A DNA stretch of 64,000 nt from a virus, in IMG/VR virus record IMGVR_UViG_3300010400_000001, positions 1 to 64,000 of that record; one strand, 5' to 3'. The position numbers and the translations under genes are program-made. Positions 1 to 64,000 of this stretch are shown piece after piece. The first letter of the stretch is position 1. Each line of letters starts with the position of its first letter. The notes under the pieces were generated by a model, which was given only the letters and a program-made list of their open reading frames with translations, ran no database searches and was not told the DNA's origin.

Positions 1-151
1 CCTTCGACTCTCTCGGGTGCTGCTCGTACCGCTCTGAAAAGGAGCTATGGGCAGATCTGCGTGACACCATGAAACAAGAGGCCCTAGACCGGCTGAACGA
101 AAGCATCCAGCGGTCGGCCGACATTCTCTCGGAACGTTTCGAGGTGGTCTC

Positions 152-499
152 GTGAGCCTTCCGGACATTCGGATCACGCGCTACCGGATCGCGCCGGAGT
201 ACTTCCGTCCGGCCGGGCGCAGCGCGGCCTGGTATTGGAACTACAGGGTGCACTGCGACGGCACGTGCGACGCGATCTGTCAGCACATGCGAGCGGCGCA
301 AGAGAACCGCGTCATGGGCGCAGCGGGCCCGTACCACGATATCGGCCGCGGACTAGCGGACGCTCGCGACGTCGCGCGCCGGGTTGCACTCCGCGTAGGC
401 GCCACGTGGGTTCGCGAAGACTGGCCCGGCGGAAACTCTTACACGCTCGGCCCCAAAGGGGGCCTTGTGAAAGGGAAGCAACATGTTCAAGGCGTTTAG
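152..499 (+). CDS. hypothetical protein
   Basis: GTG-start ORF co-oriented with the following gene run and overlapping the next gene. Confidence 0.55.
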   Translation: MSLPDIRITRYRIAPEYFRPAGRSAAWYWNYRVHCDGTCDAICQHMRAAQENRVMGAAGPYHDIGRGLADARDVARRVALRVGATWVREDWPGGNSYTLGPKGGLVKGKQHVQGV

Positions 500-791
500 C
501 TCGAACGGATACGTGTACAAGCGCGCCAGGCAGATCGGGAACGATGGCGTCAAGGTGCTCACCTTCGACAAGTCACAATCCGCTGCGCAATTCATTGCCG
601 ATGGGATCGGTCGCGGGGGCCCAGTCTTTGCGCGAGACGACGAACGGGCGGACGTGCCCATCCTGGATAAGAACGGCGAGCTCGAACCGGGAGCCCTGGC
701 GTACCTCGTTTCCGTTCTCTCGAATGACGAGCAGCGCCTACTCGGTCTCTTCGGAGTCGATCTGCAGGCCCTCTTGAGGAACGAACAGTGA
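483..791 (+). CDS. hypothetical protein, paralog of 1860..2189
   Basis: Shares VPIL.K.G...Y.VS.LS.DE.RLL.LFGVDL with 1860..2189; GGGAAG upstream. Confidence 0.75.
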   Translation: MFKAFSSNGYVYKRARQIGNDGVKVLTFDKSQSAAQFIADGIGRGGPVFARDDERADVPILDKNGELEPGALAYLVSVLSNDEQRLLGLFGVDLQALLRNEQ

Positions 792-1144
792 CAACGACAC
801 ACCAACTAGGCTGCCGCCTGTGCGGCGGGACGGCCGGGACGTTCTTCGACGGCGCGCACGCTCTCTGCGCAGCGCGAGCGAAGCGCGGGGCGCCGACTCC
901 GTCACTCGGGGACGTGTGTCCGTGCTGTCACGGAGTAGGCGGGCACACACGGAGCAAGTGCGGTCCCCTGAATCCGAATCAGGACGCGATCGAGCGTTGG
1001 TGCCCGGGCTGCGTAACCTGCGGAGCGACGGGCGCGATCAACGTCGCGGACACGGCAACGCAGCGCGACACGATGACGCGGTACGGACATCGCAAGCCGG
1101 CGCATTGGGCGAAGGACTGCAGGAAACTCGAGGCCTCGCCATGA
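788..1144 (+). CDS. Cys-rich zinc-finger-like protein
   Basis: CRLCGG, CPCCHGVGG and CVTCGATG motifs (CxxCxGxG-like); GTGA overlap. Confidence 0.6.
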   Translation: MTTTHQLGCRLCGGTAGTFFDGAHALCAARAKRGAPTPSLGDVCPCCHGVGGHTRSKCGPLNPNQDAIERWCPGCVTCGATGAINVADTATQRDTMTRYGHRKPAHWAKDCRKLEASP

Positions 1145-1863
1145 CGACCGAGTCAGTGCGCAGTGTCCTCAGGAAGGGCGACGAGGTCATCGCTTACAGC
1201 GATCCCAAGTGGAGAACCGCACTTCTGTCCGGCACGGTGAAAGCCATCGGTCGCGTGAACGTCAAGCTCCGCACGTGCGTGCGCTTCTCGCCAAGCGGTC
1301 CGTGGCACGAACAGGAGCACACAGTTCCTATCAGCGCCATAAGCGTTGCCGCCCGCGGCGAAGAGATCTTGTTCGATCGAAGAAAGGAGGCGTCGAGAAG
1401 ACTCATGAAACGCAAGAACCTAGAAGGTGGCACGGCCGCGATCCGGGAGCTGCCTCCGCCGAGACAGCGCGAGCCCAAGTTGGTGCGCGAGATGAAAAAG
1501 GCGATCGACACTGGGTGGAGCGCCCTAGACCGGCGCTGCGAGCGAAGTACGGACCTGTCAAACCTACTGAGCGCTGCGTTCGATATCGCCGTGACGCAGG
1601 AGCGAGCGCACCGTGGGTTTGGGAGATCCATCGCCCCATCGAGCCCACCCTACAGGCTCTCGCTCGAGTACGCAGCGAAAGCAATCGTCTTGCATCATTT
1701 CTACCAGGGCGCAGCGCCGCCCAAGTCGTGGCAGGACTTCGTCCACGTCAGGCGCGATTGTGCGCTCGCGTACGCGCTCCAGGAAGCTGTCGGCGATCCG
1801 AAACTGCTCGACCTGTGCAAGGCGGCATGGGCGATCGACTACGCGGAGGACATTGCAGGATGA
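1141..1863 (+). CDS. hypothetical protein
   Basis: ATG at 1141 (MTTESVRS) with ATGA overlaps at both ends; GAGG upstream. Confidence 0.65.
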   Translation: MTTESVRSVLRKGDEVIAYSDPKWRTALLSGTVKAIGRVNVKLRTCVRFSPSGPWHEQEHTVPISAISVAARGEEILFDRRKEASRRLMKRKNLEGGTAAIRELPPPRQREPKLVREMKKAIDTGWSALDRRCERSTDLSNLLSAAFDIAVTQERAHRGFGRSIAPSSPPYRLSLEYAAKAIVLHHFYQGAAPPKSWQDFVHVRRDCALAYALQEAVGDPKLLDLCKAAWAIDYAEDIAG

Positions 1864-2189
1864 CCTTCCGAGCCTTCATTCACGGCGAGCGCGAGTATCG
1901 CCGGATCGGCGACAAGCCGGCGAACATTCGCGTGCGCGGCGCCACGCGGCCGAGCTCTGCAGCGTTCTTCGTTGCGGCCTACCACGCGTACGGAGCTGCG
2001 CTCGTCGCTCGAGACGATCAGGTCACGGACGAGGTCCCGATCCTTGGCAAAGGTGGCTGCTTCGCCCGCGGCGGTCGCGATTACGTCGTGTCGCTGCTCT
2101 CAACCGACGAGGAGCGCCTATTGAAGCTCTTCGGCGTGGATCTGCGGCCCGTAGGGGCGCGCACCAAGAAACGGAGTCGCGGAAAGTGA
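1860..2189 (+). CDS. hypothetical protein, paralog of 483..791
   Basis: ATG at 1860 (MTFRAFIHG) in the 1209..2189 frame; GGAGG upstream; paralogy. Confidence 0.75.
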   Translation: MTFRAFIHGEREYRRIGDKPANIRVRGATRPSSAAFFVAAYHAYGAALVARDDQVTDEVPILGKGGCFARGGRDYVVSLLSTDEERLLKLFGVDLRPVGARTKKRSRGK

Positions 2190-2410
2190 AAGAAACGAAC
2201 GATTGGATGCAACGCGAGCTCGCCAAGCAAAAGCGATACGCTCGCAATGAAGTCATCGCCCGATTCGACGACACGATCGGGGCGATGCAGAGGTACATCG
2301 ACGAGTTCCCGGACGGCGAGGAACGAGGGCGCCTCGTCGGGCAGATCCCTGACCTCAGGGACGTGCGCCATCGATTCGAGCTCGCGACCGCGCCGGACGA
2401 CGAGAGCTAA
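2186..2410 (+). CDS. hypothetical protein
   Basis: GTGA overlap with the previous stop; helical sequence. Confidence 0.55.
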   Translation: MKETNDWMQRELAKQKRYARNEVIARFDDTIGAMQRYIDEFPDGEERGRLVGQIPDLRDVRHRFELATAPDDES

Positions 2411-2414
2411 ACCC

Positions 2415-2621
2415 ATGTGCTCGTGCCGTAACACTCACTGCCGCCCAGGAAGGCCGCTCTGCGCGGCCATGCGTGCGCGTTCGGACAAGTACCGAAAGTG
2501 CACCTGCGGCGCCTACCACTACCCGCACCGTCGCGGTTCTGGCCGGTGTGACCACCACCCGGACGCTGCGAGGCGCCAGTGGGAAGCATTCACCGGGACG
2601 TCGTGGGATTCGGCGGCATGA
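2415..2621 (+). CDS. small Cys/His-rich protein
   Basis: CTCGAYHYPHRRGSGRC motif, a type recalled from small phage proteins. Confidence 0.55.
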   Translation: MCSCRNTHCRPGRPLCAAMRARSDKYRKCTCGAYHYPHRRGSGRCDHHPDAARRQWEAFTGTSWDSAA

Positions 2622-2845
2622 TGGCTGACTTTTTCATTCGCAGGACTGGCGCCTGGTGCGTCTTCGAGCCGCTCACGGCGCGGGCCAAGGCTCGCGTGAG
2701 CTGGGGACGAATGCCGGTAGAACTCCGGAGCGGGGCCGCTGCGGATCAGATCGCGTGCCTCATCATCGACGGCTTCGATGTGCGAGGCGAAGGAACGTAT
2801 GCCGGCTACGGCGTCGAAGCGCCGCGCAAGGGGAAAGAAACATGA
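2618..2845 (+). CDS. hypothetical protein
   Basis: ATGA overlaps at both ends. Confidence 0.55.
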   Translation: MMADFFIRRTGAWCVFEPLTARAKARVSWGRMPVELRSGAAADQIACLIIDGFDVRGEGTYAGYGVEAPRKGKET

Positions 2846-4341
2846 CGACAGCAGCTAGAGCGCTAACAATCTCCCTCGAAGGACTCTCTGGGCGCGTGGT
2901 CGCCGTGGATGCTCGCGCGGAGCCTGGCTCCGGAGAGCTCCACATCAAGGGGCATCGCACGGAGGCGGCAGCGAGAGAAACCCGCGTTCGGGTGCTTTCT
3001 GCGCTCGTCCACTGTGGCGAACGCCTCGACGGATTCAACGTCACCGTGTCTCTCGGGCATGCCCCAATGTATGGCGGCGCGCCGTTCGACCTGGCCATCG
3101 CCGTGGCCGTGCTCGCGGCGCTCGGGCGCATCCAGGAAGCAGCGATTCAGGACACGGCGTTTTTGGGCGAGCTATCCCTGTCCGGTGACTTGAATCCGAT
3201 CCGAGGCGTGCTCCCGCTACTTCTTGCGACGAAGAGCGCGATGTTCGACACGGTCATCGTCCCTCTAGCAAACGAAGCGGAAGCCGCGATCGCCGATCGA
3301 CCGACGCTCGCTGCGCGTAACCTCGGCGAGGTCATCGAGCTTCTGAAGGACGCCAGGGAGCCCGGTAGCCCGATCCCGTATCGCGAGCCCGTTCCGGCGC
3401 TTCGCACCGATGCGGACATGAGCGACCTTCGAGGTAACCCGACTGCGCGCCGCGCTGTCGAGATCGCCGCTGCCGGCGGGCACAACATTCTGCTTCTCGG
3501 GCCGCCAGGCGCGGGCAAGACGCTCCTCGCTCGGCAGATCCCAGGGCTCCTTCCCGTGCTCACGAGAGGGGAGCTCTTAGAAGTAACCCAGATCCAAAGC
3601 GTGGCCGGTCTCATCGGCTCGAAGGGCTATGCCGACGTGCGCCCATTCCGAGCGCCGCACCATTCCGTAAGCGAAGCAGGCCTCCTTGGAGGGGGTACCG
3701 CAATGCGCGCGGGCGAAGTGAGCCTCGCGCACAACGGCGTGCTCTTTTTGGATGAGCTGCTCGAGTTTCAGGGTTCGACGCTCGAAAGCCTCGGTAACGT
3801 TCTCCGGCAGGGCGCCGTGACCACGTCGAGGTGCGGCGTCGAGGGCTTCCCTGCGCGGCCCCTTGTCGTTGCCTCCGCCTCGAGCTGCCCATGCGGCGCA
3901 TCGGGCACCGCGCGCCCGTGCAAGTGTTCGACAGCGGTCGTAGGGCGCCACCGAGCAAGACTTCGAGAGCTTCTTTCCATGTTCGATATCCGGGTCACGA
4001 TGCACAGCGTGAGCCCAGCCGAGCTCGTCTCGGATCCCACGGCGGAGACTTCGGACGTCGTGCGCGCCCGCGTGACTCGCGCGCGTGAGCTCCAGGCCGA
4101 GCGTGGTCGGGAGACAGGGCGCGGCTATCTGAACAAGCACGCTGCGCTGAAAGACCTCACGAGAAAGACCCTGTCGGACGCTGCTCGAGGCATCGTCGAA
4201 AAGCTCTTCGATGCGGGGCCCCCGTCTGACGTGACGGCGCTCCTTCGCGTCTCTCGGACGATTGCTGATCTCGACGGCAGTGAAGAGATCACGGCGCCCC
4301 ACATGGTGGAGGCGATTGATCTGCGCACCAGTTCACTTTGA
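2842..4341 (+). CDS. comM: ComM/YifB family Mg-chelatase-like AAA+ ATPase, partly degenerate
   Basis: Lon-like N-terminus (FDLAIAVA, GELSLSG), Walker A GPPGAGKT, FRAPHHS, GEVSLAHNGVLFLDE, CPCG..CKC, RTIADL. Confidence 0.9.
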   Translation: MTTAARALTISLEGLSGRVVAVDARAEPGSGELHIKGHRTEAAARETRVRVLSALVHCGERLDGFNVTVSLGHAPMYGGAPFDLAIAVAVLAALGRIQEAAIQDTAFLGELSLSGDLNPIRGVLPLLLATKSAMFDTVIVPLANEAEAAIADRPTLAARNLGEVIELLKDAREPGSPIPYREPVPALRTDADMSDLRGNPTARRAVEIAAAGGHNILLLGPPGAGKTLLARQIPGLLPVLTRGELLEVTQIQSVAGLIGSKGYADVRPFRAPHHSVSEAGLLGGGTAMRAGEVSLAHNGVLFLDELLEFQGSTLESLGNVLRQGAVTTSRCGVEGFPARPLVVASASSCPCGASGTARPCKCSTAVVGRHRARLRELLSMFDIRVTMHSVSPAELVSDPTAETSDVVRARVTRARELQAERGRETGRGYLNKHAALKDLTRKTLSDAARGIVEKLFDAGPPSDVTALLRVSRTIADLDGSEEITAPHMVEAIDLRTSSL

Positions 4342-4399
4342 GTCCTCGACCGGGGTGGCCGGACCCACTTCCCCCGAAAGCACGCCCCGGTCGGGACTC
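4340..4399 (+). other. long intergenic stem-loop
   Basis: GAGTCC-T-CGACCGGGG pairs with CCCCGGTCG-GGACTC. Confidence 0.5.
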
Positions 4400-4422
4400 T
4401 CCATTCGAAAGGAAACCACCAC

Positions 4423-4872
4423 ATGTCTGCATTGGACGAAGAAATCGAGGCCGTGTTTGCGCAGTTCCGTACGACGCTGCGCTCTGCCCTTCCGGGCGAG
4501 CAAGGCGAGGACGCGGTGCAAGCGTTCGACAGTGCGCTTGCGCTGCAGCAAGAGAGAGCGCGCCGGTGGACGCCTCACGACGGCAACTGGAACATCGCGA
4601 TCCCTGGCGTCTATCAGCACTACAAAGGCGGGCTCTACACCGTCGTGGCAACGCCGCGACACCACGAGAGCAGGCGCCCGTACGTGCTCTACGTCTCGCA
4701 CGAGTACGGAAGCCTCAACGTGCGGCCGCTCGAGGGGCACCCGCTCGATCCGGATGGCTTCGGCGATCTGATCTATCCGGAAGAAAACAAGGTCGGATGC
4801 CGGCGCTTCACGTTCATGGGCGCGGCCGGAGAACGGAAGCTCGCCGAGCTTCTGAGGGAAAAAGGAGAATGA
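4423..4872 (+). CDS. DUF1653-domain protein
   Basis: PGVYQHYKGGLYTVV...HHES...VLY...VRPL signature. Confidence 0.8.
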   Translation: MSALDEEIEAVFAQFRTTLRSALPGEQGEDAVQAFDSALALQQERARRWTPHDGNWNIAIPGVYQHYKGGLYTVVATPRHHESRRPYVLYVSHEYGSLNVRPLEGHPLDPDGFGDLIYPEENKVGCRRFTFMGAAGERKLAELLREKGE

Positions 4873-5231
4873 CGATGGGGTATTCAGCAGAAAAGCTTGC
4901 AGAGATCCGGAAGGAGTTTCCGGACTTCACGGCAGGACCTCCTCCGGAGGAGCCCGTGCACGTGACGCTCACTCGGGTTCTCAAAACGATTCATCGAGAG
5001 GTGATTCTGAAGATGGCAACGGTCTCGGACGGCAACGTCGCCTGGGACGAGGTAGCGGACGAGTTCGTGATGGCCCTCGCCGGTCGCGTCGTCACCATCT
5101 CGGTGAGGGACTACGACCACCTCGTGACGGAGCTTCGGAACACGAAGAAGCTCCTTGCGGAAAGCTCGCGGCTCTGTGAGGAACTCTCGAGAGAGAGGGA
5201 CCTAACGCCTATCGGACCGCGGAGGCGCTGA
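4869..5231 (+). CDS. hypothetical protein
   Basis: AAGGAG upstream, ATGA overlap; C-terminal coiled coil. Confidence 0.6.
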   Translation: MTMGYSAEKLAEIRKEFPDFTAGPPPEEPVHVTLTRVLKTIHREVILKMATVSDGNVAWDEVADEFVMALAGRVVTISVRDYDHLVTELRNTKKLLAESSRLCEELSRERDLTPIGPRRR

Positions 5232-5242
5232 GGGGAAGCACC

Positions 5243-5668
5243 ATGGCCGTTGTCGCAAAGGATGCCGAGCCGGGGAAGATCTACCGGCTGACTCGGGACT
5301 CGGGCTCGACGTACTACAAGATCTGCGACGACGCCTCGGTGCGCCGGCTCGAGAAACGTCTCGGCACTCAGAACCCGAGATTCATGAAGCCCGCAGACAG
5401 GCTCACGCTGCAGGCCCTCGGGCGCTGCCGATCGGAAGGCTACGTCCTTGCCGTACGCGTGCTCCGGTTTCGTACCGAGCATGGTGTGCCGCGGGAGACG
5501 AAAGCCTACGTGGCGTTCCCTCCGGACTACGCCCTCCGAGAGGTCGAAAAGCCGCCGGGATATACCGCTGGAAATAAGAAGCCGAAAAGTGTGGGCACGT
5601 CCCGCGGTGGGCTAAAAAGCCTCGACACGGGCTCGGACGAGTCCGAAGATCCAGGAGAACGTTCATGA
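5243..5668 (+). CDS. hypothetical protein
   Basis: GAGGGG SD; ATG start. Confidence 0.65.
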   Translation: MAVVAKDAEPGKIYRLTRDSGSTYYKICDDASVRRLEKRLGTQNPRFMKPADRLTLQALGRCRSEGYVLAVRVLRFRTEHGVPRETKAYVAFPPDYALREVEKPPGYTAGNKKPKSVGTSRGGLKSLDTGSDESEDPGERS

Positions 5669-5880
5669 CGGTGACGGACGACACGACGTTGCGCGAACTC
5701 CAAGCGTGGCTCGATCAGCATAACGCGAAGCTGCAACTGGCAACTTTGCGCTTCGGCGAGCCGGCGCGGTTCAGCGCGACGCTCAAAATCCCGCAGCTCC
5801 GCACGCACACGGGTAGCGACGACAGTCTGGCTGTCGCGATCAAGCTCGCTCTCGATGCGTACACAGAAAGCACGTACTAA
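5665..5880 (+). CDS. hypothetical protein
   Basis: AGGAG SD; ATGA overlap. Confidence 0.6.
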   Translation: MTVTDDTTLRELQAWLDQHNAKLQLATLRFGEPARFSATLKIPQLRTHTGSDDSLAVAIKLALDAYTESTY

Positions 5881-6413
5881 TGGCTCGCTCGCACATCGCA
5901 GTCCCCGCTGACACGCGACGATTCTCGTGGCGCAGCCCACACGGGAGCGGCGGCTCTTTCGAGCCGAACGGGCGGATGACGCTCGAAGGTCGTCACGACG
6001 ACTTCGAAGAGAACCCCGCCGGCTGGACGAGCAGGCAGCCGATCTACGCTGCCCGCATCTTCGTCGGCTTCAACGTCGGGCCGAAGCCTCGCTGGTCGAT
6101 GTCCGACGTCGTCAAGATCGTAAAGCGCATCCGCAAGGAGCAAGTCGGCTCGCCCGATGCGACGTTCCTCTACCAGCGCGGGCTCTACACGAGCCGGCGT
6201 GACGCTTCGGTCGTCGACGAGAAGGGCGCGCAGATCATCATCCTGAACCTGGCGGGCGCAGGCGTCCGTGAGTTCAGAGCGCAGATGATTGCGCTCGCCG
6301 AGGAGATCGCGACCAAGCTCCGTCAGGAAGAGGTCATCGTCGAGATCCAGCGCGGTGGCCTCTCGAAAGAGACCATCGGTGTCACGCCGGTCTACCGTCC
6401 ACGACGACTATGA
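5880..6413 (+). CDS. SAM-lyase/DUF3574-like protein (tentative)
   Basis: GLY...DEKGAQII...LAEEIATKLRQEEVIV parallels the T3 SAMase pattern GCY...EEKTVRV...ARLACNEWEQDCVLV as recalled. Confidence 0.5.
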   Translation: MARSHIAVPADTRRFSWRSPHGSGGSFEPNGRMTLEGRHDDFEENPAGWTSRQPIYAARIFVGFNVGPKPRWSMSDVVKIVKRIRKEQVGSPDATFLYQRGLYTSRRDASVVDEKGAQIIILNLAGAGVREFRAQMIALAEEIATKLRQEEVIVEIQRGGLSKETIGVTPVYRPRRL

Positions 6414-6751
6414 ATCACTTCCGCAACAGAGGCAGGGGCGGCTCCATGAGCTACTGGGCCTACCTACCCGTGGCGACAGGAGCGCTTCTGTATGTGCTCT
6501 TTCGTGTCGACGAGGCGCGGAATGCGGCGCGCGAGGAGCGCTGGACCCGCGAGCATCGCGCTGTGCGCCGCAGTCGCATCGACGAGGAGTGGGAGCTCGA
6601 GTTTGCAAACGGCCTCGTCGTGAGGTCGGACAGCGGCTACGTTTGGTATTGGTTTCCTTCTGGGAAGAGAGCCCCCCTGGAAGTCGAGTCGCGCGCTGAC
6701 GCTGAATTCGAGCGCCTCGAGCGCCTTGCAAAATGGAGTGAGAGCGAATGA
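6410..6751 (+). CDS. membrane-anchored hypothetical protein
   Basis: Hydrophobic segment YWAYLPVATGALLYVLF; ATGA overlaps. Confidence 0.6.
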   Translation: MNHFRNRGRGGSMSYWAYLPVATGALLYVLFRVDEARNAAREERWTREHRAVRRSRIDEEWELEFANGLVVRSDSGYVWYWFPSGKRAPLEVESRADAEFERLERLAKWSESE

Positions 6752-7278
6752 CACAAACGGTGACGTTGCAGCGCGTCGTCTATCGAGACGACCACACGAG
6801 GTTCTTCATCGACACGGAGTTCTACGAGGACGGCAAGACGATCGACCTCATCTCCCTCGGCGCTGTGTGTTCGGACGGCAGAGCATTCTACCGTGTGAAT
6901 CGTGACGCGAAGCTTCACCTTGTGAACGAATGGGTACGCGAACACGTGCTGCCGCAGCTGCCGCCTTACGGAGATCCGGCATGGGCGCCGCGCGACGAGA
7001 TACGCTTCCACTTCGAGCAGTTTGTGCGCAGCTCCGGTGACGGCCCCTACGAGTTCTGGGGGTACTACGCGGACTACGACTGGGTCGTCCTATGCCAGCT
7101 CTTCGGCACCATGATGCAGCTTCCGAAGGGCTTCCCGATGTACTGCCTGGATCTGAAGCAGCTCTCGCACATGCTCGGTGGCCCTCGGCATTCGAAGCAA
7201 GAGACCGGAGAGCATAACGCGCTCGCGGACGCGAGGTGGAACAAGGAACTCTACGAGTTTTTGCGGGGGCAGACGTGA
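6748..7278 (+). CDS. DEDDh 3'-5' exoribonuclease, Rv2179c/RNase AS-like
   Basis: DTEF, LISLG, WGYYADYDWV.LCQLFG.M..LP, HNALADARW. Confidence 0.9.
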   Translation: MTQTVTLQRVVYRDDHTRFFIDTEFYEDGKTIDLISLGAVCSDGRAFYRVNRDAKLHLVNEWVREHVLPQLPPYGDPAWAPRDEIRFHFEQFVRSSGDGPYEFWGYYADYDWVVLCQLFGTMMQLPKGFPMYCLDLKQLSHMLGGPRHSKQETGEHNALADARWNKELYEFLRGQT

Positions 7279-7469
7279 AGCCAGGCAACGAATCTTCTGC
7301 TGCAAGAAAGGCAGCCGAACATCTCATAGAGACCGGGCAGCTGGTTCCGATCGGGAACGGGCTCTACATGTTCCGACACCGATGCCAGAAGCATCATTGG
7401 TACGGCGGCTCGCCGTGCCCAGGATGTGATGGCCGCCGTCGGCCCACTAGGGCCGGGAGTCGCAAGTGA
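7275..7469 (+). CDS. small Cys/His protein
   Basis: GTGA overlap; CQKH...CPGC. Confidence 0.5.
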   Translation: MKPGNESSAARKAAEHLIETGQLVPIGNGLYMFRHRCQKHHWYGGSPCPGCDGRRRPTRAGSRK

Positions 7470-7708
7470 AGTACGAACCCTCGCATGCGCAGGCCCTTGA
7501 GGAGGCCACGAAGCTTCGGCTTGAGAGGCGCGACATGCTCGCAGCCTGGTTGCTCGCCCGACAACGCGAGGGCGTCCAAGTCGTGCGTTTCGACGACCCG
7601 CATTTGGCGGCTCTGATGAAGCTCTGCACGGAGTCAGAGGAGCAAGTCCTTAAGGCAATCGGCGCAACGGTGAGCAGGCTCAGAAACGGAGACGGTGAGC
7701 GCGAATGA
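7466..7708 (+). CDS. hypothetical protein
   Basis: GGGAG SD; GTGA overlap. Confidence 0.6.
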   Translation: MKYEPSHAQALEEATKLRLERRDMLAAWLLARQREGVQVVRFDDPHLAALMKLCTESEEQVLKAIGATVSRLRNGDGERE

Positions 7709-8019
7709 AGCGCGAGAGTCCGTCGGAGCCCGAGACGAGAACGCCGGCCAGTTCTGACCGGCTGACAGAACGTCTCGCGTTGCTAAAGGTCACGGACCAA
7801 ACGTTTCCGGTATGCGTACGGAGCTGGCATTCGCTTCGTCAGCACCGCGCGGCGCTCCGCAAGATGGCCAGCAAGTATCCGCTCATCATCTCGTTCGGAG
7901 AACTTCGCGTCGTACTCGAGCACCCCGATCAGGTTGACCGGCTCATCGCCGACCTGCGCGCAAAGCTAAAGGCGTGGTGGCTATTCGGGACGGCGACCAG
8001 AGCTGGAGAGCTGCAATGA
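7705..8019 (+). CDS. hypothetical protein
   Basis: ATGA overlaps at both ends. Confidence 0.6.
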   Translation: MKRESPSEPETRTPASSDRLTERLALLKVTDQTFPVCVRSWHSLRQHRAALRKMASKYPLIISFGELRVVLEHPDQVDRLIADLRAKLKAWWLFGTATRAGELQ

Positions 8020-8354
8020 AGCACGAGTCCCCGCCGACTCCCGAGACGAGCGCGCCGGTCGATTCCGACCAACAATGCACGTGCGATCCGGAGGACACGG
8101 GACCGACCGGGCACATGGCCGGGTGCCCGAAGTTGCGAAGAACGCCACCCACAATCGACTGGACCGATTGCCGCGACGACAAGCCAGCGAAGGGTGCCCG
8201 TGTATTGATTGCGCTCGATGACCTGCGCGTGCTTTTCGCGCACCGAGCAGACTTCGCGGGTGTCTGGTACGACGACGCGGGTCGCTTGGTGACGCGACCG
8301 GTTACGCACTGGGCACCAACACCGATGGCTCCGCGAGTTGAGGCGCGCAAATGA
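8016..8354 (+). CDS. DUF551-like phage protein
   Basis: W.DC....P...RVL...W...VTHWAPTP pattern. Confidence 0.65.
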   Translation: MKHESPPTPETSAPVDSDQQCTCDPEDTGPTGHMAGCPKLRRTPPTIDWTDCRDDKPAKGARVLIALDDLRVLFAHRADFAGVWYDDAGRLVTRPVTHWAPTPMAPRVEARK

Positions 8355-8809
8355 AGCAGGACGCGACAGAACTCGACCTGACTACTGCTCACGGGATCGG
8401 CGAAGTTTTGAACGCACGAGGTCCGCTCTGGGAGGACGAGCACAGCGCTCGCATTCCTCAAGTAGCCTACGCTTGGCATCTCGACCGGTACGGGGATTGG
8501 GTTCGAGAAGATGCCGAGGAATACGGGTGCGCACGTGGCGCGATGGTTTTTCAGCGCGACGGTGAAGAGACGTGGCGCGGCCTTGGAAGCGGTGAATTTG
8601 TTACTGCGGAGGACGCTAAGGCGGCTTGCGATGCAGCCCTCGTCGCCCGCGGCTGGTTGCTCGACGAAACCTCGGTGCGTCCAGACCGGGAGACGATTGC
8701 GGTACGTCGCTGCGTTCACGGCGAGGCTCACGACACTTTTTGCGCGGCCTGTGGACTCAAAAACTTCGTTGAGCCCACTAAGCCGGATCAAATGGAGCGG
8801 CGCGAATGA
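8351..8809 (+). CDS. hypothetical protein
   Basis: ATGA overlaps; GAGG SD. Confidence 0.6.
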   Translation: MKQDATELDLTTAHGIGEVLNARGPLWEDEHSARIPQVAYAWHLDRYGDWVREDAEEYGCARGAMVFQRDGEETWRGLGSGEFVTAEDAKAACDAALVARGWLLDETSVRPDRETIAVRRCVHGEAHDTFCAACGLKNFVEPTKPDQMERRE

Positions 8810-9213
8810 GGAATTACCCGCGCGGAAAACTGAACCAGAACGACGAAGGTGAGTTGCAGATTCGTATCGGCGTGCAGGATCGAACCGTCGTCCTCGACTT
8901 TGGCAAGCCGATTCACTGGCTCGGTTTCGACGCTGCTACAGCTCGAGCCGTGGGCGAGAGACTCGTCGCCAGAGCCAACGAAATCACACAACGGTTGCCG
9001 CACGAATATTCGGAGGATAGTTCGCCTATGAAACGAGCGCTGAAGTCGCGCGCCTACACGGAGGCCGCGTCGCTGTTGAACGCTGAGATGAGCGCGGTCG
9101 ATTTGCCTCCGGATCTGTCGGAAGAGGAAGAAAACGAGATGCGCGAATTCATCCGCGACCACATCGTCGGAGAGCTCCGAGCCAAGTCGGAGCGGATACG
9201 GAACCGACGATGA
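8806..9213 (+). CDS. hypothetical phage protein
   Basis: YPRGKLNQNDEGELQI.IG....VVLDFGKPI.WLG motif; GGAG SD. Confidence 0.7.
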   Translation: MRNYPRGKLNQNDEGELQIRIGVQDRTVVLDFGKPIHWLGFDAATARAVGERLVARANEITQRLPHEYSEDSSPMKRALKSRAYTEAASLLNAEMSAVDLPPDLSEEEENEMREFIRDHIVGELRAKSERIRNRR

Positions 9214-9410
9214 AGCACGAGACTCCGTCGATCTTGACCGCCGAGGAACGCCTCGCCCTCGCTCAGCTGGCCTCGAGTGGAGCGCCGAACGAGTGGGGTG
9301 ACGCTGGACGAGCTTCGGACATTCTCCGCGCAGTCGACTCAGGCGCACTGCCTCGGCCAGAATCGATAGAGTGGTTCGTCAGGCGTTTCCGGATTGCGAG
9401 ATCCCAATGA
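9210..9410 (+). CDS. hypothetical protein
   Basis: ATGA overlaps. Confidence 0.5.
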   Translation: MKHETPSILTAEERLALAQLASSGAPNEWGDAGRASDILRAVDSGALPRPESIEWFVRRFRIARSQ

Positions 9411-9649
9411 AGCAGTCGGAGTCCACAGCTACGGTACAGCCGATTCCGTTCCCCCAATCTCAATGCGCATGCGGGCTCCACAAGATTGCCGGCGGCATCC
9501 ACGGAATTCGTTGGTACTGGGCGGTTCACGCTCGCGACGTGTGTGTACTGGAACTTCCGAACGAGCGTTGCTGGTGCGGTCGGCTTCGTTCGGAACACCA
9601 GAACCAGGAAGGCCATGACCCGGCCGCGAAAGACACGGTGCAACCGTGA
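9407..9649 (+). CDS. small Cys/His protein
   Basis: CACG, CWCG..EH; ATGA overlap. Confidence 0.5.
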   Translation: MKQSESTATVQPIPFPQSQCACGLHKIAGGIHGIRWYWAVHARDVCVLELPNERCWCGRLRSEHQNQEGHDPAAKDTVQP

Positions 9650-10161
9650 AGCAGTCGCGAATCGTAGACCGCAAGGCCGCGGCGCTAGCTGAATCTGCGG
9701 ACGTTCGCGTGCAGATTGTTCGCGGAATTCACCTCGTCGCGGAAAGGTTTCGGTGGATCGGCGGGGCAAGCGAAGAGGACACCTACACGCGCGAGGAACT
9801 CCGACGCGGAATGCTCGACTTAGCTAGCGAGCTCCTAGGCGAGGGAACCAGTTCAAAGAAGGTTAATCCGATGAGCAAGAAACCATTCCCGGCGGGCTAC
9901 GAAACGTTCGACGTCTCCGTCACACCTTGCATCGCGATTCACGAATCCGATCTGCGCGCGGGCGGCTGGATCCGAGAGAAGGACGCGGCCAACGTTTTAT
10001 CCGACGAAAACGTCGCGTTGCGGGTTGTGCTTACGAAGCTGCTGGAGCTCGACGCGAAGCGTCCCGCTGATACCACCTTTTGGGCGAGGTGGTGGGACGA
10101 AACGGTTGCCGAGGCGAAGACGTTGCTCGGTGGCACCTATCCCAGAAACACCACGGGGTAA
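9646..10161 (+). CDS. hypothetical protein
   Basis: GTGA overlap; in gene run. Confidence 0.6.
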   Translation: MKQSRIVDRKAAALAESADVRVQIVRGIHLVAERFRWIGGASEEDTYTREELRRGMLDLASELLGEGTSSKKVNPMSKKPFPAGYETFDVSVTPCIAIHESDLRAGGWIREKDAANVLSDENVALRVVLTKLLELDAKRPADTTFWARWWDETVAEAKTLLGGTYPRNTTG

Positions 10162-10163
10162 CC

Positions 10164-10553
10164 GTGAAGCTGCCCGACACGACAACTCCGTCGCCGCCGG
10201 TCACGCAGGCGCCGCGCGTTCGACCAGAAGGGTACTACTGGGTGCGATGGCGCGGTGACGGGCTCAGCATCGCCCGCTGGATGCACGTCGGAACCTACTC
10301 CGCAGAATGGACCTGGGTAGACGAGTCCGGGCCGGACTACTGTTCATTAGAGCCAGAAAAAGAAGTACAAGTCCTTTACGGGCCGCTGCATCTGCATTGC
10401 TACAACCGTAGTTGCCTGCGCGGCTCTGGAGCCTGCGGACGAGTCACCGCTGAGAGTGCCCCAGAATCCTTTCGCCCCGATGGCTGCGAGTGCGAGTGCG
10501 CCGCTTGCTGCGCCGCGCGAGGCGCCGTCAATTGGACGGAGGAGCGCACGTGA
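10164..10553 (+). CDS. hypothetical protein
   Basis: EGYYWVRW motif and Cys-rich tail. Confidence 0.55.
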   Translation: MKLPDTTTPSPPVTQAPRVRPEGYYWVRWRGDGLSIARWMHVGTYSAEWTWVDESGPDYCSLEPEKEVQVLYGPLHLHCYNRSCLRGSGACGRVTAESAPESFRPDGCECECAACCAARGAVNWTEERT

Positions 10554-10963
10554 CGCCGCGCGCCGTGCACGCTCGGCGCCCCGGAAAAAGGTCGCGCAAG
10601 GCTTGGTGCGGAGTCCAATCCAAGCGCACGACGCTCCTGCTTCCTGTGACGTGCGGGCGATGTTCGCGGCTCCTGGCCCGCAAGGTGAGCGAGCACAAGG
10701 CCCCTACTTCGACGGAACCGCTCACGGAAGACCTGTTGTCGGAACTCGCACGAGCCAGATGCCCCGTGCGCTTCACTGTCTTTACCGGGTTGAACGACTT
10801 GACTTTGACACGGCGCATGCAGCTCATTGCAGAGGCGGAGATTGCCAGCGAAAAAACAGGCGGACGCGAAGCAACGACCGCGGCGCTGCTTCTCATTGAA
10901 GGTGCCGAACGAATTGTCGCGCTCGAGAAGGAACTCGAGACGGTAAAGGGAGGGACAACATGA
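10550..10963 (+). CDS. hypothetical protein
   Basis: GGAGGAG SD; GTGA overlap. Confidence 0.6.
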   Translation: MTPRAVHARRPGKRSRKAWCGVQSKRTTLLLPVTCGRCSRLLARKVSEHKAPTSTEPLTEDLLSELARARCPVRFTVFTGLNDLTLTRRMQLIAEAEIASEKTGGREATTAALLLIEGAERIVALEKELETVKGGTT

Positions 10964-11808
10964 AAAAGATCTTCATTGCATTAATCTTGATTGGATGCGG
11001 CGCGCCGACCGAAGAGGCCCCCGCGGTTTCCGAGGCCGTCGAGCCGCTCACGGTTCCTCTTTCGGTAGGAACCGTGAATCCAGGCGAAGAGGGGCTCCGG
11101 TGCATCGGCTGGACATCGCCCGGCCGTGAGCTCTTCATCTCGGCTTTCTCGGTGACGAAGACGAGCATCCACCATCTGAACCTCTGGCGCATGCGCGCTG
11201 CCGTCCCCGACGGAGAGCAGGCCTGCCCGAAGGCGTCGCCCTACGGGGAGTTCGTGTTCGACGACGCCGTCGCTTCCGAGTTCAGACAAGAGCCGGCAGA
11301 CGGCGTGTTCCACATCGCTGCCAAAACGTCGTTTCTCGTGGACGTGCACGTCATCAATACGACCGAGGCCCCCGTCGAGGCCTCTGCAGAGATCTCTCTA
11401 CACGAATCGGAGAAGCGCTCGCCGATCTTGTTCGGCTTCGAACTCCGAGCGGGCCAGGTGCCGGCGCCGGTAGAGGCAGGCGCCACCGTGACGGCTCGGC
11501 TGACGACGCCCGCAAAGGACGTGACCCTCTACTCGGTGATGGGGCACATGCACGCGCATGGCGTTGTCGAGAGTTTCAGCGTCCGAGGACAAGAGCTCTA
11601 CCGTACCGAGAGCTGGTCAGATCCTCTCTTTTTGCCGACGACGATTCGTGTCTCGCCAACTGATCGCATCGAGTGGTCCTGCACGGTCCGAAACACGAGC
11701 GCCGTCCGGCTCACGTGGGGCGCGAACAGCATCCAAACCTCCGAGATGTGCTCGGTGGTGGGCATGGCGGACGCAGAGTGGGATGTCGTGGGAACGGCGG
11801 CGCAATGA
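10960..11808 (+). CDS. copper type II ascorbate-dependent monooxygenase-like (PHM-like) lipoprotein
   Basis: Lipoprotein signal MKKIFIALILIGC; copper-ligand motifs SIHHL, DVH, GHMH and SEMC; GGAGG SD. Confidence 0.75.
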   Translation: MKKIFIALILIGCGAPTEEAPAVSEAVEPLTVPLSVGTVNPGEEGLRCIGWTSPGRELFISAFSVTKTSIHHLNLWRMRAAVPDGEQACPKASPYGEFVFDDAVASEFRQEPADGVFHIAAKTSFLVDVHVINTTEAPVEASAEISLHESEKRSPILFGFELRAGQVPAPVEAGATVTARLTTPAKDVTLYSVMGHMHAHGVVESFSVRGQELYRTESWSDPLFLPTTIRVSPTDRIEWSCTVRNTSAVRLTWGANSIQTSEMCSVVGMADAEWDVVGTAAQ

Positions 11809-12053
11809 AGAGGCTGTACTTGCGGCTTGCCCCGTCCACGCTGGAGCCGCACTACTCCGCGCACGTCTCTGCGATGACGTCGGAAGGACTGCATGGCAAG
11901 GCGGAGATCGCAGCAGAACTCGCGTTCCGCGACGTTCAGATCGAGTCGCTCCGCAGGCACAATCAATCGCTCGCCGACGAGCTCAATGATTGGCGAGACA
12001 AATATACGGCGCTCGAGTCCCAGTTGGACACGCGCCAGAGGGGCATTCGTTGA
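11805..12053 (+). CDS. hypothetical phage protein
   Basis: HVSAMTSEGLHGKAEIAAELAFRD motif followed by a coiled coil. Confidence 0.65.
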   Translation: MKRLYLRLAPSTLEPHYSAHVSAMTSEGLHGKAEIAAELAFRDVQIESLRRHNQSLADELNDWRDKYTALESQLDTRQRGIR

Positions 12054-12055
12054 CC

Positions 12056-12262
12056 ATGCAACCAGTACGGTCTCCGCCGCCGCCACGCGACCCGAGCCCC
12101 GGTCCCATTCCGCCGCCTCCGCCAATTCCGTACTTTGGCCCAACTGAGCTTCAGTTTGCCGTATTCATCTTCGCGCTCGCCGTCGGGATCGCGACCGCGT
12201 GCTACGTGGCCTTCAATGACTACCAGCGTACGCATGCAGAAGGAAGCGAGCGAGCGCCGTGA
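12056..12262 (+). CDS. small Pro-rich membrane protein
   Basis: Poly-Pro stretch then one TM segment. Confidence 0.5.
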   Translation: MQPVRSPPPPRDPSPGPIPPPPPIPYFGPTELQFAVFIFALAVGIATACYVAFNDYQRTHAEGSERAP

Positions 12263-12858
12263 GGCACTCTCATCTCTTCGCTCTGCTTGTGATCTCCTGC
12301 GGTGATACGTTCACCGCCGCCAGATTTAGCGACGTGGAGGCCGGCGCCGGCGGACACGCGGGCTCACCAGAGCGAGCTGGAGGCGCATCCTCAACCGGAG
12401 GTCGGGCCGAGCTCGAGAGCGGCTTGCCGGATGCGGAGACCCCGCCGGCGGACGCTAGGATGGCCGACGTGAGCCCACCTCCCGTCGATGCAGGAAGAGA
12501 CGCCACTAGAGACGCCATGGGCGACAGCGGGCGCCCCGGCGCGGGCGGGCAAGCCGGGGGAGGCGCCGGTGGAAAAATGCCTGGAGCGGGCGGCAGCGGC
12601 TCAGGAGGCATCGGCTCGGGCGGCGCCGGCACCGGAGGAGCTCCGTGTCAGCCCAAGAGCTGCGAGGCCCAAGGCATCGAATGCGGGAGCGCCGAGGATC
12701 TTTGCGGCTCTCCGCTTCATTGCGGGGCCTGCACCAACAAACGCTGCGACCAGGGAACGTGCGTCTGCGATCCGTCCTACTGTCCGTTCTGCACTGGCTT
12801 TCCGTGCTGCAAACCGACAGGGGAATGTGGCTGTTCATTCGCGGGAGCCTGCTCGTGA
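12259..12858 (+). CDS. myxobacterial-type Gly-rich/Cys-rich lipoprotein
   Basis: LLVISC lipobox, DAG/GGSG low-complexity linker, CQPKSC...ECG...DLCG..LHCG.C repeat. Confidence 0.7.
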   Translation: MRHSHLFALLVISCGDTFTAARFSDVEAGAGGHAGSPERAGGASSTGGRAELESGLPDAETPPADARMADVSPPPVDAGRDATRDAMGDSGRPGAGGQAGGGAGGKMPGAGGSGSGGIGSGGAGTGGAPCQPKSCEAQGIECGSAEDLCGSPLHCGACTNKRCDQGTCVCDPSYCPFCTGFPCCKPTGECGCSFAGACS

Positions 12859-13097
12859 GTCGCCGGCCGTACGCGAAGATTCACGACCTCAAGCTCCTCG
12901 TCGACGCCGCGATGCAAGACGCGCTCATTACCGGCCACGAGATTTCCGTTCCAGTCGGCTTTCGCGCTGCTGCTACTCGTCTAGAAAAGCAGCGCCTCGT
13001 CGTGTGGACTAGTCTGCACACTGTCGCGCTCACTCGCCTCGGCAGGCAGCTCGTCGGCGTCCTTCTCGACGTACTTGCGGCTGTATCATTCAAGTGA
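12855..13097 (+). CDS. small winged-helix-like protein
   Basis: RLEKQRLV...VALTRLGR pattern; GTGA overlap. Confidence 0.5.
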   Translation: MSRRPYAKIHDLKLLVDAAMQDALITGHEISVPVGFRAAATRLEKQRLVVWTSLHTVALTRLGRQLVGVLLDVLAAVSFK

Positions 13098-13523
13098 CAT
13101 GAGATACTCTCGGAAGGTCGGATTCGCGATCGCGTGCACACCGAGCATGTCCCGACGCTTCGTACTGACCACTGCGTAGGTCACTCGCCCCGGCTGTCCT
13201 GTCAGAAAATGGAGAGCGAGCGCGGCGACGAAGCCTGAGCGATTTCGTCCCATGCGACAGGTGACGAGGACGCGCCTTCCGCGCGCCAGATCGCTCGCAA
13301 CGGCATCCGCAGCGACGAGAGCTGTTTCCATGTCCTCGCGCGACGGATTACCGACGTCATTGAACGGGAAGCGTCGTATGATGACGCCCGGGTAGCCCGA
13401 CGAGGGCGGCTGCACGTCGTCGGCGACGAACACGATGACGTCGAAGCCGAGCTCCTTGTAGTCCCCAGGCGGGGGAGCGGCACCGACCCAGAGCTTTTTC
13501 GCAACTCGGGTCGCGTCGAGCAC
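13086..13523 (-). CDS. dual-specificity (Cys-based) protein phosphatase
   Basis: LWVG, FPFND and the CX5R loop VLVTCRMGRNRS; GTG start at 13523. Confidence 0.85.
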   Translation of the reverse strand: MLDATRVAKKLWVGAAPPPGDYKELGFDVIVFVADDVQPPSSGYPGVIIRRFPFNDVGNPSREDMETALVAADAVASDLARGRRVLVTCRMGRNRSGFVAALALHFLTGQPGRVTYAVVSTKRRDMLGVHAIANPTFREYLMSLE

Positions 13524-13587
13524 GGTAGACCATCCTACCGAAAAGGCCGCTAGAAATCTATCGAGCGCGTGCTTATGGTAGCGTCTG

Positions 13588-16500
13588 ATGCTCGAGAACC
13601 GGCCAGAGCTCGCGCTCCTTCGAGCCAAGCGAACGCCGGAGGCCCTCGAGCGCTGGGTGAAGGCTTTCGCTGGGGGCGACAAGGACGTCGCACAGAGCTA
13701 CGCGATCATTGTCTCCCGTTTCACGGGACGGGACGAGGGTGGCTACGCCTCCTACATCGGCCGCTACTCGCCGAACACCAGGGCCGCGTACGCGTACGCG
13801 CTCACGGAGTTTTTCGAGTGGCTCGGCGCGAAGCACGGCCGCGTCATTCCGCCCCACGACGTGAGCCGGAAGGACGCCGAAGATTACGTCGAGTGGCTGG
13901 CGACGAAGCCTTTCTCGCTCGAGGCAGAAAAGCTCCGTGACGGAGATCAGCAGGAGCGCCTTGCGATCTACGAAGTCGTGAAGGAGCTTGGCTCCTCCGA
14001 TCTCACGAGCATCGCCGCGAAGCTTCCTCGGGCAGTCGTGAGCCGGCACAGCGCCGGCGGGGCGATCGACTTCGAGTGGCTTCACCGAGAGCTCGGGCTC
14101 ATGACTCTCCACGACCTTCTCGTGCGTTCGCCGACCATCGAAGAGCTTCGGAAGAGTAATCCGCTGATTGGGATCCATGTCTTCACCGTCGATCTCAACG
14201 GGCGACAGGTTCCGCTCGAGAGCGTGTTTTCGTATTCGACGCCGAAGCCCGTCGCCGTCTCGCGATCCACGATTGCGCTCCGCCTGACTGCGCTCTCCTC
14301 GTTCTGGAACGCGCTCTTGCGAACGGAAGGAAAGACTCTCGTCAAAGCCAACGTGTTCGAGGAAGTCCTCGAGCGCGTGTCGAGAGGCCTTTCGGCCGAC
14401 CGGCGAGCGGGAAGAACGCGGCGGCGCCGGCTCACGCCCGACATGGTCGACCGGCTCCTCCGCGCCGCCGAAGGGCCTTCGCTCGTAGAGAAGCGCGACG
14501 CAGCCCTGCTCTGGTTTTTGGTCCTCATGGGCGCCCGAGTGACCGAGACGATCCGCATCGTGAGGGACAAGCCCTCGACATCGGAGCTTCAGCGAACACC
14601 TGGGTGGTTCGACGGGAGAGCGCTCCCCCCTTCGGTCGAGCTCATCCGGAAGGGCGGCTTTCATCAGCGCTTGCCGTACCCGCCTTACGCCCTCCGAGCT
14701 CTACATGCCTTTCAGGCCGAGCTCGAAAAGCACGCGCCGCCCTTGGGCTCTCAATCCGATAATCCGAACGCCGCGCTCTACGTGCGTCCGGACTCGAGCG
14801 CGTGGCGCTACAAGCTCCTCGCAACGAAGCCCGATGCGCCGCTCTTTCCTCCAGTGAGCTTCTGGGGCCTGAACTCGCCGGGGAACTACCGCGAGCTCAG
14901 GCCGAACGGGCTCGACTACCGAAAGCCCATGAACCGATCGGCTGTGACCGCGATCCTCCGTCGCATCGCTGACAAGGCGGGGTTTTCGGACGAGGAGAAA
15001 CTGGCCGTGCACGGGCATGCCTTCCGCCACTTCGCGGCGACGGCGATGAGCCGGCAAGGAAAGCCCATCCGGGAGACGCAACAGATCCTCGGGCACGCGA
15101 GTATCGTGACGACCGAGACCTACGTCGAGGACATCACGAGCCCGGAGGCGCTCTCCGCTCAGAACGAGATCCTCGACTACATCGCCGGCGGCGAGCGCCC
15201 GCGCGGGGCGCCGGCTCCAGAGCCCCGTCGCCCCATTGTCGAAACCCACGGCATTGCCGTTCCGCCGACGGCTCCGGAGCCCGAGACTTCGGAAGTCGGC
15301 CTTCCCGCGGAAGCACCGAAAGTGAAGGCGCTGCCGGAGATCCAGAAGACTGCAAAGGGCCTCGTGGCGATCGCGCCGAAGGCCGTGCCTCCCGAGGTTC
15401 TCGAAGTCGAGCACGGGATCTCTTCTGGCTCGCCCTACTACGCGTACGAGGGGGCTGACCAACTCCACTTCACGATGGTCGAACCGCGGAGCGGCGCGAA
15501 GAGGGAGACGCTCTACACCAAAGGCTCAAAGGAGTACGTGCAGCGAGAGCCCTGGCTCCGCGAACATTACGACCCATGGCCCTTGAGCTACGGCATCGGA
15601 GAGAACAGCCTCCTTCCGTGGTTTGCTCGAGGGGCCGCCTCCTCGAGCGGCGAAGTCAAAGTCGAAGTCCGAACGAAGGACGGAAAGAAAGTCGTGACGG
15701 TGCCGCCGCTCCCCGTCTTCGCTGGCGAGCAGCTCTACTCGGAAGCGAAGGCGCCGACTCTCTGGAAGCGCGTTCTCGAGCTCCGGGAGAGATGGCTTCG
15801 GACGGCGCCGACGAAGGCGTTCGGACTCGACCGGTGGTGGGGCGCCTTTCAGGAGATCCAGCGAGGCCTCGCTCGCGGCACGGGCGGCGCCTTCCCCGTC
15901 GTTCCGTTCGATGCCCTCGGCACAGTCGGCACCAACATTCGAGCTCACGACGAAGAGTATCTCGCTGCGTGGCTCGAGAAAAACGCCGACAGGTACACGA
16001 CGACCGTTCGCGCCTTCGAAGGCATCGAGCGGCCGCGCGGGGGCTCGCTCACGGATGAGGAGTGGCTCTCGTTTCAAGAGAAGTTTGCCGCAGCAAGCCT
16101 CATCGGCGTGAGCCCCGCCGAGGAGCTTCCTGATTGGTTCATGCTCGATGATCCGGTGCGCGCCATTTACGACCACTCGAGCGAGGAATGGGAGTGGTTC
16201 GAAAAGTGGATCGGCGCCGTCACTGGGCAGCGCCTGACGCCGGCAAGAGACGCCGAGCGCGCGCGTGACGCTGCCTTCGCGTCCACGGCCATCGAGACTC
16301 GCATCGAAGAGGCGCGGGAGCTCCTCGCGGCCTACTTCGAAAGCGTCGAAGAGCTCAAGAACCAGCCGAAGGGCGAGGACGCCGACAGGGAGCGAGAAGT
16401 CATTCGGCTCCTTCGAGACAGACTCCTAGCGCTCGGCGTTCCAGATCCCGGGGCGACGAAGGGGCTCGCGCGAGACCTCAAGGCCCGCATCGAAGAGCTC

Positions 16501-17337
16501 ATCGCCCTCGGCTTTCCGTCCGCCGACGTCGAGCTCGTCGATCCGAACGTCCTCCGTAGCGCGCTCTTCGACAAGGACACGTTCCGAATCGACACGAGCA
16601 AAAAGACGATCTCGCACACGCCGGAATTCAGGAAAGACTTCGCCGAGCGCTACGACGGCCGGGACTCGGAATGCGTCGCCCGAAGAGCGGCGCGCGGCAT
16701 GTGGGAGCACGTGAAGCGCCACGGGATCCCGGTAAAGCGCGGCGCGGAGCGCTCTAGCGAGTACAGCCTCCTCTACTCCGTGATGCTCTCGTACCTTTCC
16801 TGGATCGTGCCGTGCCCCGAGGCCATCGAAGAGCGCATGGGCAAGGAGCGGAGCGCCCGGATGCGCTACCTCACGGGCTTTCGGCGGGCGAGCGCCCGAG
16901 TGCTCCGTACGGGCGACGTCGACGAGCCAGGGCTCCGCCGGATTGCCGTGGAGGAAGGGCTCGACGACGCCGGCGCCGGCGAAGTGCTCGAGGCGGCCCT
17001 CGTTCAGGACTCCATGCGGGCCGAGGTCGCGCTTCCGCCTCCGCCCGTCGCCGAGGCCATGGCCCGGTCCGCAATCGAGTCTGGGAACGTCCACGTGGCC
17101 GCTGTGCCCGCCATAGTCGTCACTCGAGGCAGACGGCGCACCGTGGAGGCGCCGCGGGCCCCCGTGACCTACTATTCGGTCGGGGGCGACGAGGAGACTG
17201 ACCTCACGCCGAACGCCCCGCCGCGGCGCTACCTGACGCCCAATGCCTTCGAGCACGGGCTCGGACGCATGGCACTGGCCGACCTCGCGATGCCCGGCGC
17301 GCTCCGGCTCATGGCCGCGATGACGAGGCCGTTCTAG
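13588..17337 (+). CDS. giant tyrosine recombinase with ~735-aa C-terminal extension
   Basis: SPNTRAAY..AL..F core-binding start, STIALRLTALSSFW, catalytic R317, RKGG, H477xxR480, LGH503, Y512. Confidence 0.9.
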   Translation: MLENRPELALLRAKRTPEALERWVKAFAGGDKDVAQSYAIIVSRFTGRDEGGYASYIGRYSPNTRAAYAYALTEFFEWLGAKHGRVIPPHDVSRKDAEDYVEWLATKPFSLEAEKLRDGDQQERLAIYEVVKELGSSDLTSIAAKLPRAVVSRHSAGGAIDFEWLHRELGLMTLHDLLVRSPTIEELRKSNPLIGIHVFTVDLNGRQVPLESVFSYSTPKPVAVSRSTIALRLTALSSFWNALLRTEGKTLVKANVFEEVLERVSRGLSADRRAGRTRRRRLTPDMVDRLLRAAEGPSLVEKRDAALLWFLVLMGARVTETIRIVRDKPSTSELQRTPGWFDGRALPPSVELIRKGGFHQRLPYPPYALRALHAFQAELEKHAPPLGSQSDNPNAALYVRPDSSAWRYKLLATKPDAPLFPPVSFWGLNSPGNYRELRPNGLDYRKPMNRSAVTAILRRIADKAGFSDEEKLAVHGHAFRHFAATAMSRQGKPIRETQQILGHASIVTTETYVEDITSPEALSAQNEILDYIAGGERPRGAPAPEPRRPIVETHGIAVPPTAPEPETSEVGLPAEAPKVKALPEIQKTAKGLVAIAPKAVPPEVLEVEHGISSGSPYYAYEGADQLHFTMVEPRSGAKRETLYTKGSKEYVQREPWLREHYDPWPLSYGIGENSLLPWFARGAASSSGEVKVEVRTKDGKKVVTVPPLPVFAGEQLYSEAKAPTLWKRVLELRERWLRTAPTKAFGLDRWWGAFQEIQRGLARGTGGAFPVVPFDALGTVGTNIRAHDEEYLAAWLEKNADRYTTTVRAFEGIERPRGGSLTDEEWLSFQEKFAAASLIGVSPAEELPDWFMLDDPVRAIYDHSSEEWEWFEKWIGAVTGQRLTPARDAERARDAAFASTAIETRIEEARELLAAYFESVEELKNQPKGEDADREREVIRLLRDRLLALGVPDPGATKGLARDLKARIEELIALGFPSADVELVDPNVLRSALFDKDTFRIDTSKKTISHTPEFRKDFAERYDGRDSECVARRAARGMWEHVKRHGIPVKRGAERSSEYSLLYSVMLSYLSWIVPCPEAIEERMGKERSARMRYLTGFRRASARVLRTGDVDEPGLRRIAVEEGLDDAGAGEVLEAALVQDSMRAEVALPPPPVAEAMARSAIESGNVHVAAVPAIVVTRGRRRTVEAPRAPVTYYSVGGDEETDLTPNAPPRRYLTPNAFEHGLGRMALADLAMPGALRLMAAMTRPF

Positions 17338-17804
17338 TAGTTTTTCAGAACAGTGAACTGCGACGCGAGATCTTCGCAGTACATCCCGTTCGAGAGACAG
17401 AGCAGGAAGACGTCACCGCTACCCGGCGTCGCCTCGAGCGGAGTCCGTCGATAGACCGAGATGACGGTGCCGGCGAATTCGCGTGACGTGCCGCCCGCGA
17501 CGTCGCCTTGCACGGGGCCATTTGGATCGACCCGAACGACGAATGCTCCAGAAAACCGGTTTACGCTGTCCGCGTCCGCATCCTCGATGACGTCGAGATT
17601 GAGGTCGGCCACACTGATCGCGACGACGTCCTGTATGAGGTCGTTCTGCCAGAGGACCGTACGCGTCTCTTCCGGCGCTTCAGTCGACTCCTCACCGATG
17701 ATGTTGCCGAAGAGCGGGCCCTGGGGCTGGAGACTCGGCTGGAGCGTCGCCGACAGAGATGTCGCCTGGATCCGCGCAGCAACCACTTTCAGAACGTCCG
17801 GCAT
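17334..17804 (-). CDS. hypothetical protein, paralog of 17809..18279
   Basis: Shares LQPQ.P..G, S.E..G.V and LSNGMY.E motifs with its neighbour. Confidence 0.75.
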   Translation of the reverse strand: MPDVLKVVAARIQATSLSATLQPSLQPQGPLFGNIIGEESTEAPEETRTVLWQNDLIQDVVAISVADLNLDVIEDADADSVNRFSGAFVVRVDPNGPVQGDVAGGTSREFAGTVISVYRRTPLEATPGSGDVFLLCLSNGMYCEDLASQFTVLKNY

Positions 17805-17808
17805 GGTT

Positions 17809-18279
17809 TCACCGATTGGTCAGCAGTCGAACACGAACGATCGGAAGCTCGTAGTACATGCCGTTCGACAGTGACTTTATGAGCACCGTCGCAACGCCGT
17901 TCACATTGAAGACGTCGACGACTCGACCGATGTACTCCTGGCTGTACACGTTGAGATCCGGAACCGGAAGCGGCGGCGCCGGGTCGACCGCGCGGAGCCC
18001 GACGACGACCTTGTTCATGTAGGTCGTGCGAATGAGATCTGACGGGGCCTCGATGAGGTCGAGGGCGTCGTCCCTGCACCCGGTCGGCACGAGCGCGCTC
18101 GCGTTGTTCGAGAACGTGATGCCCGTCTCGGCAAACGTCGCCAAGATCACGTCCGGATCGCCGTCCGTGACTTGCGTCACGACCCCGAGCGTCGGGGGCT
18201 GTGGCTGAAGCCTGGAAACCGCGCCAAGTGTCGAGCTCGTGAGCCTGGGCCGAACCCGATTGCCGACGACTAGCGCCAT
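17809..18279 (-). CDS. hypothetical protein, paralog of 17334..17804
   Basis: Same shared motifs; both genes encode 156 aa. Confidence 0.75.
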   Translation of the reverse strand: MALVVGNRVRPRLTSSTLGAVSRLQPQPPTLGVVTQVTDGDPDVILATFAETGITFSNNASALVPTGCRDDALDLIEAPSDLIRTTYMNKVVVGLRAVDPAPPLPVPDLNVYSQEYIGRVVDVFNVNGVATVLIKSLSNGMYYELPIVRVRLLTNR

Positions 18280-18321
18280 GGGACAGAAGGCTACAGGGGC
18301 CCTGGGGCGGGGTCAAGGCAC

Positions 18322-18963
18322 TCAAGAAGGCACTAAATATCGGCTTTCGTCGTCGTACATCATCGACGTTTCGACGAAGCGGATCTGCCGGTGCTGCCCA
18401 GCCAAAACCTCCAGCACGAGCGCGCGGACGACATTCATGGGGATCGTGCCCTGAGCGACCGCCCGGCGCGTCAGCGCGCGCTTTGCTCCGTGAGGGATCG
18501 TCGAACGCTCATAGTGCTTGTGCCGCTCTGGTCCTCCGGACGGATGGCGAACGCCCTGATAGTACCAAGCAGCGAGCGGCGTCGGCTCCCTTGTGCCGAG
18601 AAGGTACGAATGGATCAAGCTCCGAAGGAGCACCGGCCCCGTCACCTGCCGAAACTCGCACTCCACCGTCCAGGCCTTGCGCACGACCTCGGCCATCGGC
18701 AGGTGATACTGGTAGAGCCGCCGGTGCGCTTCGCCGGCGGCGGGCTTGGTATGCCGGAGATGAGGACTAGGAAACCCGCGCTCGTGCCGTTCGATGCGCG
18801 CCTGTGCGCGCACTTCGAGGAGGAGCTCCGGATCGACTCCAATCTTCTTTGCGACGCGATCGATCTCCGAGTCCGCGATGGCGCACTTGGCGTACCAGGT
18901 GCCGAGAAGCTTTTCGAAGAGCCACTCGCGAAAGGACTCGGCCCGCGGCGCCTTCTTCTTCAT
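18322..18963 (-). CDS. putative DNA-binding protein with tandem RHH-like segments
   Basis: Two beta-helix-helix-like repeats ending LLRSLIHSYL and VVRALVLEVL. Confidence 0.5.
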   Translation of the reverse strand: MKKKAPRAESFREWLFEKLLGTWYAKCAIADSEIDRVAKKIGVDPELLLEVRAQARIERHERGFPSPHLRHTKPAAGEAHRRLYQYHLPMAEVVRKAWTVECEFRQVTGPVLLRSLIHSYLLGTREPTPLAAWYYQGVRHPSGGPERHKHYERSTIPHGAKRALTRRAVAQGTIPMNVVRALVLEVLAGQHRQIRFVETSMMYDDESRYLVPS

Positions 18964-19301
18964 CAGCCGATGATCGACGATTGCTCGATGTGCGTGCAGT
19001 AGAGCACGTCCCTCGGAAAGCCTCCCCAGAGGAGCTGGTCTCGACCCGAGATGTACCGCCTCAAGATCAGCATGACGCCGCCCTCTCCGTTCGGTTCGAC
19101 CGAAAGAACGCCCGAGAGCATCGGAGTTGCCTTCACGCCCCCGTCTGCCATCGAGGGGCGGTAGCTGTCGCCCGTGTAGTCCACGCCGATGTACGGCTCC
19201 CGAAGCTGCAGCATCACTGTGCGTTCATGAAAATGCACCCAGCCGGTCTCCGGTACCTCTACCGCTTCACCATCCGGGGCTCGTACCGTGTCGCTCTTCA
19301 T
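18963..19301 (-). CDS. hypothetical protein
   Basis: AAGGAG SD before ATG 19301; overlaps the GT stop. Confidence 0.65.
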   Translation of the reverse strand: MKSDTVRAPDGEAVEVPETGWVHFHERTVMLQLREPYIGVDYTGDSYRPSMADGGVKATPMLSGVLSVEPNGEGGVMLILRRYISGRDQLLWGGFPRDVLYCTHIEQSSIIG

Positions 19302-20401
19302 GTTGACTCCTTTATCATCTGGCGAATTGCCGCCGCGTTCGTCTTTTCCCACGCCCATTTGGCTGCCAGGGCCTCTGCGCTGTTTTCGGCAAGGAGCGCG
19401 AGCGTCTCCCAGCCCTTGTACGCACTAAGGAGCGCCGTCGCGATTGCCCCCTCGCTCACCGTCGGCGCCGTAGCGCCAGGGAAGTCGTCGAGCGGCCCGG
19501 ACGGCCCGTGCTCAACCGCTACGAAGCCCGCGGGCGGGAGCGCCGCATACTCGGAGTGCCCCGTGCACGTCGTCGCGACAACGGGTACGCCGCACGCGAG
19601 GGCCTCTAACGGCACGAGACCGAAACCCTCGGCGCGAGACGGCTGACAGATGACGTGCATGCCGGAGTAGAGCGCCGCAACGTCGACCTGACCGCGGACA
19701 AGGCCTGGGCAGGTGAGGACGTCCCCCGGTGTTAGCTCGAGATCGGCCATCCACCACTTGAGCCGGCTCATGTAGGCAGGGTTCATCATCACGTGGAGCG
19801 TCGCCGCGCGCGGGAGCGCGTGTGATTTTTTGAGCGACTTCCAGGCCTTCAAAAGCGCCTTCGTGCTTTTTCGGTCCGCTTCCGTACTCGTCATGTGGAG
19901 GACGTCGAACCGACCCTTGTCGAACGCTATGCTCGCCGAGGCGCGCGCCGATCGGTCAACGCGGTGAATCGCAGGAGTCACGCCGTGAGGCGCGACGATG
20001 ACGGATTTGCCGGCGAAGCTCTGCGAGAGCACGTCTGCTGCCCACGAACTCGGCGCCAAGAGCCCTCCCGTCAGAAGCCCTTCGGGCAAGATCTTAGACG
20101 GCGCAGTGAGGCTTCTCGCGAACCCGTGCGGCAAGCCCTCGCTGTTCGGAGCGAGAAGAAGCCAGTGCTTCTTGTGCACGCCCGCTCGATGCGCTTGCAT
20201 GAGTCCATTCGGATCGCCGCAATTCAAGGCGACTGGAGCGCCGCCGCCAGGAACGTCCCCAGTCTCTTCCGTGTCGACAGGCCAAAAGCCGTCGAGGACA
20301 CCTTGCGCCGAGAGCGCGCTCCTCATGCCCCTGGTCACCTGCGTGAAGGATGACTCGCCGCGAGCGTAGCCGTAGAGACGAACGCACGACGTCACTCCCA
20401 T
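19298..20401 (-). CDS. GT4 family glycosyltransferase
   Basis: RKS...LL.AW, PSRAEGFGLVPLEALACGVPVV. Confidence 0.9.
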   Translation of the reverse strand: MGVTSCVRLYGYARGESSFTQVTRGMRSALSAQGVLDGFWPVDTEETGDVPGGGAPVALNCGDPNGLMQAHRAGVHKKHWLLLAPNSEGLPHGFARSLTAPSKILPEGLLTGGLLAPSSWAADVLSQSFAGKSVIVAPHGVTPAIHRVDRSARASASIAFDKGRFDVLHMTSTEADRKSTKALLKAWKSLKKSHALPRAATLHVMMNPAYMSRLKWWMADLELTPGDVLTCPGLVRGQVDVAALYSGMHVICQPSRAEGFGLVPLEALACGVPVVATTCTGHSEYAALPPAGFVAVEHGPSGPLDDFPGATAPTVSEGAIATALLSAYKGWETLALLAENSAEALAAKWAWEKTNAAAIRQMIKEST

Positions 20402-20661
20402 GGGAGGATCTTCTTCGCCCGCGCTCGCTGCTCTCGCTGGCGCTCCGGCGATAGACTACTGAATAGGTTCTTGCCGGGCGCCGTCTGAAGCCCGACCCGC
20501 TCGGCTGCGTCTCGGATCCACTCGCACATCTTTTCCGTGAGCGCGCGCCCCTCCTCTTCCCATTCAGTGAAGATCTCTGTCTGCTTTTCCCCGAGACGTT
20601 CCACGTAGGGCGGCTCGAGCAGCGCGGACAGGAGCTCTCGATCAGACAGGAGGCGCGCCAT
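20392..20661 (-). CDS. hypothetical protein
   Basis: TGATG coupling; GAGG SD. Confidence 0.6.
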   Translation of the reverse strand: MARLLSDRELLSALLEPPYVERLGEKQTEIFTEWEEEGRALTEKMCEWIRDAAERVGLQTAPGKNLFSSLSPERQREQRARAKKILPWE

Positions 20662-21152
20662 CAGAGAGTCATCCTCGAAAGCACCTGTTCACAGAGAGCG
20701 ATCGGCTCCAAACCAGCGAGGCGGGAGCGCTCATGAAACGCGGCCGCGAATGCCGCTGCAAAACATCGTGCTGGGTACTTGGCAATGCTTTTTTCGATGA
20801 ACGCCTGCAATTCGCTCATTGCGATCTCTTCGAATTCTGTCCATTCGCTCGTGACGCGAGGGACCACCTTGCGGGCTCGATCGTGAGTGGCGCCCAGCAT
20901 CTCTCGTAGAGAGGTCGCAGCGGACACGATGGGCTTACACAGGAGAACCCAGGCATAAGCGTGGACCAACAAGGCTACTGTGAGTGGCCCCTTCGGTTCG
21001 TCTGCGCCTGCTGCCACTAGCGTGGCTTCGATCCCGGGCAGAGCCTCTCTGAGGTCTCGGCATGCTGGCTCAACGAACGCACGTTCTTTCTGAGGATCGT
21101 CCAACTCCAGAGTTCCACGTGAGCGAGCGGCGCGACGCTCTTTACGATTCAT
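20661..21152 (-). CDS. hypothetical protein
   Basis: MNRKERRA start; ATGA overlap. Confidence 0.6.
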   Translation of the reverse strand: MNRKERRAARSRGTLELDDPQKERAFVEPACRDLREALPGIEATLVAAGADEPKGPLTVALLVHAYAWVLLCKPIVSAATSLREMLGATHDRARKVVPRVTSEWTEFEEIAMSELQAFIEKSIAKYPARCFAAAFAAAFHERSRLAGLEPIALCEQVLSRMTL

Positions 21153-21550
21153 CGTACCCACTCCACGAGCGGCTTTGAATGCTCGTCCTTCCACGGCTGC
21201 ACATGAATGGACGACGTCGTTATACACTCATGGTTCCAAAGCCCTCGGACATCATGGAAGAAGTGCGCATCTACTCGCTCTAGATCGAGCACAGAAAACG
21301 GAAGCACCAGATCCGCCCTGTCCGCTTCGTAACGAACAAACCGCGCGCCTATCTCAATCAACTCGCCCCAGCTCCATGTATGGAGAGGGAAGGCTTGCGT
21401 TCCGTCGTATCCTCTCGGACATTGATCGCAAAACAGGCGGAGCGAAAAAGGGACGTGCAGAAAACTTGGTATCGGAATCCAGATCCTCGCGGCTCCCCAG
21501 TAGTCGGACGGGCGTAACTTGGCACTCACCTGGGTCTCCTTTGATTCCAT
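21149..21550 (-). CDS. hypothetical protein
   Basis: In the minus-strand gene run; start uncertain. Confidence 0.5.
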   Translation of the reverse strand: MESKETQVSAKLRPSDYWGAARIWIPIPSFLHVPFSLRLFCDQCPRGYDGTQAFPLHTWSWGELIEIGARFVRYEADRADLVLPFSVLDLERVDAHFFHDVRGLWNHECITTSSIHVQPWKDEHSKPLVEWVR

Positions 21551-21801
21551 GGTGCCTTGCGCAGGCGCGCCTGTCGCTTTGTATCGATCGCTGGCCAGTG
21601 CCAACACTTCGGGCCGCAGAGATGGCCGCTCATTGCCTCGATCGGATCAGCGCCTGCGCGCACGTTGTCGAAGTACTCTCGTAGCTCATCCAGAAACTCA
21701 CCCACGCTCTTCTGGCGAAGCCTTTTCCAGGCTTCACTCTGGCTCTTTTTTCTAGACCTGACACGATGTTGTTTGCGTTTTTCTGCGCTCACCGTTGCCA
21801 T
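21526..21801 (-). CDS. hypothetical basic protein
   Basis: ATG at 21801 or GTG at 21792; HLCGPKCWHW motif. Confidence 0.55.
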   Translation of the reverse strand: MATVSAEKRKQHRVRSRKKSQSEAWKRLRQKSVGEFLDELREYFDNVRAGADPIEAMSGHLCGPKCWHWPAIDTKRQARLRKAPWNQRRPR

Positions 21802-22083
21802 CCTGTCTCTTTCTCGCCTGTCTCGAACGCGGGGCAACCGAACCCAGGAGGAGTCCAAAACTCCGGGAGGCAACCCTCCCCAGCCGAGATGTCTTCATGA
21901 ACAAAGTCTCGCAATCGGTCGCAGCGCGTTCGCCCTGGAGCTTCCTGCGGCACGTGCTCCAGCGCCGGGACATGCCAGTGTCTGCACTGATCGCAACGCG
22001 CTCGGCTCCGTGTCACATGGATCACGCCTTCGTCTTCGGGCGAACGCTCCTCAATCATTAGGGTGCGTTTCTCTGCGCTCACC
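21774..22083. repeat. 20-bp direct repeat pair (19/20) flanking one ORF
   Basis: tgcgtttttctgcgctcacc at 21774-21793 and tgcgtttctctgcgctcacc at 22064-22083. Confidence 0.75.
21789..22082 (-). CDS. Cys-rich hypothetical protein
   Basis: CDQCRHW...C...FGCPAFE; GTGA overlap with the GT stop. Confidence 0.6.
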   Translation of the reverse strand: MSAEKRTLMIEERSPEDEGVIHVTRSRARCDQCRHWHVPALEHVPQEAPGRTRCDRLRDFVHEDISAGEGCLPEFWTPPGFGCPAFETGEKETGWQR

Positions 22084-23449
22084 CGAACCCTCCTGCCTCG
22101 AGCAGCTCCGCGTGCGACGTGCCGGACAGGCGCGCGATGCTCTCGCTCATTTCTCTGCCAACCGTAGGAAAACCGAAGCGACGGTAAAGATCCGGAGGAT
22201 GCACGCGGCGTCGCGGAGGACTTGCCAGGCGCAGGGCCGCTCGGATTTCGGCAATCGTGCATGTCGCCCACATCGCAGTCGGTTCCCAGCCGTAGCCGGA
22301 ATGAACAGGTTCGAGATCTGGCTTACCGGCGATGAGCTGGTGGAGCGCAATGCGCATATCCTCCTCGCCCGCGTAATCCTCGGCGCCGCCGTAGCCCGTG
22401 TAGACGAGACGATTGCCGGCCGCTCGCGCATCGAAGGCCGGTAGATCCCACGCCTCGCCGTGCGAGCACGTCACGTAGATGTTGTTCAGGCGATGAAGCT
22501 CGAGGAGTTTCTCGTCGCTGAGCTTCTTCGTCGCGATACGGAGCTTTTGCGAATAGTTTTCCTTCGTCCACCCGTTGTCCGCGACTTCCTTCACCGAGAG
22601 CCACCACTCGAGGCTTTGCTCGACGTTCGGATAGTCGCGCCAAGCTCCCCACTCGTGAGTCTTCACGAAGAGAGAGGCGCGCTCGTCCTGCCGAAACTCG
22701 GAAAGGAAGGCGCCAATGAGCGCGTGGTAGTTTTTCCGCGGCTCCCATTTGCCGATCGCGTAGAAGCGCTTGCCGCCGGGCACGCTCTCCGAGCCGCGCG
22801 GCGCCGAAAGCCGGGATGCCCCGACACCCGGATCATACGGACACGGGATGACGTCGACGCGCTTCACGCCCGCCGCTTCGAAGACGCGTTTGTTCATCTG
22901 GCAGGGGACCCAGACGCGGCCGCAGCGATTCAAGACCTCGACGAGCTCAGGGTGTACGGTGCTCCGCTCCCACGACGTGTACACGATCGTCGATCGATAA
23001 ACCGAGAGCTCGTCCTGAAATCCGGACCAACGGGAGCCGAGCGGAGAGACGACTGCTTCCAAAAACTGATGGCTATGCAGAACGACCTGCCGAATGGCGA
23101 CCGGAGCCCGAGCGATCGAAGTTTTTCTGAGGTGATCGATCTCCGCTACGACCGACGGCTCGATGTCGCCCTCGAGCTTCATCTTCGTGATCGGAAGCGA
23201 CCGGAGAGACACCGGAAACCCCGCGTGCGCGAGGGCGCGCGAGGCCGCGCGCGCGTGACGGGCCATCCCGTCCGCTAGCGGCTCCCAACCCGCCTGATAG
23301 ACGATTCCGACCGGAAGGAGCGCATCGGTGCCGGGGGCCACGATCGGGACCGCGAGCTCCGCCTCCGTAGGCTCCGGCGGCTTTCCGTCCCCGTCGAGCA
23401 CCGAACTCGGAGAGCGGTACGAAGCAAGCTGTTCGACGAGCTCCGCCAC
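22079..23449 (-). CDS. GT4-like glycosyltransferase
   Basis: VWVPCQMN..VF, FYAIGKWEPRKN, HGEAWDLPAFDA.AAG. Confidence 0.85.
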   Translation of the reverse strand: MAELVEQLASYRSPSSVLDGDGKPPEPTEAELAVPIVAPGTDALLPVGIVYQAGWEPLADGMARHARAASRALAHAGFPVSLRSLPITKMKLEGDIEPSVVAEIDHLRKTSIARAPVAIRQVVLHSHQFLEAVVSPLGSRWSGFQDELSVYRSTIVYTSWERSTVHPELVEVLNRCGRVWVPCQMNKRVFEAAGVKRVDVIPCPYDPGVGASRLSAPRGSESVPGGKRFYAIGKWEPRKNYHALIGAFLSEFRQDERASLFVKTHEWGAWRDYPNVEQSLEWWLSVKEVADNGWTKENYSQKLRIATKKLSDEKLLELHRLNNIYVTCSHGEAWDLPAFDARAAGNRLVYTGYGGAEDYAGEEDMRIALHQLIAGKPDLEPVHSGYGWEPTAMWATCTIAEIRAALRLASPPRRRVHPPDLYRRFGFPTVGREMSESIARLSGTSHAELLEAGGFG

Positions 23450-23452
23450 TGG

Positions 23453-23671
23453 CTACTGTACCTCCGTGTACGGGACGTCGAGCCGGAGCACCATCTCATC
23501 GGCCGACGTAACCCCGGAAGCGGACGTGACCCTCAAGATGTGCAGGCGCAAGGCCTCAATTGCCGCTCCGCGAGATGCGTGCCCCTTTTCCCTAAAAAGA
23601 GTCCCTGGTACGTCCGCACGCCAGGTTCCATCTACTGCAGACACCACGCGTATTCGAAGAACCCCCCTCAT
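23453..23671 (-). CDS. hypothetical protein
   Basis: TGATG coupling with the upstream gene. Confidence 0.5.
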   Translation of the reverse strand: MRGVLRIRVVSAVDGTWRADVPGTLFREKGHASRGAAIEALRLHILRVTSASGVTSADEMVLRLDVPYTEVQ

Positions 23672-23919
23672 CAGGACTCCACGCGCGGCGGGGTAGACAG
23701 GCGCACTTTCTCTGCCGTACCCCATTGCGCTTTGGCGAGAGCAAGGAAACGCTCTTCTGTAACAGCGCCTGCGTTACCGACGAGCGCCGCGCAAAGAAGA
23801 AGCCCCATGATGACTTCGGCAGTCGCCTCCGTACCTCCCACTAGAGGAATGAGCCGAGTGTGCTCTGCCTTTGCGGCATCGTTAATCCGCAAAAAGGTTT
23901 CGTAGGCCGGATCGTCCAT
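23671..23919 (-). CDS. hypothetical protein
   Basis: GGAG SD; ATG start. Confidence 0.55.
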   Translation of the reverse strand: MDDPAYETFLRINDAAKAEHTRLIPLVGGTEATAEVIMGLLLCAALVGNAGAVTEERFLALAKAQWGTAEKVRLSTPPRVES

Positions 23920-23926
23920 TGCTCCG

Positions 23927-24223
23927 CTACTCCGAGTCCGGGGGATCGTCGCCGTCCTCGACTTCCTCGTCGTCTTCCTCCTGAGCCTCTTCCTCCTCCT
24001 CGTCTTCGTCGCCGCCCTCGTCCTCGTAGAAACCCGCCTCGGTCTTGAGCGTCATGCTGACGATGCCGTCCTTCGCGGTTTCCTTCTGCTCCTGGTACCA
24101 CTTCTCGAACGCCGTCCACCACGCGGGGACCGTGCCCTTCGGGGCACGCTCGCCGTACGCGCTCGCGATCGCCTCCAGGCACTCCGCACGCGTCTCCCAT
24201 TCGAGATGATGAAGCCTAGCCAT
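23927..24223 (-). CDS. hypothetical protein with very acidic tail
   Basis: AAGGA SD; D/E-rich C-terminal third. Confidence 0.65.
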   Translation of the reverse strand: MARLHHLEWETRAECLEAIASAYGERAPKGTVPAWWTAFEKWYQEQKETAKDGIVSMTLKTEAGFYEDEGGDEDEEEEEAQEEDDEEVEDGDDPPDSE

Positions 24224-24392
24224 GTTTCCGTTCCTTTCGCGCTCTCCGTAGCCGATTCCGTTCCTTGGTCGTCTTGTTCGCCAAACGATGGGCTTTCAGG
24301 GTCGCGAGCTCGAGATGCGTCGGGGTGACTTCGCCAGCGAGAATGACGTCGCGGGCCTCGATTCGATCCCCGATGCGCTTCTTGAGACTCAC
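24216..24392 (-). CDS. small basic protein (58 aa, below the ORF-track cutoff)
   Basis: Read directly as GTG SLKKRIGD...KERKHG TAG; fills the gap after groES. Confidence 0.45.
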   Translation of the reverse strand: MSLKKRIGDRIEARDVILAGEVTPTHLELATLKAHRLANKTTKERNRLRRARKERKHG

Positions 24393-24400
24393 CTGTTGAC

Positions 24401-24697
24401 TTAGTCCTCTTCGATGACGCCGAGGATCTCTTCCGAGGTGAGGAACAAGCGCTGCTCGCCCTCCGACTCGAATTCGGAGCCTGAGTACTTTCCGAAGAGA
24501 ACCCGGTCGCCCGTCTTGACCAGTGGCTCCACTCGCCTGCCGCTGTCCAGCACCTTGCCAGGACCGACGGCGATGACCGTGCCGCGGTTTAGTTTTTCCT
24601 TCGCGATGTCCGGAATGACGATGCCGCTCGTCGTAGTATCCGCCGGCGGGTCTCGGTGAACGAGCACGCGGTCATGCATTGGGAGAATCTTCTTCAC
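24401..24697 (-). CDS. groES: co-chaperonin GroES
   Basis: PMHDRVLV, TTSGIVIPD.AKEK, G.VIAVGPG, VKTGDRVLFGKYSG, EEILGVI; GGAGG SD. Confidence 0.95.
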   Translation of the reverse strand: MKKILPMHDRVLVHRDPPADTTTSGIVIPDIAKEKLNRGTVIAVGPGKVLDSGRRVEPLVKTGDRVLFGKYSGSEFESEGEQRLFLTSEEILGVIEED

Positions 24698-25221
24698 TTG
24701 GCTGCCTCCATTGTGGGACTCCATTCGACATCCTTGGTGATCACTTGACGAAGTTCATCGTCGAGGAGCTTATAGAGCCGCCGGAGAGCCGGCCCGGTCT
24801 TCTTCTGCGGCAGAACCGCAAGCTCTTCGCGAAGGCTCCCTGCTTCAAAAAACGAGAGCGTATACGTGAAGTCGCCCGCGTACTGGCTTTGCCGAAGAAG
24901 CGTTCCGATGAGGCCCGCTGCGATATGCTCCGTCAGCGCCGAGGGGTTATCGTCCCAGGTCGCCACTCCGGGGATCGCAAGCAGATGCTCGTCCAGAAAA
25001 CGCTTGAGGTCTGCCCGGCTACGAAACCGCCTCATCCCGTCGCCCTGCCGCTGCGCAATTGCGAAAAGAGGCAGCATACGCACGCGAAACTCGGCGATGA
25101 CGGACTCGAGATGCTGCGGCACCGAGTCCGAGCACCGCTTGACCGCCGAGAGCGCAATCTGACCAGCGAGCGCGCTCAGGCGAATGGCGCTCTCTCCAGA
25201 GCCTTCGGTCTCCCTGCCCAT
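24694..25221 (-). CDS. hypothetical protein
   Basis: ATG at 25221; coupled to its neighbours. Confidence 0.6.
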   Translation of the reverse strand: MGRETEGSGESAIRLSALAGQIALSAVKRCSDSVPQHLESVIAEFRVRMLPLFAIAQRQGDGMRRFRSRADLKRFLDEHLLAIPGVATWDDNPSALTEHIAAGLIGTLLRQSQYAGDFTYTLSFFEAGSLREELAVLPQKKTGPALRRLYKLLDDELRQVITKDVEWSPTMEAAK

Positions 25222-25223
25222 CG

Positions 25224-25817
25224 TCAGACTTCTTCCACCTTGCTGTCTTCCACCTTGACGGCCCACGTGCAGCCGACATTCATGCAGCGCAAGATTTCGT
25301 CGCACCAGATCGTGCCGCAGATCCGCACCTGAAAGGGTTTTCCTTCTGGATCTTCGAGAAGCACTATCGTGCCCTGCTTTCTGACATCGAGCTCCCAGCG
25401 GCGATTGCTCTTTCGCACCATGACCTGGCACGAGTCTGCCGGCTCCCCGCGCTCGAAGCAGCGTGGGCACATCATCGTGAAGAACTCTTCGCCCTCGGGA
25501 GTAATCGCGATCTCTCCGATGCACTGCTGCCGGATCGTCTTGTCTCGCCTGAGGTAGTAGAAGACGACCCGCGGCGCGCCCTTGTCCATCATGCGGAGCG
25601 ACGTCAGATGCGAGCTCACGAAACCATCGGGGGTGAGGGCATCGCCGACTGCAGCGGCGTGCATTTGCTTGTCCTGGTGAGCCCTGCCTAGCTCGGCAGC
25701 GTGCGCACGCTCGGCGCGCTCCCTATCGTACCTGCTCGAGGTCGTTCCCCCCTTCACGATGATTTGGAGGGATGCATCTCCGAGGGTCGACTTAGGATCC
25801 TCTTTCGGGCCGGACAT
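25224..25817 (-). CDS. Cys-containing hypothetical protein
   Basis: CPRC and C...GCTW motifs; first gene of the minus-strand unit. Confidence 0.65.
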   Translation of the reverse strand: MSGPKEDPKSTLGDASLQIIVKGGTTSSRYDRERAERAHAAELGRAHQDKQMHAAAVGDALTPDGFVSSHLTSLRMMDKGAPRVVFYYLRRDKTIRQQCIGEIAITPEGEEFFTMMCPRCFERGEPADSCQVMVRKSNRRWELDVRKQGTIVLLEDPEGKPFQVRICGTIWCDEILRCMNVGCTWAVKVEDSKVEEV

Positions 25818-25823
25818 CTTATA

Positions 25824-25838
25824 GCTAGCACTGCTAGC
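25824..25838. promoter_or_regulatory. palindromic operator-like site GCTAGCACTGCTAGC
   Basis: Lies in a divergent intergenic gap; identical copy at 34426-34440. Confidence 0.65.
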
Positions 25839-25858
25839 CGGTTCTGGTAAAAGAGTCA

Positions 25859-26263
25859 ATGTCTCCCGTGGCAGCAGACGACGAGCGACCGAGAATCATG
25901 GTGGACGAACTCGTAACGTTCCCGACGTCGCTCCGCGTGTTCAAGGCCGGCTCGTGCCATCTGACAACCGACGGTCCCATCGACGCTCTCCATGCATTCG
26001 CGCGAAAGCTCGGCATGAAACGGTCGTGGTTTCAAGATCACCCGCTCGCGCCGCACTACGATCTCACGGCTTCGAAACGCGCGATGGCGTTAGAACTCGG
26101 CGCCGTCTTCGTCCCGGCGCGGCACCAGGCAATCGCACGGCGCAATGCCCGCGCCACTCTCAGTAACTCGCTAGCCGAGCTCGAACGCACAGATCCCAAG
26201 GTGCGCGAGGCTAGCGAGAACTACGACCGGATGGCGCAAAAACTTCTGGGGGACAAGCCATGA
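25859..26263 (+). CDS. DUF4031-domain protein
   Basis: VD...SCHL..D....LHAFA..LG.KR.WFQ.....HYDL. Confidence 0.85.
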   Translation: MSPVAADDERPRIMVDELVTFPTSLRVFKAGSCHLTTDGPIDALHAFARKLGMKRSWFQDHPLAPHYDLTASKRAMALELGAVFVPARHQAIARRNARATLSNSLAELERTDPKVREASENYDRMAQKLLGDKP

Positions 26264-26484
26264 GACGCAAGTGGCCCGGCAGAAGCCCGCTCGGTGCGTT
26301 TCTGCGGTCGATCCTTGACGCCGTCGTATCGGCCCCGCCCATCTCGATCTGTTCACCCTGTAGGCTCAGCACCGACGAGGTTCTCGGCGAGGCCGGAGAC
26401 TTTTCGGTCTGCGCTCGCTGCCAAGAAAGCATCACCAGCGAGACAGGCCTCAGCGTGCGGCCATTGCAAACGGAGGAGCCATGA
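26260..26484 (+). CDS. small CxxC protein
   Basis: CSPC and CARC; ATGA overlaps. Confidence 0.5.
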   Translation: MRRKWPGRSPLGAFLRSILDAVVSAPPISICSPCRLSTDEVLGEAGDFSVCARCQESITSETGLSVRPLQTEEP

Positions 26485-26777
26485 CAGACGCAGCTGACAG
26501 CTGGGAACACCCGGAGACGCTACGCACGGTCGCGCGCGACCGGGCAGCGCACCTGAAAGGGCTAAAGACGCGCTACCTCCTCGAGCTCGACGACGCTCGC
26601 GACACCTACAGGCGAGCAAAGGCGGCGTACGCGGAGGCCGCAGAGGCCGTCGACGAGCTCCGCGCGCTCCTCGCGCCACTCGATGACGAGATCGCTCATC
26701 TCGAAGCCGTCATCGCGACCGAAGCGCCGACGATGGAGATGCTCTTCCGCCTCCCAGAGAAGAAGGCACCAGCGTGA
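26481..26777 (+). CDS. coiled-coil protein
   Basis: GGAGGAG SD; heptad pattern. Confidence 0.6.
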   Translation: MTDAADSWEHPETLRTVARDRAAHLKGLKTRYLLELDDARDTYRRAKAAYAEAAEAVDELRALLAPLDDEIAHLEAVIATEAPTMEMLFRLPEKKAPA

Positions 26778-27229
26778 CAGTACGCTTCGTCCGCGGCTCC
26801 CTGTTCGATTCCGACGCGCAGACGCTCGTGAACCCCGTGAACCGGGTCGGCGTGTCCGGCGCTGGGCTCGCAAAGGAGTTCAAGAAGCGCTACCCGAACA
26901 TGCACCGCGACTATGCGCTCGCCTGCAAAAACAACGCGATGGGGAACCTTCGCATTTCCTGGAGACATCCGCATGACGCGGTGCTTTGTTTCGTCACCAA
27001 GGAGCACTGGCGTGACCCGTCGCGCCTCGAGCTCATCGAAGCAGGACTCGAGGAATTCGTGCGGTCCGAATGGGTACGGAACGCCACGATCACGAGCATC
27101 GCCTTCCCAGCGCTCGGCTGCGGCAACGGCGGGCTCGACTGGATCGACGTGCACCCGCTCATGACGCGGTATCTAGAGAAAGTCGACATCCCAGTGGCAA
27201 TTCACGTACCGATGAGCAGGGCTCAATGA
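26774..27229 (+). CDS. macrodomain ADP-ribosylhydrolase, DarG/TARG1-like
   Basis: GSLF, LVNPVN.VGV.GAGLA..FK.RYP, TKEHW, SIAFPALGCGNGGLDW. Confidence 0.9.
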   Translation: MTVRFVRGSLFDSDAQTLVNPVNRVGVSGAGLAKEFKKRYPNMHRDYALACKNNAMGNLRISWRHPHDAVLCFVTKEHWRDPSRLELIEAGLEEFVRSEWVRNATITSIAFPALGCGNGGLDWIDVHPLMTRYLEKVDIPVAIHVPMSRAQ

Positions 27230-27429
27230 ACACGGAGCTCGCCGAGCGCGTCCTCTTGTTTCTCGTAACGGATGGCAGAGCGATGCGCACGCTCTCGACG
27301 AAGGAGCTCGACAATGGACAGTTCGAGGCAGTAGCCGCCGCTGGCTGGACCGTTGTACATGCTCAGGGGAAAACGAAGGACGAGGCCATCGCCCAAGCGC
27401 TAGACCATTACACCGCGGTATGCAGATGA
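27226..27429 (+). CDS. hypothetical protein
   Basis: ATGA overlaps. Confidence 0.5.
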   Translation: MNTELAERVLLFLVTDGRAMRTLSTKELDNGQFEAVAAAGWTVVHAQGKTKDEAIAQALDHYTAVCR

Positions 27430-27634
27430 CGACCATTGCGACAGCAGCTTGTCCGGTGCCCCGATGCCGGTGGCATCCTCGGCGCAAGGCGCGCGTGATT
27501 GGTCTCGAGTCGCGCCTGGGTTACTGCGCCGAGTGTTGGCCTCCTGAAAAGGAACTCCCCCCGCGACTGCAATCGCCCTTCGACGCCACGCTGTGGCTCG
27601 CCAGCTGAGTCCCCGCACGAAAGGAATCGTCCTG

Positions 27635-27961
27635 ATGAACGAAAGTGTCATGACCGGCAAGGCGCTCGCCTGGAGCACGAGCGAGTACGTGCGCCTCCTC
27701 CCCGGAGATCTGCTACCGACTCCTGCGCCTACGGACGCCCAACGATTGCGAGTCGCAGCGGCACTAGCGACGCTCATCCGCGACGAGCGCATGCTCGGTA
27801 AAGAGCCGTCGGGGCCCAACGCGGAAACCATCCGAGCAGTCCTCACCATGGATGCCGAATCGTGGGCGCGCGACATCGGCTCAATCGCTCGCGTTGTGCA
27901 CGCCTACGATCCAGTGGAGCCCAGAACGCGCTTCGAGCAGATTTGCGCGGCCTACCGATGA
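27635..27961 (+). CDS. hypothetical protein
   Basis: AAGGA SD before ATG 27635. Confidence 0.55.
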   Translation: MNESVMTGKALAWSTSEYVRLLPGDLLPTPAPTDAQRLRVAAALATLIRDERMLGKEPSGPNAETIRAVLTMDAESWARDIGSIARVVHAYDPVEPRTRFEQICAAYR

Positions 27962-28443
27962 ACTGCTCGCACTGCGGCGGTTCCGCTCACTCGCACGAGC
28001 TCGAGAGGTTTTTCAAACTGCCCGACGTGCTCTTTGCCCTCTCGGAACAGAGCGCCCGAGAGCGGGCCGTGCTGACGGCCGACTGCTGCACGCTCGACAG
28101 GAACCGTTTTTTCCTTCGCGGCGTGCTGTATCTGCCGGTGCCAGAGGCCGAGCGCAAATTCGGCATCGGCTTTTGGGCAGAGACATCAGACGTCGCCTTC
28201 CGCTGGTACGTGAGCCGATTCGATCAAGATCTGACCGGGCAGGAGCCCGGATTCGGCACGCTCGCAAACTCGTTTCAGCGGCCTGGCTACGGGCCGACGC
28301 TCGGGCTCAAGGTGAAGATCCATTGGGGGACGGCCAGTGAGAGGCCGACCTTCGTCGTCGACGAAGCGCACGCCCTCCGGAGCGAGCAGACGGACGGGAT
28401 CACCATGAAGCGCGTTCACGAACTTCTCGCTTTGCCGAATTGA
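27958..28443 (+). CDS. DUF2199-domain protein
   Basis: CSHCG..H, FFLRG.L.LPV, G.W..S, G.LAN, RP.F....H.L..EQ..GIT. Confidence 0.8.
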   Translation: MNCSHCGGSAHSHELERFFKLPDVLFALSEQSARERAVLTADCCTLDRNRFFLRGVLYLPVPEAERKFGIGFWAETSDVAFRWYVSRFDQDLTGQEPGFGTLANSFQRPGYGPTLGLKVKIHWGTASERPTFVVDEAHALRSEQTDGITMKRVHELLALPN

Positions 28444-28456
28444 AGGAGCACGCCCC

Positions 28457-28660
28457 ATGATAGTAAATCCACTTTGTTTGGACTGCATCGAGAACACCGG
28501 CGCTCACACGGCAGTCGCCTGTGACCCGTCCGCTCGCTGCGTCGTCTGCGGCAACGACAAGCCCTGTAAGCCCGCTGGACCCAGGGACGTCAATGCAGCG
28601 TTTCGCGTTTATTTCGAGCGCCTCGAGATGGTCAAACATCGGGCTCAGCAAAGGCCCTGA
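28457..28660 (+). CDS. small zinc-finger protein
   Basis: AAGGAG SD; CLDC and CVVC. Confidence 0.55.
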   Translation: MIVNPLCLDCIENTGAHTAVACDPSARCVVCGNDKPCKPAGPRDVNAAFRVYFERLEMVKHRAQQRP

Positions 28661-28672
28661 AGGAGAGAAGCC

Positions 28673-29014
28673 ATGGGAGCACACCTCATCGACGGAGAGT
28701 TCCAGAGCGACAAGTATCCGACCTGCCCCCGCGGGAAGGTTCCCCTCTCCGTGAAAGATCTGACTGCGCAAGATCTCCTCTGGGAGTACGCGCAGCGCCG
28801 GCGCCCGGTCGATCGAGAATTCTCTGACGACCTCGAAGCAGCGCTCAAGCTTGCGGGCTTCATCCCGCCGCACGCCGGGCCGCACTGCACGTGCGGGGCC
28901 AACACAGTCGCCGCGGGTCACGCTGGGATCATGAACCATACGCCGGAGTGCGCATTCAGCCAGCCCTGGATCGCACAGACTGTGGTCAGTCAGGGCATAC
29001 GTTTTACAAAATGA
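28673..29014 (+). CDS. hypothetical phage protein
   Basis: AAGGAG SD; GEFQSDKYP..P.GKVPLS.KD..AQ motif. Confidence 0.7.
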   Translation: MGAHLIDGEFQSDKYPTCPRGKVPLSVKDLTAQDLLWEYAQRRRPVDREFSDDLEAALKLAGFIPPHAGPHCTCGANTVAAGHAGIMNHTPECAFSQPWIAQTVVSQGIRFTK

Positions 29015-29328
29015 CGCGGGTGCGTTCGCTAGCTGAATGGCGACGCGACCTGCCGAATCCGCGCAGGCCCTCTGCCGCAACGGCGCGAGAGCCGTTCTAC
29101 GTCGCGCTTGGCGAGATAGTGAGGGAGATGCGTGCGCGACTCGGAAAAAGCCAAGCCGCCCTTGCTGCCGAGATCGGCGTGGGAACGACGGTGCTCTGTC
29201 GCATCGAGCAGGGAAGCGTTCGCTTTCCGGTGCACCTATTCCCGAACCTAGCGAAAGCGTTGCGGCTCGAGGTGAGAGACCTCTTTCCGCCCGGTTTTCT
29301 CGACGACCCGAAGAGCAAACGGAGGTAG
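29011..29328 (+). CDS. XRE-family HTH regulator
   Basis: LGEIVREMR...GKSQAALAAEIGV....LCRIEQG...LAKAL. Confidence 0.85.
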   Translation: MTRVRSLAEWRRDLPNPRRPSAATAREPFYVALGEIVREMRARLGKSQAALAAEIGVGTTVLCRIEQGSVRFPVHLFPNLAKALRLEVRDLFPPGFLDDPKSKRR

Positions 29329-29338
29329 ACTCCAGGGC

Positions 29339-30319
29339 ATGCGCCGTAACCGCGCTGCCATCGTCGTCCCGGGCTCCGAAGACGCGCTCTACGATCAAGT
29401 GCTCGCGGCCAGGGCGTGGGCCGACTTCGTGGAATCGAACAAGGACAAGTTCGAGCGCACGATGGGCGCCCCGATGGGGCAGCGGCTCGGCTGTGGGCTC
29501 TTCGGCTGCGTGTTCGCGTCGACCTCCCCGTGGGTCGTAAAGCTCACGCGAGACGAGACGGAGGGCGACATCTGGTCTTATATGGCAGAGCTACTCTTGG
29601 ACGAGGAACTCACGGCGCAGCTCAATGCGTTTCTCCGAGTGTACGACGTCGTCAGGATCCGACCGGACGTGCTCTTCGGGGGAACGAAGATGCCCGTCTT
29701 CGGTATCGTCCGAGAAGAAGCGCTCCCGGTCCTCCGGGAGCCCGGGCTCGCGACAGCGGAGACTGTGCGCCGGATTGGACTCTCGAAAGAGATGCTCGCC
29801 GAGGTCGGCATTCGCGAAGAGCCGTCGCTCGAGGCCATCTCCGAGAAACTCGAGCTATTCCCTGAGAATGTGCGCCTTTTGTTTCTCGATCTCTTTCGCA
29901 CGCTCATCGGAGTGAAGCGCTACCGCCAGCATGCCCTCGTCTTTCACGCTTGGCGCGGGAGGCTCACTCACAAGGCATACCAGGGGCTCAGCAAAGAAGA
30001 GGCAGAGGAAGTCGCCGATGAGGCCTTCCGCAACATGCTCGATGCGATCCGCTCGATTCGCTTCACCGACGGAACGCCGAACGTTTTCGGTAACGAGCTC
30101 GGGCAGACGCTCCTTGCGGCAGTGAACTACGGCGACCTGGTCTTCCAAGACCTTCACCTCTTCAATCTCGGATGGCGCATTCACGAGGAGATCGACGGCG
30201 ACGTGCGACCTCTCTCCATGGTGATCCTCGACCCCGGCGCGATGGCGACTCCGTACTCTCCGGAGGTCAGGCAGGTAGACCTCCTAGAAAACATCGGGCG
30301 CCGGATCGGGGCTTGGTAG
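29339..30319 (+). CDS. protein-kinase-like (PKL fold) protein A
   Basis: G-loop LGCGLFGCVF, VVK, catalytic DLHLFN, ILDPG. Confidence 0.75.
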   Translation: MRRNRAAIVVPGSEDALYDQVLAARAWADFVESNKDKFERTMGAPMGQRLGCGLFGCVFASTSPWVVKLTRDETEGDIWSYMAELLLDEELTAQLNAFLRVYDVVRIRPDVLFGGTKMPVFGIVREEALPVLREPGLATAETVRRIGLSKEMLAEVGIREEPSLEAISEKLELFPENVRLLFLDLFRTLIGVKRYRQHALVFHAWRGRLTHKAYQGLSKEEAEEVADEAFRNMLDAIRSIRFTDGTPNVFGNELGQTLLAAVNYGDLVFQDLHLFNLGWRIHEEIDGDVRPLSMVILDPGAMATPYSPEVRQVDLLENIGRRIGAW

Positions 30320-30672
30320 TGGACAGGAAGAAGCTACTCCTCGGAGCAGGCGTGACCGGCGCCGGCGTCGTTGGTCTCCTCCACCTTCTCACAAGGAAGA
30401 CCGAGAACGCGGTTCCGATCTGCGAGCAGCCGCCGCCGTCCCCGCAGCCAGGCGTCCCTGCCGGCTGGTCGATCTACCGAGGGAGCGTCTCTTCTGATGC
30501 GAGCGCTGCCGCGCGCGCCGCGCTTTCTCTTCCCAGGGGCTCGACGACTACGTTCGTCGACTCGGACGGCTCCATGCTCGGCATCGTCGTCATGTGGCAC
30601 TGCCACGACCCGAGTGAAGGCGTGACTCCAGTCGGCTGGCACAAGGGCGCAACGCTCTTTCGCATCGCATGA
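30319..30672 (+). CDS. N-terminally membrane-anchored protein
   Basis: KKLLLGAGVTGAGVVGLL segment; WHCH...WHKG. Confidence 0.55.
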   Translation: MDRKKLLLGAGVTGAGVVGLLHLLTRKTENAVPICEQPPPSPQPGVPAGWSIYRGSVSSDASAAARAALSLPRGSTTTFVDSDGSMLGIVVMWHCHDPSEGVTPVGWHKGATLFRIA

Positions 30673-30896
30673 CGAAGCCGGCGCCGTTCACGCCAGCGCC
30701 CGTGCACGGATGCTTTCGCTGCACCTCTTGCAAAAAGCAGTTCTGGATCGTGCCCGGCTCACACGAACACGCGTTTTGCCCGCACTGCCGCTCGAACTAC
30801 TACGAGTGGCTCGACTACGGGGACTGGGCACTTCCGCCTAGGCCGGAGTCCGGCTATCCTTTGGGGCATGTACGGTCTCGCCGCCGCCCCCGCTGA
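30669..30896 (+). CDS. small zinc-ribbon protein
   Basis: CTSC and CPHC; ATGA overlap. Confidence 0.5.
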   Translation: MTKPAPFTPAPVHGCFRCTSCKKQFWIVPGSHEHAFCPHCRSNYYEWLDYGDWALPPRPESGYPLGHVRSRRRPR

Positions 30897-31164
30897 CGTT
30901 CTCTCCGCTGCCATGGCAGTGCTCCCCGATTGCTACTCGCAGGAGCTCAGTAACTGCCTCGACCACAACAACGTGAACGGGCTACCGAAGGCCGAGTGCG
31001 ACGCTCTCAGCGCTCCCTACGACACGGGGGGCGCCGCAGCGGAGGCCTTCAACAAGGCCGTGAACGCCCTTCCGATCTGTAAGGGTCCGTCGATGGTGCC
31101 GTACGTCGGGGGCGCCTTCCTTGCGGGCGTCGCGCTCTCGGTACTCGTCCTCCGAAAGCGCTAG
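30868..31164 (+). CDS. small protein with C-terminal TM anchor
   Basis: VPYVGGAFLAGVALSVLVLRKR; TATCCT 7 nt before the ATG. Confidence 0.6.
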   Translation: MYGLAAAPADVLSAAMAVLPDCYSQELSNCLDHNNVNGLPKAECDALSAPYDTGGAAAEAFNKAVNALPICKGPSMVPYVGGAFLAGVALSVLVLRKR

Positions 31165-32048
31165 AGCGCTTCTCGCTCGATCGACAGGGTCTCGATCTCC
31201 GCGCCCGCAGTCGGCGTGTGACCCGGATCGAAGATCACGATGTGAGTCCAGCTCTCGTCGGTCTTCGGCACATGCCAGCCGATGTTCATCGCGTGCACGT
31301 CTCGGAGGTAAATCTCGTGCGTCGCCAGCATGTGCAGGCTCTCTCCGAGCGGCGCCCAGTACGCGCCCGAGAATGCGTGCTGCACTACATGCTCGATGCG
31401 CTCTACGGCGTCGTCTTTGCTGTAGACACCCAGCATCGATTCGAGCCCACGAATCCTGTCAGCAGAGTACGTAGTGCGCCGCCTGGCACCGTAGAGATGC
31501 CAGAGCGTGGCAAGGTCCCGGTACCGGACAAGGCCGCCAAGGCCGACATGAAACTCCTCGTTCTTGTAGCTTCCTTTCGGAAGGTAGTAACCCGCCGTCA
31601 GGAACGAGGCAGCAACCGGTCCTGAAAAACCGAGGAGCTCGTTCGTGAACCGGCTAGTCTTCACCATCGAGCCACGGCCCTTCTCGCCGAGTTCCTTCAT
31701 CGTGAACTCTCGGAACACAGGCTCGACGGCTTCGCGCACGATGGCCCAGACTTTCCGCTTCTTTCCGCCGACGACGAGGTCAGGAGTCAGCCGGTGAATG
31801 CTCTTCACCTTGACGAAGCCATCCGCGCCCCAAACTTCGTCCTCCACGAGGCCCGCGATTTTCGACCAGATGGGCCCTTCCGTCGGATCGATCGAGAGCT
31901 TCACGACCCAAGGAGCGGTCGACTCGAACACGCAGCCCCAGTGCCCGCAACCGAGCATCTCACCGAGCGGCATGCCAATCGCCTGCTCGATCGCTTCTCG
32001 CTTTCCGAGGAGCGAGTCGACCCATGCTTTCTTTCGGTTCGGCGTCAC
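31161..32048 (-). CDS. protein-kinase-like (PKL fold) protein B
   Basis: LGCGHWGCVF, VVK, DVHAMN, IFDPG; paralog of 29339..30319. Confidence 0.75.
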   Translation of the reverse strand: MTPNRKKAWVDSLLGKREAIEQAIGMPLGEMLGCGHWGCVFESTAPWVVKLSIDPTEGPIWSKIAGLVEDEVWGADGFVKVKSIHRLTPDLVVGGKKRKVWAIVREAVEPVFREFTMKELGEKGRGSMVKTSRFTNELLGFSGPVAASFLTAGYYLPKGSYKNEEFHVGLGGLVRYRDLATLWHLYGARRRTTYSADRIRGLESMLGVYSKDDAVERIEHVVQHAFSGAYWAPLGESLHMLATHEIYLRDVHAMNIGWHVPKTDESWTHIVIFDPGHTPTAGAEIETLSIEREAL

Positions 32049-32215
32049 CGGCGGCGTTTCTTTCGGATCTTCCTCACCGACCGAAAGCTCCCGTCGTCAT
32101 AGTACTCGCGGCAGGCCTTGCGGAGCTGCTCTCCGTTCCTTGCGATAGCGCCAGGATGCCGCCGCTCCTCGTCGATGAGAAGAGCGAGGCGGTTCACTTT
32201 CACGATTTCGAGCAT
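32045..32215 (-). CDS. small basic protein (56 aa, below the ORF-track cutoff)
   Basis: Read directly as MLEIVKV...KKRRR; abuts the SLT stop and has a GTGA overlap with the kinase. Confidence 0.5.
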   Translation of the reverse strand: MLEIVKVNRLALLIDEERRHPGAIARNGEQLRKACREYYDDGSFRSVRKIRKKRRR

Positions 32216-32881
32216 TCAGAAGAGCCTCGCTACTTGCCAGGGGAGCTTAGGCGCCTTCGCGAGCCCTACGATCACCGCCGCTGCGTAGAGCCCGGCAGCG
32301 CCGAGCGTGAGGCCGAGCATGAGGTGCGGACGACGAAGACTCAAGTACATGACGGCGGCGTTGTTCCACCGAATGACGTTCCCCGCGTAGTCGTCGGCCA
32401 TCGCGAGGTTCCATTGGTTTTTGCCTGGACTGCAGACGCTGCCGCTGTTGTAGGCCGCGGCCATCTCGGGAAGCTCACCGCCGCGGCGGTCCCGTAGCTC
32501 GGCGAGGAGGGCGACGCCGACGTCGATGTTCGAAGCCGGATCGAACATGGCGTCCGGATCGGCTCCGAAGAGCCGCGCCGTGGCCGGCATGATCTGCATA
32601 AGTCCCCGCGCACCCGCGTACGATACCTTCGACGCTTGATCAGCCGGATCGTCCGACCAGAGGCCCGTCTCCTCGGTCATGATGGCGATAATCCACGCGG
32701 GCGGGATGCCGTAGCGCTCGGAAGCGTCGAGGATGAGTCCCGACCAGTTCTTCCACGACCGCTCCATTTCGATGAAGTGAGCGCTCCCTGGTTCGAACGC
32801 GGGCGTGCCCGAGCCTTCGACCTCGATGAGGCCGTCCGGCCTCATGTCCCACCTTTGGCCACCGCAAGCGTTCGTCAGCAT
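32216..32881 (-). CDS. lytic transglycosylase (SLT domain) with C-terminal TM
   Basis: AIMTEET, S.AGARGLMQIMPATA, DP..NI..G, AAYNSG; hydrophobic tail. Confidence 0.9.
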   Translation of the reverse strand: MLTNACGGQRWDMRPDGLIEVEGSGTPAFEPGSAHFIEMERSWKNWSGLILDASERYGIPPAWIIAIMTEETGLWSDDPADQASKVSYAGARGLMQIMPATARLFGADPDAMFDPASNIDVGVALLAELRDRRGGELPEMAAAYNSGSVCSPGKNQWNLAMADDYAGNVIRWNNAAVMYLSLRRPHLMLGLTLGAAGLYAAAVIVGLAKAPKLPWQVARLF

Positions 32882-33117
32882 CAAAAGTACTTTTCGTCGT
32901 CGGGGTCGACGTGATCTTCGCTCACTTCGGCGAGCGCGCGGAGAGCGCCGACCGCCGCGATTACCCCAGCGGCTGCCCTTTGGGCGGCGACTTCTACCCT
33001 TTCGGGTACTTCGTCGCCATCTTTGATCGCTACGCGGAGCTCGTGCACAGCCGCCTCTAGACGCACCATGTCGCGCTTCAGTTGCTTGTCAATGTCCGCG
33101 ATTAACTCTGCAACCAT
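32881..33117 (-). CDS. small coiled-coil protein
   Basis: ATG at 33117 with TAGAAT 7 nt upstream. Confidence 0.55.
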   Translation of the reverse strand: MVAELIADIDKQLKRDMVRLEAAVHELRVAIKDGDEVPERVEVAAQRAAAGVIAAVGALRALAEVSEDHVDPDDEKYF

Positions 33118-33162
33118 CCACCGGATTCTACTCCGAAGGAGGCCTCGTGGTAACATCCCTCC

Positions 33163-33732
33163 GTGGACAGACGCTGGCTCCTTGGAGGGCTCCTCATCAT
33201 CGGAGGCGTGGGACTCGTTGCCGCTGCGACGAGAAGGCCCAAACTATCGGACAAAAGCCGTGTCCTTCTCTTCGGTGACAGCATGGCCGTCGGGCTCGGA
33301 CCCCACATGAAAGAGCTCGCGGAGGAAACCGGGGTCGACGCGTACGAGGGCAAGGGCATCGTCGGAAGCCGCATCGACCAGTGGGCGCGCGATCCGTGGC
33401 TCGACGAGGAACTCGTCGCGTTCGCGCCGACGCTGATTCTCGTGTCACTCGGAACGAACGACGAGGCGCTCGGCGACGGCGCGGCGGACCGGCAGGCGGA
33501 GGCGCTCGAGACGCTTCTCGGAAAACTCCTTCACACGGGCGCCGAGGTCGTCTGGATTGGTCCCCCGGCGCTCCCGTTTCCGCGCCATGGCGTCTCCGAC
33601 ATGATCCGCGAGGAAGCGCCGTTTTATTTTGCGAGCGAAACGCTCGACATTCCGAGATCGCCCGACGGACTTCATCCGAACGCCGTCGGCTACGCTGGCT
33701 GGGCTGGAGCAATCTGGAGGTGGCTTTCCTAA
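33163..33732 (+). CDS. SGNH/GDSL hydrolase with N-terminal TM
   Basis: FGDS, G, LGTND and DGLHP blocks. Confidence 0.9.
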   Translation: MDRRWLLGGLLIIGGVGLVAAATRRPKLSDKSRVLLFGDSMAVGLGPHMKELAEETGVDAYEGKGIVGSRIDQWARDPWLDEELVAFAPTLILVSLGTNDEALGDGAADRQAEALETLLGKLLHTGAEVVWIGPPALPFPRHGVSDMIREEAPFYFASETLDIPRSPDGLHPNAVGYAGWAGAIWRWLS

Positions 33733-34107
33733 ATGGCAAAACCCGGAGAGATGCCTGGATTTTTCGATCGCTACTCGGTGGGGCACGCCGCGCTCGGCAT
33801 GGTGTTCGAAGCCTCCCGCATCCCTGCGCCGATTGCGCTCGGGAGCCACGTCCTCTTCGAGCTCGTCGAAGACGACGCCAAAAAGCTCATAAAGCCACTC
33901 TTCCCCGACACGCGGCCCGAGTCGCTCGAGAACCACACGGGCGACGTCGTCGCCTTCGCCGCCGGCTACTACGCGACGCGCGCCATGCGGGGGCAAGTCG
34001 AGAGCGAGCTCTTGCTCTCGGCCTTCGTGGGGCTCGGCGCGGCCATCTGGATGTGGTCGCTCCTTCGCTCGCCGGGCGGCGCGCCGCGGCCGGCGGCGGA
34101 GCTCTAG
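33733..34107 (+). CDS. small integral membrane protein
   Basis: D.YS.GH...H.LFE..E...ES..N..GD metal-binding-like pattern plus TM segments. Confidence 0.65.
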   Translation: MAKPGEMPGFFDRYSVGHAALGMVFEASRIPAPIALGSHVLFELVEDDAKKLIKPLFPDTRPESLENHTGDVVAFAAGYYATRAMRGQVESELLLSAFVGLGAAIWMWSLLRSPGGAPRPAAEL

Positions 34108-34419
34108 ATGGATTCGAAGACGAAGGACCCCACCGAAGTCGCGCTCGAAGAAGCGATCGAGGTCCTCCTCAAGCTCGAAAAGCTCCTGCAGGCGCTCGAC
34201 CGAGAAAACCTCCGGGCCCTCGTCGAAGCCATCCCTTCGACCGAGCTCGACATGCGCATGGCCCGCCTCCGGCTCCAGCGAGTCCTCGACTCCCGAAGGC
34301 CCTGGGCAGACGAGAAGACCCCCGTAGATCCGATCCTAAAGCGCCGCGAAAGCTCGAATCGCATCCATACGCAGAAGATGCCGTTCCCGATGCCTCCGAA
34401 GGATCCGGAAAAGAAGTAA
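34108..34419 (+). CDS. hypothetical protein
   Basis: Abuts the previous stop; helical sequence. Confidence 0.6.
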   Translation: MDSKTKDPTEVALEEAIEVLLKLEKLLQALDRENLRALVEAIPSTELDMRMARLRLQRVLDSRRPWADEKTPVDPILKRRESSNRIHTQKMPFPMPPKDPEKK

Positions 34420-34425
34420 CCCTAG

Positions 34426-34440
34426 GCTAGCACTGCTAGC
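34426..34440. promoter_or_regulatory. palindromic operator-like site GCTAGCACTGCTAGC
   Basis: 18 nt upstream of the RHH gene; identical to 25824-25838. Confidence 0.65.
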
Positions 34441-34458
34441 TATGGTACGAAAGGCGCT

Positions 34459-34644
34459 GTGCCGAAGGACAAAGAACGCGCCGACAAGAGGCACGTCATC
34501 TACCTCCGCATCCGGTCGGATCTCAGGGACAAGCTCCGTCGCATGGTCTCTGCCGAGCTCATGAACGGTGACGACGAAGCGAGCATGAACTCCGTCGTCA
34601 CCGAACTGATTGAATCGGCGAAAGACCCCGTGCTCGACGGCTAG
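34459..34644 (+). CDS. Arc/RHH-like DNA-binding protein
   Basis: IYLRIRSDLRDKLRRM...SMNSVVTELI. Confidence 0.7.
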   Translation: MPKDKERADKRHVIYLRIRSDLRDKLRRMVSAELMNGDDEASMNSVVTELIESAKDPVLDG

Positions 34645-35495
34645 AGACTGACGCGGAGCGTTGCCGAGCGCACGAAGCCCGCGCCGCCGGCAACGACCTG
34701 AAGCCCGAGCTTCGAAAGCGCCGCATCGAACGGAGTGAGCGGCGCGAAGCCGAGCACGGACACGTTGTCGAATTCTCCGGCAGCCGTATGCGTGACGGCA
34801 TCGGCCAGAACGGTCGCGGCGCCGAGCGGGTCCTGAACGATCGACACCGTGACGTCGTTTGCGCCCGTCTCGTTGACGGTGACGCTCGCTTCCACGTGAG
34901 CAAAGATCGCTCGCTGCCCGGTGTACTGAAGCGTCTGACCCGCATCTGCCAGCGCGAACCCGTTGGCGTTCGCGATTGAATCGAACGTCAGGATCGTCGT
35001 CCCGCCCGCGATGGCCTGATTCACGCTGATGATGCCGCGAGCCCTGGGCTCGGACAGGCCGACACCCTGGGCGTTACTGGAAAACACCGTCATGCCCATG
35101 AACACCTGGCCCTTAGCGCCGCCGGCAAGCTGCTCGTCGACGATGCCGAAGGGGACAGAGGCAAACGGCGCGGGCTCCCCAGCCGCCGTCTTCGCAGCCA
35201 GGAAGGCCTCTGGGCTACCTCCCATGTAGCAGCGCACCTGCGTCGCCTGAAGACCTCCAGCAGTGCCGAAGAGACCACCGAACTCGACGTCGGTGCCGGC
35301 TGCCGTTTCGATGATCACAACGAACGTGTGCCCATCGCCTGCTCCGGCAAGCGTGATCGACGTGATGAACGTCGTCGTTCCGTCGACATTAAGCAGAACC
35401 TCGTTCACCAGATTCTGCAGAGTCTCTGGATCTGCGCCTTCGACGAAGATTGGGTCTAGTGACGCCGTGGACGTAACATTTCCAAATTGTGTCAT
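34641..35495 (-). CDS. putative virion protein: LAGAGDG domain plus beta-rich head, no collagen
   Basis: ADPETL, LAGAGDGHTF, RCYMG, GAKGQVFMG. Confidence 0.75.
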   Translation of the reverse strand: MTQFGNVTSTASLDPIFVEGADPETLQNLVNEVLLNVDGTTTFITSITLAGAGDGHTFVVIIETAAGTDVEFGGLFGTAGGLQATQVRCYMGGSPEAFLAAKTAAGEPAPFASVPFGIVDEQLAGGAKGQVFMGMTVFSSNAQGVGLSEPRARGIISVNQAIAGGTTILTFDSIANANGFALADAGQTLQYTGQRAIFAHVEASVTVNETGANDVTVSIVQDPLGAATVLADAVTHTAAGEFDNVSVLGFAPLTPFDAALSKLGLQVVAGGAGFVRSATLRVSL

Positions 35496-35944
35496 GTTGT
35501 TGGGTCTCCCTGCTCCTTCACTCCTGCAACGAACGCCATAAAGCGTGTTGTCCGTCCGGATCCGGAAACACCCATGGTCATGGAAGAAATCCGCGTCGCT
35601 CCATTCCTCAGCGCAGCAATCGCGGACTCCTGATACTCCGAGAGCGCCTCGGCGTCAGCGCCGAGCCAGAACTTCGCCGTCACGCGCTCGAGTTCTTCTG
35701 CCTCCCATTCTCCCTCTGTGTGATCGCAGAGGAAGAAATGGAACGCAAAGACGTCACCCGAGCTCGAGAGGCCGACGTCGACGACCGAGAGGGGCTTCTT
35801 CCCGAGCTTTTTTCTCTCGGCGTTTTCGCTGATGATCTCCCGCATCTTCTGAAGAAAGTGCTGCTCCATTGCAGGGCCCTCGGTGCCCTGAATGAAGTCG
35901 ACGCGAGCGGTAGCGTCAGACGGGGTGTTGAACTTGAACCTCAA
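35492..35944 (-). CDS. divergent stand-alone LAGAGDG-domain protein
   Basis: LSSSGDVF, KFWLGADAEAL and GSGRTTRFMAFV align with the family. Confidence 0.6.
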   Translation of the reverse strand: MRFKFNTPSDATARVDFIQGTEGPAMEQHFLQKMREIISENAERKKLGKKPLSVVDVGLSSSGDVFAFHFFLCDHTEGEWEAEELERVTAKFWLGADAEALSEYQESAIAALRNGATRISSMTMGVSGSGRTTRFMAFVAGVKEQGDPTT

Positions 35945-35956
35945 ATGCGCTTCTCG

Positions 35957-36496
35957 TTAGCCGGGGTTTTGCGGGGGCGGGATCAGCCCGACGACGCCGC
36001 ACATGAAGCGCGTCCCCTTGGCGGCTCCCGCTACGGCGAGGAACGGAGTGAAGAGCGTTGCGTCTCCGCCCGGAGTGCCCGCCAGCTGATCGAGGAGCGC
36101 AGTGATGGCGACGTTCATCGACGCTTCCACACTCTCCTGATCGCTCGCGAGCGCGAACTTGGCTACAAAGAGCGAGGGATCCAGAAAGACCGCGGTGGGA
36201 TTTAGCGGCAGCGAGGCTGACTCACCCAAAAGGACGTTCTGCACGCCGGCCAGCGCCACGCGCGTGAACGTCACCGTGAAGATGAACGTATGGCCGTCGC
36301 CGGCGCCCGCGAGGTTTGCGTCGACGGGCGTGAATTTGTTTTGCGGATCTTCGATCGTGTCGTTCAGGGCGACGATCTCCGCCAGGTGAAGCGCCACCAC
36401 GCGCGCCATCTCTTCCGGATCGGCTGCCTGCGCATGCCGAACGATGTAGTTACTGACGCCGCTTGTGCGCGAAAGAACCGCGATCGTAAGTGCCAT
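35957..36496 (-). CDS. stand-alone LAGAGDG-domain protein
   Basis: ADPEEM, LAGAGDGHTF, GAAKGTRFM; ATG at 36496 after AAGGGA. Confidence 0.75.
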   Translation of the reverse strand: MALTIAVLSRTSGVSNYIVRHAQAADPEEMARVVALHLAEIVALNDTIEDPQNKFTPVDANLAGAGDGHTFIFTVTFTRVALAGVQNVLLGESASLPLNPTAVFLDPSLFVAKFALASDQESVEASMNVAITALLDQLAGTPGGDATLFTPFLAVAGAAKGTRFMCGVVGLIPPPQNPG

Positions 36497-36546
36497 GGGA
36501 TTTTCCCTTTTGTGAGGCCACGGTCCGGCTTTGGCGCGGACCTCGG

Positions 36547-37050
36547 CTAAAAGAGAGCGTATCCGGTTCGCAGGCGTCGCGCTAGGTAGAAGCCGCCGCC
36601 AGCCAAAAACGCCCCTAGTGCGAGCTGCACTCCCGGTCGGGAGAGGAGCGGCCTGTCGTCCGCCCACGGCGCGCCGGGGACCGGGCACTCGGTCGTCGTC
36701 GGGCACACATCGCTAATTTTCACGCCCGGGTGCCACTCGAAGTGCCCTAAGTCGCCGAAGGAAAAGTCGCCGCCCCAAACGCCGCCCATCCGTTTCCATT
36801 CATGGCCGAGAAGGGCGTACTCGCTCTCGGTCCCGTCAATCTCCAGGTCAGCAGCACGTCCCCACACGTGCCACGATTGGCAGCCCCGCGCCTGAGTGAC
36901 GACGCCGGCGCCGCCTTCGTAGATAGCATTCTGCTCGGCGCAGGTCCTCCGAGTCGAGACGACGCGTGCCAGGATGCCGTTCTTCTCCGCAAAACGGAGA
37001 AGCTGCCCGAGCTTCTGCTCCATCCATGGCGTGAGCTCGTCGGAGGACAA
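36547..37050 (-). CDS. M15 family (L-Ala-D-Glu-type) peptidase with C-terminal TM
   Basis: R...EQ..IY, SWHVWGRAAD, WGGDF, DLGHFE. Confidence 0.85.
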   Translation of the reverse strand: MSSDELTPWMEQKLGQLLRFAEKNGILARVVSTRRTCAEQNAIYEGGAGVVTQARGCQSWHVWGRAADLEIDGTESEYALLGHEWKRMGGVWGGDFSFGDLGHFEWHPGVKISDVCPTTTECPVPGAPWADDRPLLSRPGVQLALGAFLAGGGFYLARRLRTGYALF

Positions 37051-37410
37051 TTACTCCCCGCTCGAGATCACTGTCGGGTTCGGATCGAGCGCGACCGGAT
37101 TCGGTGCGAGGTCGGGCTTCTTCCGCGCGCGCCCGCGGTAGACTTCTGCCGTCACGTTCTCTCCGGTCCGTGCCTCGTACTGGGCGATGACCCGAAAGCC
37201 CTGACGGCTCTTCGGGTTCGTAGTGACTGCTCGGTCGTGCTTGCCCTGGGTTGCGCCGATGCGAGCCAGATCCTTTGCGGCAGAAAGCACGAGCGGATTG
37301 CGATTCACGTGACGGACAGGATGCTTTCTGTCGCGCACCCCCATTTCCCACACGTGATAACGAGCACTGCGGATCACTTGTTTTATTTTTTTCGGCGTCA
37401 GAAGAGCCAT
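37051..37410 (-). CDS. basic hypothetical protein with four NP motifs
   Basis: AAGGAG SD; NRNP, TTNP, APNP, DPNP. Confidence 0.65.
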   Translation of the reverse strand: MALLTPKKIKQVIRSARYHVWEMGVRDRKHPVRHVNRNPLVLSAAKDLARIGATQGKHDRAVTTNPKSRQGFRVIAQYEARTGENVTAEVYRGRARKKPDLAPNPVALDPNPTVISSGE

Positions 37411-37429
37411 TACAGATCTCCTTTGATCA

Positions 37430-56230: not shown

Positions 56231-58336
56231 ATGCAGAAAGAGTTGTCCGGTGGGGTGACCCTCGTCCTCTCCATGATCGTCAAAAACGAGTCGAAGGTCA
56301 TCGACCGATGCCTCGACGCCGCGCTCCCCCTGGTCGATGCCTACGTCATCGTCGATACGGGCTCCGAAGACGACACTCGGCTACGGATTATCGAGGCCGG
56401 CAAGCGCCACGATCGCCCTGGCGGAGTCTTTTCCGACGACTGGAAGGACTTCGGGCACAACCGCTCGAGAGCCGCGGCCCTCACCAAGGAGTACGCGAAG
56501 CAAAAGGGCTTCGACCTCGGCCGGACGTACATGCTCCTCCTCGACGCCGACATGATACTTGGCTCGCAAAACCTCGACAGAAAGGAGCTCACGCTCCCGA
56601 GCTACGAACTCGAGCAGCGCGACGCCGTCCTCTCTTGGTTCAACATGCGACTCTGCCGCCTCGACCACGAGTGGCAAGCCGTCGGGGTCACGCACGAGTA
56701 CTGGAGGGCGATCCCCGATGCGCCGCCGGCGCGCCTTCGAAGCCTTTGGATCGAGGACCGCGGCGACGGCGGCGCGAAAGGGAACAAGGCCGAACGCGAC
56801 GTTCTTCTCCTTAGACAGGGCCTCAAGGACGAACCGCAGAACTTTCGCTACATGTTTTACCTCGCGCAGACGCTCTTCGACTGCGGCAGATTCGACGAGG
56901 CCATTCCTCTCTATGAGCAGCGCCGTACGTTCGGCGGCTTCGAAGAGGAGCGTTGGTATTCCCTCTACAAGATCGGCCTCTGCCACCTTCGAATGGCGAA
57001 TTCCCTGTCGCGGCCGCACCTGCCCACCGCTCCGGATAACCCCATCGCGCTCGGCACCGACGCGCTCCTTCGTGCCTATCAGGAGCGCCCACATCGCGCC
57101 GAGCCCCTCGTCGTCCTTGCGCAGCACTACCGTACGTGGAGCAAAAACCACATCGCGCTCATGTTCGCTCGGCAGGCGAAGAGGATCCCGATGCCGAGCG
57201 ACGCTCTCTTCGTGGAAAAGCCCGCGCACAGCTACCAGCCGCTCGAGGAGATCGCGATCACGGCCTACTATACGGGCGACAAGGAAGAGGGACGACGCGC
57301 TGCCGAGGATATTCTTGCCTCACGGGTCGACTTTGCAGTTCATGCGCAGGCCGCGCGATGCGTGAGCTTTTATGCGTCTCCGCTCAGCAGGTGCGCGCTT
57401 CGCATGGGCGTGTTTTCCGTGCCCTTGGCCGTCCGCGCCAAAGAGGACAAGTTTTTGGGACTCGAAGAGCCGAACACCACCGAGTACTTGGCCAAGAATC
57501 CGACGCTCGTGGAGCTCGACGGGGAAGTCTTCGTGCACGTGAGCCTCGTGAACTATCACCACGAACGAGGCGTCATCTTCGCTCCGAAAGATTCGGACCG
57601 CATCGTGCGCACGCGCGGAGTCGTCCTGTCTTGGGATCCGGAGACCAACGAGACGAAGAGCGCCGTCGAGCCCGCCTGGGAGATGCCCGACGGATGGAAG
57701 CCGGATGTCGCCGTGCGAGGGCTCGAAGATCAGCGCTGGGCCGTATGCAATGGCCGTGTGTGGTTCACGTCGACATGCTTTCACGTGACGGGCCAGCCCC
57801 AGGTCGTACTCGGGAGAACAGGCTTCGGCTTTAGTGGGATAACTCGACTTCTCGCGCTTAAGTACGAGCACGCCTTTTCGTGCGAGAAAAACTGGGTTCC
57901 TTTTTCCTGGAACGGCGGCCTCTACGTCATCTACAGCTACGACCCGGTGGTCGTGCTCGAGGTCGACACGGAGACGGGCGCGGCCACCGAAGTCTCTCGA
58001 AAGAAGAGCCCGCGCTCCGCGTCGTCGTTCCGCGGCGGCACGTCACCGATCAATACCCCATGGGGGATGCTGCTGACGATCATCCATGAGGTGGCGCACT
58101 TTCCTGATCGCCGCGTGTACATGCACCGGTTCGTGGAGCTCTCACTTGATTTCGAGATGCTGCGCTGTAGCAAGCTCTTCGTTTTCGAAACCGCTGGAGT
58201 CGAGTACGCGACCGGCATGCTTGCCAGGGCAAAGACTGACGCCGTGATCATCACGTACGGCTTCGACGAGCGCGAAGCGCGCTGGATGGAGATCGGCTGG
58301 GACGACATCTCCCGCCTTATGGAAGGACTCACATGA
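56231..58336 (+). CDS. GT2 glycosyltransferase, TPR and GH130-like beta-propeller fusion
   Basis: MIVKNE, VDTGS.D.T, FGHNR, LDAD, THEY; FYLAQT TPR; NPT, GLEDQR, EKNWVPF, RGG, Y.HRF. Confidence 0.9.
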   Translation: MQKELSGGVTLVLSMIVKNESKVIDRCLDAALPLVDAYVIVDTGSEDDTRLRIIEAGKRHDRPGGVFSDDWKDFGHNRSRAAALTKEYAKQKGFDLGRTYMLLLDADMILGSQNLDRKELTLPSYELEQRDAVLSWFNMRLCRLDHEWQAVGVTHEYWRAIPDAPPARLRSLWIEDRGDGGAKGNKAERDVLLLRQGLKDEPQNFRYMFYLAQTLFDCGRFDEAIPLYEQRRTFGGFEEERWYSLYKIGLCHLRMANSLSRPHLPTAPDNPIALGTDALLRAYQERPHRAEPLVVLAQHYRTWSKNHIALMFARQAKRIPMPSDALFVEKPAHSYQPLEEIAITAYYTGDKEEGRRAAEDILASRVDFAVHAQAARCVSFYASPLSRCALRMGVFSVPLAVRAKEDKFLGLEEPNTTEYLAKNPTLVELDGEVFVHVSLVNYHHERGVIFAPKDSDRIVRTRGVVLSWDPETNETKSAVEPAWEMPDGWKPDVAVRGLEDQRWAVCNGRVWFTSTCFHVTGQPQVVLGRTGFGFSGITRLLALKYEHAFSCEKNWVPFSWNGGLYVIYSYDPVVVLEVDTETGAATEVSRKKSPRSASSFRGGTSPINTPWGMLLTIIHEVAHFPDRRVYMHRFVELSLDFEMLRCSKLFVFETAGVEYATGMLARAKTDAVIITYGFDEREARWMEIGWDDISRLMEGLT

Positions 58337-58386
58337 TCTTCAACCCCGGAGGCTACCTCCTCCGCAAACCGAAAGAGCGACCATGA
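58333..58386 (+). CDS. 17-aa mini-ORF coupling the two GT2 genes
   Basis: MIFNPGGYLLRKPKERP with ATGA overlaps at both ends. Confidence 0.4.
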   Translation: MIFNPGGYLLRKPKERP

Positions 58387-59717
58387 AGCTAGGGATCCCG
58401 ACTCTCAATAACTACGCCGGCGTCAACGCACTCATCGCCTCTGCAGAGGCAGGCTCCGTGAGCCCCGAAAGCTACATCATCATCGACAACGGAGGGAGCT
58501 TTCCTCAGCAGTCGGAGTTCGGGACCAGGTGCAAGATCATCCGCAACGGGCGTAACCTCGGCGTCGCCGCGGCGTGGAACGAGCTCTTGAGAGGCTCGCC
58601 AGACGAGCCCGTTGTCATTTCGAATGACGACATCATCTTTGGCAAAGACACCTTTCGGATGCTACGGGACGCAGCCCTCGAGCACCCATTCGTCGGCGCC
58701 GCCGGCGGCTGGGCTCTCTTTGCGCAGAGCCCCGAGTGCACGAAGGCAGTCGGCTTCTACGACGAGAGGTTCTACCCGGCGTACTACGAGGATTGTGACT
58801 ACCTCCTTCGCATGAGGCGCGCGGGCGTTCCTATTTTCGATCTCGGATGGGCGGGAGCGACGCACCTCGGAGAAATCACGACCAAGACTGCGAGCGAGAG
58901 TGACCGCTCGCTGATTGCAGACGGGCGCGCAAGAAACTACTCGTACTTCGTCACCAAGTGGGGGTCGGATAGCCCGCGGTGGGGCGATCCTCACGTGTCG
59001 AACTTTCCCGAACCGTTCAATGGCCGGTTCCAAGGCCACTTCCCGAACGAAGCCGGAGACCCTCGACTCGAGCGCACGCACCTCTCTCCGATGCGCTACG
59101 ACGTCCTGAACTTCATCGCCGAGCTCACGGGCGCTACGCGCTACCTCGAGATCGGAGTCAGCGACGGGGACAACATGCGGCGCGTGAACATCGCAGAGAA
59201 GTGGGGCGTCGATCCGGTCCCGCAACCGAGCGGAGTTGCGGCCTGCTCGGTGTTCGTGCCGCGGACGAGCGACTTTTTCTTCCAGACCATGTCGGTCCGA
59301 GCCGGCAAGTTCGATCTAGTCTTCATCGACGGGGACCACCGAGCCGAGCAGGTCTACCGGGAAGTGCACTACGCTCTCCCGCTTCTATCTCCCCGCGGCG
59401 TCATCTGCCTTCACGACTGCAGCCCTCACACCGAAGCGATGCAGGAAGTTCCGCACCGGACGGGCTGGCAGTGGACCGGCGACGTGTGGAAGGCCGTGGC
59501 GCGCCTCCGATCCGAGGGACTCGACCTCCGAGTCATCCCATCGGACTTCGGGATCGGCTTTCTGGTCCCAACCGAGGAGCAAACGCCGCGGGTGACTCTA
59601 CCCGCCGAATGGGACCGGCTTCTCTGGCGCGATCTTGTCGCCGATCGAGAGAACCTCCTCGGCCTTCTCAGGCCCGGCGAGTGGCAGAGCGCGCTCCGGA
59701 CTTTGCTCGGCGCTTAG
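58383..59717 (+). CDS. GT2 glycosyltransferase fused to a class I SAM methyltransferase
   Basis: IIDNG, N.GVAAAWN, SNDD, GFYDERFYPAYYEDCD; YLEIGV, GVDP, FDLVFIDGDH, LHD. Confidence 0.9.
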   Translation: MKLGIPTLNNYAGVNALIASAEAGSVSPESYIIIDNGGSFPQQSEFGTRCKIIRNGRNLGVAAAWNELLRGSPDEPVVISNDDIIFGKDTFRMLRDAALEHPFVGAAGGWALFAQSPECTKAVGFYDERFYPAYYEDCDYLLRMRRAGVPIFDLGWAGATHLGEITTKTASESDRSLIADGRARNYSYFVTKWGSDSPRWGDPHVSNFPEPFNGRFQGHFPNEAGDPRLERTHLSPMRYDVLNFIAELTGATRYLEIGVSDGDNMRRVNIAEKWGVDPVPQPSGVAACSVFVPRTSDFFFQTMSVRAGKFDLVFIDGDHRAEQVYREVHYALPLLSPRGVICLHDCSPHTEAMQEVPHRTGWQWTGDVWKAVARLRSEGLDLRVIPSDFGIGFLVPTEEQTPRVTLPAEWDRLLWRDLVADRENLLGLLRPGEWQSALRTLLGA

Positions 59718-60036
59718 GCCTTTCGATCGGCCCGCACGGGCAGTCGGGCTTCTTCTCTTGTGCCTTGAGCCATTTGCGCGCGTAGCGCTCCGCCGCGCTC
59801 ATCGCCTGGTAGAGATCTTTGTACTCGCCGATGTACTCGTGCGCGTGGCTCGCGAGAACCTGGTGAACGCTGGCACCGGCCGCCGGCATTTCGAGCGCCA
59901 TGAGCCCCCACCTATCGTTACTTTCATTGACCGAACATCCGAGCCGACGGCTGCCGACATCGAGCATCGCCACAAAACCAACCTTCGTCTGCCAATTGAG
60001 CAGGTCTCGTCGTTTCGTCTGCTGTTTCTTCTTCAT
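59668..60036 (-). CDS. hypothetical protein
   Basis: GGAG SD; ATGA overlap with ASCH. Confidence 0.55.
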   Translation of the reverse strand: MKKKQQTKRRDLLNWQTKVGFVAMLDVGSRRLGCSVNESNDRWGLMALEMPAAGASVHQVLASHAHEYIGEYKDLYQAMSAAERYARKWLKAQEKKPDCPCGPIERPKRRAKSGARSATRRA

Positions 60037-60518
60037 TTGAGTAACTCCGGGTGCTCACACAGGGCGAGGACCCTCATCTCGTTCGGAAGCCTGGTGACCA
60101 CTTCCGTCGGGACCTTCCAGAAACTGAGCGACCCCCTGCAGGGAATGAACGGGGTCGGCATCGTGCCGCTCAAGACGAACGAGAACTGCCCGGCCATCTC
60201 CCACGGACTCTTCGGCGAGCCCGCGATGTTACGCGAGCAGTCCACTATCTTGGTGCACGCTACGATGCCGCCGCGGGGCACCTCGTCGCCCGGTAAATCG
60301 TAATCGAGCGCCTCGAGCGCGACCTTGAGCGAAGTCGGCGCGCTCTCCAGAAACTGGACGACTTCCTCTCGATGCTCGGGCTTGCCCTGGCTCGCGTGGA
60401 TGAGGAGCCAGCCGCGCTTTTTCGTGGACCACTTGCGATTCTCGATGGGCTTTAGGCCCCTCGTCACGAGCCACGCCCACCAGGGCGTGAGAGACAGGGC
60501 GCGCCACTCTACGCTCAT
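60033..60518 (-). CDS. ASCH-domain protein
   Basis: ALSL...WAWL...G.K.IENR.W...RG.LLIHAS, RGGIV, PCRGSL.FW. Confidence 0.85.
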   Translation of the reverse strand: MSVEWRALSLTPWWAWLVTRGLKPIENRKWSTKKRGWLLIHASQGKPEHREEVVQFLESAPTSLKVALEALDYDLPGDEVPRGGIVACTKIVDCSRNIAGSPKSPWEMAGQFSFVLSGTMPTPFIPCRGSLSFWKVPTEVVTRLPNEMRVLALCEHPELLK

Positions 60519-60769
60519 GACCGGGCGTCCTTCTTTGCCTTCGACGCGAGGAGCGCGGCGCGGAGAACGGCTCCCACTGGATCGAGACCAAACGCGATGA
60601 GCTCCGCTCCCGGCATTGCCGATTCGAGAACCATACGAGCGGCCTCTCGCCGGTGCTCATAGTCACGCAGGAAGGTCTCCGCCCGCTCGAATGCTTTTAG
60701 CACCTGCGTCTCGCGGCGCTCACGGCGCCTCTGCATGCTCGCTTTTCGCCGTCGCTTGTCCTTGCTCAT
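60515..60769 (-). CDS. hypothetical protein
   Basis: ATGA overlaps. Confidence 0.5.
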   Translation of the reverse strand: MSKDKRRRKASMQRRRERRETQVLKAFERAETFLRDYEHRREAARMVLESAMPGAELIAFGLDPVGAVLRAALLASKAKKDARS

Positions 60770-61020
60770 GCCGCCCCCGACGAGGCAGCGCAGACGAGCG
60801 AGACCACGTCAGCCGGGTATCGCTCGGGAGGCGCCCCTTCGTTCCACAAGACCCAGTGATCGCCCGTTGCGACGACGCATTCCGCGTGAAACTCGCCCGC
60901 CGTATTGGCTACGCCGTCGAGCACCTCGAGCACGCATCCGCTCTTCGCAAAAGCGCGAGCCGCTCGATCACGAAAACCCGCGATGTCCTGATGGCTCTTG
61001 AAGATGCCGAGGATGTACAT
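60766..61020 (-). CDS. hypothetical protein
   Basis: GAGG SD. Confidence 0.5.
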   Translation of the reverse strand: MYILGIFKSHQDIAGFRDRAARAFAKSGCVLEVLDGVANTAGEFHAECVVATGDHWVLWNEGAPPERYPADVVSLVCAASSGAA

Positions 61021-61023
61021 GGC

Positions 61024-61263
61024 CTACCTCGTGGCTCTGTACGCCGGGCAGAGCACATCGTGGGACTCGCCGCCCGAGAACGTGCCGCTGAGGCACAGGC
61101 ACCGATGATTGTTTCCGCGTGTGAGCCCCTCGAGCTCGTCCAGCTTGCGCATGAAGTGCGGATCCATTCGGTCCGTTACGCCGCGCTCGGCCTGCTGGCG
61201 CCGCCACGCATTGGCAACGTCGCACGCCAGGCGCTCGAGGACTTCGTTTTCGTACTTCGTCAT
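61024..61263 (-). CDS. small Cys/His protein
   Basis: AAGGGA SD; CLC...H..LCP. Confidence 0.55.
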   Translation of the reverse strand: MTKYENEVLERLACDVANAWRRQQAERGVTDRMDPHFMRKLDELEGLTRGNNHRCLCLSGTFSGGESHDVLCPAYRATR

Positions 61264-61436
61264 TCGTCCCTTTCTGCCAGCCTCAGCGCCTCGAGCTCAC
61301 GTACCCGCTCTTCCGTGATCTCGCAGTGACAGAGCTTCTGTTGCTGCCCGAGGCCCGTTTTCATCACGACGAGGCAGCCCTTCGCAGAGTGGTCCTCCGC
61401 CCTGTGCGAGCAATATGGACACTTAGGGCCGAACAA
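61260..61436 (-). CDS. small Cys/His protein
   Basis: CPYCSH..EDH...C...CHC; TTG start assumed. Confidence 0.45.
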   Translation of the reverse strand: MFGPKCPYCSHRAEDHSAKGCLVVMKTGLGQQQKLCHCEITEERVRELEALRLAERDE

Positions 61437-61446
61437 TTCTTCGCAC

Positions 61447-62319
61447 TCACCTTTCTGCCACGAAGACCGACACGCCGATTTTTCCCTCGGCATGCTTCTC
61501 GACCTTGAAGGCCCACGTTCGAGGCGGATCGCCGAAGGCCATCCGGCGGACGAGCCCGACGCGGAAGTCTTCGCTCTCCTTGAGAGAGAAGGCCTCGTCG
61601 CGAACCTTTTGAGGGATCTCCTGCGGCAGCGCCCTGCGAAAACCTGGCACGTCCGGTTTTTGCTTCGGGCCGAATTTCCCCATGAGCCGCTCCCATTCTG
61701 CGCCGCGCCGCGACATTTCTTCACTCGGCGAGCAGTTACCTCCGCTTCCGTAGCCAGCGAACGCGGCGGCTACGGCGCCCTTGGAAGCGCGGCGACCAAG
61801 GAAGACGCCGCACTGCTTGGCCTGCGAAACCAAAACCATCGTCGTCGCCCGGGCGCAGCGCTCGGTCGCCTCGAGCCCGAGCCCCGCGAGCCGCTGCCAC
61901 TCTTCCCGGGGAACGTTCTTCGATTCATGGTGCTGGCCGAGACACGTCGCGAGACCATCGTCCTGGGTCCAGATCGGATGCTTCTCGCCGGCGTGAATCC
62001 GGCGATCGAAGCGAGTCTCGTTGCCCTCGAGCACCGTATCGGCAAGAGCTATTTCGAACCTGGTCCAGCCTTGTCCGTTTGCGTACTCGGCGGCAGCGCC
62101 GTAGTTTGCCTGCACGATCATCTGTACTCGCTCGGCCCATTCTTCAGGACTTTCTCCTGGCGCCAGGAGATGCGGGATCGCCTCGGCGGCCCTGAAGAGA
62201 GCCGCGACGGCCGCGGTCTCCTTAGCGGTCGGCGCCCGAGGCTCTCCCGCGCTTGGGAGCGTAACCGCCAGCGCTCCAATGATTAGGCCTGCCAAAAAGA
62301 ATCGATGCGACAAATTCAT
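61447..62319 (-). CDS. secreted lysozyme/transglycosylase-like protein (tentative)
   Basis: Signal peptide; ETRF...CLGQ...AGYGSG parallels the SLT motifs ES.F/GLMQ/AYN.G. Confidence 0.55.
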   Translation of the reverse strand: MNLSHRFFLAGLIIGALAVTLPSAGEPRAPTAKETAAVAALFRAAEAIPHLLAPGESPEEWAERVQMIVQANYGAAAEYANGQGWTRFEIALADTVLEGNETRFDRRIHAGEKHPIWTQDDGLATCLGQHHESKNVPREEWQRLAGLGLEATERCARATTMVLVSQAKQCGVFLGRRASKGAVAAAFAGYGSGGNCSPSEEMSRRGAEWERLMGKFGPKQKPDVPGFRRALPQEIPQKVRDEAFSLKESEDFRVGLVRRMAFGDPPRTWAFKVEKHAEGKIGVSVFVAER

Positions 62320-62348
62320 GATCTTCTCCGGGTTTGGCTCTGCCTCTG

Positions 62349-62642
62349 TCAGAGCTTCACCCTTGTACCATTGCACAAGACACGGAGAAACGGCTCTCCG
62401 TTATAGGAAAGCTCGCTCCTATCGAGCGAGTGCGCCCGATACTGCTTTCCGCAGGCGACGCAAATCGATTCTGCAGAAGCGCGAATAAAACCTCGCTGCT
62501 CGTCGAGCCACTCCTGCTCATACCGATCGAGACAATCGGTGCACTCGTTGCCGTTCTCAAAGCGCGGCGGCACTCGTCCGCACGTGACGCAGAGCCCGGC
62601 AGCGCGCCGTGATGCTTGTTCAGGCGTGTCTCCTTCCATCAC
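62349..62642 (-). CDS. zinc-finger protein
   Basis: CVTCG, CTDC, CVACG...H...LCNG.RVKL. Confidence 0.6.
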   Translation of the reverse strand: MMEGDTPEQASRRAAGLCVTCGRVPPRFENGNECTDCLDRYEQEWLDEQRGFIRASAESICVACGKQYRAHSLDRSELSYNGEPFLRVLCNGTRVKL

Positions 62643-62887
62643 TTCACCGGAACGACTCGACGGACGTCGTTTCGTCGCTGAGCGATCCGCATCGCGACCT
62701 GCCCGAGCACCGTCGACGTGACAGAGAAGCCGGCAGAGAGCGGAGCGTAGGCCTTACTGACAGCCTCGCACTCTTCGACGGCGGCAGTGAGCCCGGCGAG
62801 GTACGCCTCGGCGAGTGCTCGCTCGACGGCTTCGTTACTGAAGTCCGCCTCAACGAGCTTGGTCACGATCTCCTCGAACCTATTCAC
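62639..62887 (-). CDS. hypothetical protein
   Basis: In the coupled minus-strand run. Confidence 0.5.
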   Translation of the reverse strand: MNRFEEIVTKLVEADFSNEAVERALAEAYLAGLTAAVEECEAVSKAYAPLSAGFSVTSTVLGQVAMRIAQRRNDVRRVVPVK

Positions 62888-63068
62888 GGCTCTTTTTGCG
62901 CGCCTGGATGAGGAGCGCATTGCCGATGGCGACGGCGTCCTCTTCAGTCAGAAAGGCAAGGCCGCTCGGCCCGCTCACACGGAGAGCGACCAGGCCTCGT
63001 TCGACGAGGTGTCCGGGCTCACTTCCGCCCACTTCGATTTCGTAGCCACCTGCAGTGATGAGCTTCAT
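62880..63068 (-). CDS. hypothetical protein
   Basis: AAGGA SD; ATGA overlap. Confidence 0.55.
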   Translation of the reverse strand: MKLITAGGYEIEVGGSEPGHLVERGLVALRVSGPSGLAFLTEEDAVAIGNALLIQARKKSRE

Positions 63069-63457
63069 TGGTTTTCTGTTCCTTTTTTGTCCAAGTACTG
63101 ACGAGGGACGACGAGCTCGATTGCGTCGAGCAGTGCCTCTGTCTCCTCAAGGGGCACTGCCGGGGTAGCCTCCACTCGGTACTCGTCCGCAATCCGACAA
63201 AGGAGCGCGTGCGCTCGCGCCAGGAGCGTCCATTCTGACTCCTTGACGTTCTTTCTCAGCCAGTCTTTCAGGCGCCGAAGCTCGGCTTGATTCTTTCTGA
63301 GGTTCGCAATCAGCACCGTCCTCCACGCTTGCGTCTCTTCAACCGAGAGATCGTCCTGGATCTGCTCGATCTCCGCGATGACACGCTCGCGCCGCACCAG
63401 AAACTCCTCGTGAGTCGCCGGCGGCTCGAATTCGACGACTTCGACTCGTTCGCTCAC
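63065..63457 (-). CDS. coiled-coil hypothetical protein
   Basis: GTGA overlap. Confidence 0.55.
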   Translation of the reverse strand: MSERVEVVEFEPPATHEEFLVRRERVIAEIEQIQDDLSVEETQAWRTVLIANLRKNQAELRRLKDWLRKNVKESEWTLLARAHALLCRIADEYRVEATPAVPLEETEALLDAIELVVPRQYLDKKGTENQ

Positions 63458-63768
63458 TTGGCTCTCGCCCTTCGGACGAGAGGAGCCCACGGCATCTCCT
63501 CGATTTTCCAGCGACTGCTGTCCTGTCCGTGGTTGTCGTCACAAATGTAGGACTCGTCCGAGATGAGCCTTGTTGCCGGCTCGTCGCAGCCCTCTTCTTC
63601 GCAGCGCGGCATGGCGTCCCGCCATGCATCGAGCTCAGCCGCCAGTCCCTCAATATGCTCAGCAAAGATCCGAGCGCGCGTCTCTTGTTCGTCTCTCTCC
63701 GCAATAAGGTCGTCGAGCTTTGCGAGGGCGCGCCTTCCCGCGGCGATTGCCGGTGACCGCTCCGTCAT
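63454..63768 (-). CDS. hypothetical protein with Cys motif
   Basis: GGAGG SD; CEEEGCDEPAT...ICDD.H. Confidence 0.55.
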   Translation of the reverse strand: MTERSPAIAAGRRALAKLDDLIAERDEQETRARIFAEHIEGLAAELDAWRDAMPRCEEEGCDEPATRLISDESYICDDNHGQDSSRWKIEEMPWAPLVRRARAK

Positions 63769-64000
63769 CGCTTCCTCCGCTTCGGCAACCACTGACCTCT
63801 CGCGACGGGCTTGACACAGCGCTCACAGCACCCGCACAACATACGCCTGCAGTAAATGCCGCACTGGCAGAACCGCTCGGCATGCTTCGGCTCGACTGGA
63901 CAGATGCGCTTCATGGCTCTTCCTTCGTTCGGTTCAGAATCCAAGCGCCCCATAACGCAAGCCCCAGGACAACCACGAGCTGGACAACTACCTGCCAGGC

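Follow-up and report, generated by a model that had tools for sequence, protein, structure and literature searches.

What does a tyrosine recombinase of four times the usual size do in a soil phage? The gene lies in the window analysed here, a stretch of 64,000 nucleotides from a phage genome of 136,226 bp. A first-pass annotation, made from the sequence alone, had described its product as a 1249-aa tyrosine recombinase and suggested a new multidomain class serving as resolvase, integrase or telomere-processing enzyme. The ORF is intact, with an ATG start and no internal stops in its translation, and both Pfam and PHROG report integrase matches, confirming the first part of this description. 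The features of the locus are collected in Table 1.

Table 1. Positions of features in and around the recombinase gene within the window
Feature	Position	Strand	Basis or remark
Divergent upstream neighbour, weakly dual-specificity-phosphatase-like	13086..13523	-	Pfam, below cut-offs
Promoter-like TAGAAA - 17 bp - TATGGT	13551..13579	+	read from sequence; ends 8 nt before ATG
Single recombinase-type arm, TTATGGTAGCGTC on + strand	13573..13585	-	12/13 identical to distal dif-like arms
Giant tyrosine recombinase gene	13588..17337	+	1249 aa + stop; PF00589 match unique in genome
N-terminal three-helix extension, residues 1-58	13588..13761	+	AlphaFold helices 6-12, 17-28, 32-46
Core-binding (SAM-like) domain, first half, residues 59-107	13762..13908	+	Pfam; model helices 62-83, 94-106
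Winged-helix insert within core-binding domain, residues ~108-225	13909..14262	+	VIA-align, conservation
Core-binding domain, second half, residues 226-280	14263..14427	+	model helices 226-244, 258-278
Catalytic domain, residues ~281-535	14428..15192	+	Pfam, PHROG, invariant columns, fold matches
Catalytic codons R317, K355, H477	14536-14538, 14650-14652, 15016-15018	+	
Catalytic codons R480, H503, Y512	15025-15027, 15094-15096, 15121-15123	+	
Pro-rich, poorly conserved linker, residues ~536-615	15193..15432	+	translation, low pLDDT at 536-547
C-terminal module, residues ~616-1150	15433..17037	+	AlphaFold, alignments
Disordered variable segment, residues ~1151-1193	17038..17166	+	pLDDT 30-45, model residues 552-593
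Conserved C-terminal tail, residues ~1194-1249	17167..17334	+	pLDDT 87-91 at model end
Three convergent small genes	17334-17804, 17809-18279, 18322-18963	-	no Pfam match

The trivial answer, also raised at first pass, is that a sequencing or assembly error fused two genes into one long ORF. The many full-length relatives refute it, and its probability is negligible: a homologue search with the 1249-aa protein recovers 59 proteins (E <= 0.001), which come from independent samples and are in the majority full length, with 34-70% identity and the same domain order, and the whole architecture is common to 52 aligned relatives of 1130-1534 aa. A second contig (L081, 99%) carries the same sequence, GC3 is 0.81 over the ORF, and in distant relatives, too, the C-terminal module follows a recombinase domain, PF00589 lying upstream of the module match in five of the ten distant matches tested and the other five having no Pfam family.

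Domain architecture of the recombinase

Residues 1-535 are a Xer/Cre-type tyrosine recombinase. Pfam Phage_integrase PF00589 matches residues 445-514 (E 6.8e-17, 62.2 bits against a cut-off of 27.1), the PHROG integrase phrog_1 spans residues 224-541, and PF13495 (E 4.3e-6) and PF02899 (E 1.7e-4) match residues 59-108. The catalytic R...K...HxxR...H/W...Y set of the superfamily is present, and since all six residues (R317, K355, H477, R480, H503 and Y512) are invariant in the 52-sequence family alignment, the set named at first pass was right. In the same alignment N4, L8, R12 and K14 of the N-terminal extension are nearly invariant, and the catalytic domain carries a family-specific insertion at residues ~381-449.

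The predicted structure has the core-binding plus catalytic two-domain fold of tyrosine recombinases. With VIA-align it matches an archaeal Xer (4a8e, Z 16.6, 262 residues aligned), XerA (5hxy, Z 16.4), Cre (1kbu, Z 15.1, 283 aligned), XerH (5jjv, Z 14.0) and IntI4 (Z 13.5), while the isolated integrase N-terminal domains 3nrw, 2kd1 and 3lys align to model residues 8-262, 31-272 and 38-271, respectively. Foldseek with the recombinase model yields 34 matches at E <= 0.001, with XerA at E 3.2e-5. The protein scores far below the curated cut-offs of four NCBIfam Xer equivalog models (XerA NF040815, 72.2 versus 220 bits; XerD TIGR02225, 69.8 versus 329.6; XerC TIGR02224, 62.1 versus 335; XerS NF003462, 26.3 versus 267). 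Among the Pfam matches at E <= 1 there is no arm-binding family, the N-terminal 58 residues forming three helices, and no telomere-resolvase family. A genome-wide family search detected no further tyrosine recombinase and no serine recombinase.

The winged-helix-like insertion that had been proposed to split the core-binding domain is borne out. Residues ~108-225 are conserved in a 24-sequence alignment and separate the core-binding helices 62-106 and 226-278 in the AlphaFold model, where they contain a three-helix bundle and a beta wing. Model residues 121-219 align to winged-helix proteins with Z 7.2-8.2 and rmsd 1.6-3.4 over 58-68 residues, Z values under 8 being modest; such proteins, including Zur, ArsR/AntR, MarR, MecI and Z-alpha domains, account for more than 20 of the 50 VIA-align matches listed. 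No natural protein matched the insert at the sequence level.

As the first-pass annotation had noted, a Pro-rich linker leads to a Trp-rich C-terminus. The linker consensus in the 52-sequence alignment consists mainly of 'x' and is rich in P, and beyond it five Trp residues (W678, W750, W795, W850 and W874) are invariant, as are Q715, H787, N799, D855, R887 and H1010. In a 20-sequence alignment of the C-terminus only, this also holds for E867, N987, D1002, D1026, R1032, R1033 and R1036. AlphaFold folds ~550-650 aa of the C-terminal part confidently (pLDDT 82.8, pTM 0.84), into a beta-rich domain (~626-705), helical domains that include a long helical hairpin (~885-948), and a sub-domain at ~990-1100 that is conserved; the C-terminal tail comprises a strand and two helices in which P1236 and A1244 are nearly invariant. 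Searches of Pfam and, as proposed at first pass, of structures in the PDB and BFVD gave no family or fold match for the C-terminal module. Together with the conservation of the family, and with the finding of no description of it in the literature searched, this supports the view that the giant recombinase represents a new multidomain class. In a resolvase, the ~650 extra residues would be without explanation, a point against that reading.

Candidate sites at the gene and at a distal cluster

A genome search for dif-like or palindromic sites, suggested with the original description, yields a 13-6-13 palindrome at 135076-135107 with a third arm 42 bp upstream. On the circular map this distal cluster is placed between divergent genes, 14.6 kb upstream of the gene for the recombinase. 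The palindrome has 44% GC compared to 63% for the genome, is the largest palindrome and sits within a larger symmetric region. An arm of the same TTATGGTAACG type, 11-13 bp long, is found at the recombinase gene, with 2 nt between arm end and ATG. At <=1 mismatch the 13-mer occurs at only four places in the 136,226-bp genome, one at the gene and three at 135034-135107.

We scanned the genomes of relatives with the pattern TTAKNNWAACG, using the reversed pattern as control, which gave 0-1 match per genome. G002 and G004 contain exactly three matches each, comprising an inverted pair with a 6-bp spacer and one match immediately before the recombinase start; in G003 there are two, one distal and one upstream of the gene, and G001 a single match upstream of the gene, its distal arms being variants outside the pattern. 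The upstream arm is identical to a distal arm at 11/11 positions, in the same genome-specific variant, in G002 (TTATCGTAACG), G003 (TTATGTTAACG) and G004 (TTATGGAAACG). In L129, a relative with 41% identity, an 11-6-11 site of its own lies 8.9 kb upstream and shares an 8-mer with the arm before the ATG. Overall, the arm motif is located within 65 nt before the recombinase start in 24 of 31 relatives' loci, compared to three matches in the remaining ~415 kb, and the loci with an arm at the gene span 35-70% protein identity. Under the search pattern the other seven loci are without the motif before the start; L129 is counted among them, as the pattern does not cover its inverted variant.

In each of the five complete or near-complete genomes (G000-G004) the distal site has an internal position. 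G000, G004 and G005 carry two tandem sites between divergent genes, 41-43 bp apart and with centres that differ within one genome. The 6-bp centres found are CGTCAC, CTGTGC, TTGAGG, TGACGA and GCTTCA, none of them palindromic. Contig record 6, from an independent relative in a landfill metagenome, spans the cluster and shows no change in the three arms or the centre, next to ~10 substitutions in the adjacent hairpin. Judged by sequence, the predicted sites have dif-type geometry, i.e. two ~11-bp inverted arms around a 6-8-bp centre, and co-vary with the arm at the gene. The dif sites of E. coli, B. subtilis and archaeal XerA have an 11+6+11 geometry according to PMC5357621. A chromosomal dif-like site in the MAG G005 has the same inner CATAA/TTATG ends as the arms. 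Only core-type arms were seen at the sites, and no arm-type sites of the lambda kind.

A layout matching the promoter-like element at the gene, CTAGGAA/CTGGAAA - 17 bp - TATNNT, recurs in L001, L002, L003 and many further loci. A consensus promoter scanner made no call upstream of the recombinase gene, where TAGAAA/TATGGT fits 8/12 positions, and we therefore treat the element as a putative promoter; the recombinase mRNA would then be leaderless or nearly so. At the distal arms the scanner finds two overlapping promoter-like sites versus 0.1 expected. A tandem palindrome pair between divergent promoters is also a classic repressor-operator layout, which speaks against the resolvase reading.

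For the product of the upstream neighbour, Pfam gives only sub-threshold matches, to Tc-R-P, DSPc and Y_phosphatase3 (E 1.4e-3 to 8e-3). This neighbour is conserved immediately upstream of the recombinase in L001-L004, and the order of the three convergent small genes is kept in L001-L003.

Function of the recombinase and alternative explanations

Among the three roles considered at first pass, that of a resolvase fits best, based on the dif-like 11-6-11 sites, the Xer-like fold and the fact that no integrated copy was found. For virion packaging, a further suggestion made at first pass, nothing was seen that speaks for or against it. There is, in our estimate, about an even chance that the giant recombinase is a self-repressing phage genome resolvase. 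DNA of phage P1 is resolved or circularised by Cre/loxP, and chromosomes by Xer/dif. We infer binding of the recombinase to the sites, resolution rather than integration, autoregulation and a role of the C-terminal module. An active Xer/Cre-type enzyme would recognise 11-13-bp arms of TTATGGTAACG(TC) type. The core sites would be the arm pair across the 6-bp centre and a more degenerate site 42 bp away, placed in the symmetric control region between the two divergent genes. Protomers would bind the arms and synapse two site copies on sister or concatenated genomes, and strand exchange across the 6-bp centre would resolve or circularise the replicating phage DNA. At the lone arm, which overlaps the promoter-like -10 and the gene start, the recombinase would repress its own synthesis; binding to the distal sites, overlapping promoter-like hexamers, would probably damp both divergent transcription units, comparable to resolvase at Tn3 res and TnpI at Tn4430 IRS. 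The winged-helix insert most likely gives extra DNA contacts, which may explain the long 13-bp arm. The C-terminal module, ~650 aa on a flexible Pro-rich linker, is a new compact multi-domain unit, and our guess is that it serves to control synapsis or links recombination with some other process of the phage. The integrase IntS provides a precedent for autoregulation via att sites overlapping a promoter (PMC2951348), and PMC2847244 describes a TnpI core site with accessory copies of the same motif. Phage resolvases are best known from P1-like plasmid prophages; such a life style is unsupported here, since no ParA (CbiA) or ParB family was found, which counts against the resolvase reading. As the probable DNA target can now be predicted, the function of the giant recombinase is testable.

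We consider it unlikely that the protein is instead a phage integrase for lysogeny, with the distal cluster as attP, a host attB with the same 6-bp centre, and the arm at its own promoter serving the negative autoregulation known for many integrases. The Pfam and PHROG matches are of integrase type, the integrase of phage Brujita ranks with the top fold matches (Z 16.5, VIA-align), the promoter att sites of IntS offer a documented parallel (PMC2951348), and an HTH_3 protein is encoded at 29119-29280. However, no integrated copy with attL/attR was found among the viral and metagenome loci, which are on phage contigs, or among the three full-length matches in one genome each of 185,579 species, although the hosts, uncultured soil bacteria, may be thinly sampled in public genomes. 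None of these three is in an isolate chromosome; they sit on a 2.8-kb contig and on MAG contigs of 48 kb and 122.7 kb, i.e. short or phage-sized, the last of which carries the site cluster too. Arm-type sites of the lambda kind were not seen, nor was an arm-binding domain among the Pfam matches at E <= 1, and no S24 repressor was found. In every genome the sites are near-perfect palindromes in two tandem copies with differing centres, a pattern more in line with self-by-self recombination than with a conserved attB. No junction at the site appears in contigs of the likely source run or of a second, independent run, which is weak evidence as contigs miss rare junctions.

The motif could also be the operator of a separate phage regulator that controls the recombinase gene along with the divergent early genes, while the recombinase has its true target elsewhere or in the host; this we regard as unlikely. 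Tandem palindromes between divergent promoters, flanked by a further inverted repeat and with arms overlapping promoter-like hexamers, resemble a genetic switch, and as neither gene beside the cluster can be assigned to a family, a DNA-binding role is possible for them, the left one being conserved next to the cluster in G001-G003. Yet this gene is undetectable beside the cluster in G004, G005 and L129, where the pairing of site and recombinase gene persists. A lone half-site is unusual for a dimeric repressor and suits monomer-per-arm binding as in tyrosine recombinases, and the 11+6+11 geometry with CATAA/TTATG ends is that of dif (PMC5357621), the substrate of the closest fold relatives. 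The retention of the arm beside the recombinase gene across such divergent loci likewise argues against a separate regulator.

Telomere processing, the third proposed role, finds no support and is very improbable. Protelomerases are enlarged tyrosine-recombinase relatives with extra domains that act on palindromes, and a similar enzyme here would cut the near-perfect palindrome inside its larger symmetric region and seal hairpin ends, so that the plasmid prophage or the replicative form would be linear; the enlarged multidomain protein is in line with this. In contrast, the largest palindrome is the 13-6-13 site, its 6-bp centres are asymmetric, and the sites, which come as a tandem pair and not singly, are internal to the genomes. 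The phage genome closes into a circle on assembly (123-bp overlap) and has no terminal inverted repeat, contigs of both runs read through the site with no strand-switch joint, and Pfam detects a Xer-type SAM-like domain and, at E <= 1, no telomere-resolvase family.

Comparison with known recombination systems

In both fold and sequence, residues 1-535 best match the Xer systems archaeal XerA-dif, XerH-difH, XerS-difSL and XerC/D (4a8e, 5hxy, 5jjv, 1a0p). The giant recombinase shares with Xer systems the two-domain layout and the catalytic residues, with dif the predicted arrangement of two 11-bp arms around a 6-bp centre (PMC5357621), and with xerS/difSL the genetic tie of one recombinase to its own site. 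Unlike Xer proteins, it is phage-borne, four times larger and below every NCBIfam Xer cut-off, adding the winged-helix insert, the catalytic-domain insertion and the ~650-aa C-terminal module to what are otherwise compact ~300-360-aa enzymes; its predicted sites differ in being tandem near-perfect palindromes with one arm at its own promoter.

Cre of P1 is likewise a phage-encoded protein of simple tyrosine recombinase fold (Z 15.1). Its loxP site consists of two 13-bp inverted arms and an asymmetric spacer, and Cre circularises and resolves the phage genome. In contrast to our case, the loxP spacer is 8 bp instead of 6, Cre is without insert and C-terminal module, and no partition genes were found here. 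The serine resolvase of Tn3 binds motif copies of res in the promoter region, and thus both resolves and represses. The tyrosine recombinase TnpI of Tn4430 resembles the present system in having several copies of a motif, an inverted core pair plus further copies, in the promoter region of IRS, so that it both resolves and represses (PMC2847244). Unlike these transposons, the element here is a 136-kb phage; its cluster and the gene are 14.6 kb apart, the gene itself has only one arm, and the accessory element is a second palindromic site rather than direct repeats.

Protelomerases (TelN, TelK, TelA, ResT) are similar in being enlarged by extra domains and in having palindromic targets. The giant recombinase differs by a short palindrome with a non-palindromic centre, by sites internal to circularly assembled genomes and by the lack of a telomere-resolvase family match. 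Finally, the fold is also shared by MrpR of SPbeta (8a0a, Z 10.0) and SroF of phi3T (9rd5, Z 11.3), with lower scores than the true Xer and Cre enzymes reach. 9rd5 was solved DNA-bound and 8a0a is titled a prophage master regulator, providing a precedent for regulatory use of the fold in phages, whereas the giant family keeps all catalytic residues invariant.

Domain organisation of the giant recombinase

Few DNA enzymes are understood as well as the tyrosine recombinases, which have also become common tools. Almost all members studied have 300-450 residues; Cre and Flp need nothing else, and Int and XerCD need separate accessory proteins. In contrast to the usual size, the giant family adds a winged-helix-like insert and a large module on the same chain. 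The gene studied here is one open frame of 1249 codons from its ATG, with a GC3 of 0.81 that is typical for real genes of this genome (63% GC). No description of the family was found in the paper texts searched, where the term "large tyrosine recombinase", in one passage, denotes SE/Tn554-type elements.

Pfam places Phage_integrase at residues 445-514 (E 6.8e-17) and a SAM-like N-terminal domain at residues 59-107, and the PHROG integrase family phrog_1 covers residues 224-541. The residues R317, K355, H477, R480, H503 and Y512 are invariant in a 52-sequence alignment. Using VIA-align, the AlphaFold model of residues 1-560 (pLDDT 86.3) matches the folds of the archaeal Xer 4a8e (Z 16.6, 262 residues aligned), Brujita integrase (Z 16.5, 270 residues), XerA 5hxy (Z 16.4, 260 residues), Cre (Z 15.1, 283 residues), XerH (Z 14.0, 294 residues) and IntI4 (Z 13.5, 276 residues). 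This agrees with Foldseek, which returned 34 matches with E <= 0.001 for the N-terminal half; protelomerases are absent among the structure matches listed for this half by either method. The giant recombinase is predicted to be Xer/Cre-like in its working, yet it falls outside the Xer equivalogs: the best NCBIfam matches are Xer models, with every score far under the cut-off.

In the model an insert of about residues 108-225, conserved in 24 aligned sequences, separates the core-binding helices 62-106 and 226-278. The first-pass annotation had described this insert as winged-helix-like, which holds for the fold, as model residues 121-219 align, at Z 7.2-8.2, with over 20 winged-helix proteins. 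At the level of sequence the description found no backing, since an insert-only profile searched against PDB sequences returned a designed repeat protein alone at E 2.4e-5 and regulators at E > 1.

A variable Pro-rich linker (about residues 536-615) precedes the C-terminal module, for which the AlphaFold model of residues 600-1249 indicates a confident fold (pLDDT 82.8, pTM 0.84). Its parts are, in order, a beta-rich domain, helical domains that include a long hairpin, a conserved sub-domain at about residues 990-1100, a disordered stretch and a conserved tail. The 52-sequence alignment shows five invariant tryptophans together with Q715, H787, N799, D855, R887 and H1010, and an alignment restricted to the C-terminus (20 sequences) adds E867, N987, D1002, D1026, R1032, R1033 and R1036. 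Searched exhaustively with phmmer, 1.84 billion representatives yielded just 70 proteins with E <= 0.001, 46 of them with E <= 1e-30; the strong matches are mostly 1100-1600 residues long and begin to match near residue 600-900. Among ten distant matches tested, five carry Phage_integrase upstream of the match and five have no Pfam family.

Structure searches used models of the two protein halves, each as one unit. For the C-terminal half the best Foldseek matches had E 0.25 against PDB and E 0.12 against BFVD, and VIA-align against 48,161 chains gave only generic coiled-coil alignments to the long helical hairpin, with Z <= 6.9. The profile of the 20-sequence alignment reached E 0.38 at best against PDB sequences. 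Pfam gave nothing below E 0.02 for 20 members of the module and no family in more than two of them. The ESM Atlas contained no usable match to residues 600-1249, and residues 960-1160 scored 0.76-0.77, which is under chance level. PADLOC returned nothing, and none of the searches put a name to the module. Judging from these sequence and model comparisons, the module so far appears to be without relatives; its fold, searched as a whole half rather than as single domains, may already be known. A two-copy complex prediction for residues 609-1108 scored 0.00, a verdict in neither direction.

Family distribution and genome setting

A word-seeded search of 5.8 billion proteins identified 59 relatives with E <= 0.001. 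Most of these, at 34-70% identity, are full length (1130-1534 residues), and contigs of 100-140 kb carry many of them. Full-length relatives are found on IMG/VR contigs of 138, 140 and 130 kb, and on a fourth, of 112 kb, the identity threshold applied left a match over the N-terminal half only. Further relatives come from 44 metagenome loci and three contigs of metagenome-assembled genomes (MAGs), including a 2.8-kb fragment that is 99% identical and a contig of 122.7 kb resembling a whole phage genome. No relative was found in isolate chromosomes (genomes of 185,579 species scanned) or by tblastn among INPHARED phages. The neighbourhood of the gene is conserved, with a weakly phosphatase-like gene divergent upstream and three small genes convergent downstream, followed by glycosyltransferases. 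The giant recombinase is a core gene in a group of 110-140-kb soil phages.

The window covers positions 1 to 64,000 of a virus record that consists of one contig of 136,226 bp. An exact copy of the record's first 123 bases stands at its end, which closes the assembly into a circle of 136,103 bp. A genome-wide repeat scan revealed no terminal inverted repeat; the long repeats are limited to those of the collagen-like tail fibres, the 123-bp overlap of the assembly and a small number of short pairs. The four collagen-like tail-fibre genes show that this is a tailed phage. PF00589 has no match in the genome besides the recombinase gene, and one HTH_3 protein is also encoded. Family searches of the whole genome found no serine recombinase, ParB_N, CbiA-type ParA or S24 repressor. 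One copy of a 35-bp direct repeat lies in the phosphatase-like gene next to the recombinase gene on its upstream side, and the other in a repeat-rich region at 124.6-125.2 kb.

Features of the phage genome and of a related MAG (window, positions in the window; genome, positions in the whole record; L105, the extracted stretch around the distal sites; L164, a locus on contig C111 of the MAG G005)
Feature	Position	Strand	Description
Giant recombinase gene	window 13588-17337	(+)	single open frame, 1249 codons
Arm before the recombinase ATG	window 13573-13585		13-mer arm, <=1 mismatch
Dif-like palindrome	genome 135076-135107		GACGTTACCATAA-CGTCAC-TTATGGTAACGAC
27-nt inverted repeat	genome 134980-135006 and 135138-135164 (L105 4980-5006 / 5138-5164)		93% complementary; brackets two dif-like sites
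GC-rich hairpin	genome 135111-135133 (L105 5111-5133)		GCCGCCGGCGG-G-CCTCCGGCGGC; immediately right of palindrome
Candidate chromosomal dif site	L164 1501-1528 (G005 contig C111)		AGTTGACATAA-TATACA-TTATGCGAAGT; intergenic
ComM/Mg-chelatase-type AAA+ protein	window 2656-4341	(+)	Pfam Mg_chelatase E 7e-64, ChlI, Mg_chelatase_C
Four tandem paralogous collagen-like tail-fibre genes	window 49369-54858	(-)	PHROG tail-fibre matches, E down to 1e-42
Related collagen-like tail-fibre copy	genome ~114.2-115.2 kb		inverted orientation
Glycosyltransferase-like/DNA-methyltransferase-like fusion	window 58383-59717	(+)	N-terminal half phrog_29879, E 6e-23; C-terminal stretch phrog_27561, E 1e-15
Two odd tRNAs	window 41323-41552	(+)	"tRNA-Pyl" anticodon CTA (89 nt), tRNA-Ile anticodon AAT; ARAGORN
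35-bp direct repeat	window 13360-13394 and genome 124869-124903		34/35 identical
Iteron-like cluster	genome 75490-75555		AACCGTT/AACGGTT heptamers, ~12 bp spacing; includes 13-5-13 palindrome

Predicted recombination sites in the phage and its relatives

A palindrome scan of the genome did find a dif-like element with 13-bp arms, a 6-bp centre and 44% GC; a long tel-like palindrome was not seen. Upstream of the palindrome, at a distance of 42 bp, the arm recurs a third time next to a degenerate partner. This cluster is located between two divergent genes, within the 27-nt inverted repeat, so that both divergent transcripts would begin with an identical leader. The outer repeat may serve as an accessory site or form an RNA leader, or it may result from concerted evolution. 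The stretch from the site cluster to the recombinase gene includes the ComM/Mg-chelatase-type AAA+ gene.

Outside the distal cluster the 13-mer arm occurs, with up to one mismatch, at one place only in the genome, where it stops 2 nt short of the recombinase ATG. A conserved layout of CTAGGAA, 17 bp and TATNNT, whose last base lies 6-8 nt ahead of the ATG, points to a promoter that would give a leaderless mRNA and that the arm overlaps. A promoter scanner made no call upstream of the recombinase gene, where the score stayed below its threshold, and called two promoter-like sites over the distal arms.

To map the arms in relatives we searched with the pattern TTAKNNWAACG, with the reversed pattern as control (0-1 match per genome). 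The phage genomes G002 and G004 each contain three matches, namely an inverted pair with a 6-bp spacer and a third immediately before the start of the recombinase gene. In G003 there are two, one upstream of the recombinase gene and one distal, and G001 has a single match upstream of the gene, its distal arms being variants beyond the pattern. In G002, G003 and G004 the upstream arm equals a distal arm at 11/11 positions and shares with it the genome's own variant (CGT, GTT or GGA replacing GGT). The motif is present at most 65 nt before the start in 24 of the 31 loci that have upstream sequence, compared with three matches elsewhere in about 415 kb. The seven misses include L129, the locus of a 41%-identity relative, as the arm there is an inverted variant; L129 has an 11-6-11 site of its own at 8.9 kb upstream. 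With this exception, the other 11-6-11 palindromes in the relatives' loci are GC-rich and unlike the upstream regions.

The distal locus is alike in our genome, G004 and G005, with two sites 41-43 bp apart between divergent genes, and within each genome the 6-bp centres of the two tandem sites are unlike. The outer inverted repeat is found around the tandem sites with a sequence that varies by phage (19 nt in G004, 17 nt in G005). In an independent landfill-metagenome relative (95-99% identical) the three arms and the centre are all unchanged and the adjoining hairpin carries about ten substitutions and one inserted base. The MAG G005 holds both a relative of the phage and a candidate chromosomal dif site, and the inner CATAA/TTATG ends of that site are common to the phage sites.

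Proposed binding and mechanism, and competing explanations

The phage sites resemble the Xer site dif, whose geometry is given as 11+6+11 in a review on Xer (PMC5357621). From this geometry, the shared inner ends, the kinship of the fold with Xer and a lone arm that would suit one protomer per arm, we take the recombinase itself to be the probable binder of the predicted sites. The distal sites would then be its core sites and the arm at the gene start an autoregulatory site. Precedents for such putative autoregulation and for the proposed site arrangement are offered by IntS, through att sites overlapping its promoter (PMC2951348), and by TnpI/IRS (PMC2847244), respectively. That a separate regulator binds the motif instead of the recombinase is a live rival.

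If the recombinase is the binder, tandem sites with unlike centres would not recombine with each other, and each would have only its own copy on a sister genome as a partner. Together with the finding that no integrated copy was seen among the relatives' loci, this leads us to prefer resolution or circularisation to integration. Insertion into a host not yet sampled is likewise a live rival. Logan contigs from four runs, which are blind to rare junctions and physical ends, show no joint or loose end at the palindrome.

The recombinase reading can be tested now, as it predicts a 28-32-bp site per phage, co-varying natural arm variants and an autoregulatory arm. Should the site prediction hold, it would provide a set of naturally orthogonal recombinase/site pairs and a route to the role of the 650-residue appendage, be it synapsis control, directionality or coupling to gene regulation. 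Our guess for the module, synapsis control or coupling, draws solely on the flexible linker that tethers it and on how strictly it is associated with the recombinase. A bolder and rather unlikely proposal is that the giant protein serves as genome resolvase and master early regulator, sitting on the two dif-like sites between divergent early promoters and on its own promoter, with the C-terminal module as a sensor or architectural unit that switches between repression, synapsis of two genomes and release of transcription. If true, a recombinase with its catalytic activity intact would here take the place of the classical repressor of a large phage, which would be new as a design.

Elsewhere in the genome, the fusion of a glycosyltransferase-like half with a DNA-methyltransferase-like stretch is unusual. 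The iteron-like heptamer cluster, in which the recombinase pattern has two chance-like matches, may be an origin or the site of another regulator.
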